DNA from: an uncultured Methanosarcinaceae archaeon
Lineage (GTDB): Archaea > Halobacteriota > Methanosarcinia > Methanosarcinales > Methanosarcinaceae
Length of the DNA stretch: 64,000 nt
NCBI GenBank assembly: GCA_963733675.1
Contig: CAVTET010000004.1
Coordinates: 192,001 to 256,000, forward strand
Direction of reading: 5' to 3'
Positions within the stretch are counted from its first letter, which is position 1. Each line of letters starts with the position of its first letter. The notes beneath the pieces are model-generated. The model searched no databases. It was not told where the DNA came from and saw only the letters and a list, made by a program, of their open reading frames with translations. The translations under genes were made by a program, and so were the position numbers. This document shows, piece by piece, positions 1 through 64,000 of the stretch.

Positions 1-300
1 AGAGCCATCGCCTCCGATCGCGATAACCTTGATGTCGTTTTTTTTACCAAGGGCTTTTAAGGCAGCTTCTACACCTGATGCCACTGCGCCTCCATTTTCA
101 AAGAGAGAGTGAATCCAGGGGACCTTCCAAGATGACAGCGGGAAAGGTGTTGACATAACTTCAAGGCAGCCGGTAGGATTAACTACAATACAATTCGGAC
201 CTGCGCCCATAAGTGTGAATTTTGCAACAAAGGCATCACAGCAGCCTGCACAACCGCTATGCCCCGAAGAAAGATACATTTTTGGTGCAACTTTAGTCAT
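1..300 (-). CDS. porB: Pyruvate:ferredoxin oxidoreductase beta subunit (5' part, truncated by window edge)
   Basis: Not in ORF track. Manual translation from ATG at 300: MTKVAPKMYLSSGHSGCAGC...NPTGCLEV...HSLFEN...AIGGDGS (TPP-binding GDG). ATGA overlap with porA stop. Confidence 0.93.
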   Translation of the reverse strand, partial: MTKVAPKMYLSSGHSGCAGCCDAFVAKFTLMGAGPNCIVVNPTGCLEVMSTPFPLSSWKVPWIHSLFENGGAVASGVEAALKALGKKNDIKVIAIGGDGS

Positions 301-1505
301 AGTAACTCCTCCTTAAGGTCCAGGAATTGGCTTTCAACCATGATTCCAGATTTTGCAGCTGCCTTGGTTCCTTCAATAACTTTTACAATGCTTTCTATAC
401 GAATGTCACGGCCTCCATGACCCAGAGTATAGCCCACGAGCGGTATGCGGACTTTGCTATTATAGAGGCAGGATTTGGTTTCGGTAAACAGGGCTCCTTC
501 GTTTGTTCCTATAGATATATTCTTATCAAGCACAACAACTGCATTCGCATTCTGAATTGACTCAAGAATCTGCTCCTTCGGGAAGGGCCTGAAAGATCTG
601 ACTTTTAAAACACCAATCTTTTCTCCTTTTGCCCTGTACTGATCCACAACATCTTTAACAGTCCCAAGAACAGAGCCCATACCCATGATAACAATTTCAG
701 CATCCTCAATCATGTATCCATCAACAAGCCCACCGTGAAACCTGCCGAAAACTTCCTCAAACTCCTTCGCCACGGCTTCAATCTTCGGAAGAGCTTTCCG
801 CATTGCCTGTTCCTGTAAGTATCTGAATTCTTCGTAAGTATCAGGCGTTGCAAAGGCTCCAAAAGTCTTAGGATCTTCCGGGTCAAGCACATTTTCGGGA
901 TGGAAAGGCGGGAGGAAATTATCAACAAGATTCTGTTCAAGCAATACAACGGGCTCATAAACATGCGATAGAATAAAACCATCCATGCAGACCATTCCTG
1001 GTAACATGATTTCATGATCCTCTGCAATCTTATAGATTTGAGGTAGGGTATCAGATGCTTCCTGCACATCTTCTACATAAAGCTGAATCCAGCCGGTATC
1101 TCTTTGGGCAATCGCATCCTGATGGTCATTCCATATATTTATAGGAGCACTAACAGCCCTGTTTGTAACTGTCATTATAATTGGAAACCTCATGCCTGAA
1201 GCGTTAAAAAGTGCCTCATGCATTAGTAAGAGTCCCTGAGAAGTGGTAGCTGAATAGGTTCTTGCGCCTACTGCTGCTGCTCCTATAAGCGAAGAAATTG
1301 CCGAGAATTCTGATTCAACATTTAAATATTCACAGTTGGGAATCTCACCATCTGCTATGAATTGAGCCAGATTTTCAACAATATGGGTTTGGGGGGTGAT
1401 TGGATAAGCTGAGATTACGTTTGGATGACAGATTTTTGCGGAATGAGCCACAGCATAAGAACCTTCCACGACTACCATTTTCTCTTTATCAGCCGGGTTG
1501 ATCAT
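297..1505 (-). CDS. porA: Pyruvate:ferredoxin oxidoreductase alpha subunit
   Basis: YPITPQT, ESEFSA and TTSQGLLLMHE motifs; operon context. Confidence 0.95.
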   Translation of the reverse strand: MINPADKEKMVVVEGSYAVAHSAKICHPNVISAYPITPQTHIVENLAQFIADGEIPNCEYLNVESEFSAISSLIGAAAVGARTYSATTSQGLLLMHEALFNASGMRFPIIMTVTNRAVSAPINIWNDHQDAIAQRDTGWIQLYVEDVQEASDTLPQIYKIAEDHEIMLPGMVCMDGFILSHVYEPVVLLEQNLVDNFLPPFHPENVLDPEDPKTFGAFATPDTYEEFRYLQEQAMRKALPKIEAVAKEFEEVFGRFHGGLVDGYMIEDAEIVIMGMGSVLGTVKDVVDQYRAKGEKIGVLKVRSFRPFPKEQILESIQNANAVVVLDKNISIGTNEGALFTETKSCLYNSKVRIPLVGYTLGHGGRDIRIESIVKVIEGTKAAAKSGIMVESQFLDLKEELL

Positions 1506-1837
1506 TATTTCTCCTCCAAAATCATCTCGATTGCATCTTCAGGGCACTCATTTGCGCAGATACCGCAGCCTTTGCAATAATCGTAATCGTGCTCGAAAAA
1601 GCCGTCTTCCCTAGGTTTGACTGACATGTCAGGGCATACGATCTCGCAGATTCCGCACTTGGTACATTTGTCATAATTATAAATAGGACGAAAATTCCTC
1701 CAGCCTCCTGTTTTGTTTTTAAGGGTCGAACCAGGTTTACAGACACTGCAGCATGTGATTTTCGATTCTCTCGTTTCATGATCATTTTTTAAAATTTCAG
1801 GACATATTGTGCTGTCTTGACTAGCTTCAATAGTCAT
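1505..1837 (-). CDS. porD: Pyruvate:ferredoxin oxidoreductase delta subunit (2x[4Fe-4S])
   Basis: KTGGWR..RP motif and two CxxCxxCxxxCP motifs; lies between porC and porA. Confidence 0.93.
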
Positions 1838-2379
1838 ACTCTCACCTTAATGAGCTCGTAAGCTTTTTGAATCGCCTCTGCATTCTTTTCTCCAATTTTT
1901 CCTGGAAAACGAGCCTTTATCGCATGATAGATAGATTCCACTTTAATTTCTTCAGTTGCGCCCGCAAAAGCTCCAAGGAGAACAGTGTTTACTATGGGAC
2001 GACCTATGATATCCATTGCCACCTTTGTAGCGTCCGCAGTCATAACTCTAGCATTTGTATTAATTTTCAAACTTTCCGGTTTTTCTGTAGTGTTGACAAT
2101 AATTACTCCATCATCTTTTATCCCGTTTGCAACGTCAACAGTTTCAAGGAGGGTTACATCCTGAACAATAACATAATCAGGGGTATATATCTGGCTTCTG
2201 AGCCTGATTGGATTGTTACTGATCCTGGTAAATGCTTGTACAGGAGCGCCTCTGCGCTCTACCCCAAAAGCAGGAAAAGCCTGGCTAAATTTTCCATCTT
2301 TAAAAGCTGCGACGGAAAGCAGCTCAGCCGCGGTGACAGAACCTTGACCTCCTCGACCATGTATTCTAATTTCCTTCAT
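1834..2379 (-). CDS. porC: Pyruvate:ferredoxin oxidoreductase gamma subunit
   Basis: [11 protein letters not shown] and [10 protein letters not shown] motifs. Confidence 0.95.
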
Positions 2380-2568
2380 ATGGATTCTCCTTCTTGAATC
2401 GCTTATCTAGATGTCATTATGTCTATTGATTCGTCAGAAAAAATTTAAACATTAGACGATTTATTCAGGCACCACTGCGATATTCACTACTGATCACAAG
2501 GCTTTAAAACATAGATTGTTAACAGTTAGACGTTCAATCCGTTTCTGTTCCTTTTTTGACTGATTGTA

Positions 2569-2656
2569 GAGAATTTCGATAAACCGATGAATTTCAAGAG
2601 TCATATATACTATTTATAAACCATATGACAAAGTTTTGGAGTTTATCTAAATTCTC
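2569..2656. mobile_element. ~90-bp MITE, family A, copy 1
   Basis: Termini GAGAATTTCGATAAAC ... GTTTATCTAAATTCTC; interior similar to other copies. Confidence 0.8.
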
Positions 2657-3006
2657 TCTAGTCAATTTGTAGTGGAATTAATAGTAAGTTTTGGTGATCT
2701 AAGAAAATATTAAAAAATCTCCAAACATCGATCTGGAACTATTCATATAACTTATTACAACAATCAATAAAATCAATATATTCATAATTATATATCCATG
2801 CCTTCAGTGCCCAATAGCTCATGGATAATAATGTAAGTTATTATTAGGTTTTCGGTGGGATTAGATAAATGTGTCTATATTTCTCCATTTTAGATTATAT
2901 TCTGAATGTATTTATCTTCAAACTCTTCAAATTTAACTTGTACCAATAATTATGTTTTAAATGGGTTTGATTATAAACGAATCTTATTTTTTTAAAAAAT
3001 TATTTT

Positions 3007-3978
3007 TTAATCTTTTTCCTGACAGGAGCTCCTTACCAGATCAAATATGGCCTTTCCATCTTTTAGACCATTAATCTTTTCCCTAATATTTCGTGAATTA
3101 TGTAATCCTTTTGTAAACCAGTGAGCATGCATCCTCAGATTTTGAGAAGATAACAGATTATGTTCTTCAAGTAGGGTGATATATAATTCAAAATCTTCAA
3201 GCTGTCGGGCCTGCTTGTCTAGTTCCAGCTTTTCTCCGGTTTCCAGATAATATCTAATTCTCCTGAATATGAACGGATTTCCCATTGCAGCCCGCCCTAT
3301 CATAAGCCCATCACAGCCTGTAAACTCAATAGTATTTTCTGCAGACTCTTCGTCCTTTATGTCACCGTTTGCAATCACTGGAATTGAAAGTTCGCGTTTG
3401 ACTGCCTTGATAGCTACAAGATCCGAGCTTCCGGAGTACATCTGCTTTGCCTCCCTGCCATGCACCGTTATGGCAAGAGCTCCTGCATTTTCGATAAGTT
3501 GCGCAATCTCAAGGGTCTTTTCATCTCTTTCCAAAATCCTGATCTTTACAGTTACAGGTGTTTTCAGGGCATATGTTAACTCTGAGACTATTTCAGAAAC
3601 AAGCTCTGGAGATTTGAGAAGAGCTGAACCGCACCCTGCTCCTATAATGCATTGTACGGGGCAGCCCATATTGATATCGATGACTTCAGGCCTAAACTCA
3701 CTTTCAACAAAGATGGCAGCTTCCCGCAGCTTTTCAGTTGAACTCCCAACAAGCTGAACTCCAAAAGGCCGGTCATAAAGTGAGCTCAGTCCTTTAAGAA
3801 GAGATTTCCGATTTTTGCTGAGCAAGGCATCTGAGTTGATCATTTCGGTGTATGTTATGTCAGCTCCATGCTGCCGGCATAGCAACCTGAAAGCTAAATT
3901 TGTAACTCCTGCCATGGGTGCAAGAAAAAGGTTTCCAGAAGTTTCAAGCTGACCAATTTTTAATTTATTAAGCGTCAT
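3007..3978 (-). CDS. tRNA-dihydrouridine synthase (Dus/NifR3 family)
   Basis: LAPMAGVT, DINMGCP, TVHGR, IANGDI and MIGRAAMGNP motifs. Start probably ATG 3978 (ORF track extends to 4014). Confidence 0.92.
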   Translation of the reverse strand: MTLNKLKIGQLETSGNLFLAPMAGVTNLAFRLLCRQHGADITYTEMINSDALLSKNRKSLLKGLSSLYDRPFGVQLVGSSTEKLREAAIFVESEFRPEVIDINMGCPVQCIIGAGCGSALLKSPELVSEIVSELTYALKTPVTVKIRILERDEKTLEIAQLIENAGALAITVHGREAKQMYSGSSDLVAIKAVKRELSIPVIANGDIKDEESAENTIEFTGCDGLMIGRAAMGNPFIFRRIRYYLETGEKLELDKQARQLEDFELYITLLEEHNLLSSQNLRMHAHWFTKGLHNSRNIREKINGLKDGKAIFDLVRSSCQEKD

Positions 3979-4239
3979 TTTTATACAATTCAAATTACTT
4001 TTTTTTAAAGCCATTTTATGAATTAGATCTACTGTGATTTGTTAAAACTCAAATAGATTTCGCACAATTATTTGAAAAATATCAGAATTTATATATGAAA
4101 GCCCTAAAATCGGAAACTAAAATGGATAATCTATAAAGGCCTTAAGAAGCAAAAGAGAAATAAAATAATCGAATCAAGAGATTGTGAAAGCGGAGACAAA
4201 ATGCTAATTTTGAAAGTTTAGTCAAAAATTAATGTCTTT

Positions 4240-5050
4240 TTATGTTATTCTGTCCAATGAATACAAACACAAAAAAATCCCCTTCAATTTCTATCAAGAA
4301 TATATGCGTTCCTATTAAATCGACTCTTGCGATTCAATTTTTTATGAAAACTTAATTTTTGTGATATTTTAGCAAGCATAACAGAAAGGATTTGGTTATC
4401 AATAAATTATTGATAGTCTTGGTGATATATAAGCTCACCAATAATTTTCGCATCAGAGAAGCTGGCAAATGGTTAAATAAGGGAAAAATTATCGACATCT
4501 CCGACCTCAAAAAATTTCATGAAAAGGTCCTTTACAGAACTCTTGAAATCTTGAAGAGTAACGAAAGAGAAATCCTCCCTGATATTCTGAACAATATTTT
4601 TCAGTTGACGATTCAAAAAAAAGATTTAACTTTGGACTGAGCAAGTATAGTTCTTCAAAGCACTAAATCCAAACTTGGCAAGTATGGATATAGTAGTGAT
4701 CAGAGACATGATGGATTATGGATAACAGTCTAATTTATTAAACTCAAGGAAACCATAAACATATCATGAAGTTACAGTTAATGGAGGCAATGTTCTTGAC
4801 TTGCAGCATTTTTCTGACAATTTTATGATCAGGTGAAAATGAACTCAAAAACGGTTCTTGAATAATTTTTGACAATGGAACTAATTCAGAAAACAATATT
4901 CAACTTCCTCAAAAAGAGAATATTAAGTATCTAGCTCCAATGAAACAGAATACAAGTGATAATAGAATAATTGAAAAGTTTGATAAGAAAAAAGTCGAAA
5001 AGATAAACCCAGAAAAAGTATACGTGGGGTAAAAATCGTCAAGTTAAGTA
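4240..5050 (+). pseudogene. Decayed transposase, IS1634-like
   Basis: Fragment 4392-4640 (YKLTNNF..., ERVLYRTLEIL-like) plus frameshifted flanks; aligns by eye with the relic at 36900-37370. Family from recall. Confidence 0.65.
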
Positions 5051-5202
5051 GCATCCTCCATTCCGTAAATGTACAATTTGTTCACCAATTTGCCCACTAT
5101 TATTCATTGAAAGTGAACAAATAGGCTAACAAATCATACATCTGTGTACATTTGTAGAGTAAGGATTTAAAAAAAATAAATTGAAAATTATAGTTCAATT
5201 GG

Positions 5203-5754
5203 TTATGAGAATAATAGCCTGATATATCCTAGATAAGGAATCCTATACTGTGCAGTCCCTATAATCCACTTGTCTTTTACAAGCCCACTTATATCTCCTT
5301 GCTGGTCAAAGTACTGGTTAGTTATAACATTATCTCCTTTGGTGATATAACCAGAATACTGAGCAAGAGGCCCGCCTTCCCACATTGGCTCTCCAGCTTT
5401 TACCCTGTACATGGCTCTATGAATTATTGGGGTTACATCTTCAGTGCCATTAGGACGATAAAGAATCACATCTCCATAATTTTTAAAAGATTCATATCCC
5501 GATTTTTTTCCTTCTTCATTCGTGATAATGTTCACTCGATCAATACTTTTCATAAAAACAATATCTCCGATCTGTATATGCGGATCCATACTCTCTGACT
5601 CTACAGCAACCATAGGAGTCCAGAGACCAAATACCAACTTGGAAAGGAACATAAAAGTAATCAGTACAGCTACAACCAACAGCAAGTCCTTTCCAAGTGA
5701 AACCCAGGAATTATCATCTTCCTGGGTACTATTTTCCTCATTAATTTTGCTCAT
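5203..5754 (-). CDS. Archaeal signal peptidase I (Sec11/S26 family)
   Basis: N-terminal TM helix; VESESMDP (catalytic Ser), PIIHR and ITKGDN motifs. Confidence 0.92.
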   Translation of the reverse strand: MSKINEENSTQEDDNSWVSLGKDLLLVVAVLITFMFLSKLVFGLWTPMVAVESESMDPHIQIGDIVFMKSIDRVNIITNEEGKKSGYESFKNYGDVILYRPNGTEDVTPIIHRAMYRVKAGEPMWEGGPLAQYSGYITKGDNVITNQYFDQQGDISGLVKDKWIIGTAQYRIPYLGYIRLLFS

Positions 5755-5868
5755 ACTCAGTCTTTATTCCTTTAATTTCACTTTTTTTCGCGCCCATTAA
5801 TTCTATTAGTCTTTGTCTGACAAAAATGTTATTCATTAAGTTATTGGGTATATACGCCAGGCTTTATA

Positions 5869-5958
5869 GAAAATTTTTATAAACCCACTAATTTCTTCAT
5901 ATGCTTATAAAATGGTATATAAGTAATTCATGAAAATCAGAGTTTTATCGGAATCCTC
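5869..5958. mobile_element. ~90-bp MITE, family A, copy 2 (reverse orientation)
   Basis: GAAAATTTTTATAAAC ... GTTTTATCGGAATCCTC. Confidence 0.75.
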
Positions 5959-6595
5959 TATTATTATTCCTTAAATTATTTCAGGCTACAATATAACCTC
6001 AGAGTTAAATATAGCTCTTTCTGTTAGTCTGACTTATTAAAAATAATTAAGTCTTTTTCCAGTATTTTTGCCTATTATTTGTTTTTATAAGAGACTAATT
6101 TTAAATCCCAATTTTCATAGATTTACACAATAATGGCATTCGTTTTCTAAATATGACAGTTGTTTAAAAATTAATTTAACTTTCAATATTATTAGTTGGC
6201 AAATAGGAAAACAAAATATATACCTGTGTATATCTGCAGAATGTCTGTTAAATCTATTCATCCAGTTATCATATTTGTATAGTCATTTACTTAAAAAGAG
6301 GCAGATATCTTTTATAGTAGGCAGGAATCAAAAGGTATAAGTGTTACATGGGGAATATAAAATTTTTTAGAATTACAATTTCATTTCATAAATTAATTTT
6401 AACACATTAATTTAGTATCTGTTAAGCATATATTTTGTATCTTATTAACTTTTATATTTTAAACATGTCTTTTGCTTGAGATCTTTTAAATTTGGAGCCA
6501 AATGAACCTTATGATAAATCAGATCCAAAAGGTTTAGAAAAGTTTATTTCGGTTTGGAAAGATTTGTGTCAGTCTAGGAATGTTAGGTTGGAAGT

Positions 6596-8569
6596 ATGGA
6601 CAAGAGCGAGATTATAAAGGCAGTTATAGAAAAAGAGTACCAGATAAGCCCTGAAGCCGTTGAACTCATTAAATCCAGCAACTCGCCAGAATGCCTACTA
6701 AAATATGTCCTTTCAACTGTAAATGACTTTGTTGTTGTCATAGGGGCCGAGCATATAGATCTTGAAAGTTTTGTTGCTCATGACAGAGCTTCAAAGCTAA
6801 TTCATGCAGAAAATAAAAAAAATCCTGGTTTCGAAAATTCAACCGAAAAGCCAAACTATGATGAAATACCAATTTCTTCTTTAAAAGCAGGAGAATTTCT
6901 TTCAGTATCTAGCAAACTTTCCCCTAAATTAGATGATGTTTCCTCAGAGACGGGGATCCCTTCTCCAGTCAACGACTCTGTGCCGAGCCTCTACCCAAAT
7001 CCGCTTCCAGATTCAATTTCAGTACCAGATATAACTTATAAACCAATTCCAGATCTCAAATCAGATAATATTTCATCAGAGGAGGCATCGAGTTCTTACA
7101 TTGCTTCAAGCTCGATTTCTTCATTGAGAACTGATCCTGAATTGGCCTTTTCCTTGCCATCTTCACAAGCTGGAGACAGATCAACTTCATCTTTTTTCGG
7201 AGAGGGGAATTCTCTACCTTCGTCCCCTTCAAACCGAGTTTCCAGGGAAAATCCATCTTTATCTGTTTTCGGAAAGGGCTTCTCGTCTAGTCCCAGTGAC
7301 AAAGTGCACAGAAGTTTTCCCGGCAGGAATCCTGTGACCGTAATTTCCGATATATCAGGGGATTCAACATGTGTTGGAGAATATATGCAGTTTGTTCAAT
7401 ACTTCAGGAATAGATACAGCAGGCTTTCAGCGATTATACGGAGTAGAATAAGTGCGCGTCCTATAGAAAGTTTAAGACGAAGAAGAAGCCTTCGTCGTGA
7501 AGGGGACTGGGATTCTGAAGAAATATCTATAATCGGGATGGTTTCTGACATCAGTAGCACAAATAACGGCCACAAAATATTATCTCTTGAAGATCCAACC
7601 GGCTCCTTCTCAGTTCTCATTCGAAATACTGATAAAGAACTTTTTGAACTGGCCTCACGAGTCCTGCTTGATGAGGTCATAGGAGTAACGGGTTTGGTAA
7701 AGAGCGCCGGAAACCTGATGTTTGCCACAAAACTCATTCAGCCAGATGTACCCAATGGCGTTCAACAAAGAACCCGAAGTCAAGGGAAAATAGTGATGAT
7801 ATCTGATGTGCATATAGGAAGTTCCCAGTTTCTTGAAGACGCTTGGCTGGATTTTCTTGACTTTTTGAAAGGAGAGTCTGAATCAGAAGTCATGCGGGAA
7901 CTTGCCGCCAGTATCCGTTATCTTATTGTTGCAGGAGATCTTGTTGATGGGATAGGGATTTATCCTGATCAGGAATTAGAACTGGACATTATGGATATCT
8001 ATGAGCAGTACATGAAAGCTGCAGAGTACTTAAAGGAAATTCCGGAGCATATACGTGTGATAATAAGTCCCGGTAATCATGATGCTGTTCGCCAGGCAGA
8101 ACCTCAGCCTGCGCTTCCTGAAATAGTTCAGGCCTATTTCCCTCAAAATGTTATTTTCGTTGGTAACCCTTCTCTTGTTGATCTGGATGGTACTCGCATC
8201 CTCATCTACCACGGAAGATCAATTGATGACCTCGTAGCAAGCATTTCGGGGATCTCCTATCAGGAACCCGCCATGGCCGTTCTTGAAATGGTGAAGCGCA
8301 GGCACCTTGCTCCGACTTATGGGAGCAGGGTTTCCATATCTCCGGAAAAAATGGATTATTTCGTTATCGACCATGTGCCGGATATCATCCACACTGGCCA
8401 CGTCCATACCCTCGGAGTCCAGCGCTATAAAAATATCCTTCTTGTTAATTCCGGAACCTGGCAGGGTCAGACAGAGTTTCAGAAACATGTAAACCTCACG
8501 CCAGTACCTGCAAGAGTCCCAATTGTGGATCTCGCGGATTTTACCTATAAAATTCTTAATTTTGACTGA
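6596..8569 (+). CDS. polB: DNA polymerase D small subunit DP1
   Basis: OB fold plus calcineurin-like phosphoesterase motifs SDVHIGS, GDLVDG, PGNHD, HTGHVH; Ser/Pro-rich linker. Confidence 0.95.
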   Translation: MDKSEIIKAVIEKEYQISPEAVELIKSSNSPECLLKYVLSTVNDFVVVIGAEHIDLESFVAHDRASKLIHAENKKNPGFENSTEKPNYDEIPISSLKAGEFLSVSSKLSPKLDDVSSETGIPSPVNDSVPSLYPNPLPDSISVPDITYKPIPDLKSDNISSEEASSSYIASSSISSLRTDPELAFSLPSSQAGDRSTSSFFGEGNSLPSSPSNRVSRENPSLSVFGKGFSSSPSDKVHRSFPGRNPVTVISDISGDSTCVGEYMQFVQYFRNRYSRLSAIIRSRISARPIESLRRRRSLRREGDWDSEEISIIGMVSDISSTNNGHKILSLEDPTGSFSVLIRNTDKELFELASRVLLDEVIGVTGLVKSAGNLMFATKLIQPDVPNGVQQRTRSQGKIVMISDVHIGSSQFLEDAWLDFLDFLKGESESEVMRELAASIRYLIVAGDLVDGIGIYPDQELELDIMDIYEQYMKAAEYLKEIPEHIRVIISPGNHDAVRQAEPQPALPEIVQAYFPQNVIFVGNPSLVDLDGTRILIYHGRSIDDLVASISGISYQEPAMAVLEMVKRRHLAPTYGSRVSISPEKMDYFVIDHVPDIIHTGHVHTLGVQRYKNILLVNSGTWQGQTEFQKHVNLTPVPARVPIVDLADFTYKILNFD

Positions 8570-8696
8570 ATCTGGCCTGAAAAATCTTAACTTCAATGAC
8601 TGAATTTGCGCAGATAGACAGTTCAAATAATTCTTATAGACCACAAATTTATCTAAAAATACTGCCCGATCTTTATATATACAACTAAGATTTAAT

Positions 8697-9710
8697 ATGC
8701 TGCAAATGCCTCAGGAAGAAAAGAAGGAGGACTTCGAAGAAGATTTATCGATTGTTCAGAAAGAAAACTGGAATAAAGAGTATACTTCTTTGCCAGTTGA
8801 GCCCTCTGATTTAAATACCCTTCTGAAAAAACAGGGCTATGCCCTCGCAGGCTGCCACTCAGCAGTTAAGACCTGTCTCTGGCTTAGACACGCTATGAAC
8901 GGTCAAGGTTTCTGCTATAAATCCAAATTTTATGGAGTACAATCTCACCGCTGCCTTCAGATGACTCCTACTCTTATGTGCAACCAGAGGTGCCTCTTTT
9001 GCTGGCGACCCACTGAGATTTCTGTTCCTACGCCTGGTGAATGGGATTCTCCCAAAAAGATTGTAGAAGAAAGCATTGCCTGCCAGCACAAGTTGATCAC
9101 GGGTTTTGGCGGTTCTCAGATCGCAATTAAGGAACGTTGGATTGAGAGCAATGAGCCGAATAATGTCGCCATTTCCCTTTCTGGAGAGCCGACCATTTAT
9201 CCTTACCTGCCAGAGCTTATCGAAGAATACAAAAAAATGGGCTTCACAGTTTTTTTAGTCACGAATGGAACAAATCCTGAAATGCTTACAAAAGTTTTTC
9301 CTTCCCAGCTTTATATGAGTCTTGATGCTCCTGACATGGAAACTTATCTGAAGATATGTAAGCCCAAATCAGCTGCGCTCTGGGACAGAATCAACGAATC
9401 TCTGTCCATACTAGGGGGAAAAAAATCACGGACAGTCATCCGTACAACGCTGGTCAAGGGAAAAAACATGTTTAGATCCGAGCATTATGCCGAGCTGATA
9501 AAAAAAGGTTCTCCTGACTTTGTCGAAGTAAAAGCTTATATGCATCTGGGCTTTTCACGGCTTCGTCTTGACCGCTCTTCCATGCCCACTCATGTTGAGG
9601 TCTTAGAGTTCTCAAAAGAACTTGCAAAATGCCTGGGGTATGAAATAGCAGATGAATCTGAGATTAGCCGGGTTGTACTACTTTCAAAGGATGGTAAAAT
9701 CCCACTTTGA
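8697..9710 (+). CDS. taw1: 4-demethylwyosine synthase Taw1/TYW1 (radical SAM)
   Basis: HSAVKTCLW, CYKSKFYG, CNQRCLFCWR and SLSGEPT motifs. Confidence 0.94.
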   Translation: MLQMPQEEKKEDFEEDLSIVQKENWNKEYTSLPVEPSDLNTLLKKQGYALAGCHSAVKTCLWLRHAMNGQGFCYKSKFYGVQSHRCLQMTPTLMCNQRCLFCWRPTEISVPTPGEWDSPKKIVEESIACQHKLITGFGGSQIAIKERWIESNEPNNVAISLSGEPTIYPYLPELIEEYKKMGFTVFLVTNGTNPEMLTKVFPSQLYMSLDAPDMETYLKICKPKSAALWDRINESLSILGGKKSRTVIRTTLVKGKNMFRSEHYAELIKKGSPDFVEVKAYMHLGFSRLRLDRSSMPTHVEVLEFSKELAKCLGYEIADESEISRVVLLSKDGKIPL

Positions 9711-10447
9711 AAAGATCGTCAAATAAAACTAAAACCTAAATGGTCAATTTAAAATAACGCTCAATTTTTCCCATTCCAGTTAGCTTTATTTTTATCAGGT
9801 AGCCCATCATTAGTAATTGATGTTTTCATAATTAAATTTCCATTGTAACGAAATTTGTGTTTTCATGTACTGAAGCACATCTTGTCTAGCTCACAGCAAT
9901 GGGTGCGGGTCGAGAACTACCAGAAAACTGCACTAAGTGCATTTTGGAAATCAATCAAATTAATAAAGTACAGCGTTTATCTTAATAAACCAACAACTTT
10001 GAAGTAAAAATAAGTGTATATGAAGCTTTTGTCTTTATATGAATATATTATTTCAGTCTAGTGATAGAATCAAATTTAAACTTAAGTTTCAATTGGGATA
10101 TGCCTTCATTAGGGATTAATTCAATTTTAAGCCAATTAGGTACAATTTAAGTAAAATCATGTCTCATATTTAGTTCGATCAACAGAATACGAAATGGGAT
10201 AGGTTTGCACAGTATAAAGGGAGTTAACTGCGTATCAAAATTTTAGAGGCGCCTATTTATCTGGCAGATCTATTCTTACTTTCAGGTTCTTCGTGTCTGA
10301 GCAATTTTTAGATTATACTTTTAAGTTGAGACGGATATTTACTGTTTGATTTTTCTTTATCAAATTTTCAGTTCACTATTGCCAAGTTAACCGAAAAGCT
10401 AAATGAATTGTAAACTGAATAACTAAATTTATTACGAAATCAAATTG

Positions 10448-10525
10448 ATAATCTCATACAATTTCTTAGATTGATAATCTCAAATATTTCTCAAATATTA
10501 TAATCTCAAATTTCGATTCAAATAT
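10448..10525. repeat. Three ATAATCTCA cores at 26-bp period upstream of prf1
   Basis: Cores start at 10448, 10474 and 10500. Confidence 0.7.
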
Positions 10526-10611
10526 GACTGCATCGATTAGATAACAGATTTAAAATCAAATTTGCAGGAAATACCAGAATTTAATCACTTGCCTATTGGA
10601 GAATTTTCGAA

Positions 10612-11859
10612 ATGACTGAACAATCCGCACATCAAAAGTATGAATTTAAGAAGAAGCTTGAAAGTCTCAGGGATAAGAAAGGAAGAAGTACTGAGCTGAT
10701 TACTCTTTATATTCCTCTAGACAAACAAATTTTTGATGTTACAAACCAGTTGAAAGAAGAGCATGGACAAGCTGCAAACATTAAGTCCAAGCTTACCAGG
10801 ACGAATGTACAGGGAGCCATAGAATCTCTTTTATCAAGGCTGAAATATCTTGACAAAGTGCCTGAAAATGGTATAGTATACTTTACAGGGGCTGTGGACA
10901 TTGGGGCCAACAAAACCAACATGGAAAGTGAGGTGATAATTCCTCCGGAACCAATTATAGCTTACAAATATCACTGCAATTCCACCTTTTACCTCGAGCC
11001 TCTTGAAGATATGCTCAAGGACAAAAATACCTTTGGGCTTTTGGTTCTGGATCGCAGGGAAGCTACTGTAGGATTGCTGGTTGGTAAGCGAATACAAGCC
11101 TTCCGCCATCTTACTTCCACGGTTCCGGGGAAGCAGAGGAAAGGAGGGCAGAGTGCCCACCGTTTTCAGCAGCTCAGGCTCATTGCTATCCATGATTTTT
11201 ATAAAAAAATAGGCGCTGCTGCAAGTGAAATATTCCTTTCCATTGACCATAAGGATTTGAAAGGCGTCCTTATAGGTGGGCCTTCTCCGACAAAAGAAGA
11301 GTTTTACGCAGGGGAGTTTCTGCACCATGAGCTCCAGAGGAAAATCATCGGACTATTTGACATATCTTACACAGATGAATCCGGACTTCCCGAACTGTTG
11401 AATGCTGCAGGGGAAAAGCTCCAGGATCTTGAGCTTATGGGGCAAAAAAATGCTGTCAAGGCCTTTTTCAAAGAACTTATTTCTGACTCAGGAAAAGTAG
11501 CTTATGGGGAAACTCAGGTTCGGGCAAACCTCGAGATTAATGCTGTTGAAATGCTCTTACTCTCCGAAGATCTACGGGCTGAAAGGGTGACCACGAAATG
11601 CAGCGTATGTGGATACGAGAATAAATGGACGAGGCGCTGGAAACCAGGTGAATCTGCTCCTACAGCCGGAAACTGCCCAGAGTGCGGTTCTTCCATTGAT
11701 GTAACAGATGTAACTGATATAGTTGATGAACTATCAGCGCTTGCTGACAAAAGCAATGCAAAGGTTACTTTCGTGTCTACAGACTTTGACGAAGGTTCAC
11801 AGCTCATGAATGCTTTTGGAGGCATTGCTGCAATCCTGAGGTACAATACAGGGGTCTGA
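10612..11859 (+). CDS. prf1: Peptide chain release factor aRF1
   Basis: NIKS, YxCxxxF and GGQS motifs; C-terminal Zn ribbon. Confidence 0.97.
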   Translation: MTEQSAHQKYEFKKKLESLRDKKGRSTELITLYIPLDKQIFDVTNQLKEEHGQAANIKSKLTRTNVQGAIESLLSRLKYLDKVPENGIVYFTGAVDIGANKTNMESEVIIPPEPIIAYKYHCNSTFYLEPLEDMLKDKNTFGLLVLDRREATVGLLVGKRIQAFRHLTSTVPGKQRKGGQSAHRFQQLRLIAIHDFYKKIGAAASEIFLSIDHKDLKGVLIGGPSPTKEEFYAGEFLHHELQRKIIGLFDISYTDESGLPELLNAAGEKLQDLELMGQKNAVKAFFKELISDSGKVAYGETQVRANLEINAVEMLLLSEDLRAERVTTKCSVCGYENKWTRRWKPGESAPTAGNCPECGSSIDVTDVTDIVDELSALADKSNAKVTFVSTDFDEGSQLMNAFGGIAAILRYNTGV

Positions 11860-12106
11860 TTTCGCTAATGCGGCCTGTCCCCCATATCAAGCACCTTTTT
11901 ACCCAATACTTTTTAATGGAACTGCCCTTAGATCAGTGGATCAAAATTTAGTAAATAAATAATTTTTTCATTATTTTCTGGGTTTTGATTGATTGCAGTC
12001 AATTGCCAATTAATTAATGGTGAATTTTTAATATTCCAGAGGATATTAAAAAATCTCTAAATTAATGTTGTTATATTATTTTCATAGTTGTTAAAGGTGA
12101 TTTATC

Positions 12107-13816
12107 TTGTTCATGGAACTCAAAGCTCAGGCTGTATCAATTTTAAAAGATGCTATCCAAAAAATCGGATTTGATGTTAAGGATTCCGAACTTTATTTTG
12201 AAACTTCTTCTCATGCCGACCTTGCAAGCAGAGCTGCCTTCAGGCTGGCAAGCCTTCACAGACAAAATCCCACATACATAGCATCACGCATTGGTTCGGC
12301 AATTAAAATTCCTGCTGGTTCGTATATAGACAAAGTAGATTCCTCGGGTCCTTATATTAATTTCCATGGAGGAAGACATTACTTGAATAGGACTATCGCC
12401 ACAATCCTGGAAGAGAAAGAAAAATTCGGTTGTGGAGCCCAAAAAAATACAATTATCCTTGAACATACCTCAGCAAACCCTAACGGCCCATTGCACGTGG
12501 GACACATCCGTAATTCAATTATTGGAGATACTCTTGCTCGCATTCTCAAGCGCGCAGGGTACAATGTGGAAGTGCAGTACTATGTCAATGATATGGGACG
12601 CCAGATTGCTGTGGTCTCCTGGGCATGTGAACACTTTGAGCTTGACCGTTCCAAAAAACCAGATGCTGCTATTGCTGACATATATATTAAGGCAAACACC
12701 GAATTGAATAAAAATTCAGAATATGTAACTGAAATAGATGTCCTTATGAAAAATGTGGAAGCTGGAGACGTCAAGACCATAGAACGCTTTGATAAGGCAG
12801 TTGCCCTAGCAATTGACGGAATCAAGGAGACTCTTCTTCGGTTAAACGTAGTTCATGATAAGTTCGTCAATGAATCTCGTTTCCTTAAATCCGGAGCAGT
12901 AAAAGGTATCATCGAGCGGATCAAGGCTACTGGAAGGACAAAAATTGACAACGGAGCCGTTGTGGTAAACCTTTCTGACTACGGGTTTGAGAAAACCCTC
13001 GTAATACAGCGCTCAAATGGAACTTCTCTTTACACTACAAGAGACCTTGCTTATCACGAATGGAAAATGGAGCAAGCAGACCGTGTAATTGATGTACTTG
13101 GGGCAGATCACAAACTGATATCTGGCCAACTCAGAGCTACACTGAATGCAATCGGAATAGAGGAACCTGAGATTGTGATCTTCGAGTTTGTATCTCTCCC
13201 TGAAGGCTCAATGAGCACACGCAGTGGCCAGTTCATAAGTGCTGATGACCTTTTTGGCAGGGTCATTGAAGCTGCCCTCAAACAGGTAAATACGCGCCGT
13301 CCGGAAACATCTGATGATTTCAAGAAGGAGGTCTCAGAAATGGTCGGAATAGGTGCAGTGAGATACGATATAGTCAAGGTCTCCCCAGAAAAATCTACCG
13401 TTTTCAACTGGAAAACGGCTCTGGACTTTGAGAAGCAGGGAGCTCCTTATATCCAATATTCCTATGCCAGAGCCTGCAGTATCCTCGAAAAAGCAAAAGA
13501 GGATGCTACCTGGAAATTTTCCTTAGAAATAGATCCCTCCCTACTTGTTGAGGATAGCGAAATAAATCTAATCAAAAAAATGGCAATGTTTGACCATATA
13601 ATAGATCTTGGGGCTCTAGAACTCAAACCTCATGTTCTCGCAATCTATGCTCGCGAACTCGCCGATGCTTTTAATCAGTTCTATCATTTTATTCCGGTCA
13701 TTTCTGCCGAAGATGAAAAAGTCAAGGGTGCAAGACTAGCCCTTGTAGACTGTGCAAGGATTGTGCTTGCAAATTCCCTTGATACTCTTGGAATCGCAGC
13801 CCCTGAATCTATGTGA
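12107..13816 (+). CDS. argS: Arginyl-tRNA synthetase
   Basis: EHTSANPNGPLHVGH (HIGH), MSTRSG and PYIQY motifs; TTG start preceded by AAGGTGA. Confidence 0.96.
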   Translation: MFMELKAQAVSILKDAIQKIGFDVKDSELYFETSSHADLASRAAFRLASLHRQNPTYIASRIGSAIKIPAGSYIDKVDSSGPYINFHGGRHYLNRTIATILEEKEKFGCGAQKNTIILEHTSANPNGPLHVGHIRNSIIGDTLARILKRAGYNVEVQYYVNDMGRQIAVVSWACEHFELDRSKKPDAAIADIYIKANTELNKNSEYVTEIDVLMKNVEAGDVKTIERFDKAVALAIDGIKETLLRLNVVHDKFVNESRFLKSGAVKGIIERIKATGRTKIDNGAVVVNLSDYGFEKTLVIQRSNGTSLYTTRDLAYHEWKMEQADRVIDVLGADHKLISGQLRATLNAIGIEEPEIVIFEFVSLPEGSMSTRSGQFISADDLFGRVIEAALKQVNTRRPETSDDFKKEVSEMVGIGAVRYDIVKVSPEKSTVFNWKTALDFEKQGAPYIQYSYARACSILEKAKEDATWKFSLEIDPSLLVEDSEINLIKKMAMFDHIIDLGALELKPHVLAIYARELADAFNQFYHFIPVISAEDEKVKGARLALVDCARIVLANSLDTLGIAAPESM

Positions 13817-14009
13817 TAAGAAAAAAGTGATAAAAGAGATAAAATAAAAAGTAAAAAATGAATTTTTCTCATCAATTAATAATCTTAATACTATTCCTTC
13901 GCATCACAGTTTACATATAACTAATTTAATGCGATTCACTTGTTATAAATAGTATACCATTCAACTAGTTTTCAACAGGCTTGAAGATAATGATTTGTTA
14001 CGAGTGTAA

Positions 14010-14462
14010 ATGATAAATGAGGAAGTAACGATCCAATGGATTGAGGATATCAACATAATTACAGCGCTGATATCTTTCATTTACCGCTCTATCCATAAGT
14101 ATTTTGCTAGAGAACTTGGTCAGTATCACATTGGATGGGGACATTTCGCTATTCTGATGTCACTGTATGATCAGGAAGACCGTAGCCAGGATAGCCTTGC
14201 ACAATCAAAAGGATTTAATAAAACGATGATTGCCAAATCTATATTGAGACTGGAAGAAGGTATTGTTTACCGTAAAATCGATCCGGAAGACAAACGAATC
14301 AAAAGGCTATATCTTACAGAAATTGGCAGAAAATTGAAGCCGGAGATGGTTAGAATAGAATTTGAGATAAATGCATTTTTGCTTAAGGGTTTTGATTCAG
14401 ATGAATTTTCATCAGCTACTGAGGTCGTTAGGAAGATTGCATTGAATGCAGCTAGACTCTAA
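14010..14462 (+). CDS. MarR-family transcriptional regulator
   Basis: Winged HTH with DPEDKRIKRLYLTEIG wing motif. Confidence 0.88.
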   Translation: MINEEVTIQWIEDINIITALISFIYRSIHKYFARELGQYHIGWGHFAILMSLYDQEDRSQDSLAQSKGFNKTMIAKSILRLEEGIVYRKIDPEDKRIKRLYLTEIGRKLKPEMVRIEFEINAFLLKGFDSDEFSSATEVVRKIALNAARL

Positions 14463-14492
14463 TGAACACACATTCCAAAGATAAAAATTAAA

Positions 14493-14581
14493 GAGGATTT
14501 CGATAAACCTCTGACTTTTTTGAATTATGTATATACAATTTATAGGCATAGGACGAAATATGGGGTTTTATAGAAATCCTC
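14493..14581. mobile_element. ~90-bp MITE, family A, copy 3
   Basis: GAGGATTTCGATAAAC ... GTTTTATAGAAATCCTC. Confidence 0.85.
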
Positions 14582-14617
14582 TAAAATATTATTTAAAATG
14601 AGCTCCAAGCAGCAATA

Positions 14618-14733
14618 AGGACTTACGCACTTAAGAAACAAAATTAAGCATAATATACATCATGATTTAAAATCTATATTAAAGCCGGCTAGGTTTTAGA
14701 GCTGTGATTTTTCAGTCTAACAGGTTAAGTCCT
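14618..14733. mobile_element. 116-bp MITE-like element, family B
   Basis: Terminal inverted repeats AGGACTTA(CGCA) ... TAAGTCCT; no ORF. Confidence 0.6.
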
Positions 14734-14938
14734 GAAGAATATAGTACCTTTGAATGTTTGCAAGTGCTGAAAATGGGACAAATTTATAAATATTGTACCA
14801 GGCCCCAATTATGGGAAATCTTTCTTTTAGAACATTGTGTAGAATTCTTCCTGTAAATCTGTGTATCATAAGAAACTTTTAATATAAAAATTGTCTAAAT
14901 TTAATATTTTTTTAATTGAAAAAACACAAGGATCAATC

Positions 14939-15733
14939 ATGCAAAATATACTTGTAGTCCAATCCCTTACTAAAAAATTTGACGATTTCACCGCTGTAGA
15001 TGACATCAGCTTTAATGTTGAAAAAGGTTCGATATTCGCTTTTCTAGGTCCAAACGGCGCAGGCAAATCCACGACAATAAAAATGCTCACAACAGTCCTG
15101 AAACCCACATTCGGAGAAATAAGCATCAATGGTTTCGATGTGCTCAAAGAACAAAGTAAGGCTCGTGAATCTTTTGGGATCGTCTTCCAAGATAATAGTC
15201 TTGATGAAGATCTTACAGCCTACGAAAACATGGTCTACCATGCAGTTATCTACAAAGTACCTAAAAAAGAAAGAGCAGAAAGGATTCAGAAAGCTCTTGC
15301 TATTGTTGGACTCTGTGATAGATGGAGCGAATATGTCAAAAAGTATTCAGGGGGGATGAAGCGTAGGCTAGAGATTGCGCGGTCATTTGTCCATTACCCT
15401 AAAATTCTTTTCCTAGATGAGCCCACTGTGGGTCTTGACCCCCAGACTAGAAACGCTATATGGAGCCACATCAGAAAATTGAACGAAGAACAAAAAATAA
15501 CGGTTTTTCTAACAACGCATTACATGGAAGAAGCTGAAGCAATTGCAAACAATGTCGCAATCATTGATCACGGTAAAATTATAGAATCTGGCACAGTTGA
15601 GGAAATTAAAAAACGAACCAAAACCGAATTATTAGAGGAGGCATTCCTTAAGTTGACAGGTAGGGATATTCGCGATGATAATAATGGAGCAAATAAACAA
15701 AAAATGATGCGTGGCTTGGGGAGGATGAGATAA
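14939..15733 (+). CDS. ABC-2 (DrrA-like) exporter ATP-binding protein
   Basis: GPNGAGKST, YSGGMKRR and LFLDEPT motifs; start ATG 14939. Confidence 0.93.
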   Translation: MQNILVVQSLTKKFDDFTAVDDISFNVEKGSIFAFLGPNGAGKSTTIKMLTTVLKPTFGEISINGFDVLKEQSKARESFGIVFQDNSLDEDLTAYENMVYHAVIYKVPKKERAERIQKALAIVGLCDRWSEYVKKYSGGMKRRLEIARSFVHYPKILFLDEPTVGLDPQTRNAIWSHIRKLNEEQKITVFLTTHYMEEAEAIANNVAIIDHGKIIESGTVEEIKKRTKTELLEEAFLKLTGRDIRDDNNGANKQKMMRGLGRMR

Positions 15734-16485
15734 TGATCGAAATTGTCTATATACTCTGCCTGAGGCAGTTCAAGCATTATTGGCGCTCCAAGGCTAGATT
15801 AATAGGTTCTCTTGGCCAGCCTCTACTTTTCATGGTAGCATTCGGATTCGGATTTGGTCCAATGTATACCAGAGCTAATGAAGGGGCAAACTACATTGAC
15901 TTTATAGCTCCGGGAATTATCACCATGGCAATTCTCTTTACAGCTGTTTTTTCGGGCCTTGAGATAATATGGGACAGAAAATTCGGTTTTCTTAAAGAGA
16001 CCCTGGTAGCTCCGATATCTAGGACAGAAATCATGATCGGTAAAACATTTGGAGGAGCAATCATATCAATGATTCAGGGCCTAATAATGCTAAGCATAAC
16101 CTATTTGTTTGGGTTCAGGATTCCCAATCTAGGTAGCCTTTGGATGGGGCTAATTTTCATGTTCCTGATAGCTATATTCTTTTCAGGCCTTGGTCTTACA
16201 ATAGCCTCCAAAATGGAAGATATGCAAGGCTTCCAAATGATATTGAACTTCGTGATTATGCCCATCTTTTTCCTATCAGGTGCTTTCTTTTCCCTCAAAG
16301 ATTTGCCGGATTCAATTTATTTAATAAGTAGACTCGATCCACTTACCTATGGCGTAGACGGCCTCAGAGGATCATTGGGCGGAGTAAGCACTTTTGGCAT
16401 CTACAACGATCTGTTAGCAATAGGTTCACTGTCAGTCCTTATATGTGCAATTGGAACAGTGTTTTTTTTGAAAATCGAGGCATAA
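15733..16485 (+). CDS. ABC-2 (DrrB-like) permease
   Basis: About six TM segments, FFLSGAFF and PLTYGVDGLR; coupled to the ATPase gene. Confidence 0.92.
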   Translation: MIEIVYILCLRQFKHYWRSKARLIGSLGQPLLFMVAFGFGFGPMYTRANEGANYIDFIAPGIITMAILFTAVFSGLEIIWDRKFGFLKETLVAPISRTEIMIGKTFGGAIISMIQGLIMLSITYLFGFRIPNLGSLWMGLIFMFLIAIFFSGLGLTIASKMEDMQGFQMILNFVIMPIFFLSGAFFSLKDLPDSIYLISRLDPLTYGVDGLRGSLGGVSTFGIYNDLLAIGSLSVLICAIGTVFFLKIEA

Positions 16486-16597
16486 GCATCCATAGTTACT
16501 CTCCAAAAAACTGGGTTTAAAGGTCCAAAGATTGAAAAACCAAAAAAGGATCAGGAGAGGCAGTAATTTCGATTTGATGTAGTTCCGAGTGACTATT

Positions 16598-16635
16598 GAG
16601 GATTAAAATAAATCTCTGATTTTCACGAGTCATTT
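16598..16635. mobile_element. Truncated family A MITE
   Basis: GAGGATTAAAATAAATCTCTGATTTTCACGAGTCATTT matches the left ~40% of the MITE. Confidence 0.65.
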
Positions 16636-16798
16636 GAGAATTTCGATAAACTCTATCCATTTGACATTGGAAAGCTTAAGTCTTTAACAATAATTTTTAC
16701 TCATGAAAAATTTTACTTATTTTGCTCTTAAAGAAGAATGTAAATATTTTCAGCCAGTTGGAACTAAATTTGCTGAAATCGATTCCTTAATTCCTTGA
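16636..16798 (+). pseudogene. IS left end plus transposase 5' fragment (IS5-like) sharing the family A terminal repeat
   Basis: GAGAATTTCGATAAAC, then ATG 16703 MKNFTYFALKEECKYFQPVGTKFAEIDSLIP*; homologous to 37375-37590 and 53229-53305. Confidence 0.7.
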
Positions 16799-17838
16799 AA
16801 ATCTTTCAGTATCATTTTTGAGTTTTTTTGTCTATGTTTTCGATAACTTGATCATTGCATTTTATACAAAAATATATCGTATTTGACCAATTACATCCCA
16901 GTAAATGCAAAAAAGTATTCTGAAGTACAGAAATATATTAAGTATATTTTGATGCAGGTTAAGTATAAATTAATTAATTGTTATATGACGTCTGGTTGGT
17001 TTGTCAGAAATTGGATAACGGATTTGAAATAGTATAGTAAACTTTAAAAGTTGGCGCCAGAAATTTTATTACCACCTAACATAACACTTTACTGGCGCTA
17101 CTTTCACAATCACCATGGATGACACTTCAATAAAACTATAAATAAAAATACTAATAGAATAATCATTGTCTATTAAATTTAATTTATTTTTTGCATCATT
17201 AAATTATATAATAACTTTTTGGCTTTTTAACATAATAATGGCCTTGCTTGCGACTAACTATTTTCTGTTTATCAGTTAATGTGATACAGCTGATCTTATG
17301 TGTTAAAAAGTTGATTTTCTTGGCTGCAGTTGATCTGATACCTCAACCTGCCGGCAAGTCAACTGCAAGGTACGGGAATACCTATGAATTATAACTAGAT
17401 TTAAAGTATTCTATATCTTTTACATATTGTTGCATATATACTACTTAGTACTAACTTAAACTAATTTATGAAATTTCTGTGGTCTGATCTTTTATATTAG
17501 AAGTGGATCTGTCCTCCCTGCCCTTTTTGAAAAACCGGATTGAATTTTATTATAATCATATAAATATGAATAGATCAAATTCCCATAAATGCATAGTTTT
17601 TGTGTTAAAAGCTCTGAATTTTCGAAGTTACATCCAGAATAAAAAAACATTGAAGATCTGTTACTAATGGAGTTTATGGGACTCCTAAAACATATGGAGT
17701 TCATGGAACACTTGGAACTAATTAGCTTATACCACGATCATAAACAGAAAACAATGAAAAAATAGTTATATAATTTTAGCTATGTATTAAAAATTTTATG
17801 AAGTGCGGTTGATTCTATATCTTTTTCTTCCCGATGAA

Positions 17839-18358
17839 AAACAGGAATTGATCAGTCTGTTAGAAGATAGAGTTAAAGAGGAGGGGAAAATAAGCTTTAA
17901 AGTATTGGGTTGATTATCTTGCTAACTGTATACTCAATATTATATTGTTGTTAACTTCCTGTTAATAGATGGATTCTCTAGATGTAGTTTTAAAAAATTG
18001 GTCACCTAATTCCGAGGCCAATAATGACATTCTTTAAGGTCATCAATATGTCCCATTTCTTTTTTGAGTCTTCTGCATTACTTATCATTAATTATAATGA
18101 AGGACAAAATAATAAGTACCGCAGAAGACTCAAAAAAGAAATGGGACATATTGATGACCTTAAAGAATGTCATTATTGGCCTCGGAATTAGGTGACCAAT
18201 TTTTTAAAACTACATCTAGAGAATCCATCTATTAACAGGAAGTTAACAACAATATAATATTGAGTATACAGTTAGCAAGATAATCAACCCAATACTTTAA
18301 AGCTTATTTTCCCCTCCTCTTTAACTCTATCTTCTAACAGACTGATCAATTCCTGTTT
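17839..18358. repeat. 238-bp inverted repeat with 44-bp spacer
   Basis: 17839-18076 is the reverse complement of 18121-18358; no mismatch found on reading through. Confidence 0.95.
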
Positions 18359-18387
18359 ACAGTATGATACTTAACTTTTGTCTAATT

Positions 18388-18450
18388 TTCACGATTATAA
18401 TGCCGAATGCCCACTGCTTCAGATGTGGGTGATCTACCTTATAATCATAG
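18388..18450. repeat. Imperfect hairpin element with an IS200/IS605-end-like core
   Basis: TTCACGATTATAA..CCCAC-TGCTTCAGAT-GTGGG..TTATAATC; related to 19297-19360. Confidence 0.65.
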
Positions 18451-18736
18451 CAAAATAGATCGCAAGTGAATTTATTGATTTTACCTATGTGTTTTTAATA
18501 TTTTTTTTGCATTTATTGGAATTTCCTATAATATACGAAGTGATCAAGTTTACAGATACATAGACAATAATCTGGTTCTTCGCTATTTTGTGTGAATTAA
18601 AATTAATTATCCAGTAAAGAAGTTATGACACCAACGTGATTAATGCTCTAGGAAAAGATAATGTTAGATTCTGATGACTCCACAAATAGCAACAACAATT
18701 CTTAATATTTATTTGTTTTTTGATTGCAAAAAATTT

Positions 18737-18808
18737 TATGCGAAGTTATTTTTTGTTTAGAAACTATTTTTCTATGCAAGATTATGTTTTATTTAGAAAC
18801 TATTTTTC
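18737..18808. repeat. Imperfect 36-bp tandem duplication
   Basis: TTTAGAAACTATTTTTC at 18756 and 18792; related motif near 20444. Confidence 0.75.
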
Positions 18809-18950
18809 ATATAATTAATTTAAAATAACTTCGAAGATAATTATGTATTGTATCGTATCGTATCACTGGTATCACAGAACGAACAGATCAATAAGAGTGA
18901 AAAGTCACAGCTACAGTAGGACTAAAAAGCAGAGTAGAATAGCTTGGAGG

Positions 18951-18992
18951 ACGTTGTCTTATTTCGAATTAACGTTGTCTTATTTCGAATTA
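18951..18992. repeat. Perfect 21-bp tandem duplication
   Basis: ACGTTGTCTTATTTCGAATTA x2. Confidence 0.9.
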
Positions 18993-19299
18993 AATTTATG
19001 ACTTGTGATATATATTCGAAGTAACTGGATCTGAAGAGACAGTACAGACAACTCTTCCAAGTTTCCATCCAATCTTTTTTAATGCGCTCTATTTGGTAAA
19101 ATGCATAATTTATGCCACAACAAATATGCATATTCTCAACGTCAATTTTCCATTATAATATTTTTCACTATTAAAACCTAACTCACAAGCTTAAAAGTAT
19201 AGAGAAACGCAGAGTCATTTGAATTTAAACAAATTATTTTTCCAGCTCAATTTGCTTTTCTGTTCACAAGTCTTAATACTAAATGTGATTTCATTTTCA

Positions 19300-19357
19300 C
19301 GATTATTAATATAGGATAACCACTGCGTTAGATGTGGTTATCCTATATTAATAATCG
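19300..19357. repeat. Perfect 24-bp hairpin with 10-nt loop
   Basis: CGATTATTAATATAGGATAACCAC-tgcgttagat-GTGGTTATCCTATATTAATAATCG. Confidence 0.92.
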
Positions 19358-19955
19358 CGATACACAATATAGCCCACTTAGTCCATATCGATTTTATAAA
19401 ATTTTCATAACTTCAATACATTTGACTATATTCTTTTTTAAAATTTTCATATCATTAATTTGAGCTTTCCAACGATTGAACTGTATATTCCTTCCAAATA
19501 ATCTCTACTTATCGAACTTGATTGTTCAAAGCATTAATTCCGTCATTTGCTACAGTAATCAGTATCTTCCCGCCTGTTAACTAAACATTAAAAAATCTTT
19601 AACATGGGAATCATTAGGATTATCGGGCTTCATTACATTGATTGAAACAGTAAATTTCATAAATTAGGAAATTGGTAAATTCAGATTTGTTCCATGACCC
19701 AAGAACACGACCTGAATTTGATATGAAATAAACATATGTTGCTTCTTAGAAAGAACTCTATGCTAAATTTAGGAAATTATCTGGAAATAATAAAAACATC
19801 ATTAATATCAAATTGTTGTTCAAAATTAAAATATTTTGTTCAGTAGTAACTTTTATTCCAAACCTATTTTTACAAAATTGATTAAAAATAATTTAGGAAT
19901 TTGGTTACATTTCAACAAAAATTAAGAGTTCCAAAGCAGAAAAGGAGATCGAATA

Positions 19956-20383
19956 AGGGCAACTTTAAAATTTCTGAAGTTTGACACCGATGATGGTGCA
20001 GAAAATAATTTGAATTGATCGCGGGTTTCAGAAAGGAGTAATTGATTAAATTGCACGATGCAGCAATAGCCACCTGGCCTATTGGGAAAAAACCAAAACC
20101 AAAGCATTTGCCTGATTTCCTTTATTCCTTTATTTGGCCTGGTCGCCGGGGCCACAATAGGTGCATTTGCCGGTTCCATGATCTACCTGGGTATTAATGA
20201 AGATTTCATAATATCGATCCGTAAAAAATGACTGAAGGAACTTCAACTCTTTTTCTGATGACTAGCGATGCCGTTGAGGATAGGATAGTAGAAGCTATGA
20301 AACAATCCAAGTTTGAAATTATTGCTATCAACCTAGCCAAGGAAGAAGAGGCCAAACTGCATGCAGTCTTTGCTGAAGAATAA
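19956..20383 (+). pseudogene. DUF1269-like membrane protein pseudogene
   Basis: AGGAGA RBS, start codon lost; broken translation ATLKFLKFDTDDGAE...LHDAAIATWP...FIPLFGLVAGATIGAFAG...EGTSTLFLMTSDAVEDR...LHAVFAEE*. Confidence 0.7.
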
Positions 20384-20707
20384 AATTCGCCGAAAAAGAA
20401 ATCAGTTTCTACCAGAGAGTTAACTTTCTGAAATCCACTTTAGTTTTGTTTAGAAACTATATAATTATCTTTTTTCTAATTTTTCTATTTCTGATCGTGG
20501 CCTAAGATAATTAGTTCCAAGTTTTCTGCGAGTCCCATAAGTCCATGAGTAATAGATCAGAAATAGTTTCTTATTCTATATGGAACTTTGGAAATTCAGA
20601 GATTTTAGTCAAAAACTATGCATCAAAGATGTCATAAAAACACATGTTTTGTCAGCCTTACCAAGATTCTACATCCTACTATATTTTACAGAACTTTTGG
20701 TACACTT

Positions 20708-20850
20708 CCGATGTAATTAAAAAATATGTAGAAAATCATGATAACCAAGAAGAAAAAAAGCATATAAACAAATTAAAAAAAATCTTATTTTGAATAATTT
20801 TATTCATATCCCGAGCAATAGCATACACATTTACTTGCAGCGGGTGCCCC
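20708..20850 (+). mobile_element. IS200-type 3' remnant (tnpA C-terminus plus end hairpin)
   Basis: DVIKKYVENHDNQEEKK... and ACTTGCAGCGGG, similar to 38000-38132 and 56990-57120. Confidence 0.6.
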
Positions 20851-20927
20851 ACATAAATCTATATTAAATTGGAAGAAAAGATTTTAAAAGCTCCTGAAGA
20901 GAAAAAATATAATCAAGTCTAAATCCC

Positions 20928-21425
20928 CTAAAGTGGGCAACCAATCTCTTTTATTATTAGCTTTATAGCTTCATCGACACCTTTGATAACTTCAGGGCTT
21001 ATCTCTAACGTAGCTTCAGTTACCCTGGCTCCTATTTCGATCCCAATGACTATAATTTCTGGAAGAAGCTGGATCTCATTCCCAATACGTAATACATCTG
21101 TAATTGTAAGATCGTGAACTGAGACCAGGTTACAAGGCTCAGTGTCTTTTTTGATAAGGTCTTTACCCTCTATACGGTGTACAGAACCTACAGGACTGTC
21201 CGCAAGAATTGCATCCACTAAAATGATCTTTCGAGCTCCGTCAAAAATATTAAGAAGGTCGAGCCCACATACACCTGCATCTACGATATCAATGCCTTCG
21301 CTATTTTTAAGTTCCGTTTTTTGAAGAGTCTCAATGACCTTCAGACCAATACCATCATTTCCCATTAATAGGCTTCCGCACCCTAAGACACGGACCGGAG
21401 CATGTAATATAGACATATTCTTCAT
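20928..21425 (-). CDS. vhtD: Hydrogenase maturation protease
   Basis: VLGCGSLLMGNDGIG, VDA and SVHD motifs; last gene of the vht operon. Confidence 0.92.
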   Translation of the reverse strand: MKNMSILHAPVRVLGCGSLLMGNDGIGLKVIETLQKTELKNSEGIDIVDAGVCGLDLLNIFDGARKIILVDAILADSPVGSVHRIEGKDLIKKDTEPCNLVSVHDLTITDVLRIGNEIQLLPEIIVIGIEIGARVTEATLEISPEVIKGVDEAIKLIIKEIGCPL

Positions 21426-21494
21426 CTTACTAAGGCTTATACAGAGTGGACATGTCTATATTACCTTTCTACATTTTTTTAAATGACTTTCAAA

Positions 21495-22271
21495 TTAATG
21501 GTTTCGGCGTCCTTTATCAACAAGATTGTTGGGAGTTTTGACAACTTCTACGTAGTGAGTATCTTTAAGGTCTTCTTTTCCTGACCAGAAGATAGCTTTG
21601 TAGTACTTCCAAATATTTGGATCAAACTCCAGAATACCAACATGCACTACCAGTTCGAAGACAAACCAGTAAGTCATCAGCAGATGAAGAACCCTCAGAA
21701 ACTCAAGGGAACTCAATCCGAAAGAAGGTGCAATCAGGCCTCCTGCAGACAGGATCCAGGAAGCTATAGGGAAGCCAACTAGTGACCAGCTCTGACTGTA
21801 CAGAACGATACCTGAAACAGCAATTATGACTATGGCCACACCTTCCAGCACAATCAAGATTTTCATTAGTGGGTGGAGCTTAGTCTTATAGTGTCCCGAT
21901 GCTTCATCATATATGGTAAATGCTGGATATTTGCCCTTCCCAAAGAAATTACCAATTATTCCTGCCATGCGTGATGCATCTCTGGGACCGAAAACATAAT
22001 GGTCCAAAAAATGTGAAAATTTTTCCTTAATCCCGCCACCAGTTGCAAGAACAATGGAAACAGGAATAAGGAACCAATTCACCACGAGCAAGAAAGGAAC
22101 TGCGAACATATGGAGAGCGCGAGCTGTATGGAAACTCATAAAGCTCCAGCCAAAATAGATCTTTAACCCGGTGATAATGAGCGTCAGCATTGCAGCGGCA
22201 TGAACTATGTGTACCACTCTATCAAGGAGGCTATAGCGCTCAACAATTGTTGGGTTGCCATTAGCTTTCAT
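21495..22271 (-). CDS. vhtC: Methanophenazine-reducing hydrogenase cytochrome b subunit
   Basis: Multi-TM protein with heme-ligand His residues (RVVH, ALH, VLH, VVH). Confidence 0.9.
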
Positions 22272-22308
22272 TAGGGATCATCTCCTTATTATAATATTCT
22301 TCATCTTC

Positions 22309-24096
22309 TTACAATATTCTCAAGGTCCTTGGAGCGTTTTTCCCTGTCAGGTCAATTGTATGAACTGCACATGAAATGCAAGGGTCATAGGATCTACCTA
22401 TATGGAAAATTCCAACAGGATTGGCATAATCGACACCAAGAATGTTTCCAACGGCATTGATTTTTGATCCGACGAGGGATTGTTCAAGAGGACCAGGGGT
22501 ACCTGTTGCATCTCTCGGGGACATATTCCAGGTACCTGGAACTACGCACTGATAGTTGACAACCTTTCCCTTGCTGTCAGTGGATACCCAGTGTCCAAGA
22601 GCTCCACGTGGAGCTTCCCACACGCCCATACCATGGGAATCGTTACCTTTAGAAAGGTCTAAAGGTACTGCGATCTTACCGTTCGGGTCAAAGTCAACTG
22701 TCACCCACTTTAGGAGCTCATTTGCGATAATAGCAGTTTCCTGCATACGAGCTAGCATTCTTGTATAGACATTTGCTGCAGAGTAACCTTTATCATGAAA
22801 AGCAAGGGCTAGTCCAGTTACCAATGGCTCTTTTATTGCAAGCATACGTGCAAGAGGACCGACTTCACAAGGAATTCCGTCATATCTTGGGGCTTTATCC
22901 CAGCTGTATCTGCTATTCGGACCCTGGTTATAGACTATTTTTCCCGGATCTGTAAATGGAACTGTTTCACCTTTTGAAGGAGGGAGGTTGTCGTTGTTTT
23001 CATAGAAAGAGTGAGCAATGCTTTCCGTAATCTTACTTGGATCAAAGTTTTTATGTTCGAGTTTTCCTGTTACGATACCTGAGGTCATGAATCTATTTCC
23101 TGCAGGGCTGTTCGGGTCGTATCCGTCTCCGTTTTCGGGCTTGTAGAATCCACCATATGAAAGGAAGTTGATCTTTGAGGGATCGCCGTACCCACCTATT
23201 CTGTCGTGTTTAAGGCTTGTAGGAAGGTGAAGGAGATTTTCTCCTACTAATTCAGAGCCGAAAGCTGCATAGAATTCAACATCTCCCCACCCTGCTGCTC
23301 TGGAAAAGTCATTTGTACTAAGTGATTTATTAATAAGGCCCTGGAGGTGCTCAACCACAAAGTTTACAGCTTTAGTAGGTGAGCTTGCCTTGTAGGTATT
23401 TTCAATCCAGGTGTCGAAGGGCACTTGGAGGGTGTACTTTGATACAAAGTCCATAACCTGCAGATAGTAAGAGGAAATCTTTACAACATCTGCAACTGTT
23501 GGCTTATAGAAATATCCTCCTGGGTATGGAGTGACAGGGCCTGGCATTCTGCCGCCTATGATTGCAATAGCTTCCTGTAAGCGTTTCTTTTCAGGTATTG
23601 CTGCCAGGTAAGAGGTTCCCGCAGGAATCGGTACGCCGTCTATTTTGTAGCTAATTGGAGCAAATCTTCCGACCATTTCTTTCCAGATCGCGTTTCCGGT
23701 ATCTTTGAGTGTTGCAAGGACATTTCTGTACGCAGGGTTCGCAAGGTCCGGACCCCAAAGCACATATATATGAGTCGCATGGCTTGCAATAGTGTTTAGA
23801 GCCTGAAAAATGTTCCTTGTGACAAGAGCATCTTTTGGAACATGTTCAGCCACACCATAAAGATTGTCAAGGGCATTTGTAGCTGTCAAGGAATGAGATA
23901 GAGGACAAACACCACATATTCTTTGGACGAGAATTGCTGCGTCCCTTGGATCCTGATTTTGTAGTATGCGTTCAAAACCTCTAAACATCAAACTGGAACT
24001 CTGAGCATCTGTAATAACACCATCAGCACCTACTTCAGTGGATATGCGTTGATGGCCTTCAATTCTTGTTAAGGGATCAATTGTAACATTTACCAT
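22309..24096 (-). CDS. vhtA: Methanophenazine-reducing [NiFe] hydrogenase large subunit
   Basis: TRIEGH, RICGVC and DPCISCAVH followed by a cleavable C-terminal tail. Confidence 0.94.
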
Positions 24097-24103
24097 TTTT
24101 TAC

Positions 24104-25261
24104 TCACTCTCCTTTCATTCTTCTTACAGCATGTACGCCTGCAGCAACTGCAGCGGCGCCAATCGCGACTTTGGCTATAGTACCGACATTCTCTCCTAGA
24201 AGCACTCCCTTGCCTTCAGATTCTACATACAGGGGTCTTGAAGAGTCCGGCCAGCCAGGTTCTACGCAAGCACTGCAGGGCCCTGCCTGGGTACACACGC
24301 TCAATGAATTGTTCCATTTGCGAATTGCACAGTCTCCATGAGCATATGGGGCTTTACATCCCAATTTCCACAGACAATATGGCCCACCTGCCTGATCTTC
24401 GAATAGTCCCTGGTCATAGTATCCACGACGAGGGCAGTTGTCATGGACAACATGGTCTGGAGGATAGAAGACCTTTGGCCTGTGGTACTGGTCCAGAATT
24501 ACCGGAAGATCATCAGGAACTCTGATCTTTCCAAGGATTACAGCGCCTAATGTAAGGAGGATCCAATCAGGGTGAGGAGGACAACCAGCAATATTGATTA
24601 CAGGTTTATCGATGTTAAGTTCACTAAGAATGCCTTTTGAAGCATCAGTCTTTAAGAAAGCTGTTCCTCTATAATCCGTCTCATGGACAATAGCACTGTT
24701 TGCAGAGGTAATTCCTCCCCAACATGCACAAGCTCCGACCGCAAGAATGGCGTTGGCATTCTTTGCAGCTTCTCCAACGATATCCTTGAAAGGCTTGTTC
24801 CCAAGAACAAGGTAGCGACCTGAACCATTAGGTCCCATTGGAATAGCGCCCTCAACAACTAAAATATAGTTTCCTTCTTTGATAAGATCGTCAAGGAGAA
24901 TCTCTGAGTTAAGTTCAGAAGTGTTTGCAAGCTTATTATCTACCCATATCCCCTGCTGGGCAAGAAGAGTTTCATGGTAAGCAAGATTGACATTGAGCTT
25001 AGTGAGTGCCTGTAAAATGTCAGGATTTGCTGCATTCAAGAGGGATTCTGAGCATCCAGTGCATTCGGCACCATGGAGCCAAACAATCTTTGTTTCTGCA
25101 AATTCAAGAGCGTTTACGATCTCAGTTTGGTAACTGCTGAGGAATGTACTTGCTCCGAGAAAGCCCACAGCTTTCATGAAAGTGCGTCGATCCATTTTTA
25201 AGAAGTCAACACTATCCAGTGTTTGAACAAGATTTTTTATTCCAGTACTCATCTCTACCAC
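24104..25261 (-). CDS. vhtG: Methanophenazine-reducing [NiFe] hydrogenase small subunit
   Basis: Tat motif DRRTFMK, CTGCSES, GCPPHP and C-terminal TM anchor. Confidence 0.94.
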   Translation of the reverse strand: MVEMSTGIKNLVQTLDSVDFLKMDRRTFMKAVGFLGASTFLSSYQTEIVNALEFAETKIVWLHGAECTGCSESLLNAANPDILQALTKLNVNLAYHETLLAQQGIWVDNKLANTSELNSEILLDDLIKEGNYILVVEGAIPMGPNGSGRYLVLGNKPFKDIVGEAAKNANAILAVGACACWGGITSANSAIVHETDYRGTAFLKTDASKGILSELNIDKPVINIAGCPPHPDWILLTLGAVILGKIRVPDDLPVILDQYHRPKVFYPPDHVVHDNCPRRGYYDQGLFEDQAGGPYCLWKLGCKAPYAHGDCAIRKWNNSLSVCTQAGPCSACVEPGWPDSSRPLYVESEGKGVLLGENVGTIAKVAIGAAAVAAGVHAVRRMKGE

Positions 25262-25536
25262 ATCTTGGTTTTAACAAAATTCATACATTTAAAAGAAATA
25301 CAAATTAAATATTTACTATAATTATATAAATGCGAACATAAACCTATCGCTAATGTTTTCAATGAGGGAATAGTATATAAGTTTTTTTGATTTTAACAAT
25401 ATTTAATACATTAATAGGAAAAAGTAGATTCCGAATATATGTGAATTACCACTCATCTAAAAACTAGTGGCTTCTTGGCCCATTCCGTCCTCTTATGAGA
25501 ACAAGTTCCCAAGCACACCCACAGCATTAAAGAGTT

Positions 25537-26512
25537 TCAGATTCCAATTAGACTTAAATCAATGAGCGCGAATTTTTTGATATTAATTGCAGTATTAATG
25601 TCTCTTTATTGTTATTGTTTTGTAATCAGGACATTTCCATTCTATATCTCATTCTATATCTTTTAGTATCAGCTCAGAATTATGATATCCATAAAAATGA
25701 CAGATCTTAGGTATGGTTCAAATTTACCTATGCATAAGAACGATTTTTCATGAGCATTCTGATCTATATTCCAATTTTGTCGCAAATAATAATGCACGCC
25801 GAATCACATATAGCCTGTGCTAAATGATGATTTTTAATCATGCCTTTAACTCAGAGTTTCAACAGCTATTGCTTAGTTCTAGTTAACAAGTTTAAAAGAT
25901 AGTTTTTGTTGAAAATCATTTTTCCTATATGTTTTTCCTCGTGAAGTATAACAAGTTTTTGTTTTGCTTTTTATCTGTTTTTAGAACCGTTCTGTTTTCT
26001 GCTAACTCTTTTTTGGAGTACTTTGACTTTCTTCAAAGATTTTTTTCAAGTACTTAGGTTTACAACCTTTTTTACAGTTGATATCACAACGAAATCTTTT
26101 ATCCCAAGTCTACACCAATAGGCTTAGATTCAGAAAACACTTGTTTAACTGAAAGTTTTTCCCATCTTCCATTAAAACGCTGCTATCTTTCTTGTAAAAG
26201 ACTTCGAAATCGTAGCGATTTTTAATTCGCATTCAAATATTTTGTGAAGAACTGCTTCGATTTCTCCAATCTTAGGAAGCTTAAGAGTATTGTTTTCAAA
26301 ATCCACATTGTAGTGTCATGGTATCATGAATGATTAATTGATTCTTCTTTGATTTGAATTTAGGAAAATCATTTTTTTCTTTGAAAATCTAATGAATGCA
26401 GATTCTACCTGTTTAGTCATACTCTGAAATGAATGAGAATTGACTTCTCCTAAAAATGGATTGTGGAGTTTGTTGGATCGATCAATTGTTGGATAAAGCC
26501 AAACCTGAATGA
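25537..26512 (-). pseudogene. tnpB: TnpB pseudogene
   Basis: Fragments LGEVNSHSFQSMTKQVESAF, KVLQKRVSRKQ, KNHHLAQA, EWKCPDYKT and NTAINIKKFALI; stops, frameshifts and an internal deletion. Confidence 0.85.
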
Positions 26513-26584
26513 TTTCATCGTTAAATACTCCATACAATTTAACAGAATCCATGTATATAGGGATGTATATAATATTGTTAAAAA

Positions 26585-26978
26585 ATGGATCTGAACATAA
26601 AATCATAGAGATTTTTGTTAATACATAACATTATCTTTGTGTGCAAGTATCGAAAAAAGATACTAGAATAGATTGGTGAAGAACTCAAACAGATAATTCA
26701 TGACATTGAAAAGGAAGACGATTTTGAAATTAATAGAAATGAAAACAACAAAGACATATCAATCTACTCATTAAGAACTAGCCAAAAGTCAGTATTCTTG
26801 CGATCATTCGAAAATTGAAGCAAGAGACAGCAATTAGGATATAGAAAACTCAAAAAGAGTATTTGAAAAAAATACTATTGGAAAAAAACATACACTATTG
26901 AGTGACGGATATCTCGCATTTTCTATCGGCAATATTAACAAAGCAGCAGCCAGAAATTATATACAGAACCAGTGTTGA
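26585..26978 (+). pseudogene. tnpA: IS200/IS605 TnpA (Y1 HUH) pseudogene
   Basis: IIFVCKYRKKIL...IIRKLKQET...SDGYLAFSIG...NYIQNQ; multiple stops. Confidence 0.85.
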
Positions 26979-27462
26979 AGTTGACACTGCATCCATTGGG
27001 CTGAAAACCCTTTAATTTTAGGCTTTGTCCTATAAAATCAATCCATCAAAATTTGTTCATCGGACCTTAGTAAAGAAAGCTATAGGTATTTTTTTCTTTA
27101 AAGGATGAATAGTTACCAATTTATAGTAAAAAATTAGAGGATCTAGTGATTTGGATAGAAAAATAATTTAGAATTAAAGGATAAATATGAAACCTGAAGG
27201 CTACCAAAATAGAATTAATATATGGATATGTATATATATAAGAATATAGATTATATAGGTGCAAATATACATATCATAATTTAATTTTATTAAGATAGCA
27301 TGCATACAAATTATAAAAAAATATGATCACAAACAAGTACGATGATACTTAAACTATTACTTCATTTCGCATTGATTTTGCATAGAGATTTTGGAGAGGA
27401 AATTTCAACAAAATATTGAGAAGCCTTTTTTTAAATGAAGATGTTGAGCAAATCAAACTTGA

Positions 27463-27552
27463 GAGGATCATCGATAAACTTTTGATTTTCATGAATCATT
27501 TATACACTATTTATAAACATATAGCGAAATTTATGGGTTTATCGAAATCCTC
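27463..27552. mobile_element. ~90-bp MITE, family A, copy 4
   Basis: GAGGATCATCGATAAAC ... GTTTATCGAAATCCTC. Confidence 0.85.
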
Positions 27553-28144
27553 TATTAATTGGGTTACATATTAAAAATCAATCTGTTCCAAATTTAGATT
27601 GAAAAGAAATTTTAACAGTTGTAAACCACCTTCAAATCAACTTATAGGCTCAAAAAACATTTTTAAATTATTCAGGAGAAGTGAAAAAACACAAAAGATA
27701 TAATATAGAACTATAGAATTGCGAAAAACAATTTATTTCTTGATTTACTTCAAAAATCCAGAATCTAGTTTTAATCATTGAACCTGTACTCTTTTATTCG
27801 AGGCAATAGTAAAAGTAAAAAATGACTATTTAAAAACAGCGATCAAAAGAACAAAAGTGGATATTAACCATAATTATATCTAGCGCAAGGGTAATAAAAT
27901 AACTAATTACAGAAGTTAAGGCTTAAATAAAGACCGGGAATGGGGATGAAGCCTGTTTATTCAGTAATGAGAATAAAATTTTAAAGGCTTTTTGCTGATT
28001 TTAAACCCCAAACATATTTCTTGCTATAATAAATCTTGCTACAATAAAATTTCCGTAAAAAAATAACTCGAATACTAAAAACTAATCTAGAACAGTTAAA
28101 CGGCATAATTTAACCATATTTTGAAAGAAAACAGTAGAGGTAAC

Positions 28145-28405
28145 ATGTGTATAGCTATTCCTGGAAAAATTACGCATATAGTAAATGAAAACACTGCCAT
28201 TGTCAACATGGGTGGAATCTGTAGAAACGTAAATATGGATCTAATGGGAGGTGCAAGCGAAGCCATGCTCGGGAAACATGTCCTCGTCCATGTGGGATAC
28301 GCAATATCTGAAATATCGGAAGAAGAAAGTGAAGAAACGATGCACCTTCTCAAGCAGATCGCAGGTCTTGAAGATATAGATACCTTTGAAAATGAATCTC
28401 AATGA
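28145..28405 (+). CDS. hypC: Hydrogenase maturation chaperone HypC
   Basis: MCIAIPG N-terminus at ATG 28145 after GAGG; VLVHVGYA. Confidence 0.95.
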   Translation: MCIAIPGKITHIVNENTAIVNMGGICRNVNMDLMGGASEAMLGKHVLVHVGYAISEISEEESEETMHLLKQIAGLEDIDTFENESQ

Positions 28406-29543
28406 AGAAGGGATACTGATTAAAATGGAAAACGGAAATTCTCCTTCAATATCAGCTATTACTAAACTTGAAAAAAAACTCCTGGAAAGAATTGGGAATT
28501 CAAAGATATCGCTTCGCATAATGCATGTATGTGGAACGCACGAGAGGACTATTGCAAAAAATGGGCTTAGAAGCGTGCTTCCAAAAAGTATTGAAGTTAT
28601 TAGCGGCCCTGGATGCCCGGTCTGTGTCACTCCGGGAGAAGACATAGATATTGCAATCGCCCTTGCGAGAAGCGGAATGACTGTTGTCACCTTCGGAGAT
28701 ATGATGAGAGTCCCGGGTTCTTCAGAAAGTTTGCTGGATTCAAAATCTGAAGGGACAGATGTAAGGATGGTCTATAGCATTGACGATGCTGTTGCCCTTG
28801 CAGAAAAAAAGCCAGAACTCGAAATAGTCTTTTTGGGGATAGGCTTCGAAACCACAGTTCCTGCAAATGCTGCTTCCCTTTTGAGAAATACCCCCGATAA
28901 CTTTAGCCTCCTCACCTCTCAGAAGAGGACGCCTCCCGCAATAGAGCTCCTGGCCAATGGTACAGAAGTTGATGCCTTTATTGCTCCAGGGCATGTAGCG
29001 ACAATTATAGGCACAAAACCCTTTGAACCTCTTGCAAAGAAGGGTTTTCCTGTTGTTATTAGCGGTTTTGAGGTCAGAGATATTCTCCTTGGGATAAACA
29101 TGTTACAAATACAGGTAGAGGAAGGATTCTCAAGGGTGGACAACGGCTACTCAAGAGTTGTAAAACAGGACGGAAACCTGGTAGCTTTAGAAATGATGGG
29201 CAAAGTATTCGAAACTTCGGATTCTGAATGGAGAGGTATCGGGAGAATAGAGAATTCAGGGCTGGTACTCAGGAAAAAGTTTGAAGAAAAAGATGCAGCA
29301 AAGAAGTACATAGATATCTATGCCTCTTTAGTTAAGGATATTCGAAAAAAAGCAGAAATAAAAGGCAAAAAGTGTTGTATTTGCGCAGCTATCCTCACAG
29401 GGAAAGCAAAACCTCCCCAATGTCCTAACTTCGGACAAACATGCACTCCACGCAGCCCCGCTGGGCCATGTATGATCAGCCAAGAGGGAATGTGTTATAA
29501 CTGGTTAAAATATTTGAGGGTAGGGGGTAGTGAACTTGCATGA
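28392..29543 (+). CDS. hypD: Hydrogenase maturation protein HypD
   Basis: MHVCGTHE, GPGCPVC, GFETT and PGHV motifs; start uncertain (28386, 28392 or 28425). Confidence 0.95.
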   Translation: MNLNEEGILIKMENGNSPSISAITKLEKKLLERIGNSKISLRIMHVCGTHERTIAKNGLRSVLPKSIEVISGPGCPVCVTPGEDIDIAIALARSGMTVVTFGDMMRVPGSSESLLDSKSEGTDVRMVYSIDDAVALAEKKPELEIVFLGIGFETTVPANAASLLRNTPDNFSLLTSQKRTPPAIELLANGTEVDAFIAPGHVATIIGTKPFEPLAKKGFPVVISGFEVRDILLGINMLQIQVEEGFSRVDNGYSRVVKQDGNLVALEMMGKVFETSDSEWRGIGRIENSGLVLRKKFEEKDAAKKYIDIYASLVKDIRKKAEIKGKKCCICAAILTGKAKPPQCPNFGQTCTPRSPAGPCMISQEGMCYNWLKYLRVGGSELA

Positions 29544-29952
29544 ACTTTCAATTGCTTGTGAGATCTTTGAACAAGTAATTAATTCAGCTACATCTCACAG
29601 AGCAACGAAAGTTAAGCAAGTGACTCTCCAGATTGGAAGGTTAACACACAATAATCCTGAACAACTGAGTTTCTGCTTCAAAGCCATTGCAGAGGGAAGC
29701 ATTGCAGAAGATGCAGATTTCAGTGTAGAAATGATACCACCTTCGCTTGAATGTGAGTGTGGATATGAGGGAACTGTGAGCAAATCACAGATCCGAGAAA
29801 GCAGCGAACTCAAAAGCGAGCTTCTTGCTTATACAGCAGCTATGGAATGTCCAATTTGTGGAAAACTGGCCCATATTATAGGCGGAAGAGAATTGATAAT
29901 TAAAAGCATTGAGATCGAAACAAAAGACGAAGATTTAGCTGAAGACAGGTAA
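29530..29952 (+). CDS. hypA: Nickel metallochaperone HypA
   Basis: LHELSIA, CEC...CPIC and GGREL motifs. Confidence 0.93.
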   Translation: MNLHELSIACEIFEQVINSATSHRATKVKQVTLQIGRLTHNNPEQLSFCFKAIAEGSIAEDADFSVEMIPPSLECECGYEGTVSKSQIRESSELKSELLAYTAAMECPICGKLAHIIGGRELIIKSIEIETKDEDLAEDR

Positions 29953-29976
29953 AAATAAGCCTTGAAGTGATATATT

Positions 29977-30645
29977 ATGTTAATGCATGTAATCCATATG
30001 GAATACGACGTTTTCAAAGCAAACGATAAAATTGCTGGAAAAAATAGACAAAATCTTGACAAACATCATATCTTTTCAGTCAATGTCATGGGAGCAATAG
30101 GATCTGGAAAAACAACTCTAATTGAGGAGGCAATTAAACATCTTAAAGGGAAGTATAAAATAGCTGTAATTGCAGGAGATGTAATCGCGGAAATGGACGC
30201 TTCCCGTTTTAGGGAACTCGGGGTACCGACAATTCCTGTAAATACTGGGAAAGAGTGCCATCTGGATGCAAAGCTATTGGAAAAGGCCCTTAATGAAATA
30301 GACCTTGAAAACACTGATATCCTTTTAATTGAAAACGTAGGCAATTTAATCTGCCCTGTGGACTTCAAACTAGGAGAGCACCTCAGGATAGTAATCGTAA
30401 GTGTAACAGAGGGAGATGATATCATCCTCAAGCATCCGATGATCTTTAAGACTGCAGACCTTGCAATCATAAATAAAGTTGATATTGCATATGCAGTTGA
30501 CTGTAATACAAAGAAAATGCAAGAGGATATTCTTTCCTTAAATCCTGATGTTCCTGTTATCCTGACTTCGAAACACGACTTTAAAAGTCTGGAAACCTGG
30601 ATTAGCTTTATCGAGCTTAGCTTCAAGAAAAATGCGGAGAAATAA
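29977..30645 (+). CDS. hypB: Nickel-incorporation GTPase HypB
   Basis: GAIGSGKT, CHLDA, ENVGNLICP and NKVD motifs. Confidence 0.95.
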   Translation: MLMHVIHMEYDVFKANDKIAGKNRQNLDKHHIFSVNVMGAIGSGKTTLIEEAIKHLKGKYKIAVIAGDVIAEMDASRFRELGVPTIPVNTGKECHLDAKLLEKALNEIDLENTDILLIENVGNLICPVDFKLGEHLRIVIVSVTEGDDIILKHPMIFKTADLAIINKVDIAYAVDCNTKKMQEDILSLNPDVPVILTSKHDFKSLETWISFIELSFKKNAEK

Positions 30646-30686
30646 GATATATTAGGAGAGCAAAAAGCGGGAAAAAGGAGACGTAT

Positions 30687-31733
30687 ATGAAACCCGATAC
30701 CATTTCTCTTGAGCATGGTGCAGGCGGAGAGATCATGCAGGCACTGATAAAAGATATAATCCTTAAAAACTTCCACAACAAAAGTGCAGGTTCTGTTGGG
30801 CTCGAAAACCTTGATGATGGGTCCACTGTCAGGCTTGAGAATTTCAATCCCGCATCCGAACTCGTCCTGACTACTGACAGTTATGTGATAACACCTTCCT
30901 TTTTCCCAGATACTAATATAGGGAGACTTGCAGTTGCAGGCACAATCAATGACCTCACTGTTATGGGAGCAAAACCACTTGCTCTTACCTGTGCTGTCGT
31001 AGTTCCTGAAGGCTTTTCACTCCAGAAATTTGAAGAGATAATCAAAACAATGGATGAAACTGCTTCAGAAGTTGGCGTGCCTATAATAACTGGAGATACA
31101 AAGACGGTCGAGAAAACAGCACTTGATTCTATTATCTTGAACACTGCAGGTCTGGGTATTACTGATAGCCCTGTAAGAGATTCGGGGCTCAGCCCAGGAG
31201 ACAGAGTCCTAGTCACAGGCACTGTTGGAGACCATGGGATTTCTCTTATAGTCCACAGGGGAGGTTTTGACTTCGATACCGACCTGGTCTCAGATTCGGC
31301 TCCCTTATGGGATCTTATAAAGCCTATTTTGAAGCTTAGAACACTAGAAGGAGAGCCTGTTGTCACGGCAATGAAAGATCCAACGCGTGGCGGGCTTGCA
31401 AACTCCTTGAACGAAATGGCAACAAAATCCAGAACAGGTATCCTTATTGAAGAAGACTGGATCCCATTCAAGCCTGCAGTTTCCGCGGCCTGCGAGATGC
31501 TGGGTCTGGATCCTCTCGAAGTTGCAAATGAAGGAAAAGCAATAATTGGGATAAAGTCCGGCTTCGAAGAAGAGGTTCTCTCAATTCTTAGGCGGCACCC
31601 TTACGGCAGAAATGCCGCTATTATAGGGGAAGTTACTGCAGAAAACAAAGGAGAAGTAATCCTGAAGAACCGTTTCGGTGGCATGCGCTATGTAGATATG
31701 CCTTCCGGAGATCCGATTCCACGCGTATGTTAA
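30687..31733 (+). CDS. hypE: Carbamoyl dehydratase HypE
   Basis: HGAGG, DPTRGG, ANEG and C-terminal PRVC. Confidence 0.95.
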   Translation: MKPDTISLEHGAGGEIMQALIKDIILKNFHNKSAGSVGLENLDDGSTVRLENFNPASELVLTTDSYVITPSFFPDTNIGRLAVAGTINDLTVMGAKPLALTCAVVVPEGFSLQKFEEIIKTMDETASEVGVPIITGDTKTVEKTALDSIILNTAGLGITDSPVRDSGLSPGDRVLVTGTVGDHGISLIVHRGGFDFDTDLVSDSAPLWDLIKPILKLRTLEGEPVVTAMKDPTRGGLANSLNEMATKSRTGILIEEDWIPFKPAVSAACEMLGLDPLEVANEGKAIIGIKSGFEEEVLSILRRHPYGRNAAIIGEVTAENKGEVILKNRFGGMRYVDMPSGDPIPRVC

Positions 31734-32066
31734 CCGAGTTGTACCTATATAATTGGGATTCAGCATCTTACGGTTCGTTTTGCTAATTCAAGTGAACTTA
31801 TTTATTTATCTATTTTTATTTATTTTTGTGACCTATCAACTTTAAGTTCTCAACTAATTTTTGAAAGGAGGGGATTTATCAGTGTATCATAACTATACCT
31901 AAAAATGTGGTTTTTAATTTTTCAAATATGTGTAATTGTAATTTATACAAAACTGATAAACACAACTTAATAGTTAGCAATTACAGAAAATGAGCTTCAG
32001 TAAACTCACTCACTAATTTATAATAGATGAGTGATTATTTGTTTTACCGGGTTGGATAACTACATC

Positions 32067-32152
32067 GGATTTCAATAAACTCCTAAATTTTGTCATATAA
32101 TTAGAGGTTATATACAAAATGACCCGTGAAAATAAGAGATTTATTGAAATCT
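32067..32152. mobile_element. ~90-bp MITE, family A, copy 5 (reverse, degenerate)
   Basis: GGATTTCAATAAAC ... GTGAAAATAAGAGATTTATTGAAATCT. Confidence 0.7.
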
Positions 32153-32251
32153 GATGTTTATCGAAATATTATAGAGAATCCGGCTAAAGAAGATATACAA
32201 TCTTATGCTCAAAAGCATTAATTCTTCTGAATTTCGCACGAATATGATTAA

Positions 32252-33123
32252 GAGCCTATCCGAAAAATAATCTACTTTCAATTTAAGATCATGTGTGGTA
32301 ATGACAAAACGGAAAATTGTTCAGAACTACGAACTTTCTGAAGATTATTGGACAAAAATAGAACCTTTACTACCTGTACCTCAGCCAAAAAAGAAGTCTT
32401 GAAGACCTAGAAAGGGTGATAGGAAAATAATGAGTGGCATTTTCTATCTCCTTTTTACTGTTTGCCAATGGAAAGCATTGCCCCGATTTTATGGAGCTTC
32501 AAGCACTGTACATGATCGATTTCAGGAATGGCAACTATCAGGCTTATTTGAGAGCATGTGGCTGGCTGGTCTTGTTGAGTATGATTTCGAAAAAGGATTA
32601 GAATGGGAATGATAATCAATTGATGGTGCTATGACAAAAGCACCATTAGGTGGAGCTGGAACAGGAGCCAATCCTACTGATCGTGGCAAAAAAGGTACAA
32701 AAAGGATTGTTTTAACTGATGGTAAAGGCATATCACTTTCTGTTGTCTTTGATGGAGCCAATCGTCACGATAAAAAGCTTGTAAAAAGGACTTTAGACGC
32801 CATATTCTTTGAAAGACCTTCTCCAGAAGACATAATTCAGAATATATGCATGGATAAGGGTTATGATTTCACCGATATCAGAAAATTGGTTGAAGAATAT
32901 GGTTATACTGCGCATATCAAAAGTTGTGGAGAAGAAAACATAAGAAGAGGCATACCTGGTTTTAGGGCAAGAAGATGGGTTGTAGAAAGGACACATTCTT
33001 AGCTGAATAGATTCAAAAGACTCCTTATAAGATGGGAAAAGAAAATTGAAAATTACCTTGCTATCCTACATTTAGCGTGCGCATTGATAACATTCAGATC
33101 AGCAGGACTTTTCAGATAGCCTC
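32252..33123 (+). mobile_element. Full-length IS5-family element with inactivated transposase
   Basis: TIRs GAGCCTATCCGAAAA / TTTTCAGATAGCCTC flanked by TAA on both sides; single frame 32301-33119 (CQWKALP, STVHDRFQEW, DKGYD, RRWVVERT) with in-frame stops at 32400, 32610, 32613 and 33000. Confidence 0.92.
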
Positions 33124-33545
33124 TAATTAAGAAGGAGTTAGAAGATGCTTCCCAGAAAAAAGAAAACAAGGCAATCTCACGAATTTGCCATAAATTCATA
33201 GTTAAATTTTCACATACTATATGTTTTTAGGATTTTCAACATGTTATTTCCGTTCTCATAACTATTTAAGCGTTGAAATTTTACATGAAAATAAGAATAC
33301 CGACAAAAAAAGTAATCCATGTAAATGTTTAGTTTTTAATTACGTAAATTTTGAGTCCTAAGTTATTAGTATTGTGAAGACGGAAGAATCCTATATACAG
33401 AACAAAAAATGATTTATAGATAAAAGATAAAAGGGACTAAAATCGAGGGAACCGAAAAAGCAAATAAAATGAGCATAAGTGATAAAAAGATAATGAGAGT
33501 ATTGAAGAAAATATGATAAGCCATAAAAACCAATAACGAAAATAT

Positions 33546-34049
33546 ATGACAAATATTCTCATCCGGAAAGCCAAAAAATCAGATACCCAGACGATTGAGA
33601 AGCTTTTATCCACTTACTTTCTTGACATGGAAGATCTTGAGCCAGAAGATTTCTTGCTGTATGAGATAGATGGAAAAATTACAGGATGTATTTCCCTTAT
33701 AAAAACTAAACTTCGTGGGGAAAATATTATGGAGATTCATTCCATTGCAGTCCATCCGAACTTTCGGGGAAAGGGCATCGGAACAAAGTTGGTGAAACGT
33801 CTTCTGAAAAATATAGAGAATAATTCATTCGATTTTTATGCGAGGACAACTGTTCCTAGATTTTTTGAAAAACTTGATTTTGTGAAAATAGAAAATTCTG
33901 AAAAAATTTTTCTCTGGGAAGATTGCAAAAGTTGTGACCATTTTGAGAAATGCACTCAGTATGCGATGAAATATTCTCCCAATCCGGTAAAATTCTACTC
34001 ATCACGAGTTATACAAAAAAGTAATGTTGATGTCAAAAGCGATGAATAA
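33546..34049 (+). CDS. GNAT-family N-acetyltransferase (ArgA-like C-terminal Cys motif)
   Basis: AVHPNFRGKGIG acetyl-CoA motif; WEDCKSC...C. Confidence 0.88.
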   Translation: MTNILIRKAKKSDTQTIEKLLSTYFLDMEDLEPEDFLLYEIDGKITGCISLIKTKLRGENIMEIHSIAVHPNFRGKGIGTKLVKRLLKNIENNSFDFYARTTVPRFFEKLDFVKIENSEKIFLWEDCKSCDHFEKCTQYAMKYSPNPVKFYSSRVIQKSNVDVKSDE

Positions 34050-35224
34050 TTTCCCATATTTAACGGATCAAATTTACAAGCTCTAAATATTTAGGAAAAA
34101 TTCGTGGACTGTGAATAATGCTGAAAGAGAATGAAATTTTTTTGATAAAGGTTTTGAGTTCACAAAACTTGAGTATCATCGAAATCTTCAAGCAAACAGA
34201 TTTTGAAGGAAAAATGTCAGAAATACATCCAGCTGGAAAGTTTCCCAAAATCACAGAAACTCTCCGAAAGAGAAAAACAAGCTTTATCTTTTAAAATTCG
34301 TTCCCCAGATATGCATATAAGAATGCCATATATTTTCAATATGACAGTAGCTTATTTGATCTAACTTTTAATGAATAAGAGTGGCCAAATGGACAAACAA
34401 GTTATATATCTGCGTACATTAGCACACATCTTTGGATCTCTGTGCACATTTGTGGATATCTGCGAAATGTAGAATTGAAGGTATTTAAAAACTGTTCTAC
34501 AAGAAGTAGTTGTCCCTATGGAGTAATCACTGGAAAAAAAATATCTATACAGACCAGATAAAAGTTTAGATATACAAAGGCTACGGAGTCTATAAAAAAT
34601 TTTACCCTCATGGCATTATAAAAGGTAGCTCTTGTTCGTAATCAGTCCGTTTTGGAGAGTCTTAAAAGTCTTACAGCTTTAGTAATCCAGGTAAATACAT
34701 GTGTTTTTTGTCTTAAAACCTATACATTAGTTAAACCAATGAATTCTTTTTTATCGCGAAAAGAAAGGATAAAGAATCAATCAAATTTTACAGAACTTTC
34801 GATGTACTGACGAACATCTAAATTTATATGCTTCTTAAACTTTAATTAGATATGATCTGCTATTAGAAATAGCATCCCTCCTTCGAAGGATATGCTACTA
34901 TATTGTAGAACACTCCCCATCACAGCATCTCTTACAAACTCTTAGATGAAGCAAAATTTGTGATATGAGCACATCGCATTAGATTCATATTCAAACTGGC
35001 CAGCATACTTAAATGTTTAGTCGATTAATTCTGGACAACTCTGTACCTTTTGTTTTCACAACAAAAAACAGAATTCATCGTTTTTACTGATGTATATATT
35101 TTGTGTCAAAACTTATGTATTTGTGAATCACTATAGCTGCAAGACTTATAAAGCACTCTAAGGTCAACTTATAAGGAATAAAAGTTATGTTTTATGGATA
35201 AAATTAGCTATTTTCCAGTTTAAA

Positions 35225-35291
35225 CAGTGTGTCTAATATTTCTATACAAAATTTCATGATATTAGTAACTTTACAGAAAAATCGACACATT
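35225..35291. mobile_element. Small IS-end-derived element; related ends at ~20684-20706 and ~34786-34809
   Basis: CAGTGTGTCTAATATTTCTATA ... TTTACAGAAAAATCGACACATT imperfect IR; TTTACAGAACTTT motif recurs. Confidence 0.4.
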
Positions 35292-35479
35292 AACGCAATA
35301 ATTTTAAGTCTTGAAGCACAAAGGACAAAAATTTATTCCTGCTCCATCAGCAATAATAATAATCCATTTTACATGCATTTATCCTCTTTCTGAAGAAAAA
35401 TTGTGTATTCACTTACCAAGATTACCTGAGTAATTACCTTTTTTCTACCCTTTTATCTCAAGTTTCATTTTTTAACGAC

Positions 35480-36484
35480 TTATTTTTGCTTTCCTATTTC
35501 GATTTGTTTGAAAATTTCCTTTACAAAATTTTCTTTAGAATACAGATAAAAAGAAGCCGGAAGCCCGGTATTTGAGATCATATAGAGTAAGTTCATAGCT
35601 GTCCTGTTAAGTATCGGGTAGCAGTTTAAAAGAGAGCTCCTTGATATCCTCACCATTGCATCCAGAGATTTTATCCCTGTAAGGTAACTTTTTATACCCA
35701 TACTTCTCTGACTTTTTTCAAAAATCAGATCTATCCATGTATTCATCTCATCGATCAGAAGTTCCCTCGTAAGGTCTTCGGTAACTATGTAACTTTTCCC
35801 ATTTTTGATATTTTTGAAGAACTCTCCAAAATTATCACCCTTTGCAAGAGTGTAAACCTGTCCGAGCTTTCCTGAATGAGTGTCTGTTGTCGCAGCAATG
35901 CCTTTGTTGAATCTTTCAGCAAGAGAAATTGTAAGTTCATTTTTCGTCTTTAGCTCATGCATGTTATACTCAAGTACAGGAAAAAACTTTGCCAGCCTTA
36001 GTACTGCAGATGGTTTAGGTTCCTGATGAAAGTCGAACCAGAAAGGATGATTATACATAAAAGGCAATCTTCGATTCTTGAGGTATCTAACAAAACTTTT
36101 CAAATCTCGTTCTACTTCGGCGATTTCTCGAAGCTCGAAGAAATCCTCCCTATCAAGCTCAAAAACGTTGACATGCAGCTCGTGTCCTGCAAATTTCGGG
36201 TCAGCAACACTCATTTCAACTCCTGAAACAAGCTTTTCCCGATCCCATCCAAGAATCTCGTATGCCCCTATGGTATCGTGGTCTGTAAATATAATGTAAT
36301 CCATTCCCATCCCAAGGGCCTTCTCATAAAGACTCTCTGGATGCAGATTCTTTGCAGGAAGCACATCAAAGGAGCAGGTAGTATGCACGTGCAGGTCTGC
36401 TCGCCTCCAGCCCTCTTCTATAAGTTCCTCTGCACGGTCCGAAGTTATTAGCTTCTCTTCGTAATTTCTATTTCTTCTCCCCAT
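35480..36484 (-). CDS. PHP-domain (polymerase/histidinol phosphatase-like) protein
   Basis: DLHVHT, TDHD, NHP and TDTH metal-binding motifs. Confidence 0.85.
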   Translation of the reverse strand: MGRRNRNYEEKLITSDRAEELIEEGWRRADLHVHTTCSFDVLPAKNLHPESLYEKALGMGMDYIIFTDHDTIGAYEILGWDREKLVSGVEMSVADPKFAGHELHVNVFELDREDFFELREIAEVERDLKSFVRYLKNRRLPFMYNHPFWFDFHQEPKPSAVLRLAKFFPVLEYNMHELKTKNELTISLAERFNKGIAATTDTHSGKLGQVYTLAKGDNFGEFFKNIKNGKSYIVTEDLTRELLIDEMNTWIDLIFEKSQRSMGIKSYLTGIKSLDAMVRISRSSLLNCYPILNRTAMNLLYMISNTGLPASFYLYSKENFVKEIFKQIEIGKQK

Positions 36485-36899
36485 AGGTGTTAATCCATCG
36501 ATTTCAATTTTTTTGGATTATTTAAAATAGGTTTAAATTTTTTCCCAGTATAATATATCCTTTTTTAGATTAAGGTTTTTACGGAAAACTTTTAGGAGTA
36601 TTTAAAAGTTATCCAACTCCTATAGCGATTTTTTAAGCTTTTTTCTTGTTTTAGAATCATATACACGTTTTTCCTGGCCCATTATACCATATTTATAAAT
36701 ATTCAGAAATTGCATCGTTTTTTTATAAAAAAGTTATAAAATATTGATCAATTTAGAAGCTGAGGAATATCATCTACATAACTTTTGAAGACGAGTCAGA
36801 ACAAAAAAGAGACTAATGTTGAAGGTATATAATGGAGCTTTTTGATTAAAAGCAATGTTTATCCGAGCCTTGACAAGTGGGTAAAAATAAGTATTTTCT

Positions 36900-37370
36900 T
36901 ATGTGAGATTCTGTCAAATGCATACAAAAATAAAACGGAGAACATCTCCCATAATTTCTGAAAAAATATATTTTTTCCTATCATATCTATTCTTGCTGTT
37001 CAATCTTTTCATGAAGAAATTAATTTTTGTGAAACTTTAGCAAGTATAAAGAAAAGTTTTGTGTCTCAATAACTTATTGATAATTTTGTTGAACCATAAG
37101 CTCACAGGTAATTTTAGCATCGAAGAAGTTGGAAAATCTTTGAATTAATAAAAAATGATCTACACCTAAATCTTGAAATATTCAATGAAAGAGTTCTTTA
37201 CAAAATTCTTGAAATTTTAGGAAATAACAACGGGAGAATTCTCTCTGATATTCTGAGCAGTCTATTTTCTTTTTATGATATAAAAAAGCTGATCTAAACT
37301 TGTACTAGACGAGTATACTCTTTACTATACTATATACCAATTAGAAAAATAATGATATAGTATCACACAG
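36900..37370 (+). pseudogene. Decayed transposase 5' half, IS1634-like
   Basis: Aligns by eye with 4240-4700 (ATAAGCTCAC, CTTTACA.AA.TCTTGAAAT, CTGATATTCTGA). Confidence 0.65.
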
Positions 37371-37374
37371 TATA

Positions 37375-37590
37375 ACTAATTTTAATAAACGTCTCTAAAT
37401 TTCAGTATTAAAGAGTTTAAGTCTCTTAGCATTAATTTTAATTCATCCAAAATTTCACTAATTTTGCTCTTAAAAAACAGTAGGAACTTCTTCAATTAAT
37501 AATGGACAAATTTGATGAAATTGATCCCTTAATCGATTGAAAATATTTTCGGATCATTTTTTAATCCATTATACTTAACAAAACCGTTCT
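37375..37590 (+). pseudogene. IS5-like left end plus transposase 5' remnant
   Basis: NFTNFALK...DKFDEIDPLID*K; homologous to 16636-16798. Confidence 0.6.
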
Positions 37591-37639
37591 TCACTAAATT
37601 ATTTGTATTTTAAGCTACTTTTCCACTATAAAAGGGAAC

Positions 37640-38132
37640 TAATTCATGCAAAATATGGTATATGTAGAACAAGATCTCATATGTTTTTTGCATTAATTAT
37701 CGGGGGAAAATTTTCTTAGAAAATAAATCATCAATTATTTCAAATTAGTATGCCTTAAAATTGGTACAAAATACTGTGTTTGAGTTTGATGCAATAGATA
37801 TTGATGATGATCATCTACATCTGTTCGTTTGTGCTGAACCAAAAGATTCTCCTCCAAGAGTGAAGCAAATTATAAAAAATATGACAGCAAGAAAAATGTT
37901 TAATAATACTCTAAAATCAAAAAAAATATTTGGTAGTGAATTGTGGAGTAAAGGAGGGTATATTGGAACCTTAGGTGATGGTAAGACTTTCAATTTCATT
38001 AAAAACAATATTGAAATCAGGGAAATTAATAAGAAAAAAAATCATATAAGCGAATGAAAGTATTTGATTTTGAATAATCTCTTCATGTCCAGGACGGTGG
38101 CGTGAACATACCCAGTTGCTTGCAGCGGGGAG
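37640..38132 (+). pseudogene. tnpA: IS200-type tnpA relic with end hairpin
   Basis: ORF 37761-38057 with DHLHLF (HUH) and LWSKGGY; end motif CCCAGTTGCTTGCAGCGGGG. Confidence 0.8.
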
Positions 38133-38516
38133 CACAATCGCAAATACGAGTTTTTATTGTGGGATACGCAGGTAATTATTGGAAAAATAATACAGTTGAT
38201 CAAAGTTTATTCTAAGATATGCCTCAACCAGCTAATTTAGCACGACTGAAATATATGGAATGTTAAATTCAAAAAAGCTAAAATGCAGTAAAATATATCT
38301 ATTAAAAATTTAAAAAGAGCATTATATATATTTATCACAAAATTGATTTATCTTATTAGATCCTGACTTCAATATTCAAATAGATTCTCATTCAAAATGC
38401 AGAACTTATCTTACCACTTATCTCTGTCACATTTTAAGTTCCGCTTCAGAAAATATGATTTTACAGCTAAATTCCTTTCAACACCATTCAGCAGTATACA
38501 GATGGAGCAAGTTCCC

Positions 38517-39641
38517 TTGACCGATAATGAAATCTTACTCTGGGATGAAACATTATTTAAAGACCTTTCCGTGCTTGAGCCTGACTATCTACCCGAATAT
38601 TTCCCTCATAGAGATTCACAATTGGATGCACTCAAGTTCGCTCTTAGGCCAGCTCTGCGCAGCATGCGTCCTTTGAATTGTTTGCTTGTAGGCCCTCCTG
38701 GCACAGGAAAGACCAGCGCGATTATGAAAATTTTTAAAGAAGTCGATGTCTACGCCCCCAATGTGGTTGTTGTAAAAGTTAATTGCCAGATTGATTCCAC
38801 ACGCTTTGCAGTAATCTCGAGAATTTACAGGAAAATTTATGGGATTTCACCGCCTAATTCTGGAATTGCATTTCGGAAAATCTTTGAAAATGTTGTTAAT
38901 TTCCTTATTTCTTCAGAAAAGATTTTGCTTGTTGCTCTTGATGACCTCAATTATCTTTGCTATGAAGGAGGGCACACCAATGAAGTTATGTATTCCCTAT
39001 TGAGGGCTCATGAACAGTATCCTGGGGTTAAAATAGGTGTAACCGGAATTGTGAATGATACTTCTGACCTATATTGTATAGATTCCAGGGTGAATTCAAT
39101 TTTTTTGCCAGAAGAGATATCTTTCCCGAAGTACGAGAATGCGGAAATTTATGATATTCTTAAGAACAGGATAAAGTATGGATTCTACCCAAAGGTAATT
39201 TCTGATGAATTACTGAAACTTGTTGTCTCGTATGTGGAAAAGACAGGAGACCTCAGAATTGGAATAGATCTTCTTAAGCGTTCCGGTTTTAATGCCGAAC
39301 GCAGGGGAAACCGTATGATTTCCCCTGAAGATGTAGAAAAAGCATATGAAGCATCAAAACTGCTCCATCTTTGCAGGGGCATAAGTCTCCTGTCATATCC
39401 TGAAAAACGTTTACTCGAGTTAATAGCAAGAACAGGAGAGATTCAGGCCGGTGAGCTCTACAAGTCCTTCCATGAACTGCTGCATCTAGGATATACTCGT
39501 TTTTACGGAATTGTTAACAGGCTCCAGGTGCTTAACTACGTGGATGCGGATTTTTCTGGTAAGGGTCAGAGAGGCAGAACCCGGATCATAAAAACAAAGT
39601 ATGAGACTGAGGATATAATTAACTGCCTCGAAAAGAGCTGA
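38517..39641 (+). CDS. cdc6: Orc1/Cdc6 replication initiation protein
   Basis: GPPGTGKT, LDDLNY, GDLR and C-terminal wHTH (RGRTR). Likely TTG start at 38517 after GGAG (ORF track starts at 38397). Confidence 0.92.
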   Translation: MTDNEILLWDETLFKDLSVLEPDYLPEYFPHRDSQLDALKFALRPALRSMRPLNCLLVGPPGTGKTSAIMKIFKEVDVYAPNVVVVKVNCQIDSTRFAVISRIYRKIYGISPPNSGIAFRKIFENVVNFLISSEKILLVALDDLNYLCYEGGHTNEVMYSLLRAHEQYPGVKIGVTGIVNDTSDLYCIDSRVNSIFLPEEISFPKYENAEIYDILKNRIKYGFYPKVISDELLKLVVSYVEKTGDLRIGIDLLKRSGFNAERRGNRMISPEDVEKAYEASKLLHLCRGISLLSYPEKRLLELIARTGEIQAGELYKSFHELLHLGYTRFYGIVNRLQVLNYVDADFSGKGQRGRTRIIKTKYETEDIINCLEKS

Positions 39642-39759
39642 ATATATATTTCTAATTCTCATAAATATATGAAAATCTTGAAAAAAGAGATTTACATGGA
39701 TTTTTGGTGAGAAGCTAGAAAAATTATTCTCCAGACTTTAATTTTTTGATGATAATGTT

Positions 39760-39789
39760 AAAAGGCACAGCTTGAAAGCTGTGCCTTTT
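39760..39789. terminator. Perfect hairpin between convergent cdc6 and thermosome genes
   Basis: AAAAGGCACAGCT-TGAA-AGCTGTGCCTTTT. Confidence 0.7.
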
Positions 39790-39829
39790 CCTAATTAGCC
39801 CGAATTAATCTTGGGATTTATTTTAGGAA

Positions 39830-41497
39830 TTACATCATTCCTGGAGGCATTCCCCCCATTCCCGGAGGCATTCCCCCCATTCCCGGAGGCATTCCCCCCA
39901 TTCCTTCTTCTGGGCCAGGTGCTGTACGAGTAGAAGCTATGACATCGTCGATCCTTAGGATCATAACTGCAGACTCGGTGGCGGCATTAATTACCTGGGT
40001 CTTGACTCTGAGAGGTTCAACTACAAAGTCTTCCCACATGTCAACAACCTTACCTTCGAAAACGTTAAGCCCTGCGGTTTTAACTCCCTTTTCATGTTGG
40101 GAACGAAGCTCCATGAGCATGTCAATGGGATCGAGTCCGGCATTTTCTGCAAGAGTTCTTGGGATAACTTCGAGAGCTTCAGCATAGGCCTTTACTGCAA
40201 GCTGTTCTCTGCCTTCAAGGGTTGCTGCATATTCCTGGAGCCTTAATGCAACTTCAACTTCAGGAGAGCCGCCGCCTGCAACGAGCTTGCCATCCTCAAT
40301 TGCAACTGCCACCACACGAAGTGCATCTTCAAGAGCACTGTTTATACTTTCAACCACATGTTCTGTGCCACCACGCAGCAGGATGCTTACAGCCTTTGGG
40401 TTGTGGCAACCTGTGACAAAGGTCATGTGGTCGCCTCCAACCTTCTTCTCCTCTACGAGTCCTGCATATCCAAGGTCTTCAGGAGCGACCTCATCTAGGT
40501 TAGTAATGAGTTTGCCACCTGTTGCTCTTGCAAGCTTTTCCATATCGCTTTTTTTAACCCTTCGAACAGCAAAAATTCCTGCCTTTGCAAGGTAGTGCTG
40601 GCCAAGATCTTCAATCCCCTTCTGACAAAAGACAACAGTTGTCTTGCTATCGATAACCTTCTGAATCATTTTTTTTAACATCTGCTCTTCCTGGTCGAGG
40701 AAAGACTGAAGCTGGTCAGGAGAGGTTATAGATATTTCCGCATCTACTTCAGTGTCCTTGAGTTCGATTGCGGTATTAAGGAGCATGATCTTTGCATCCT
40801 TAACCTTTTGAGGCATATTGGGGTGGATTCTTTCCTTATCAATGATCATGCCCTGAATAAGTTCGGAGTCTTCCACCTTGCCACCGACCTTCTTAACAAC
40901 ATTGATATTTTCTTTATCAATAATGTTCTTTCCGTTTGTGTCTGTGTCAACAATGCTTGTGACAGCATCAACTGAAATTTTAGAGAGAAGCTTTTTGGAG
41001 AACTCTGCAGCCTTTCCAGTCATTGCAGTTTCAGAGATGCTGATTAGCAGGTTTCGGTCAGAAAGTATTACTGGCATTGCCAAGGAATTAAGAACTTCCA
41101 CGGCTTTTTCGGCTGCAAGCCTGTACCCTGATGCAATAATCGTCGGATGGATTTCCTGCTCGATTAAGTCTTCAGCTTTCTTCAAGAGTTCACCTGCGAC
41201 TACAGCGGCACTGGTAGTACCGTCTCCGACTTGTTCATCCTGGGTTTTAGCTACCTCTACTACCATCTTTGCTGCGGGGTGTTCGATGTCCATTTCTTTG
41301 AGAATGGTTGCTCCATCATTTGTAATGACCACATCTCCCATTGAATCAACGAGCATTTTGTCCATACCCTTGGGGCCTAGGGTTGTTCTGACCGCTTCAG
41401 CTACTGCCTTTGCAGCCATTATGTTGTTACTTTGGGCATCCCTGCCTCTAGTTCGCTTACTTCCTTCTTTTAAAATGAATATTGGCTGTCCTGCCAC
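39830..41497 (-). CDS. Thermosome (group II chaperonin) subunit
   Basis: [17 protein letters not shown] and GDGTT motifs; GGM-rich tail encoded by a 21-nt repeat. Confidence 0.97.
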
Positions 41498-42284
41498 TAT
41501 TTACTCCTCCATTAATGTGAGTTTGGAATAGCTCTTGAATTAGAATCGCAGTTTACATGTTTGTACTTCTATATAAATTCATCCCATTGATAACCTTGGT
41601 ATCTAGGGATTTTTGGGATTGATTTTCTAAAAGGACAGATCGATAAATCAGTTTTGCACCAATTTTTTCGCAGAATTTTGAAGTGCTGGCTATAAACAAG
41701 CCAGATTAAAAAAATTTAACTTTTACTTCATGATTTTTGTTGATATTTATGTTTTTTCTGGAAGTATTGATACTCATCAATAAACTAAAACTATTAATTA
41801 ACTGGAACTATACTTCTCCCACATAACCAGTGAATTGAAAATAAAAACCGAGAACGATTTAAATTAAATTAAGAGGTTTACTATTTACGAATTTTGTCAG
41901 TTTCGAAACAATTACTCTAAATTATAAAAGTGTCGAAAAAATATTCAAAATAATGAATTCATAGATTATGACAAGAACAATGACTCAACTTTCGGTATAG
42001 ACACAGCCAGTTTACTTTCTTATCTTCTGGATTGGGGAGTATCGTTGATATGATAACTTTACCTGATCAGTAGTCCAGATTTAATTTAGTTCCAGATTTA
42101 TTTGAGACCAGTAACTGTAGCCCAGAAAATTACCGGCACTTTTAATACCGCATAGATCCGCTTAGAATTCGTGAAAATAAATTATTTAATAGAAGGATAA
42201 TAATTTTCTAAAAACAGATTTGAGATAAACTGAAAAAAAGAACCTATTAGCAATTGTGTAAAGCAGATGTCAGCCATAAAAAAG

Positions 42285-42923
42285 TCAGCACTCCAGCACT
42301 TCATGAATCAATTTCATTGCCTTTTTCTCATTTTCACCCCCACACTTGGAAGCTAAATTTCCATAATGCTGGATCAATTCAAGGTATTTTTTGTCACCTG
42401 AGAGCTGGTAGCGGGTTGCATGAACAGTGGCCTCAAGCACTGCATTGAATCCTCTGTTTGGAACCAGAATATTTTTTTTTTTCACATCATTAAGACCTGT
42501 ATCCATGGGAATAAGATCTGCTACCAGGATCTGATCTGTGTTCATAATATTAATGCATTTGAAAATGATCCAAGCTGCAGCTTCTTTCAGGATAGGAAAA
42601 TTGAGCTTATGAGTAGTCACATAGTCAAACTCGAAAAGTTCAAGGTCGAAAAAAGTTGAACGTACAAAAAGGAGAGGATTGTAAATTACGTTTGCTGCCA
42701 TATATCCTTCTTTAAGAACGTTTGCCCAAGTATGGCTGCCTCTGAAAAGTCTGACATAATATCTCCCATCTTTCACGATTATTCCGATTGGTGCAGCATT
42801 AGGACATTTCAGACCTGTGCTTACAATTGTTTCGGAAATCCCTTCCAGGATCCCGAATGCGGAAATATCTACAGTGGAAAAGTTACTTCCATACTTTGTA
42901 TAGTCAGAGGAAAGTTTGGTCAA
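42285..42923 (-). CDS. DUF447-family protein
   Basis: ETIVST..PNAAPIGI and NRGFNAVLEATVHATR motifs. Confidence 0.82.
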   Translation of the reverse strand: MTKLSSDYTKYGSNFSTVDISAFGILEGISETIVSTGLKCPNAAPIGIIVKDGRYYVRLFRGSHTWANVLKEGYMAANVIYNPLLFVRSTFFDLELFEFDYVTTHKLNFPILKEAAAWIIFKCINIMNTDQILVADLIPMDTGLNDVKKKNILVPNRGFNAVLEATVHATRYQLSGDKKYLELIQHYGNLASKCGGENEKKAMKLIHEVLEC

Positions 42924-43948
42924 AAGCGCAGTCCTCCCAAAAGAGCAATGAAAATTCCGGCAATAACGATGTCAGCTGTTGAACCTGGATTGATTCTCTT
43001 TTTAAGAAGTTCGAGGTCAAATTCCTTTACTGCAGGAAGTATAGATGCAAAGTCTATGATCCTATTATCTGAAGGCTTTTCATAGGCCAGTAGAATTTCA
43101 CATGCCCTGGATGAGACGTAATCTGCAGTAACTTTATCAAATTTAGTCTGGATAAAAGTATCCCTGTGCTTGGAAAGCAATTTCAAAAAGGCATATACTA
43201 TAGCTTCGTTGATATCTGAGTGTGAACAATTCAAAACCGAGTATTCTACTCTTGAATTTCGGGATTGCATGAACTTTGTTATACTATTTGCTCCTTCAAG
43301 GCAGCAACCGAATCCTGACACCCATTCACCTGCAATCATATCATATCTTTCGGCCATCCCCATGAGCTCATAAAGCGTAACTTTTTGTCCCCTGAGTTTG
43401 ACAGTTGATTCGGAATCTCCAAGGCTAAATTCATCCACACTGTTTACCCTGACTCCTGCCATATTGAATGCCCTATAAAATTCGACCGCATCCTCACAGT
43501 CTGTTGCCCTGACAAAAAAATGTGCACGTGAAGCAAGATTTTCAAATTCTTCTGGTGAAAGCTTACAACGGACTTTCCCGCATGAATGTAATAATTCTCC
43601 CGCAGCCATTGAAAGGGGAATCAGTAATAGAAAAGCTCCAAAATGAGTATTGCCCCCCTGTTGCCAGGCAGAACTCTCACAAACTGCACTTCTGAAAAGT
43701 GCCCCTATTCCACTCTTGCTTCTTGCAGCCATTTCAATTGCAGGATAAACACTCACTGAAGAAGCTATAAAATGCTCAAAACAAGTATCAGGATAATTAT
43801 GTTCCCTATCTACATTACCTGGCTTGGGAGAAGCAGAGACCTCCAGTAGCATAGCAAGCTGAGCACAACGAGCAATAAAATTTATGATCTGTGGGTCCCC
43901 CGCCCCTTTAGGCATGGGACAGGAAAAATCATTATTAATGAGACTCAT
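42920..43948 (-). CDS. CitG-like triphosphoribosyl-dephospho-CoA synthase family protein
   Basis: LLEVSASPKPGNVDR, NTHFG and NPGSTAD motifs. Confidence 0.88.
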   Translation of the reverse strand: MSLINNDFSCPMPKGAGDPQIINFIARCAQLAMLLEVSASPKPGNVDREHNYPDTCFEHFIASSVSVYPAIEMAARSKSGIGALFRSAVCESSAWQQGGNTHFGAFLLLIPLSMAAGELLHSCGKVRCKLSPEEFENLASRAHFFVRATDCEDAVEFYRAFNMAGVRVNSVDEFSLGDSESTVKLRGQKVTLYELMGMAERYDMIAGEWVSGFGCCLEGANSITKFMQSRNSRVEYSVLNCSHSDINEAIVYAFLKLLSKHRDTFIQTKFDKVTADYVSSRACEILLAYEKPSDNRIIDFASILPAVKEFDLELLKKRINPGSTADIVIAGIFIALLGGLRF

Positions 43949-45074
43949 TTACAGGGATCCTGGCGTTATCGAGTAAGTATTCAGCCAGTTGCTTTTTAAG
44001 TTTCATGTACTCTACATCAGAGAGACCAATTGTGTTTAACGCACCATCCCGGAGCCAGCATGGCTTGGTGATTTTACAACACCAAACGAGGCTTCCGAAG
44101 CAGGTATCTCCTCCAAACTCCAGCATAGTTCCCTTCGCAAAGTCAAACTTCGTCTTGGTAAATTCTTCTGCTGTATAACCTAATTTTCGGAATTTTTCGT
44201 GCACAGGGCAGGGTTTAACAGGAAGGCAACAAAAAGCCAGAGCTCTGAAGTCACCGTCACTGCAAACATGCTTAGGAGCATTATACCAGCCAATGGATCG
44301 CTGATAGGAACTAACGCTTTCTACTAGCTCCCTTATAAGTTTAGGATTCTGCACGACTCCCCTAGCAACAGATACCATGTCAGCACCGCGGGAAAACATA
44401 TCCTTTGCTCCCTCAAAATCAGTGATCGAGTTATTACCTATCAGGAAGAGCCTTGTAGCATCCCTGTAATTACTGATCGCATCAAGGTCAGCCCCAAAAC
44501 CATCTAGGCTGGCATCAGAGTGTATTATGTCAGCACCTGACTTCTCTATGAGCCTTACGAGCTCGATGTCATTAACAACATTTGACCTCACTTTTACTGA
44601 AAGTACGACTCCAGTCTCCTTTATCGCCTTGATCCAAGTAGAAAGTCGTGGAAAATCATGGAGAAGAGCTTCTCCGATTCCTACATCTAGCATTTCTGGT
44701 TGCCTGCAATGGGCATTTAACTCAAGGATTGCTTCCTCTTCTTTTATGAGTTTTGCAGCTTCGATAAGGGGTTCGAGTTTAGTACTTCTGACATTTACCG
44801 CGACTGCACTTTCGGACATGGTTGCACGAATTTCCTTTTTTATAAGTGCCATGGGTTCATCGGAGATGAACTCTTTTCTACCCATAGCCACTAGATCTGA
44901 TGCAATAGTAATTGAAACTTTATCCAGATTGAAAGCTCCAAGAACTACCAGACCTGCATTACTTGCATACTTATTAGCAAAACCGCTATCTACGATCCCT
45001 GCCATTGAAGCTAGTGCGATAGGATTTTTAAAACGAACATAGTCAATATGCAAATCGAACAGACAATCACTCAT
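43935..45074 (-). CDS. Methanogenesis marker 9 domain protein (Dus-like TIM barrel plus Cys-rich C-terminal domain)
   Basis: ELNAHCRQ; C-terminal GDFRALAFCCLPVKPCP ... TCFGSLVWCCKITKPC. Confidence 0.85.
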   Translation of the reverse strand: MSDCLFDLHIDYVRFKNPIALASMAGIVDSGFANKYASNAGLVVLGAFNLDKVSITIASDLVAMGRKEFISDEPMALIKKEIRATMSESAVAVNVRSTKLEPLIEAAKLIKEEEAILELNAHCRQPEMLDVGIGEALLHDFPRLSTWIKAIKETGVVLSVKVRSNVVNDIELVRLIEKSGADIIHSDASLDGFGADLDAISNYRDATRLFLIGNNSITDFEGAKDMFSRGADMVSVARGVVQNPKLIRELVESVSSYQRSIGWYNAPKHVCSDGDFRALAFCCLPVKPCPVHEKFRKLGYTAEEFTKTKFDFAKGTMLEFGGDTCFGSLVWCCKITKPCWLRDGALNTIGLSDVEYMKLKKQLAEYLLDNARIPVNESH

Positions 45075-45370
45075 GTTTTACCTCTTAAAAATAAACCTGA
45101 AAACTGACAAAAAATAATATTCATTATCAGATATCAAAAAGTAATGATAATTTTCTTTCGACAATCCTTGAAAAATGGAAAAATCCATCTATAACTTACG
45201 GACAATAATACATATATATTAATATTTTGATGCATTCAAATTCATAAGTTTATATCAAGTACAAGGAACTTATGTAACTTCATAAGCTGACCTGGTAATA
45301 GAATCAAAATATCACAACATTATTGTAAAAATATCCTGCTTATCAACTTTGGAAATGCATGTTCCCAAAA

Positions 45371-45390
45371 AGATATATATACCTATAAAT
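45371..45390 (+). promoter_or_regulatory. Putative TATA promoter for rnpB
   Basis: AGATATATATACCTATAAAT about 25-40 nt upstream of the RNA 5' end. Confidence 0.5.
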
Positions 45391-45413
45391 ATCAATGCCA
45401 ATTGATAATTAAC

Positions 45414-45781
45414 ATGCGAGAGTGGCTGGACGGCTGACGGGCCTTCTGGTCTGAGGAAAGTCTCCCCACCACTCCGAACACACGAACATCTGTAAAGGAT
45501 GTCGGGCGAGAGCCCAGGCTCTGGCACAGAAACGAGAACCATGCCCTGAAAATGCGATGATACATACGTTGAGGTCTCAGGGAAAGTGGATGAAACGGCG
45601 AATCCTCGTGGGTGCAAGTTGAAAATCGGGAATAAAGAGCAGTTCGGAATCTCCCGGTTTTATTTGGAAACGCATAGCTGAATGCCGTCACTGCAAGAGT
45701 CCTCAAGGACCTTTTCCTACACTGATGGGTGGCAGAAAATTTTTGCAGGAACAGAAGGGAGCTTATGAGCCTCACTCGCAT
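45414..45781 (+). ncRNA. rnpB: RNase P RNA
   Basis: GAGGAAAGTC, CAGAAA, GTGCAAG and ACAGAAGGGAGCTTA conserved blocks; complementary ends ATGCGAG / CTCGCAT. Confidence 0.96.
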
Positions 45782-46024
45782 AAAATTATCCTAAATTATT
45801 TATTATGTTCTAATTAACCTTAGAATTCATTGCTTTCCCATCATTTATTGGCTCTCGCTATTTCGAGTAGGCAATATATTGTGGTGTCCGCTTTAACTAT
45901 AAATTCAAAGTCAAATTTTGGTGTACTGCTTATAATTAGATTCTTCGGATTGTGAAATATATCTACTTTAGAACTTATTGAGATTTGTGATTTCAAAGAA
46001 AATTGTGTACGCTGCATAATTTAT

Positions 46025-46111
46025 GAGGGTTTCGATAAACTCATTAATTAAGTCATATGCTTATAAATTGCATGTAAATGACTAGTGAAAATCAGAGGTT
46101 GATCGAGACTC
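46025..46111. mobile_element. ~90-bp MITE, family A, copy 6 (reverse)
   Basis: GAGGGTTTCGATAAAC ... GTTGATCGAGACTC. Confidence 0.8.
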
Positions 46112-46285
46112 TTAATAGTCATTTCCTTGATTGTGGGTGCAATACATATAATATTTGAAAACATTAGTTTGTGGAATACCACATTCAAGCTCGATATCAT
46201 CTATTTTGTGTAGTCATCTTCAACTGAACAATTGTTCTCAACCCACAAAAACAGAGAAAAGCCATTTCTTTTAGTTTTAGGGATT

Positions 46286-47425
46286 TTATTTTGGAGGCAT
46301 GTTCAGCCAGAAAAAATTAAGCAATAACCACTGGACATAACCTTTATAATTTCTATTGATCACTACTTCATCCAGATATTTTTCAAGAATTTCCCTGTTG
46401 CTAACGGCCAATTTGAAAGAGATTTCTGGAAAATGATGCATTACCTTCTCCAACTTAAGAGAACTGGCAAGGTAGTTCCCAAACTCCCGCCTACATCTTG
46501 ATTCGTATTTTTGGATGTAATTTAACTTCCTGCCATACATAATAATTCCTGCAATGGTCTCCGCAGCAAGTTGTCCGGATCTAATAGCATAGGCTATGCC
46601 TTCTCCTGAAAAAGCTTCTACAAACCCCGCAGCATCACCGCTAAGAAGAAGTCTTGAATTTATTGTTTTTCTTGCTATTCCACCTACCGGGATAATATGG
46701 GAACGAATAGGAAAATTGCCAGTAAAACCATTTTCCTCCATAAAATCCAGCATTACTCTTTTCGGATTTTTAAAATATTGAGCTATTCCCATGACTCCTA
46801 CAGAATAGTATCCTGCATGAGGAAAAATCCAGCCATATCCTCCCTGGACAATCCCGAAATGAATATCTAGAGTGCCTGGGCACTGACTCTGTATTGCCTC
46901 ATCCTCATCAGTTATTTCTGACACAAGACCAAGACAGTATTCTGTTCTTTTATCTTTTGATCTAACTTTGTATTTAAGAGATCCATCTGAGCCTTCTGCA
47001 ATCAGAACAAATTTCCCAAGATAGGTGTTGGCCGTGGTCCTTACCTCAACAAAATCTTTTCCTTCAATACAATCTAGAACCCTTTCTCCGGTATGAACCT
47101 CAATTCCAGTTTCTTTAGCTTTTTCTAACAGAAAATAGTCAAAAACCGTTCTGGAAATTAATAAAGCTAAGTTGCCTTCCTTCTCTGCCTCTACAAAACC
47201 GTCACTAAAATGAATCTTTACCTTTGAAATATATCTCTCAACCACATACTCAGGAAGACTGAAATCTAGGCAAGATAAACCATATGACGAAAGAGCACCC
47301 CCACAAGATTTGTACCTCGGAAAATGTTCTTTTTCAAGCAGAAGAGTGGAAAGTCCCTGTTTTCCAGCTATCCTTCCGGCAGATGCTCCTGAGGGTCCTC
47401 CTCCTACTATAATAAGATCATACAT
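46286..47425 (-). CDS. Geranylgeranyl reductase family FAD oxidoreductase
   Basis: GGGPSG, PRYKSCGG, GYGWIFP and GDAAGFV...GEGIAYA motifs. Confidence 0.92.
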   Translation of the reverse strand: MYDLIIVGGGPSGASAGRIAGKQGLSTLLLEKEHFPRYKSCGGALSSYGLSCLDFSLPEYVVERYISKVKIHFSDGFVEAEKEGNLALLISRTVFDYFLLEKAKETGIEVHTGERVLDCIEGKDFVEVRTTANTYLGKFVLIAEGSDGSLKYKVRSKDKRTEYCLGLVSEITDEDEAIQSQCPGTLDIHFGIVQGGYGWIFPHAGYYSVGVMGIAQYFKNPKRVMLDFMEENGFTGNFPIRSHIIPVGGIARKTINSRLLLSGDAAGFVEAFSGEGIAYAIRSGQLAAETIAGIIMYGRKLNYIQKYESRCRREFGNYLASSLKLEKVMHHFPEISFKLAVSNREILEKYLDEVVINRNYKGYVQWLLLNFFWLNMPPK

Positions 47426-47443
47426 CTTGAAACACCTACTTAA

Positions 47444-48566
47444 TTACATGAGTTTAAAGTTTAGAAGACACCACTGTAGAGAATCCTTATAATTAAGCCT
47501 GAAATCTACAACCTCGAAGTACTTATCAACCATTTTTTCATTGAAAGTAAAAATTTTGAATTTTCGGTCTGAAAAACAATGAATTATCTTGGAAAAAATC
47601 AGCGAGTACTTAAGGTGATTCCCTAACTCTATCTTGCAGAGAGACTTATATATGCCTAGATCTTTGAGATTTCCACAACACAGGCAAATTCCTGCGATCA
47701 CTTCAGACGCAAATTGCCTTGGTATAATGGCATCTGTTAATTTTTCACCTGAAAAAGTATCTACAAATCCGGCAGTTTCCCTAACGATGAGACATCTAGA
47801 GCCAGTAGCTCTTCTTTTAATTATACCTCTTAGGATCCTATGGCCATGAATTTCATACTTGCCGAAAAAATCATTTTTCCTTAGGAAGTCAAGGATGGAT
47901 TTTGTAGGATATGAGAAATACTTGGCAACCCCGCTAATTCCAACAGAATAATAGATTTTGTGTGGAAAAATCTGGCCATAGCCACCTCCAGCGATCCCAA
48001 AATAAAGTTCTAAATTATTATCCAGACGCTCTTTAATTTCGTTTTCTTTAGCAGATAATTCTGTAACTACACGCATCCCATATTCCTACTGATATATTCA
48101 GGTCTCACGCATTTTTTGACTACCCCCTAGGCTCCTTCGACAACGACCACAAATTTTGCATGGTATACTTCTTTTTAGTCTTTACTTCAATATGAGTGAC
48201 CATTTCCTCGCAGCAAAGAACTTTCTCCTTTGTATGGACTTCAATTCCAGTTTCTTTTGCCTTTTCAAAAAGAAAAGTATCAAATCCGTTCCTGGAAATA
48301 AGAACAGATAATCGATGCTTTTCTTTAGCTTTGATAAACTGTTCCTTGAAAAATAACTTTGCTCCTGTTATTTCCCGCTCAATAATTTTGGGAGGGAGGT
48401 CGAAGTCGAGATTAGAAATAGAATGTTCTGAAAGCTTTCCATCACAGGGTTTGTATCTAGGAAATTCTTCTTTCTCAAACAATAGTGTATTCAGGCCAAG
48501 TTTTCCTGCCCTCCTCTCAGCCGAGGCTCCGGAAGGAGCGTCATCTATGATAATTAAGTCATACAT
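47444..48566 (-). pseudogene. Second geranylgeranyl reductase family gene, frameshifted
   Basis: Split into 48120-48566 and 47444-48076; motifs degraded to DDAPSG, GYGQIFP and RETAG. Confidence 0.88.
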
Positions 48567-48608
48567 TAAAATAGTTATGTTTTACCTGAGTTATTTTGTA
48601 AAGAGCCC

Positions 48609-49229
48609 TTAGTTCTTAAAAGTTTCAAAAATATTTAGAACCTTCTGATAATTCACTTCTGTCCCGAAGCAGCCGTCCCTTTCCATAGAAATACCGTAGC
48701 TTACAATTTTTCTACCTTTGAGAGCACGCATAACTTTATTGATTTCATAATCACAGGCGATTAGAAGGACACCATCAGCAGCTTCAATTTTAAGAATATT
48801 TTTGATGTAGGAAGAACCTGTAAGAATAAATAATTTATATCCATATTTCTCGGAGTCTTTCTTCAAATTGGTATAAACACATTTGCCACAGTAGTTACAC
48901 TGGATTCCTGTCTGTGTGGTGTGGGCTATGCAGTCGAGATTCCGCATACAATGGGGAGCCAGAAGAACCCTTTTTTTGGTTTTTGCAAAAGCAGATTTAT
49001 ATGCCCTATTTTTCAAAGATGCCATCCATTTGTCTAGAATGCGCGTATCTGAAAACTTAAGGAAAAGTTGCCTGAGAGGCAAATAAAAAAAATCGAGTAT
49101 ATTTGCAAAAAAACCTGCTAAATAAACGCTTCTTTTAAGACTTTGTTTGCTGACGACCAGAGCAATGCTCGAGAGAATAAAGGATATTATTATAAAAAAG
49201 AAAAGTACCTTACCAATAGTGCTATACAT
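48609..49229 (-). CDS. DUF116 family protein
   Basis: Likely start ATG 49229 (MYSTIGK); LAPHCMR..C..C..CGKC and IAC motifs. The longer ORF-track call overlaps the neighbouring gene. Confidence 0.85.
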   Translation of the reverse strand: MYSTIGKVLFFFIIISFILSSIALVVSKQSLKRSVYLAGFFANILDFFYLPLRQLFLKFSDTRILDKWMASLKNRAYKSAFAKTKKRVLLAPHCMRNLDCIAHTTQTGIQCNYCGKCVYTNLKKDSEKYGYKLFILTGSSYIKNILKIEAADGVLLIACDYEINKVMRALKGRKIVSYGISMERDGCFGTEVNYQKVLNIFETFKN

Positions 49230-49857
49230 TGCACATCTCCATTTTTTGAATAATCTCTTCAACATTAGCTTCAGTATTGAAGCATCCATCTTTGCGAAGA
49301 AGAACACCCTGAACAGAAACAAAAGATACAGCTTGCATGTTTTCAGCAAGCTCGTTATAACAGGCAACCCCCAGACAAGCTTCAGGCATATACTCATTAA
49401 AAATTTTTTTGACGAAACTTCCTCCTGGAACCACAAAAACCCGAAAGTTACATCTATAAGCGGCATCGCAGAGTTTTGAGATATCACATAACCCACAATG
49501 TTTGCACTCATATCCAAAAACGGGATCACACCTGGCCTTGCAGCTGGGATGCCGCAAACATTGTGGAAGAAGCAAGATCCTCGTACCTTTTGTATGCAAA
49601 AAATCATCAAACATAACAGCATTTCGGATATCAATGAGTATATCATCAACAAGTGTATCCCTGATCCGAAAAACTTTACAGAGCCATTTTGCAGGAGAAT
49701 AGAAAAGATAAAGTGTGAACAGCACGAATCCCGGAAAAATGATTTTGTGGTTTTTAAACGAGTAAGCTCCTAAAAGCAGAGCAATTCCTATACCTGTAAG
49801 AGCAAAGAATATGAAGTATATGAATATTTTTCCAAGAAATTCGTAAGGAATCTCCAT
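49222..49857 (-). CDS. DUF116 family protein
   Basis: LLPQCLRHPSC..C..CGLC, PGGS and GVAC motifs; N-terminal TM helices. Confidence 0.87.
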   Translation of the reverse strand: MEIPYEFLGKIFIYFIFFALTGIGIALLLGAYSFKNHKIIFPGFVLFTLYLFYSPAKWLCKVFRIRDTLVDDILIDIRNAVMFDDFLHTKGTRILLLPQCLRHPSCKARCDPVFGYECKHCGLCDISKLCDAAYRCNFRVFVVPGGSFVKKIFNEYMPEACLGVACYNELAENMQAVSFVSVQGVLLRKDGCFNTEANVEEIIQKMEMCNV

Positions 49858-50214
49858 ATTCAAGGGGACGAAAGTATCGCTATTTAAGCTTTACTATATA
49901 ACCTTAGTTTGATAGTATGATATTAATTTGGATGAAACACTATATTTTAGTCAAAATTTATGTGGCAACATTCAAAAATTAATTGCCTAGACTAAATTTA
50001 TTCATTTCTCCAAAATATGAAAATTTCCTTTCAACATAAAGATCAAGCTGGCAAATTAGGGATATATGTCAAATTATTTAGAGTCATGTAACTATAAAAA
50101 TTAGGAGACATTTTAGTTAATTCACTAAATTTACTGAAATTAAAAAATGTTATATTATTTTCAGACTTGATTTATTTAATTTTTATGAAGTAAACTTTTA
50201 TTTCGTCTTGCTTT

Positions 50215-50465
50215 ACGATTTCTGAATATAGTGTGTTATTGGACAAGATGTCAAACTTCCGATGAATAGATAAAACCTTTTACGTGATTCTCTAAAAATA
50301 CATTTTTTCCAGCTTAGGATAAAGCTTAAAATGTCTGTAGAAACTCCCTCCTTTCAATTATTGAATTGCATCTGATCGAGAGTTGCTTGATGGAATTCCA
50401 CGAATAAGTTAACGTGATCTTTTTACATTTCTATAACATGAATTTTTTAACCTGCTTCATCGCAA
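50215..50465 (-). pseudogene. IS200/IS605 tnpA relic
   Basis: Minus-strand KIHVIEM*KDHVNLFVEFH...LKGGSF...KLYPKL. Confidence 0.6.
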
Positions 50466-50816
50466 ATAGTGATACAGATCTAGATGCAATCTTTTTTAAT
50501 TTATTCATTTTAGAGAATTTCGATAAATATCTACACTACATCTATAATTCGGCACCCACACTATGTGATAGATAATCTGACCGTAGAACTGGCTAAAGCT
50601 GTTTAATTCTAATGAGTATCATATCCCGGTAAGAGGTGGATGCCACCACCTTTGATCATGGGAGCAAAAAAAACTCATTTTCAAAGAAGTTATGTTTTAA
50701 AGAGTTAAACGAGAACAAAAAAGTGAGAGTTCACATTATCTTTATCTACGGGGTAAAATAGTCTTGACCTCCTGCACCAGAAGCATGAAAATAAGCCAAA
50801 ACTATTCACTAAAAGT

Positions 50817-50837
50817 AAGGGCTGGAGATCCAGCCTT
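50817..50837. terminator. Hairpin downstream of hdrD
   Basis: GGCTGG-AGAT-CCAGCC stem about 14 nt past the hdrD stop. Confidence 0.5.
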
Positions 50838-50850
50838 CGCATTCTTTCGT

Positions 50851-52083
50851 TTAATCCAGTTTCAGACCTAAAGCCTGTGCAACCAGCTCAATGACATCTT
50901 CAACATCGATGTCAGCTTTCATAGAGTCACGGCCATCCATCAAGTTTCTCTTACAAAATGGACATGCACTTGACAGGATATCTGCTTTGGTTTCGAGAGC
51001 ATCCTTAACTCTGGACTGTGCAACACCATCTGCAAGATCAGGGATACCAGCCTTTACGCCACCACCGGCTCCACAACAACGCTGAAATTCTTTGATCCGT
51101 TCCATTTCAACGAACTTAACGCCCGGAATGTGAGTAAGCACATATCTAGGCGCATCATATACGCCTACATGGCGACCCAGGTGACAGGGATCATGGTAAG
51201 TAATTGTCTTATCAATAGACTTTTCCCATTTAATTTTTCCCTGCTTTATCAGGTCTGCAAGGAACTCAGTGATATGAACAACCTCAAAAGGCAGTTCTTT
51301 GCCGAGAAGTCTTGGCCAGTCTACTTTTGCAGCACGGAAACAGCCTGAACATGCGAAGAGGACTTTTTTAGCACCCTTTTTCATGATGGCTTCTACATTG
51401 TGTTTTGCAACTTGAAGAGGCATCATATCATTGACATGTGCCTGGCCTGTCCTGATTAGAGCAGAACCACAGCACCATTCATCTTCCCCAAGCATAGCAA
51501 ACTCAATGCCTAACTTATTAAGCACACGTGAGGTAGCAAAGGCCAGAGTGAGCTGCTTGTACCCTGCAGTACAGCCAGTGAAATAGACAATGTCTGATTT
51601 GTCTTCAATTTTCACATCATCAGGAACCCAGGCAAGTCTGTCTTTCTGGTCAAGCAGGTAAGGGTTATGGTACTGACCAATAAGTTTCGGGAACATATTC
51701 TGCTTTCCGTACGGGCCAATACCTTTCTTGACAAGGTTTGCCCTCAGGGCTTCCCAAAGTTCTACTGTGTTGATGCCTGATTCACAGACAGTACCACATA
51801 TACCGCAGGTTGTACAGCTGTGAACATCATCTTTAAACTCCTCAAGTTCCGACTGGGGGATTTCTTGCGGACCAAAGAGCTTTGCTCTGATTCCATATGA
51901 TTTGTTCATATACTGCCTCCAGCGTAGGATCTTGTCTCTGGGAGCTAAGCCCGGTTTCCCATCGGTGGCAGCATAAGTTGGACACCATTTAACACATTCA
52001 CCACAGCGTGTGCAGGAGTCTAGCTCCATAAGTTGAACTGCGGTAAGATTCTTCGTATCAATTGAAGGGGTACGTTTTGCCAT
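50851..52083 (-). CDS. hdrD: Membrane-bound heterodisulfide reductase subunit D
   Basis: Two [4Fe-4S] motifs plus two CCG domains; start MAKRTP at 52083. Confidence 0.95.
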
Positions 52084-52087
52084 TTTT

Positions 52088-52870
52088 TTATTCGCCTCCT
52101 TTGTTTGCAAGAATTGCAAGTGGTGTAGCGATTACATGAATGTATTTACTATATGGAACGTATGCAATGCAGAAGAGCAGGGAAATCACGGAATGGAATA
52201 GAGCTGCAGGCGGAGCTGATGCTGGATTAAGTCCAAAGCCCCAGATAATGTCGTTCCTAATACCATCTGCAATAAAACCAGTGATCGTGATTATGAAAAC
52301 TCCTGCGAGAAGAAGCCAATCATACATTATGGAAACTTGCCTGACTTCTGTAACAAAAAGTCTTCTCAATATTGCAATGAGGACTCCTATAAGCAGGATG
52401 TACCCGAAAACGTAGTTTGGGAAAGATAGAATATCTCTAAATTCAGCAGGTGTGAATGGCAGCACGATTCCTAATTTTTCGGTCATTTCGACTGTAAACA
52501 TCATCCCTGACAGAGAAAAGAGGCTCATCCAGCCTGCAAAAATACAGAAATGCATGAACCAACGAAAAGGACTCCTTTTAAGAATTCTTCTCTGGAAGAG
52601 GATATCAAGAATTAGAACCTCTAAGATAGGCTTTCCATGTCCATGATGAGTCACTTCAGTGACCTGTCTCCACCATGTTTTTAAGAACCTGATAGCACTC
52701 CCCTTCTGCCCTACCTGAGGTTCAAGGGCATAACCTGTTACTCCGGACCCCCATTTCTGTAGGTTACTTATCATACCATATAAGAAAATCACAATAGCTA
52801 TTGTGCTGAATATCATTATCTGAACAAACGTCATCTTGACTGTTTCTGAGAGCCCAGAATAGTATGCCAT
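52088..52870 (-). CDS. hdrE: Membrane-bound heterodisulfide reductase cytochrome b subunit E
   Basis: Multi-TM, RWFMH and PYSKYIHV motifs; directly upstream of hdrD. Confidence 0.95.
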
Positions 52871-53228
52871 TTCAATGCTAATAGTCTATTCCTCCTATAT
52901 ATAGGTCAAAAACTAATAACTAATGTTACTCCTAAAATTATCATGTTATAAAATGGAAATAACAGTAAATACAGAGTGATAACCGTAGCAACTGTCTGCA
53001 TAAGGTTTGCATAGTCTGTTAGTCTTTGTATTTATTATATTTAAACGTTATCTTTAATTTACAATACATCGAAAAGCTCGCAAGAGCCACGAAAATTATT
53101 TACTTGGAACTAATCGAACAGAAAGAAAAGAAGGAAAATAAACAAGGATAATTATTAAATTATACTATTAAAAGATATAGATATAATCATGGAATTTTTG
53201 TCGGAGGAACATCAGAAATTAGTTTAGA

Positions 53229-53305
53229 AATAATTTGGATAAACTCTGTGCATTGAAGCATTAGAGAGTTTAAATCTCTTAATATAAATTATCCTGAGAG
53301 ACACT
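53229..53305 (+). mobile_element. IS5-like left-end relic (family A terminus)
   Basis: AATAATTTGGATAAACTCTGTGCATTGAAGCATTAGAGAGTTTAAATCTCTTAA resembles 16636-16700. Confidence 0.55.
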
Positions 53306-53321
53306 CTACAAATTCAGTGTC

Positions 53322-53450
53322 ATGCTTTCTGAAATGGGCAGCATCGAAGAAGCAAATCAAAAGTACGAAAAAACGCTTGAAATTTATACTGAACCCTTCA
53401 ATACCGGACCATAGGCGAGAAATCAAATTTGATAATTAAACTCATCACGT
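53322..53450 (+). pseudogene. TPR-protein fragment
   Basis: LSEMGSIEEANQKYEKTLEIYTEP resembles a TPR helix pair. Confidence 0.5.
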
Positions 53451-53814
53451 TTGTCATCGGTTAACTAACTTTATGCACAAATTCGAATATTAAGTGTAGT
53501 GATTTTCCGACTCGCACTATGAATTAGTATACTTCACTATATATCACTCTTTAATTTTATTCTTCCAGCTATGATAGTATTCTACTTCATGCTTCTCATG
53601 TGATCTAGTATTATCACACAGATACGATTCCGTGAAAATCGCTGTTTCATACTCCAGTACGATAGCTGTAAAATAATGCAAAAAGGACACAGGCTTTTAA
53701 ATTAAACCTGCTAATTCTCTTGAATTCTTGGAACATTTCGAGTCATTTCTACATTGCCATCAGAATACATATGTTAAAATATAATCTGTGTATATACTTT
53801 ATTGGAGATTCCTT

Positions 53815-54423
53815 ATGGAAAAATACAAAATGTCAGGATACATAAAAGATCCAGAGGCACTACACCTGTACGTGAGGGATATTAGGATCTTGACACCGAA
53901 GGATTACGAAACCTTAAAAGCTCTAATCCCGAAAGACTCCCACAAAGCAGTACTAGACATTCTTTTAATCACAGGTATGCGGTATGCTGAGATGCTTAGG
54001 CTTTACGACCACAGAGAATGGTATAATGATAAGCGGAATATAATCCACCTACCTGAAGGAGCTCAGAGGAAACATAAAAGAAGACAGCTTGAAAGAACTA
54101 TCCATCCACTACCTAGCATGTTTAACTACATTCTCAGAGATTTTTGGGAGGGGAAAAGACCGCCTCTAGAGCCTACATGGAACAAGAATATCCAAAGATG
54201 GGCTATGAATGCAGGCATCAATCCATATGGGTTTTCAGCTAAAACTACACGGAAAACTATAGAGTCATGGATGATCGCCGCTGGAGTTATTGAATCCACT
54301 GTGTGTTTGCGCCAGGGACACGATTCACTTACTTCAATGCGCCATTATCAGGGGCTCGCTTTTTCTGACGATGAGATAAGAGGTATCAAAAAGCAGTTAA
54401 CAGCTTGGGGCTTAATGAGATGA
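53815..54423 (+). CDS. Short tyrosine recombinase/integrase family protein
   Basis: TGMRYAE (R), KTTRKT (K-x-x-R) and QGHDSLTSMRHY (H, Y); GGAGA before ATG 53815. Confidence 0.85.
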   Translation: MEKYKMSGYIKDPEALHLYVRDIRILTPKDYETLKALIPKDSHKAVLDILLITGMRYAEMLRLYDHREWYNDKRNIIHLPEGAQRKHKRRQLERTIHPLPSMFNYILRDFWEGKRPPLEPTWNKNIQRWAMNAGINPYGFSAKTTRKTIESWMIAAGVIESTVCLRQGHDSLTSMRHYQGLAFSDDEIRGIKKQLTAWGLMR

Positions 54424-54687
54424 AAACTAAAAGCGCAGAGTATGATAGAATCTGTGATCCAGCCACCAAACCTAAAATTGTGAGAAAACTAAATTAAGAT
54501 CAGGAACTGGAAAGAGGATATGAAATTGTAACAAGTATAAATCAAATTTCACGATTCCAAAGATAAAAATGAAAGAGCGATCCGCAAATAGTCGATTGTC
54601 CAAAGGGTTGATCAAATACATTAAATGCCCGAAGATTAACAGATTTGAGCCAGCCAGGGCCTATAATAAAGCCAAGAAAATATTTAA

Positions 54688-54775
54688 GAGGATATCGATA
54701 AAACTCTGATTTTCAAGAGTAAATTATACCCCATTTATAAGAATACTACGAAATACGGGATTTATCGAAATCCTC
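54688..54775. mobile_element. ~90-bp MITE, family A, copy 7
   Basis: GAGGATATCGATAAAA ... ATTTATCGAAATCCTC. Confidence 0.85.
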
Positions 54776-54917
54776 TTTATAACCACTCAATTAGATATCG
54801 GATTTTTTAGAAATTCTCTTGAAACTTATCAGCCAGATTAAATGTCTCTGACTAGACTGAAAGGATCCAAAGGAAGAACCTATTATTTTTAACTTCTTAA
54901 TGAAGTAATTCTCCAAG

Positions 54918-56111
54918 TTATGTCTTCATTTTCTGAGCCAGCTCTCGACCTATTTTCTCAACCTTTTTTAAATCTTCATCGCTGGCTCTACCTTTCACTT
55001 GGTAGTTTCCCACAACCTCCATTTTTGAAGGGATCAGAATCTCTTCGGCCTGTTTGACCGCCCCTCCTCCCCATCCAAAGGACCCGAGTACAACACCATA
55101 CTTTGCCGGTGGATTGAGAGCTTTTATTAGGTAAGTACCGTAAAGGGCAAGCGGATGCATACCTCCTAGAACTGTAGGCGCTCCAATAATAATAGCACGG
55201 GAATCAACTAGCTCCCTTGCAACATCTCCAATATCTGAGGCTGCAAGATCATACATTTTAACATCTACCCCTTCTTTAAGAAGGGTCTCTACAATTGTCC
55301 GAACCATATCTCGAGTAGATCCCCACATACTCACATAGACGATAATGGCTTTATTCTCTGTTTCTCCTGCGGTCCATTTAACATACGGGTCCATAATACG
55401 GCTTGGATTTGTATAAATCGGTCCATGGCTCGGAGCAATAATTTTTATATCAAGATTCTTTATTTTTTCAAGAGCTTTTACCCCCATTTTCCTGAAAGGC
55501 ATAATTATTTCCCCATAATAGCGTTTTGCAAAAGGAATAAGATCTTCGATATCTTCATCATAGATTCCCTGGGCTGTGTGGGCTCCGAAAAAATCGCACG
55601 GGAAAAGAATTTTATCTTCAGCTAGGTATGTAAACATCGTCTCAGGCCAATGAAGCCAGGGCGCCTCTATGAAATGGAGAGTCTTTCCACCCAAATCAAG
55701 GTTGTCTCCTCCAGCAACTACTTTGATCCGGGCTTCAGGCAGCTCATGATAGAGCCTGGCCATATTTACTCCTTTTTCGGTTGTGATAAATAAGGCATTT
55801 GGAGCTTTTTCTAAGATAAATCTGATCGCATTGCTGTGATCAGGTTCTGCATGATTCATAATCAAGTAATCAAGCTTTTCCAGATCTGAGGTCATATTGA
55901 TTTTTGCTTCGAGTTCCTCTTCAAAACCCGGATTTACTGTATCTATTAGAGCTGTTTTCTGTTCACCTTTCACGAGGTATGAGTTGTAGCTCGTGCCATC
56001 TGGCAGAGGAATTAAAGCATCAAACATCCTGCGGGTCCAGTCTTTTGCCCCAACACTGAAAACATTATTGGAAATCTCTGGAATATTATAAGTTTTCATA
56101 GTTTCCTCCAT
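54918..56111 (-). CDS. fprA: FprA-family flavodiiron protein
   Basis: GTSYNSY, NHAEPDHS, HWPET, DFFG and PSHG motifs; flavodoxin domain SMWGST. Confidence 0.93.
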   Translation of the reverse strand: MEETMKTYNIPEISNNVFSVGAKDWTRRMFDALIPLPDGTSYNSYLVKGEQKTALIDTVNPGFEEELEAKINMTSDLEKLDYLIMNHAEPDHSNAIRFILEKAPNALFITTEKGVNMARLYHELPEARIKVVAGGDNLDLGGKTLHFIEAPWLHWPETMFTYLAEDKILFPCDFFGAHTAQGIYDEDIEDLIPFAKRYYGEIIMPFRKMGVKALEKIKNLDIKIIAPSHGPIYTNPSRIMDPYVKWTAGETENKAIIVYVSMWGSTRDMVRTIVETLLKEGVDVKMYDLAASDIGDVARELVDSRAIIIGAPTVLGGMHPLALYGTYLIKALNPPAKYGVVLGSFGWGGGAVKQAEEILIPSKMEVVGNYQVKGRASDEDLKKVEKIGRELAQKMKT

Positions 56112-56639
56112 TCTACATGATGAAATTTAAAAACCATAACTAAATTTCGAACTATTTCTATCAACCTGATAACTACTCATCAAAATTTCCGCTTTTTCAG
56201 GCACATAAGCTTCCGTTGATATAAAATGATACCATAAAACTTCAACAAATGAACTAAATGCTGGAATTTCAACACATAATCATCTGAAATGACAGATTTG
56301 TAGACTTAGGAATATGCGCTTGAAATACGGAGTACATAATTTGTTTGAGGTATATTTTGCATTTTTAAAATATCTAATTGTCCCATAAAATATGTAATAA
56401 CTTATATGGTTTTTACAATTATATTAATTAATGATAATTTAGCCTATATTTTACTAATAGTGCTGCTAAGGTGACCATTAGTTCTTACGACAAAAATGAG
56501 TAGAGACACTTCAAACTTCATTTCAGTAGAATATCCCACAGCGTGCTGAGAGGATGGAAAACCTCCCATAGAACCTTAATTAACTAATTGATTTATATTT
56601 CGATCTACCTTTGAATTTTATAAATAGAACCATGTGATG

Positions 56640-57125
56640 GAAATCGTTGTGTCTATAAAAATATGAAACCACATGTTTTTTTAAGAAGTATTGTAAAAGA
56701 CTATCTTCGTCAGTGATATCATTAATTGTTTAAAAAAAATATCTACATTGGAATTAGTAAAGATACTATCTTGAGTTTGATACAACTGGTAATGGTAATC
56801 ACGTATATCTTTTCGTTTGTGCTGAACCAAAATATTATCTATCAAGATTGATGTAGGTTATACAAAATATCACAGCGATAGAATCTTTGAAGAATCCATG
56901 TAATTTAAAAAGATATCGGATGATAAGCTTTGGAGTGAGGAAAATCGTATTCGAACTATTTATGGTTGTACAACTTCAAATGGCACTAAAAGCTATATTG
57001 AGAATCAGGGAAACTAGGAAGAAAAAAAATCATATAAGTAAATGGAAATATTTGATTAAAAAGGTCTTTTTTGTAACCAGAGTAGGGGCGCGAACTTACC
57101 ACTTTATTTGGAGCGGTGTATGTAC
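56640..57125 (+). pseudogene. IS200-type tnpA relic
   Basis: GNHVYLFVCAEPKY...; aligns with 37761-38130. Confidence 0.7.
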
Positions 57126-57239
57126 TCACCACCAAAATTTTGATATTAAGCGAATTTTTTAGATCCAGATAACACTTTGTGAACAAGTGTACATAAAGTA
57201 CAAAGGTAGTGTTTGTTAGGACCATTAAAAATTTTCAAA

Positions 57240-57311
57240 TGGACTCGACGGGATTTGAACCCGCGGCCTTTACGTTGCGAACGTAACGATCTTCCCCTGA
57301 TCTACGAGCCC
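57240..57311 (-). tRNA. tRNA-Ala (anticodon CGC)
   Basis: GGGCTCG...TTACG-TTCGCAA-CGTAA...GGTTCAAATCC...CGAGTCCA; G3:U70 pair; CCA not encoded. Confidence 0.96.
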
Positions 57312-57371
57312 TTTAAGGAAAGGAATTATATAAAAATGACTTATCCGGGAATATTGGCCGGTTTTTTTTGT

Positions 57372-57641
57372 TTAGAAGCGATAGAGTTCCAGAACCTGGA
57401 TGTTTTCGACGCCTGGGACTTTTGCGAAAGCCTCTTCTACAGCTTCGGTTCCACCTTCTTCATCATTAACAATTAAAGTGACGATAAGAGCCTTCAACCC
57501 GAAAGCGATAGGTTCTTCAATAATATCTCCATGAAGGTCAGTACCTGCTGGGATTGCACCTTTGATTTTTTCTTTTAACTCTACAAGGTTAGTATCAACA
57601 CTTTCAGGCATTATTTTCATTTTTGCTGCAACTTCACCCAT
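57372..57641 (-). CDS. ef1b: Translation elongation factor 1-beta
   Basis: MGEVAAKMKIMPES...EPIAFGLKAL. Confidence 0.95.
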   Translation of the reverse strand: MGEVAAKMKIMPESVDTNLVELKEKIKGAIPAGTDLHGDIIEEPIAFGLKALIVTLIVNDEEGGTEAVEEAFAKVPGVENIQVLELYRF

Positions 57642-57735
57642 TCTGATGCCTCTCATCTTTTAGCAAAATCTATTGATCAAGTTCATTTTTGATTTTTTTA
57701 TTCGCGTATCTACATTCTTTAGGACTTGCCTTAAA

Positions 57736-57924
<189 letters not shown>

Positions 57925-58089
57925 TTATTTCATGTAGCAACTTTGCAACGAGTTACCAGTCAATAAGTTGCTTTAGAATTGATTTATGCTCCTGAAACCT
58001 TTATCAACTTCAGCGAGTTTAATGATCATAATTTAAATGATGCTTTTTGGATACGCTTTGCTTCTCCCCTATCATATGCGATATACAAT

Positions 58090-58758
58090 TTAAATATTCC
58101 CCTTTATAGCCGTACCAAATACAGGCTTTCCGTACAAAGCCTGAATAACTCTTTCGGGATATTTTCCATTTACAATAAAGCACTCCATCCTGTTTTTCTG
58201 CAGAAATGGTGGTAAGGCAGGGTCAATGCAGCTTACGCAACTTTCCTCAAAATCAGTAGCAGAAATCTCCCTAATCAGCTTTCCTTCTTGAAATATTCCA
58301 TCTACATTCGTAGCCTTCAAGAGCATTGCGTCCACTTTCCTTGCAACCCATGCAGCAATGGTGTCAGAGGTCACATCCCAAGTATGAGGAAAGGGGTCTT
58401 CGGTTTTGAGGAGCCTGTAAGGAAAAAGAATAGACACTCCTTTGGGTATATCTGCTATTGAGTATGTAGACACAACGCTGCTTTTATCCTGCAGGTAGTA
58501 AGCATACTGCTCCATCCCAAGTATAGCCATCCAGTGAGCAGCATCTGCCCCAAAAGAAAAAATTCTGTTAGCTGACCTCACGGCATCAGCAAATATTCCA
58601 CCTCCGGGTATAATGAGAATGGAAATGGATAAGCGCCTATAAGATTGCCTTCGTTCGAAAGCAGTCGTATTTTCGGAATTAAATTCTTGTATCAATCTAT
58701 CCACAAGTTTGGGAGCTTCTTTGATGAGACTTCCCCCTATTTTTACCACTGCTCTCAT
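58090..58758 (-). CDS. Amino-acid-kinase family protein (MfnE-like)
   Basis: VKIGGSL, IPGGGIFAD, HWMAI, WDVTSD and TNVDG motifs. Confidence 0.8.
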   Translation of the reverse strand: MRAVVKIGGSLIKEAPKLVDRLIQEFNSENTTAFERRQSYRRLSISILIIPGGGIFADAVRSANRIFSFGADAAHWMAILGMEQYAYYLQDKSSVVSTYSIADIPKGVSILFPYRLLKTEDPFPHTWDVTSDTIAAWVARKVDAMLLKATNVDGIFQEGKLIREISATDFEESCVSCIDPALPPFLQKNRMECFIVNGKYPERVIQALYGKPVFGTAIKGNI

Positions 58759-60413
58759 AATTTTATTCCAGCTAAATATTGTGTAGTCAAGTCAGCAATT
58801 AATTACACTCTCATTCTTTCATCAAATATTATTAGCCAATTTTTAGCAAAGTATTTTGATTTAGCTAATTCTGTACAGTAATAACCAATTAACTCTTTAA
58901 ATCTAGTAATTGATTTAAGAAAATTTAGATAAATCTACCATCCAACAAATTGCTCAGATCGGATCTATGGACAATAGCCAAAAATTGAGGCTTATCGAAA
59001 GTATCTTAATTTATTATTTCTGAATTTCTTTTTTACACTTTTCAGAGAAATTCAATTGGATATGGATCAGGCGAATAAGGTAGCAGAAATACTAACATCA
59101 TATCCAAATTTCTGCCTTTTTTTAAACCTAATGGCTGCATGATATATTTTTGAGTTATTCAGTACAAATATGATATCATAATTATTTTCTCTTTTATTCT
59201 TTCGGGAAATCCACATACTTTTTTGCTTAGGGACTCTTTTTAAAATCTTATTCTTTATACCCATTTTTAACATCGAAAATATTAGCATTATGCATCTACA
59301 ATCTGTTTATTTATAAATAGTTTAAGTTTTGACAAAACAAGTAAAATGATGGCTTATTCCATATTTTTTGTAGCGAAGATTCACTCTGCATTTCCGAATT
59401 TCATCAGTCTCGAAACAATTTCTAAAAATTAGAAAATTATAACAAATAGATGAGAAATTATTGATAATCACAACGAAACATAACTCCACTTCTGTCATAG
59501 CTCCAGCCTGTTTACCGCCTGTGTCTCATAAATTATGTAGTATCATTGATAAATATAACTTTATTTGATGAAGCAAACTACACTATCAATAAATTATTTA
59601 TGATTCACTTAACGCTGCAATATATTCTACCAATTCTCTTAAATCTACAACCAACGATCTAAGATCAAAAGTACAAAACATAAAAATTTCTCAGGATGAG
59701 ACTATTGTTTAAATACATAAAATCAAATTCTATTGATAACATTATCTTTTAATTTAAAAGAATAAAAGATGACGTTTTTAAGATGACATCTTCTAAAAAC
59801 AAAGGCTCAAGACACTACTGTTTACTTTCAGGATGTTTCCATATTATGGTTACCAGAGATTATCCATGTATAAAGTGGATTAAAACCGAAGAATTGGGAA
59901 TATTCGTTCTGCACTTTGGATATAATTGACAGCTCTAAGCTATATTTGATGTTATTTACATAAATAGATTAAGCAAAGAATATTAGATTCTTCTGATAAT
60001 ACTTATTTAGTAGCATCGGGATAATGAAAGAAAAAGTAAGAACCATATATATATATATGAATAATGAATTTTTTTAACAGTAACGTTAAGCTGATTGGAG
60101 AATATAAAAATAAATCTTGTTCTGGATTAATTGATCAAGTATGAAAAATGAGCATATTTCAAACTTTTTGATAATTTAGAGAGAGTATTGTATTTATGAT
60201 TTTCAACAAATAATGTACACGATCAAAAAATAAGATGAAGAGATAACAAAAATGGGCATCTTGAAGATTAAAGTTTATGATCTCTTAGGATTCTTGTGAA
60301 AATAAAACTCAATTGGACTAAAACTTGCTGCATCAGGGATAATTATATTATAGTTCCATAGATGGGTACAAAAAAAATGGAATATATAACTTTCATAAAG
60401 GACGGGAGACCTA

Positions 60414-62195
60414 TTGTCTAAAATAACTAATAACATATTAAATATTGTAGCCTCGATTTCTCTGCTACTACTGGTTTACAGTACTTATACTATCAGGGGG
60501 ATCCCGTCTGAAGGGTATGTAATTAACATATATAAGCAGCTTCCTTTTCATTTTTATTTAACTTTGCTCTTTTGCTATCTTTCAGCCTGCGTTTTACTGA
60601 TAGCATACAGAAAAATCAGTGCAGTTATTATACTTTTGCTTGTTCACATTATTGTACTGATTATCCCTTACATTCTTGGCTATGTTTCGCCAAGCAGAGG
60701 CGATGAGTTTATATATATGGGCCTTGTAGGAAAAAATGAACTTTTTGGTTTTTCAAATCTTTCTCCAACTGGTCCCCTTTTTATTTCAGCCTTAGCTCTG
60801 ATCACAGGATTGGAGAAGTGGATACTTTCTTATTTTTTGCCTGTTTTTTTTTCAATTATGTTCATCACCGGAATGTTCCTTTTTTATCGAATATTCATGA
60901 ACCGGGAAAAATTGGTCTCAGTAGCATTTATTTCATCGACTATTCCTTATTTTGGGCATTTCCAGGTTTCAACATCTGCTTACTACCTGTGCTTTTGCCT
61001 TATGCCTCTTTACCTCTTTATGCTGAGGAATGCACTTTCTGGTAAAAATGGAGCCATTTATATTTGTTCTTTGTTGATGATACTTTTGATTCCATTGGCA
61101 CATCCATTTATTTTTATATATATTTCTTTTTTTGTATTATCTCTAGCCTTTTCGCTAAAAACGTTAAAGTCCAATTTTCTCTGTAAAGTCCTGAATTTTA
61201 ATTTCTTTTCCATTAAATTACCCCATTCTGGAGGAAAAAAAACCCATTTATTTATCTTCCTGTCATTAATTTTTGGAGGTTTCCTACTCTATGCAAGATA
61301 CGCTTCTCAATTTATTGATATTTTTCTTCCAACTCTTGTCTGGCGCACTGAGGCACTAATAACTGACGGCTTTCCTAATATACCGGAAACAGCTAACAAT
61401 TTTTATAAACTCATACATCTTTTCAATCTCTATTATGCCAAGTACTACATCCCACTAATCCTCATTTTTATCAATTCAATAATTGTGTGGCAGAATCGAA
61501 AAAGATTTTGTCATCATTTCGTCCACAGATATCCCCGCTTTTTGATTCTTTATATATTCACCTTTTTACTGGAACTTGCCTTCCTTTTTAACCCCTTTAT
61601 TCCTTATCCTCTGGATAAATTTGTAAACTTGAATTTCATCATTTTTGCCCAGATTCCTTTGCTGGGGTATTCTCTCTACGTTATTTTTCTCAGGAAAGGA
61701 TACACCTTTGGCCTTGGTTCAGTAGTCCTGATTCTCGGCCTTCTTTGGACGTTAGGATTCTTCAATTGCTTCAGCTCACCTTATATTGGCGGAATTTCTG
61801 AAGCAATTTCACAAAACGAGATGGAAGGATTCCACTGGTTTTCCGAGGTAAAAGAAAACTATCCATACATAATGTCATTTGGAGAAAAAGAAGAAATTAA
61901 TTCCTTGACAGGAAACTTTAATAGTAATCTGTATAGATCAGCTGAGTTTGCGGAGGCCTGGCAAAGGTTTCCAATTTATACACTCAAAAGTGACTCAAAA
62001 GTGGATTTCCCCTTAAAAGATCCAAATAGAAATGAACCTTTCTATCTTGTGGTAACCACCTTTTCGAAGTCTTTGGACCTAGATAAACGAAAATATGAAG
62101 AAATGCCAGTTTCTATCGGATTTACTCGGAGCAGTTATCCTGCATACAAGATCTACGATTCTCTCAACATAGAAATTTATGAGAATAAAACCTAA
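60414..62195 (+). CDS. Polytopic membrane protein, function unknown
   Basis: 593-aa ORF with many TM segments and a soluble C-terminal domain; TTG start after GGGAG. Confidence 0.75.
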   Translation: MSKITNNILNIVASISLLLLVYSTYTIRGIPSEGYVINIYKQLPFHFYLTLLFCYLSACVLLIAYRKISAVIILLLVHIIVLIIPYILGYVSPSRGDEFIYMGLVGKNELFGFSNLSPTGPLFISALALITGLEKWILSYFLPVFFSIMFITGMFLFYRIFMNREKLVSVAFISSTIPYFGHFQVSTSAYYLCFCLMPLYLFMLRNALSGKNGAIYICSLLMILLIPLAHPFIFIYISFFVLSLAFSLKTLKSNFLCKVLNFNFFSIKLPHSGGKKTHLFIFLSLIFGGFLLYARYASQFIDIFLPTLVWRTEALITDGFPNIPETANNFYKLIHLFNLYYAKYYIPLILIFINSIIVWQNRKRFCHHFVHRYPRFLILYIFTFLLELAFLFNPFIPYPLDKFVNLNFIIFAQIPLLGYSLYVIFLRKGYTFGLGSVVLILGLLWTLGFFNCFSSPYIGGISEAISQNEMEGFHWFSEVKENYPYIMSFGEKEEINSLTGNFNSNLYRSAEFAEAWQRFPIYTLKSDSKVDFPLKDPNRNEPFYLVVTTFSKSLDLDKRKYEEMPVSIGFTRSSYPAYKIYDSLNIEIYENKT

Positions 62196-62489
62196 ATAGA
62201 CTTTACAATATTTTTACCCCATATTTACCTTGACATTGCCATACTAAACTTATTTTTATATATACTACAACAATATTCACTTGAATTCAGACAACTTTGA
62301 CAATTTTTACCGGACAATTTTTTTCTTATATTTTCACCTTAATCCAATATTTTCATTAGGCTCACTACCATAATTTATGAATACCTAACTTAAGCACTTT
62401 GCTAGTTTTCATTTCCCCGTAAAGAAGCCTTCATATATCATTATCACGGTGAAAACGTTTTTATTGTGCTGTTATATAAATTTAGGCAT

Positions 62490-62717
62490 GGTCACAAAAT
62501 GGAATTAAGTTCATTAAATGTATTGACTCTGTATTACAATTTCTAAGAGATTAATGTGAATATCAAGATCATTGATTTACTTACGAGCTAAGATATTTTT
62601 CGCGCCGTTGTAAGTATAGCAGTCAACAAAAATTTTGTTAACTAATCCTCGAAACATTACCAAGATGTTGCGTACGAAACATCCATGAGCTGCCATCTTG
62701 AAATACTAAAAATTGAA
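62490..62717 (+). pseudogene. ISH3-like transposase 5' relic, ending at a family A MITE
   Basis: KCIDSVLQ...KDIFRAVVSIAVNKN...YQDVAYETSMSCHL; family from recall. Confidence 0.6.
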
Positions 62718-62804
62718 GATGATTTTGATAAACCACTAAATTTAGTTATATAAATGAATGGTATATAAATGACTCATGAAAATTAGGGTTTTATCAAAAT
62801 CCTC
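62718..62804. mobile_element. ~90-bp MITE, family A, copy 8 (reverse)
   Basis: GATGATTTTGATAAAC ... GTTTTATCAAAATCCTC. Confidence 0.8.
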
Positions 62805-63582
62805 TATAATATAAAAAATATATCAATGTAAGAATTCTCTAAAAAAATAAAATTCTTCAGATATCAGACACAAATAAATGAAAATACGTCTCATCTTACC
62901 TTTTTTGACGATTGATTCATTATTAACTCAGGTCGGAAGGTTTTACAAATTTTGTTTTCTTTCAAAAACGCTCAAAAATAATCCATGAAATGCCATTGAA
63001 AGTTCAAATGTGACTGTAATCAAGGACACCAAATTAGCCTCTTAGTCCGTTCCATTGCCCAAACAAATTGAATTGTATAAACTATCAAAAATAGCTCATA
63101 AATCTCGAGTTTTGACATGTAAAAAAGTTTTTTTGGCTATGTAGAAATTCTTAATTTAATCCAAATGATATTTACTATTTTTTTATTTACTTTCTGCTCT
63201 GTATAAATCCTCTAAGTTATGCATTCTCTCACATTTTTATAAACGTTGTGCTCTAAAAGATCTAGATATTTTCCCACAAAAAACGAAGGCACACATAATA
63301 TCGAAAATCGAATAACTACACTAAATTTGTTGATACTAGCCTCAAAACTGTCCAGTCTTCCTGAATGAACGTTTATTCCTGCAAGTTTCCAAACATGTTT
63401 ATTTTCAGCATCAATTTTTTGTTATGATTCTTGTTAAATTTTGAAAAATTAATTTAATTTTATCAAACTTTGATCAAGAACTGATTAGCATGACAAAATA
63501 AAACTAAAAAGAAAAATAAAAACTAAAACTTGAAGTAAATATAAAAAATTGAATATTTTTGTAACAAATTTCTTCTTCAAAA

Positions 63583-64000
63583 TTATTTGTGGGCAAAGTA
63601 TACCTCAACTTTTTCTTTGTCTACAGAATCGACCCTGCAGAAACCAAAGCGTTCGAATTGTACGATTTTGTCAAGTTCGGCTGCAATACCATGCTCTCCA
63701 GTCCCTTCTATATCACCATAGGGACCGCGTACTTTCACCGATATTCCATCAATTGGAACCCAATGGATGATTTTTCCCTTCGATTTTTGATGAGCTTCGA
63801 GGGAAACTGCTGAATGTCTTGCTTGAAGAGGAACAAGAGAAGTAATTTCGATATTGCAGAAATCCTTTAAGCGAAGAACATAACCCACTTTCAGCTTTTC
63901 GACATCTTCTCTGCAGACAAACACCTTATTCCTTACAGAAATTTCCCTTATACCTCTTGCATAGTCAGTGGGGTGAAGCGGAAGTTTTGCAACTGTAGGT
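63583..64000 (-). CDS. gltX: Glutamyl-tRNA synthetase (3' part, truncated by window edge)
   Basis: LPLHP, LRLKDFCNI, IIHWVP, VQFERFGFCRVD and YFAHK*. Confidence 0.92.
   Translation of the reverse strand, partial: PTVAKLPLHPTDYARGIREISVRNKVFVCREDVEKLKVGYVLRLKDFCNIEITSLVPLQARHSAVSLEAHQKSKGKIIHWVPIDGISVKVRGPYGDIEGTGEHGIAAELDKIVQFERFGFCRVDSVDKEKVEVYFAHK

Follow-up and report, generated by a model that had tools for sequence, protein, structure and literature searches.

A long palindrome in an archaeal intergenic island

How does a palindrome with perfect arms of 238 bp arise in an archaeal chromosome, is it present in the cells or only in the assembly, and does it have a function? These questions are raised by a locus of an uncultured Methanosarcinaceae archaeon whose genome (G000 in the following) is a draft of 3.92 Mb in 15 contigs that is 92% complete. 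We analysed a stretch of 64,000 nt of this genome (G000:C4:192001-256000), referred to as the window; positions given without a contig name are those of the window. A repeat search in the window returned an inverted repeat with arms at 17839–18089 and 18108–18358, 251 nt each and 99% complementary, which are separated by 18 nt. A base-by-base check found three mismatches only, at 18077, 18078 and 18086. The outer 238 bp of the two arms are perfect reverse complements of each other, and the whole palindrome measures 520 bp (Table 1). Both methods thereby agree with the original prediction, which had been made from the sequence alone and had described exactly these perfect arms; the 7-bp continuation of the stem that it had placed beyond a 2-nt mismatch is found at 18079–18085 and 18112–18118. 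Outside the arms pairing drops abruptly, with 3 of the next 13 positions being complementary. Folded as single-stranded DNA, the segment 17820–18380 yielded −287.1 kcal/mol, compared to −44.1 ± 4.6 kcal/mol for 100 shuffled sequences, none of which reached the same value (z = −52.8): chance can thus be excluded as the origin of the 520-base hairpin.

The palindrome is located on a contig of 814 kb, and its flanks are unique and orthologous to those of related genomes on both sides. The window contains the genes of the archaeal RNase P, a [NiFe] hydrogenase and a cytochrome b, together with long AT-rich stretches that are free of genes. The palindrome itself lies in an island of ∼4.4 kb (16486–20900) with a GC content of 0.29–0.32 and no long ORFs, bordered by an ABC-transporter permease gene, which ends at 16485, and a hydrogenase maturation protease gene.

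Table 1. Parts of the palindrome locus (window positions) and further hairpin-type palindromes of G000 (contig positions)
Feature	Position	Strand	Remarks
Outer part of the resident left copy (modules A + b50)	17589..17838	+	not overwritten; orthologous to piece 1 of G045 scaffold C408
Left arm, proposed recipient	17839..18076	+	resident left copy replaced in register by right-copy sequence; pairs with the right arm over all 238 bp
Inner imperfect stem, upstream half	18077..18089	+	ancestral; in relatives it follows the family's upstream region; collinearity with the G045 right copy starts here
Loop, 18 nt	18090..18107	.	ancestral family sequence in the orientation of the right copy
Inner imperfect stem, downstream half	18108..18120	-	ancestral
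Right arm, proposed donor	18121..18358	-	ancestral short-form copy; contiguous with centre and right flank in four relatives
Right flank	18359..19950	+	collinear with G045; unrelated to the continuation of the repeat family
Palindrome 2	C1:568356-568774		419 bp
Palindrome 3	C5:242973-243211		239 bp
Palindrome 4	C6:25248-25456		209 bp
Palindrome 5	C6:81630-81756		127 bp

Independent sequence data contain the palindrome junctions

Parts of the stretch are contained in 20 public sequencing runs, and eight of these, which come from two soil-metagenome studies, hold 34–88% of the sampled words. Short-read contigs of four runs were compared with positions 17300–18900. An exact 104-nt contig of run X1 (record 4, 18047–18150, depth 9.9) comprises the centre with 30 nt of each arm around it, and such a junction of arm, centre and arm exists only in the palindrome; it is listed in X1 only, which may be the source sample of the genome. 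A second exact contig of the same run (record 6, 18121–18744, 624 nt) joins the right arm to the right flank. The left boundary was found in two further studies: an exact contig of X3 (record 19, 17691–17868) and a contig of X9 with one difference in 260 nt (record 25, 17766–18025) connect the unique left flank to a left arm of the converted, right-type sequence, which can be recognized from the left copy of the related genome G045 differing at 8 of the first 30 arm positions in the four-way alignment described below. None of the contigs compared covers the entire 520 bp, as expected for contigs of the k = 31 type. Taking the single depth figure that each contig carries, an arm-only contig of X3 has a depth of 4.7 compared to 3.0–5.3 for the flanks, and the contig of X1 that contains arm and flank has 13.3 compared to 13.5, 9.9 and 8.8.

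The palindrome is therefore real and not an artefact of the assembly. The original prediction had considered a chimera of amplification or assembly as a real alternative, in which case the palindrome would have no counterpart in the cells. The draft state of the genome, the missing single contig across the structure and an arm depth that is not visibly doubled in the contigs compared (one figure per contig) could be taken to point in this direction, also if a library chimera is included. However, such a chimera would have to produce two reproducible junctions, and it is contradicted by contigs from other runs: the fold-back centre is exact in X1, where the right arm is also contiguous with its flank, and the left-flank junction recurs in runs of two further studies. 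Together with the 814-kb contig and its unique orthologous flanks on both sides, this makes a chimera very improbable.

A palindrome of this size is a known substrate of DNA repair in bacteria: according to excerpts of PMC3315005, a 246-bp interrupted palindrome in the E. coli chromosome is processed by the hairpin nuclease SbcCD. As far as these excerpts describe it, the E. coli construct and the archaeal palindrome are of nearly equal size and design, with long perfect arms around a short non-palindromic centre in a prokaryotic chromosome. In contrast to the engineered E. coli palindrome, for which cost and processing were measured, the one in G000 is natural. A perfect palindrome of the size attacked by the E. 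coli nuclease thus persists in wild populations sampled in three studies.

The arms belong to a dispersed repeat family

The arm sequence has 36 other copies in G000 with identities of 71–83%, in line with the earlier statement that the remaining dispersed repeats are heavily diverged. Eight other long copies run contiguously from ∼17589 to 18089 and hence across the outer boundary at 17838/17839. Judging from this alignment, the left arm is the inner half of a long-form copy of ∼500 nt, whose outer half (17589–17838) is still present. Other family members are short-form copies that begin near the equivalent of 17839–17855. No long ORF is shared among the 29 family copies compared, and column variability over the arm sorted by codon phase (0.144, 0.125 and 0.111) showed no clear codon periodicity; we treated the family as non-coding and degenerate on the basis of these sequence properties. 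The protein-like frame that had been proposed to cross the left boundary consists of only 40 stop-free codons and has no start codon. A Pfam search at E ≤ 1 yielded no family for this frame, for a 32-codon frame that starts in the loop or for an ORF of 55 aa at 18024–18188.

The sequence that follows the inner end of the arm in other family members was informative with regard to the centre of the palindrome. Its first 27–28 nt match the minus strand from 18107 to 18080 with 78–93% identity in 9 of the 11 copies tested. The loop and the inner stems of 10–13 nt are accordingly a small hairpin that belongs to the repeat family itself and shares the orientation of the right arm, and the short central inverted repeat is older than the event that formed the palindrome. 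All three mismatches between the arms fall exactly inside this old stem. The upstream region of the family beyond the first 28 nt was searched for in both flanks and returned weak matches only (E 0.04–0.8, 18356–18394). With nine candidates scored per genome, six of the 58 other genomes of the genus were found to contain the family, and it was not found in the remaining 52. In a literature search we found no earlier account of the repeat family, nor of long palindromes in Methanosarcina.

Related genomes carry a single copy at the locus

Four relatives (G045, G059, G046 and G063) hold the locus with a single copy, in which centre, right arm and right flank are contiguous; the palindrome itself is absent in all four. 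In G045, which is the closest relative, positions 2431–4736 of scaffold C408, which contain no Ns, are collinear with 18080–19950 of the window at 91.6% identity. The alignment of this right copy starts at 18080, or by eye at 18077 if a gap of 1 nt is allowed. Upstream of the central hairpin G045 has the usual upstream sequence of the family and not a left arm. In G059, G046 and G063 the single copy is 77–79% identical over 18080/18130–19110, and the ABC-transporter gene known from the window adjoins it at a distance of 438 nt in G063 and 1,958 nt in G046, the distance in the window being 1,307 nt. The counterpart of the left side (17188–18060) was found in G045 as well, at positions 1–872 of C408: identity is 86–88% over 17589–17838 and falls to 76% (170/223) within the arm. 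Scaffold C408 contains NN joins at 873, 1656 and 2429, so that the spacing of 2 kb between the two copies and their relative orientation rest on the scaffolder. In addition, the left copy of G045 is truncated at the position that corresponds to 18060.

We compared both arms of G000 with the left and right copies of G045 in a four-way alignment of the arm columns 17839–18060. The left arm and the reverse complement of the right arm of G000 are identical at 222 of 222 positions. To the right copy of G045 the arms show an identity of 92.9% (208/224), which is the same level as in the flanking sequence (91.6%), and to the left copy one of 76.2% (170/223); the two G045 copies are 78.6% identical to each other (176/224). 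The right arm is thus identified as the donor. In the 60 nt beyond the arm each side matches its own G045 flank (51/60 on the left, 44/51 on the right), compared to 16–19 of 60 crosswise. The original prediction had regarded the left arm as ancestral; the alignment instead assigns both arms to the right-copy type, and the centre likewise has the orientation of the right copy. With respect to G045, the perfect tract begins beside the ancestral 13-bp stem and its outer end coincides with the last block common to the left and right copies (17839–17849). The short inner inverted repeat, previously suggested as the seed of the palindrome, is accordingly a pre-existing feature at the very place where the long perfect tract starts.

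The comparison also shows a loss of DNA. Upstream of the central hairpin G045 carries 442 uninterrupted nt that have no counterpart left of 18077 in G000, and no copy of them with at least 90% identity was found elsewhere in G000. Judged by this alignment, at least 442 nt between the two copies have been lost from the G000 locus, or ∼2 kb if the G045 scaffold is right. The event proposed originally was a duplication; it was not unique DNA that was duplicated, and the alignment suggests instead that a resident inverted family copy of ∼78% identity was overwritten in register, while the DNA in between was lost. Its dating as very recent agrees with the 0 differences in 238 bp: compared to the 8% divergence from G045, the identical arms suggest that the event took place long after the two species had separated. 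At position 18120 G045 has a T where the window has a C, and one of the two mismatches at 18077–18078 may consequently be a later change. The locus is a natural example in which the states before and after the event can be compared cleanly: donor, recipient, the two switch regions and the deleted DNA can each be identified.

These data bear also on the question of whether the palindrome could be a mobile element of the foldback type (a MITE whose terminal inverted repeats are very long) or the scar of a linear replicon with hairpin ends. MITEs and foldback transposons likewise combine long inverted arms with a short centre, lack coding capacity and reside in intergenic repeat-rich DNA, and the gene-free island would be a typical surrounding. 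In contrast to such elements, no second palindromic unit exists, as the 36 other arm copies all lack an inverted partner in their vicinity; the bases that flank the palindrome at 17838/18359 do not form a direct repeat, so that a target-site duplication is missing; and the arms come from separate ancestral contexts, each outer junction being ancestral in its own right. Neither IS termini nor a transposase were found, as stated before, and the arms contain no transposase or resolvase ORF, the three ORF-like frames being without Pfam match. For the hairpin-end scar that had been listed among the earlier suggestions we found nothing in support. We therefore consider a mobile element or replicon scar exceedingly improbable.

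Template switching at an ancestral hairpin as the proposed origin

Taken together, we regard it as probable (roughly 0.7) that the palindrome is young and resulted from the homogenisation of two oppositely oriented, diverged repeat copies, for which template switching at the ancestral hairpin is the best mechanism. In the ancestor a long-form copy on the plus strand (now 17589–18089) would have been followed to the right by a short-form copy on the minus strand at a distance of at least 442 nt (∼2 kb in the G045 scaffold), with ∼21–24% divergence between the copies. The inner end of the short-form copy would have carried the small hairpin of the family with a stem of 10–13 bp and a loop of 18 nt. 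A strand synthesised leftwards through the right copy could then fold back at this hairpin and copy the right copy for 238 nt, after which the new strand would pair again with the left copy, in the final block that both copies have in common (17839–17849), and synthesis would continue. As a result the left copy would be overwritten with the sequence of the right copy and the intervening DNA would be skipped. A variant in two steps, in which a deletion came first and was followed by quasi-palindrome correction, is equally compatible.

Such a replicative pathway, if it operated, would account for several features in a single path with two switches: arms of donor type, an ancestral centre in right-hand orientation, mismatches confined to the old stem, an in-register junction at 17838/17839 and the loss of the intervening DNA. 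Two details fit the fold-back model imperfectly. The return switch would have taken place at the very last homology block, unlike a random return point; and the unpaired positions 18077–18078 lie immediately beside the perfect tract, which simple hairpin priming does not readily explain.

The homogenisation and extension of imperfect inverted-repeat arms by template switching has been described before in E. coli, yeast and primates (excerpts of PMC8604942, PMC13100816, PMC8794818 and PMC7202029). As in these quasipalindrome mutations, an imperfect inverted repeat existed beforehand, one arm appears to have been turned by one clustered change into an exact complement of the other, no change occurred in the donor arm and the perfect stem extends outward from a short older stem. 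The individual signatures can be traced at the locus: the two copies of G045 are 78.6% alike and 9 of the 11 family copies tested contain the central stem-loop; the clustered change affects one arm, with the donor at background divergence (flanks 85–86% over 60 nt, right side 91.6%); and both switch points lie at prior complementarity or homology, namely the 13-bp stem and the block 17839–17849. Differences concern the extent, since 238 nt were rewritten here and tens of nucleotides in the cases described in the excerpts of PMC8604942 and the related reports, and the recipient, which in G000 would be a separate copy of ∼78% identity at least 442 nt away with deletion of the DNA in between. The host is furthermore an archaeon, and a literature search yielded no report from archaea in which template switching homogenised inverted repeats. 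If the proposed origin is correct, homogenisation of the template-switch type is able to change ∼240 nt in one event and to join repeat copies with a divergence of ∼22%, and it does so in an archaeon. The tract length and the fusion of two diverged repeat copies would be unusual; the mutation process itself is already known.

The divergence of the copies is compatible with folding in cis. In yeast, inverted repeats that are kilobases apart fold back in single-stranded DNA, and heterology suppresses the reaction only above 25% (excerpts of PMC10164571). By the limit given there, the 21–24% divergence of the archaeal copies falls within the permissive range. In the excerpted yeast work the product is a dicentric inverted duplication at the scale of a chromosome that arises after tail removal, whereas in G000 both flanks are kept and the palindrome is local, which would need a second switch back to the original template.

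Other palindromes in the genome and the role of arm-to-arm conversion

A genome-wide scan of G000 returned five hairpin-type palindromes of 127–520 bp, with the one in the window being the largest. All five consist of perfect outer arms (238, 159, 100, 72 and 51 bp) and an imperfect centre (Table 1). At the locus of palindrome 2, the halves lie ∼1.6 kb apart around an Hsp20-like ORF in G046 and G063 and their arms are diverged; in G000 the arms are perfect and abut. The difference could also stem from an insertion in the relatives instead of a loss in G000, since the 1.6-kb unit occurs in several copies in G000. Palindrome 4 goes back to an old quasi-palindrome that is imperfect in G045, G059 and G063 and nearly perfect in G000, with changes in both arms. 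For palindromes 3 and 5 the search in relatives returned just matches to repeat families, or flanks that end short of the palindrome. At least two other palindromes of G000 (2 and 4) thus seem to show related histories, as the same loci carry diverged arms in the relatives.

At the second locus, the arms in G046 are located at ∼945–1173 and 2738–2963 (positions within G046:C116:13300-17300); their inner ∼150 nt are identical and their outer parts are diverged, which we read as a partial homogenisation of the arms across a spacer of 1.6 kb. The segment between them (1174–2794 of the same region) encodes the Hsp20-like ORF of 118 aa. Units related to this segment were observed in G000 at C3:2445-3897, C14:11786-13237, C4:100832-101834 and C1:171645-172441 with 79–84% identity, and tblastn with the ORF against G000 gave matches at 83–89%. 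The unit may represent a repeat-flanked cassette with a small heat-shock gene that is gained or lost as a block.

These loci are relevant for a second explanation of the palindrome in the window, in which recombinational gene conversion homogenised the arms and continues from arm to arm as concerted evolution. The loss of the spacer would then be a separate deletion, and the palindrome might be older than its arms suggest. Replicative template switching and recombinational conversion cannot be separated by sequence alone. Conversion would explain the identical inner ∼150 nt in G046 despite the 1.6-kb spacer and the complementary changes in both arms of palindrome 4 compared to G045, G059 and G063; the converted tract in the window also spans the whole region of homology, as expected from full heteroduplex repair, and excerpts of PMC1803023 describe long near-perfect inverted repeats as actively maintained. 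On the other hand, the arms had an identity of just ∼78% before the event, a low value for homologous recombination; at the main locus the ∼50 differences were without exception resolved in favour of a single donor; and the palindrome is carried by no relative. The three mismatches kept in the inner 13 bp also fit priming at the stem better than heteroduplex repair. We therefore consider gene conversion an unlikely alternative to template switching.

The other loci raise the possibility of a more general, lineage-typical process in this methanogen clade, which would recurrently collapse inverted copies of its abundant dispersed repeats into long perfect hairpins and delete the DNA between them, with palindromes of up to 238 bp being tolerated and possibly kept perfect by conversion between the arms. 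At one locus the deleted DNA would apparently be the cassette with the Hsp20-type gene. We put this forward as a tentative proposal that is more doubtful than not by a wide measure. If it holds, inverted copies of dispersed repeats would regularly drive deletions and the formation of new palindromes in archaeal genomes, and the handling of hairpin DNA in this lineage would be worth studying in view of the result obtained for Rad50. The Pfam model of the Rad50 zinc hook (PF04423) had no match in G000 or in 15 further genomes of the genus, among them several complete ones, although a model of 52 positions is too small to claim absence of the gene. In other genera of the order 2 of 9 genomes matched, one of them weakly, and the Methanocaldococcus and Sulfolobus controls matched as well. 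A hook that has diverged too far or an unusual Rad50 in the genus would explain this result.

Function of the palindrome

The palindrome appears to be a neutral structural accident without function. The original prediction had proposed a search for a single-arm allele in relatives and had named such an allele, combined with a lack of transcription, as the mark of a neutral accident; the allele was found in all four relatives, and by this measure the sequence comparison points to an accident. A functional element, for example a locus for a long-hairpin RNA, a switch with an invertible spacer or a cruciform selected for protein binding, could be suspected from the extreme stability of the fold, from the presence of the structure in samples of three studies and from contigs of the RNA-library run X17 that cover parts of the region. 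These contigs are ∼92% identical and thus come from a diverged relative, and contigs cannot show strand, ends or transcription. Against a function speaks that each of the four relatives with the locus has one arm only, that the structure is built of non-coding repeat DNA without ORFs or codon periodicity and that no Rfam family reached its gathering score. With regard to an invertible spacer, the assembled orientation of the loop is the only one among the contigs listed (X1 record 4), where it has to be considered that contigs drop rare variants. Overall, the chance that the palindrome is a functional element seems slim to us.

Structured RNAs were considered separately. An Rfam scan by E-value over 16400–21000 matched the hairpin solely to microRNA-precursor models from plants and animals, none of which reached its gathering score, and we regarded these as generic hairpin matches. 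A gene for a structured or long-hairpin RNA seems unlikely, as the pairing is not conserved, the relatives having one arm. For annotation, such hairpins in repeat-rich intergenic DNA of archaea should be taken as a warning: they would be products of rearrangement and not RNA genes or mobile elements.

Further elements of the island

Almost the entire island (16486–20900) is composed of modules from different families of dispersed repeats, such as the one at 17589–17775, which has more copies than the arm module, and its length and content vary in every relative examined. It contains a perfect tandem duplication of 21 nt at 18951–18992 and, at 19286–19370, a further hairpin-forming segment that is matched solely by microRNA-precursor models below threshold. 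A short element centred at ∼18790–18830 (18690–18865) has at least 86 local matches in G000 and occurs in many other genomes of the genus with 77–97% identity. It includes a tandem pair of 36 nt (18734–18805) and gave no match in an Rfam search. In the RNA-library run X17 the depth of this element (bins 866 and 766) far exceeds that of the rest of the stretch; a small RNA of high abundance is conceivable, as is a repeat resembling a promoter.
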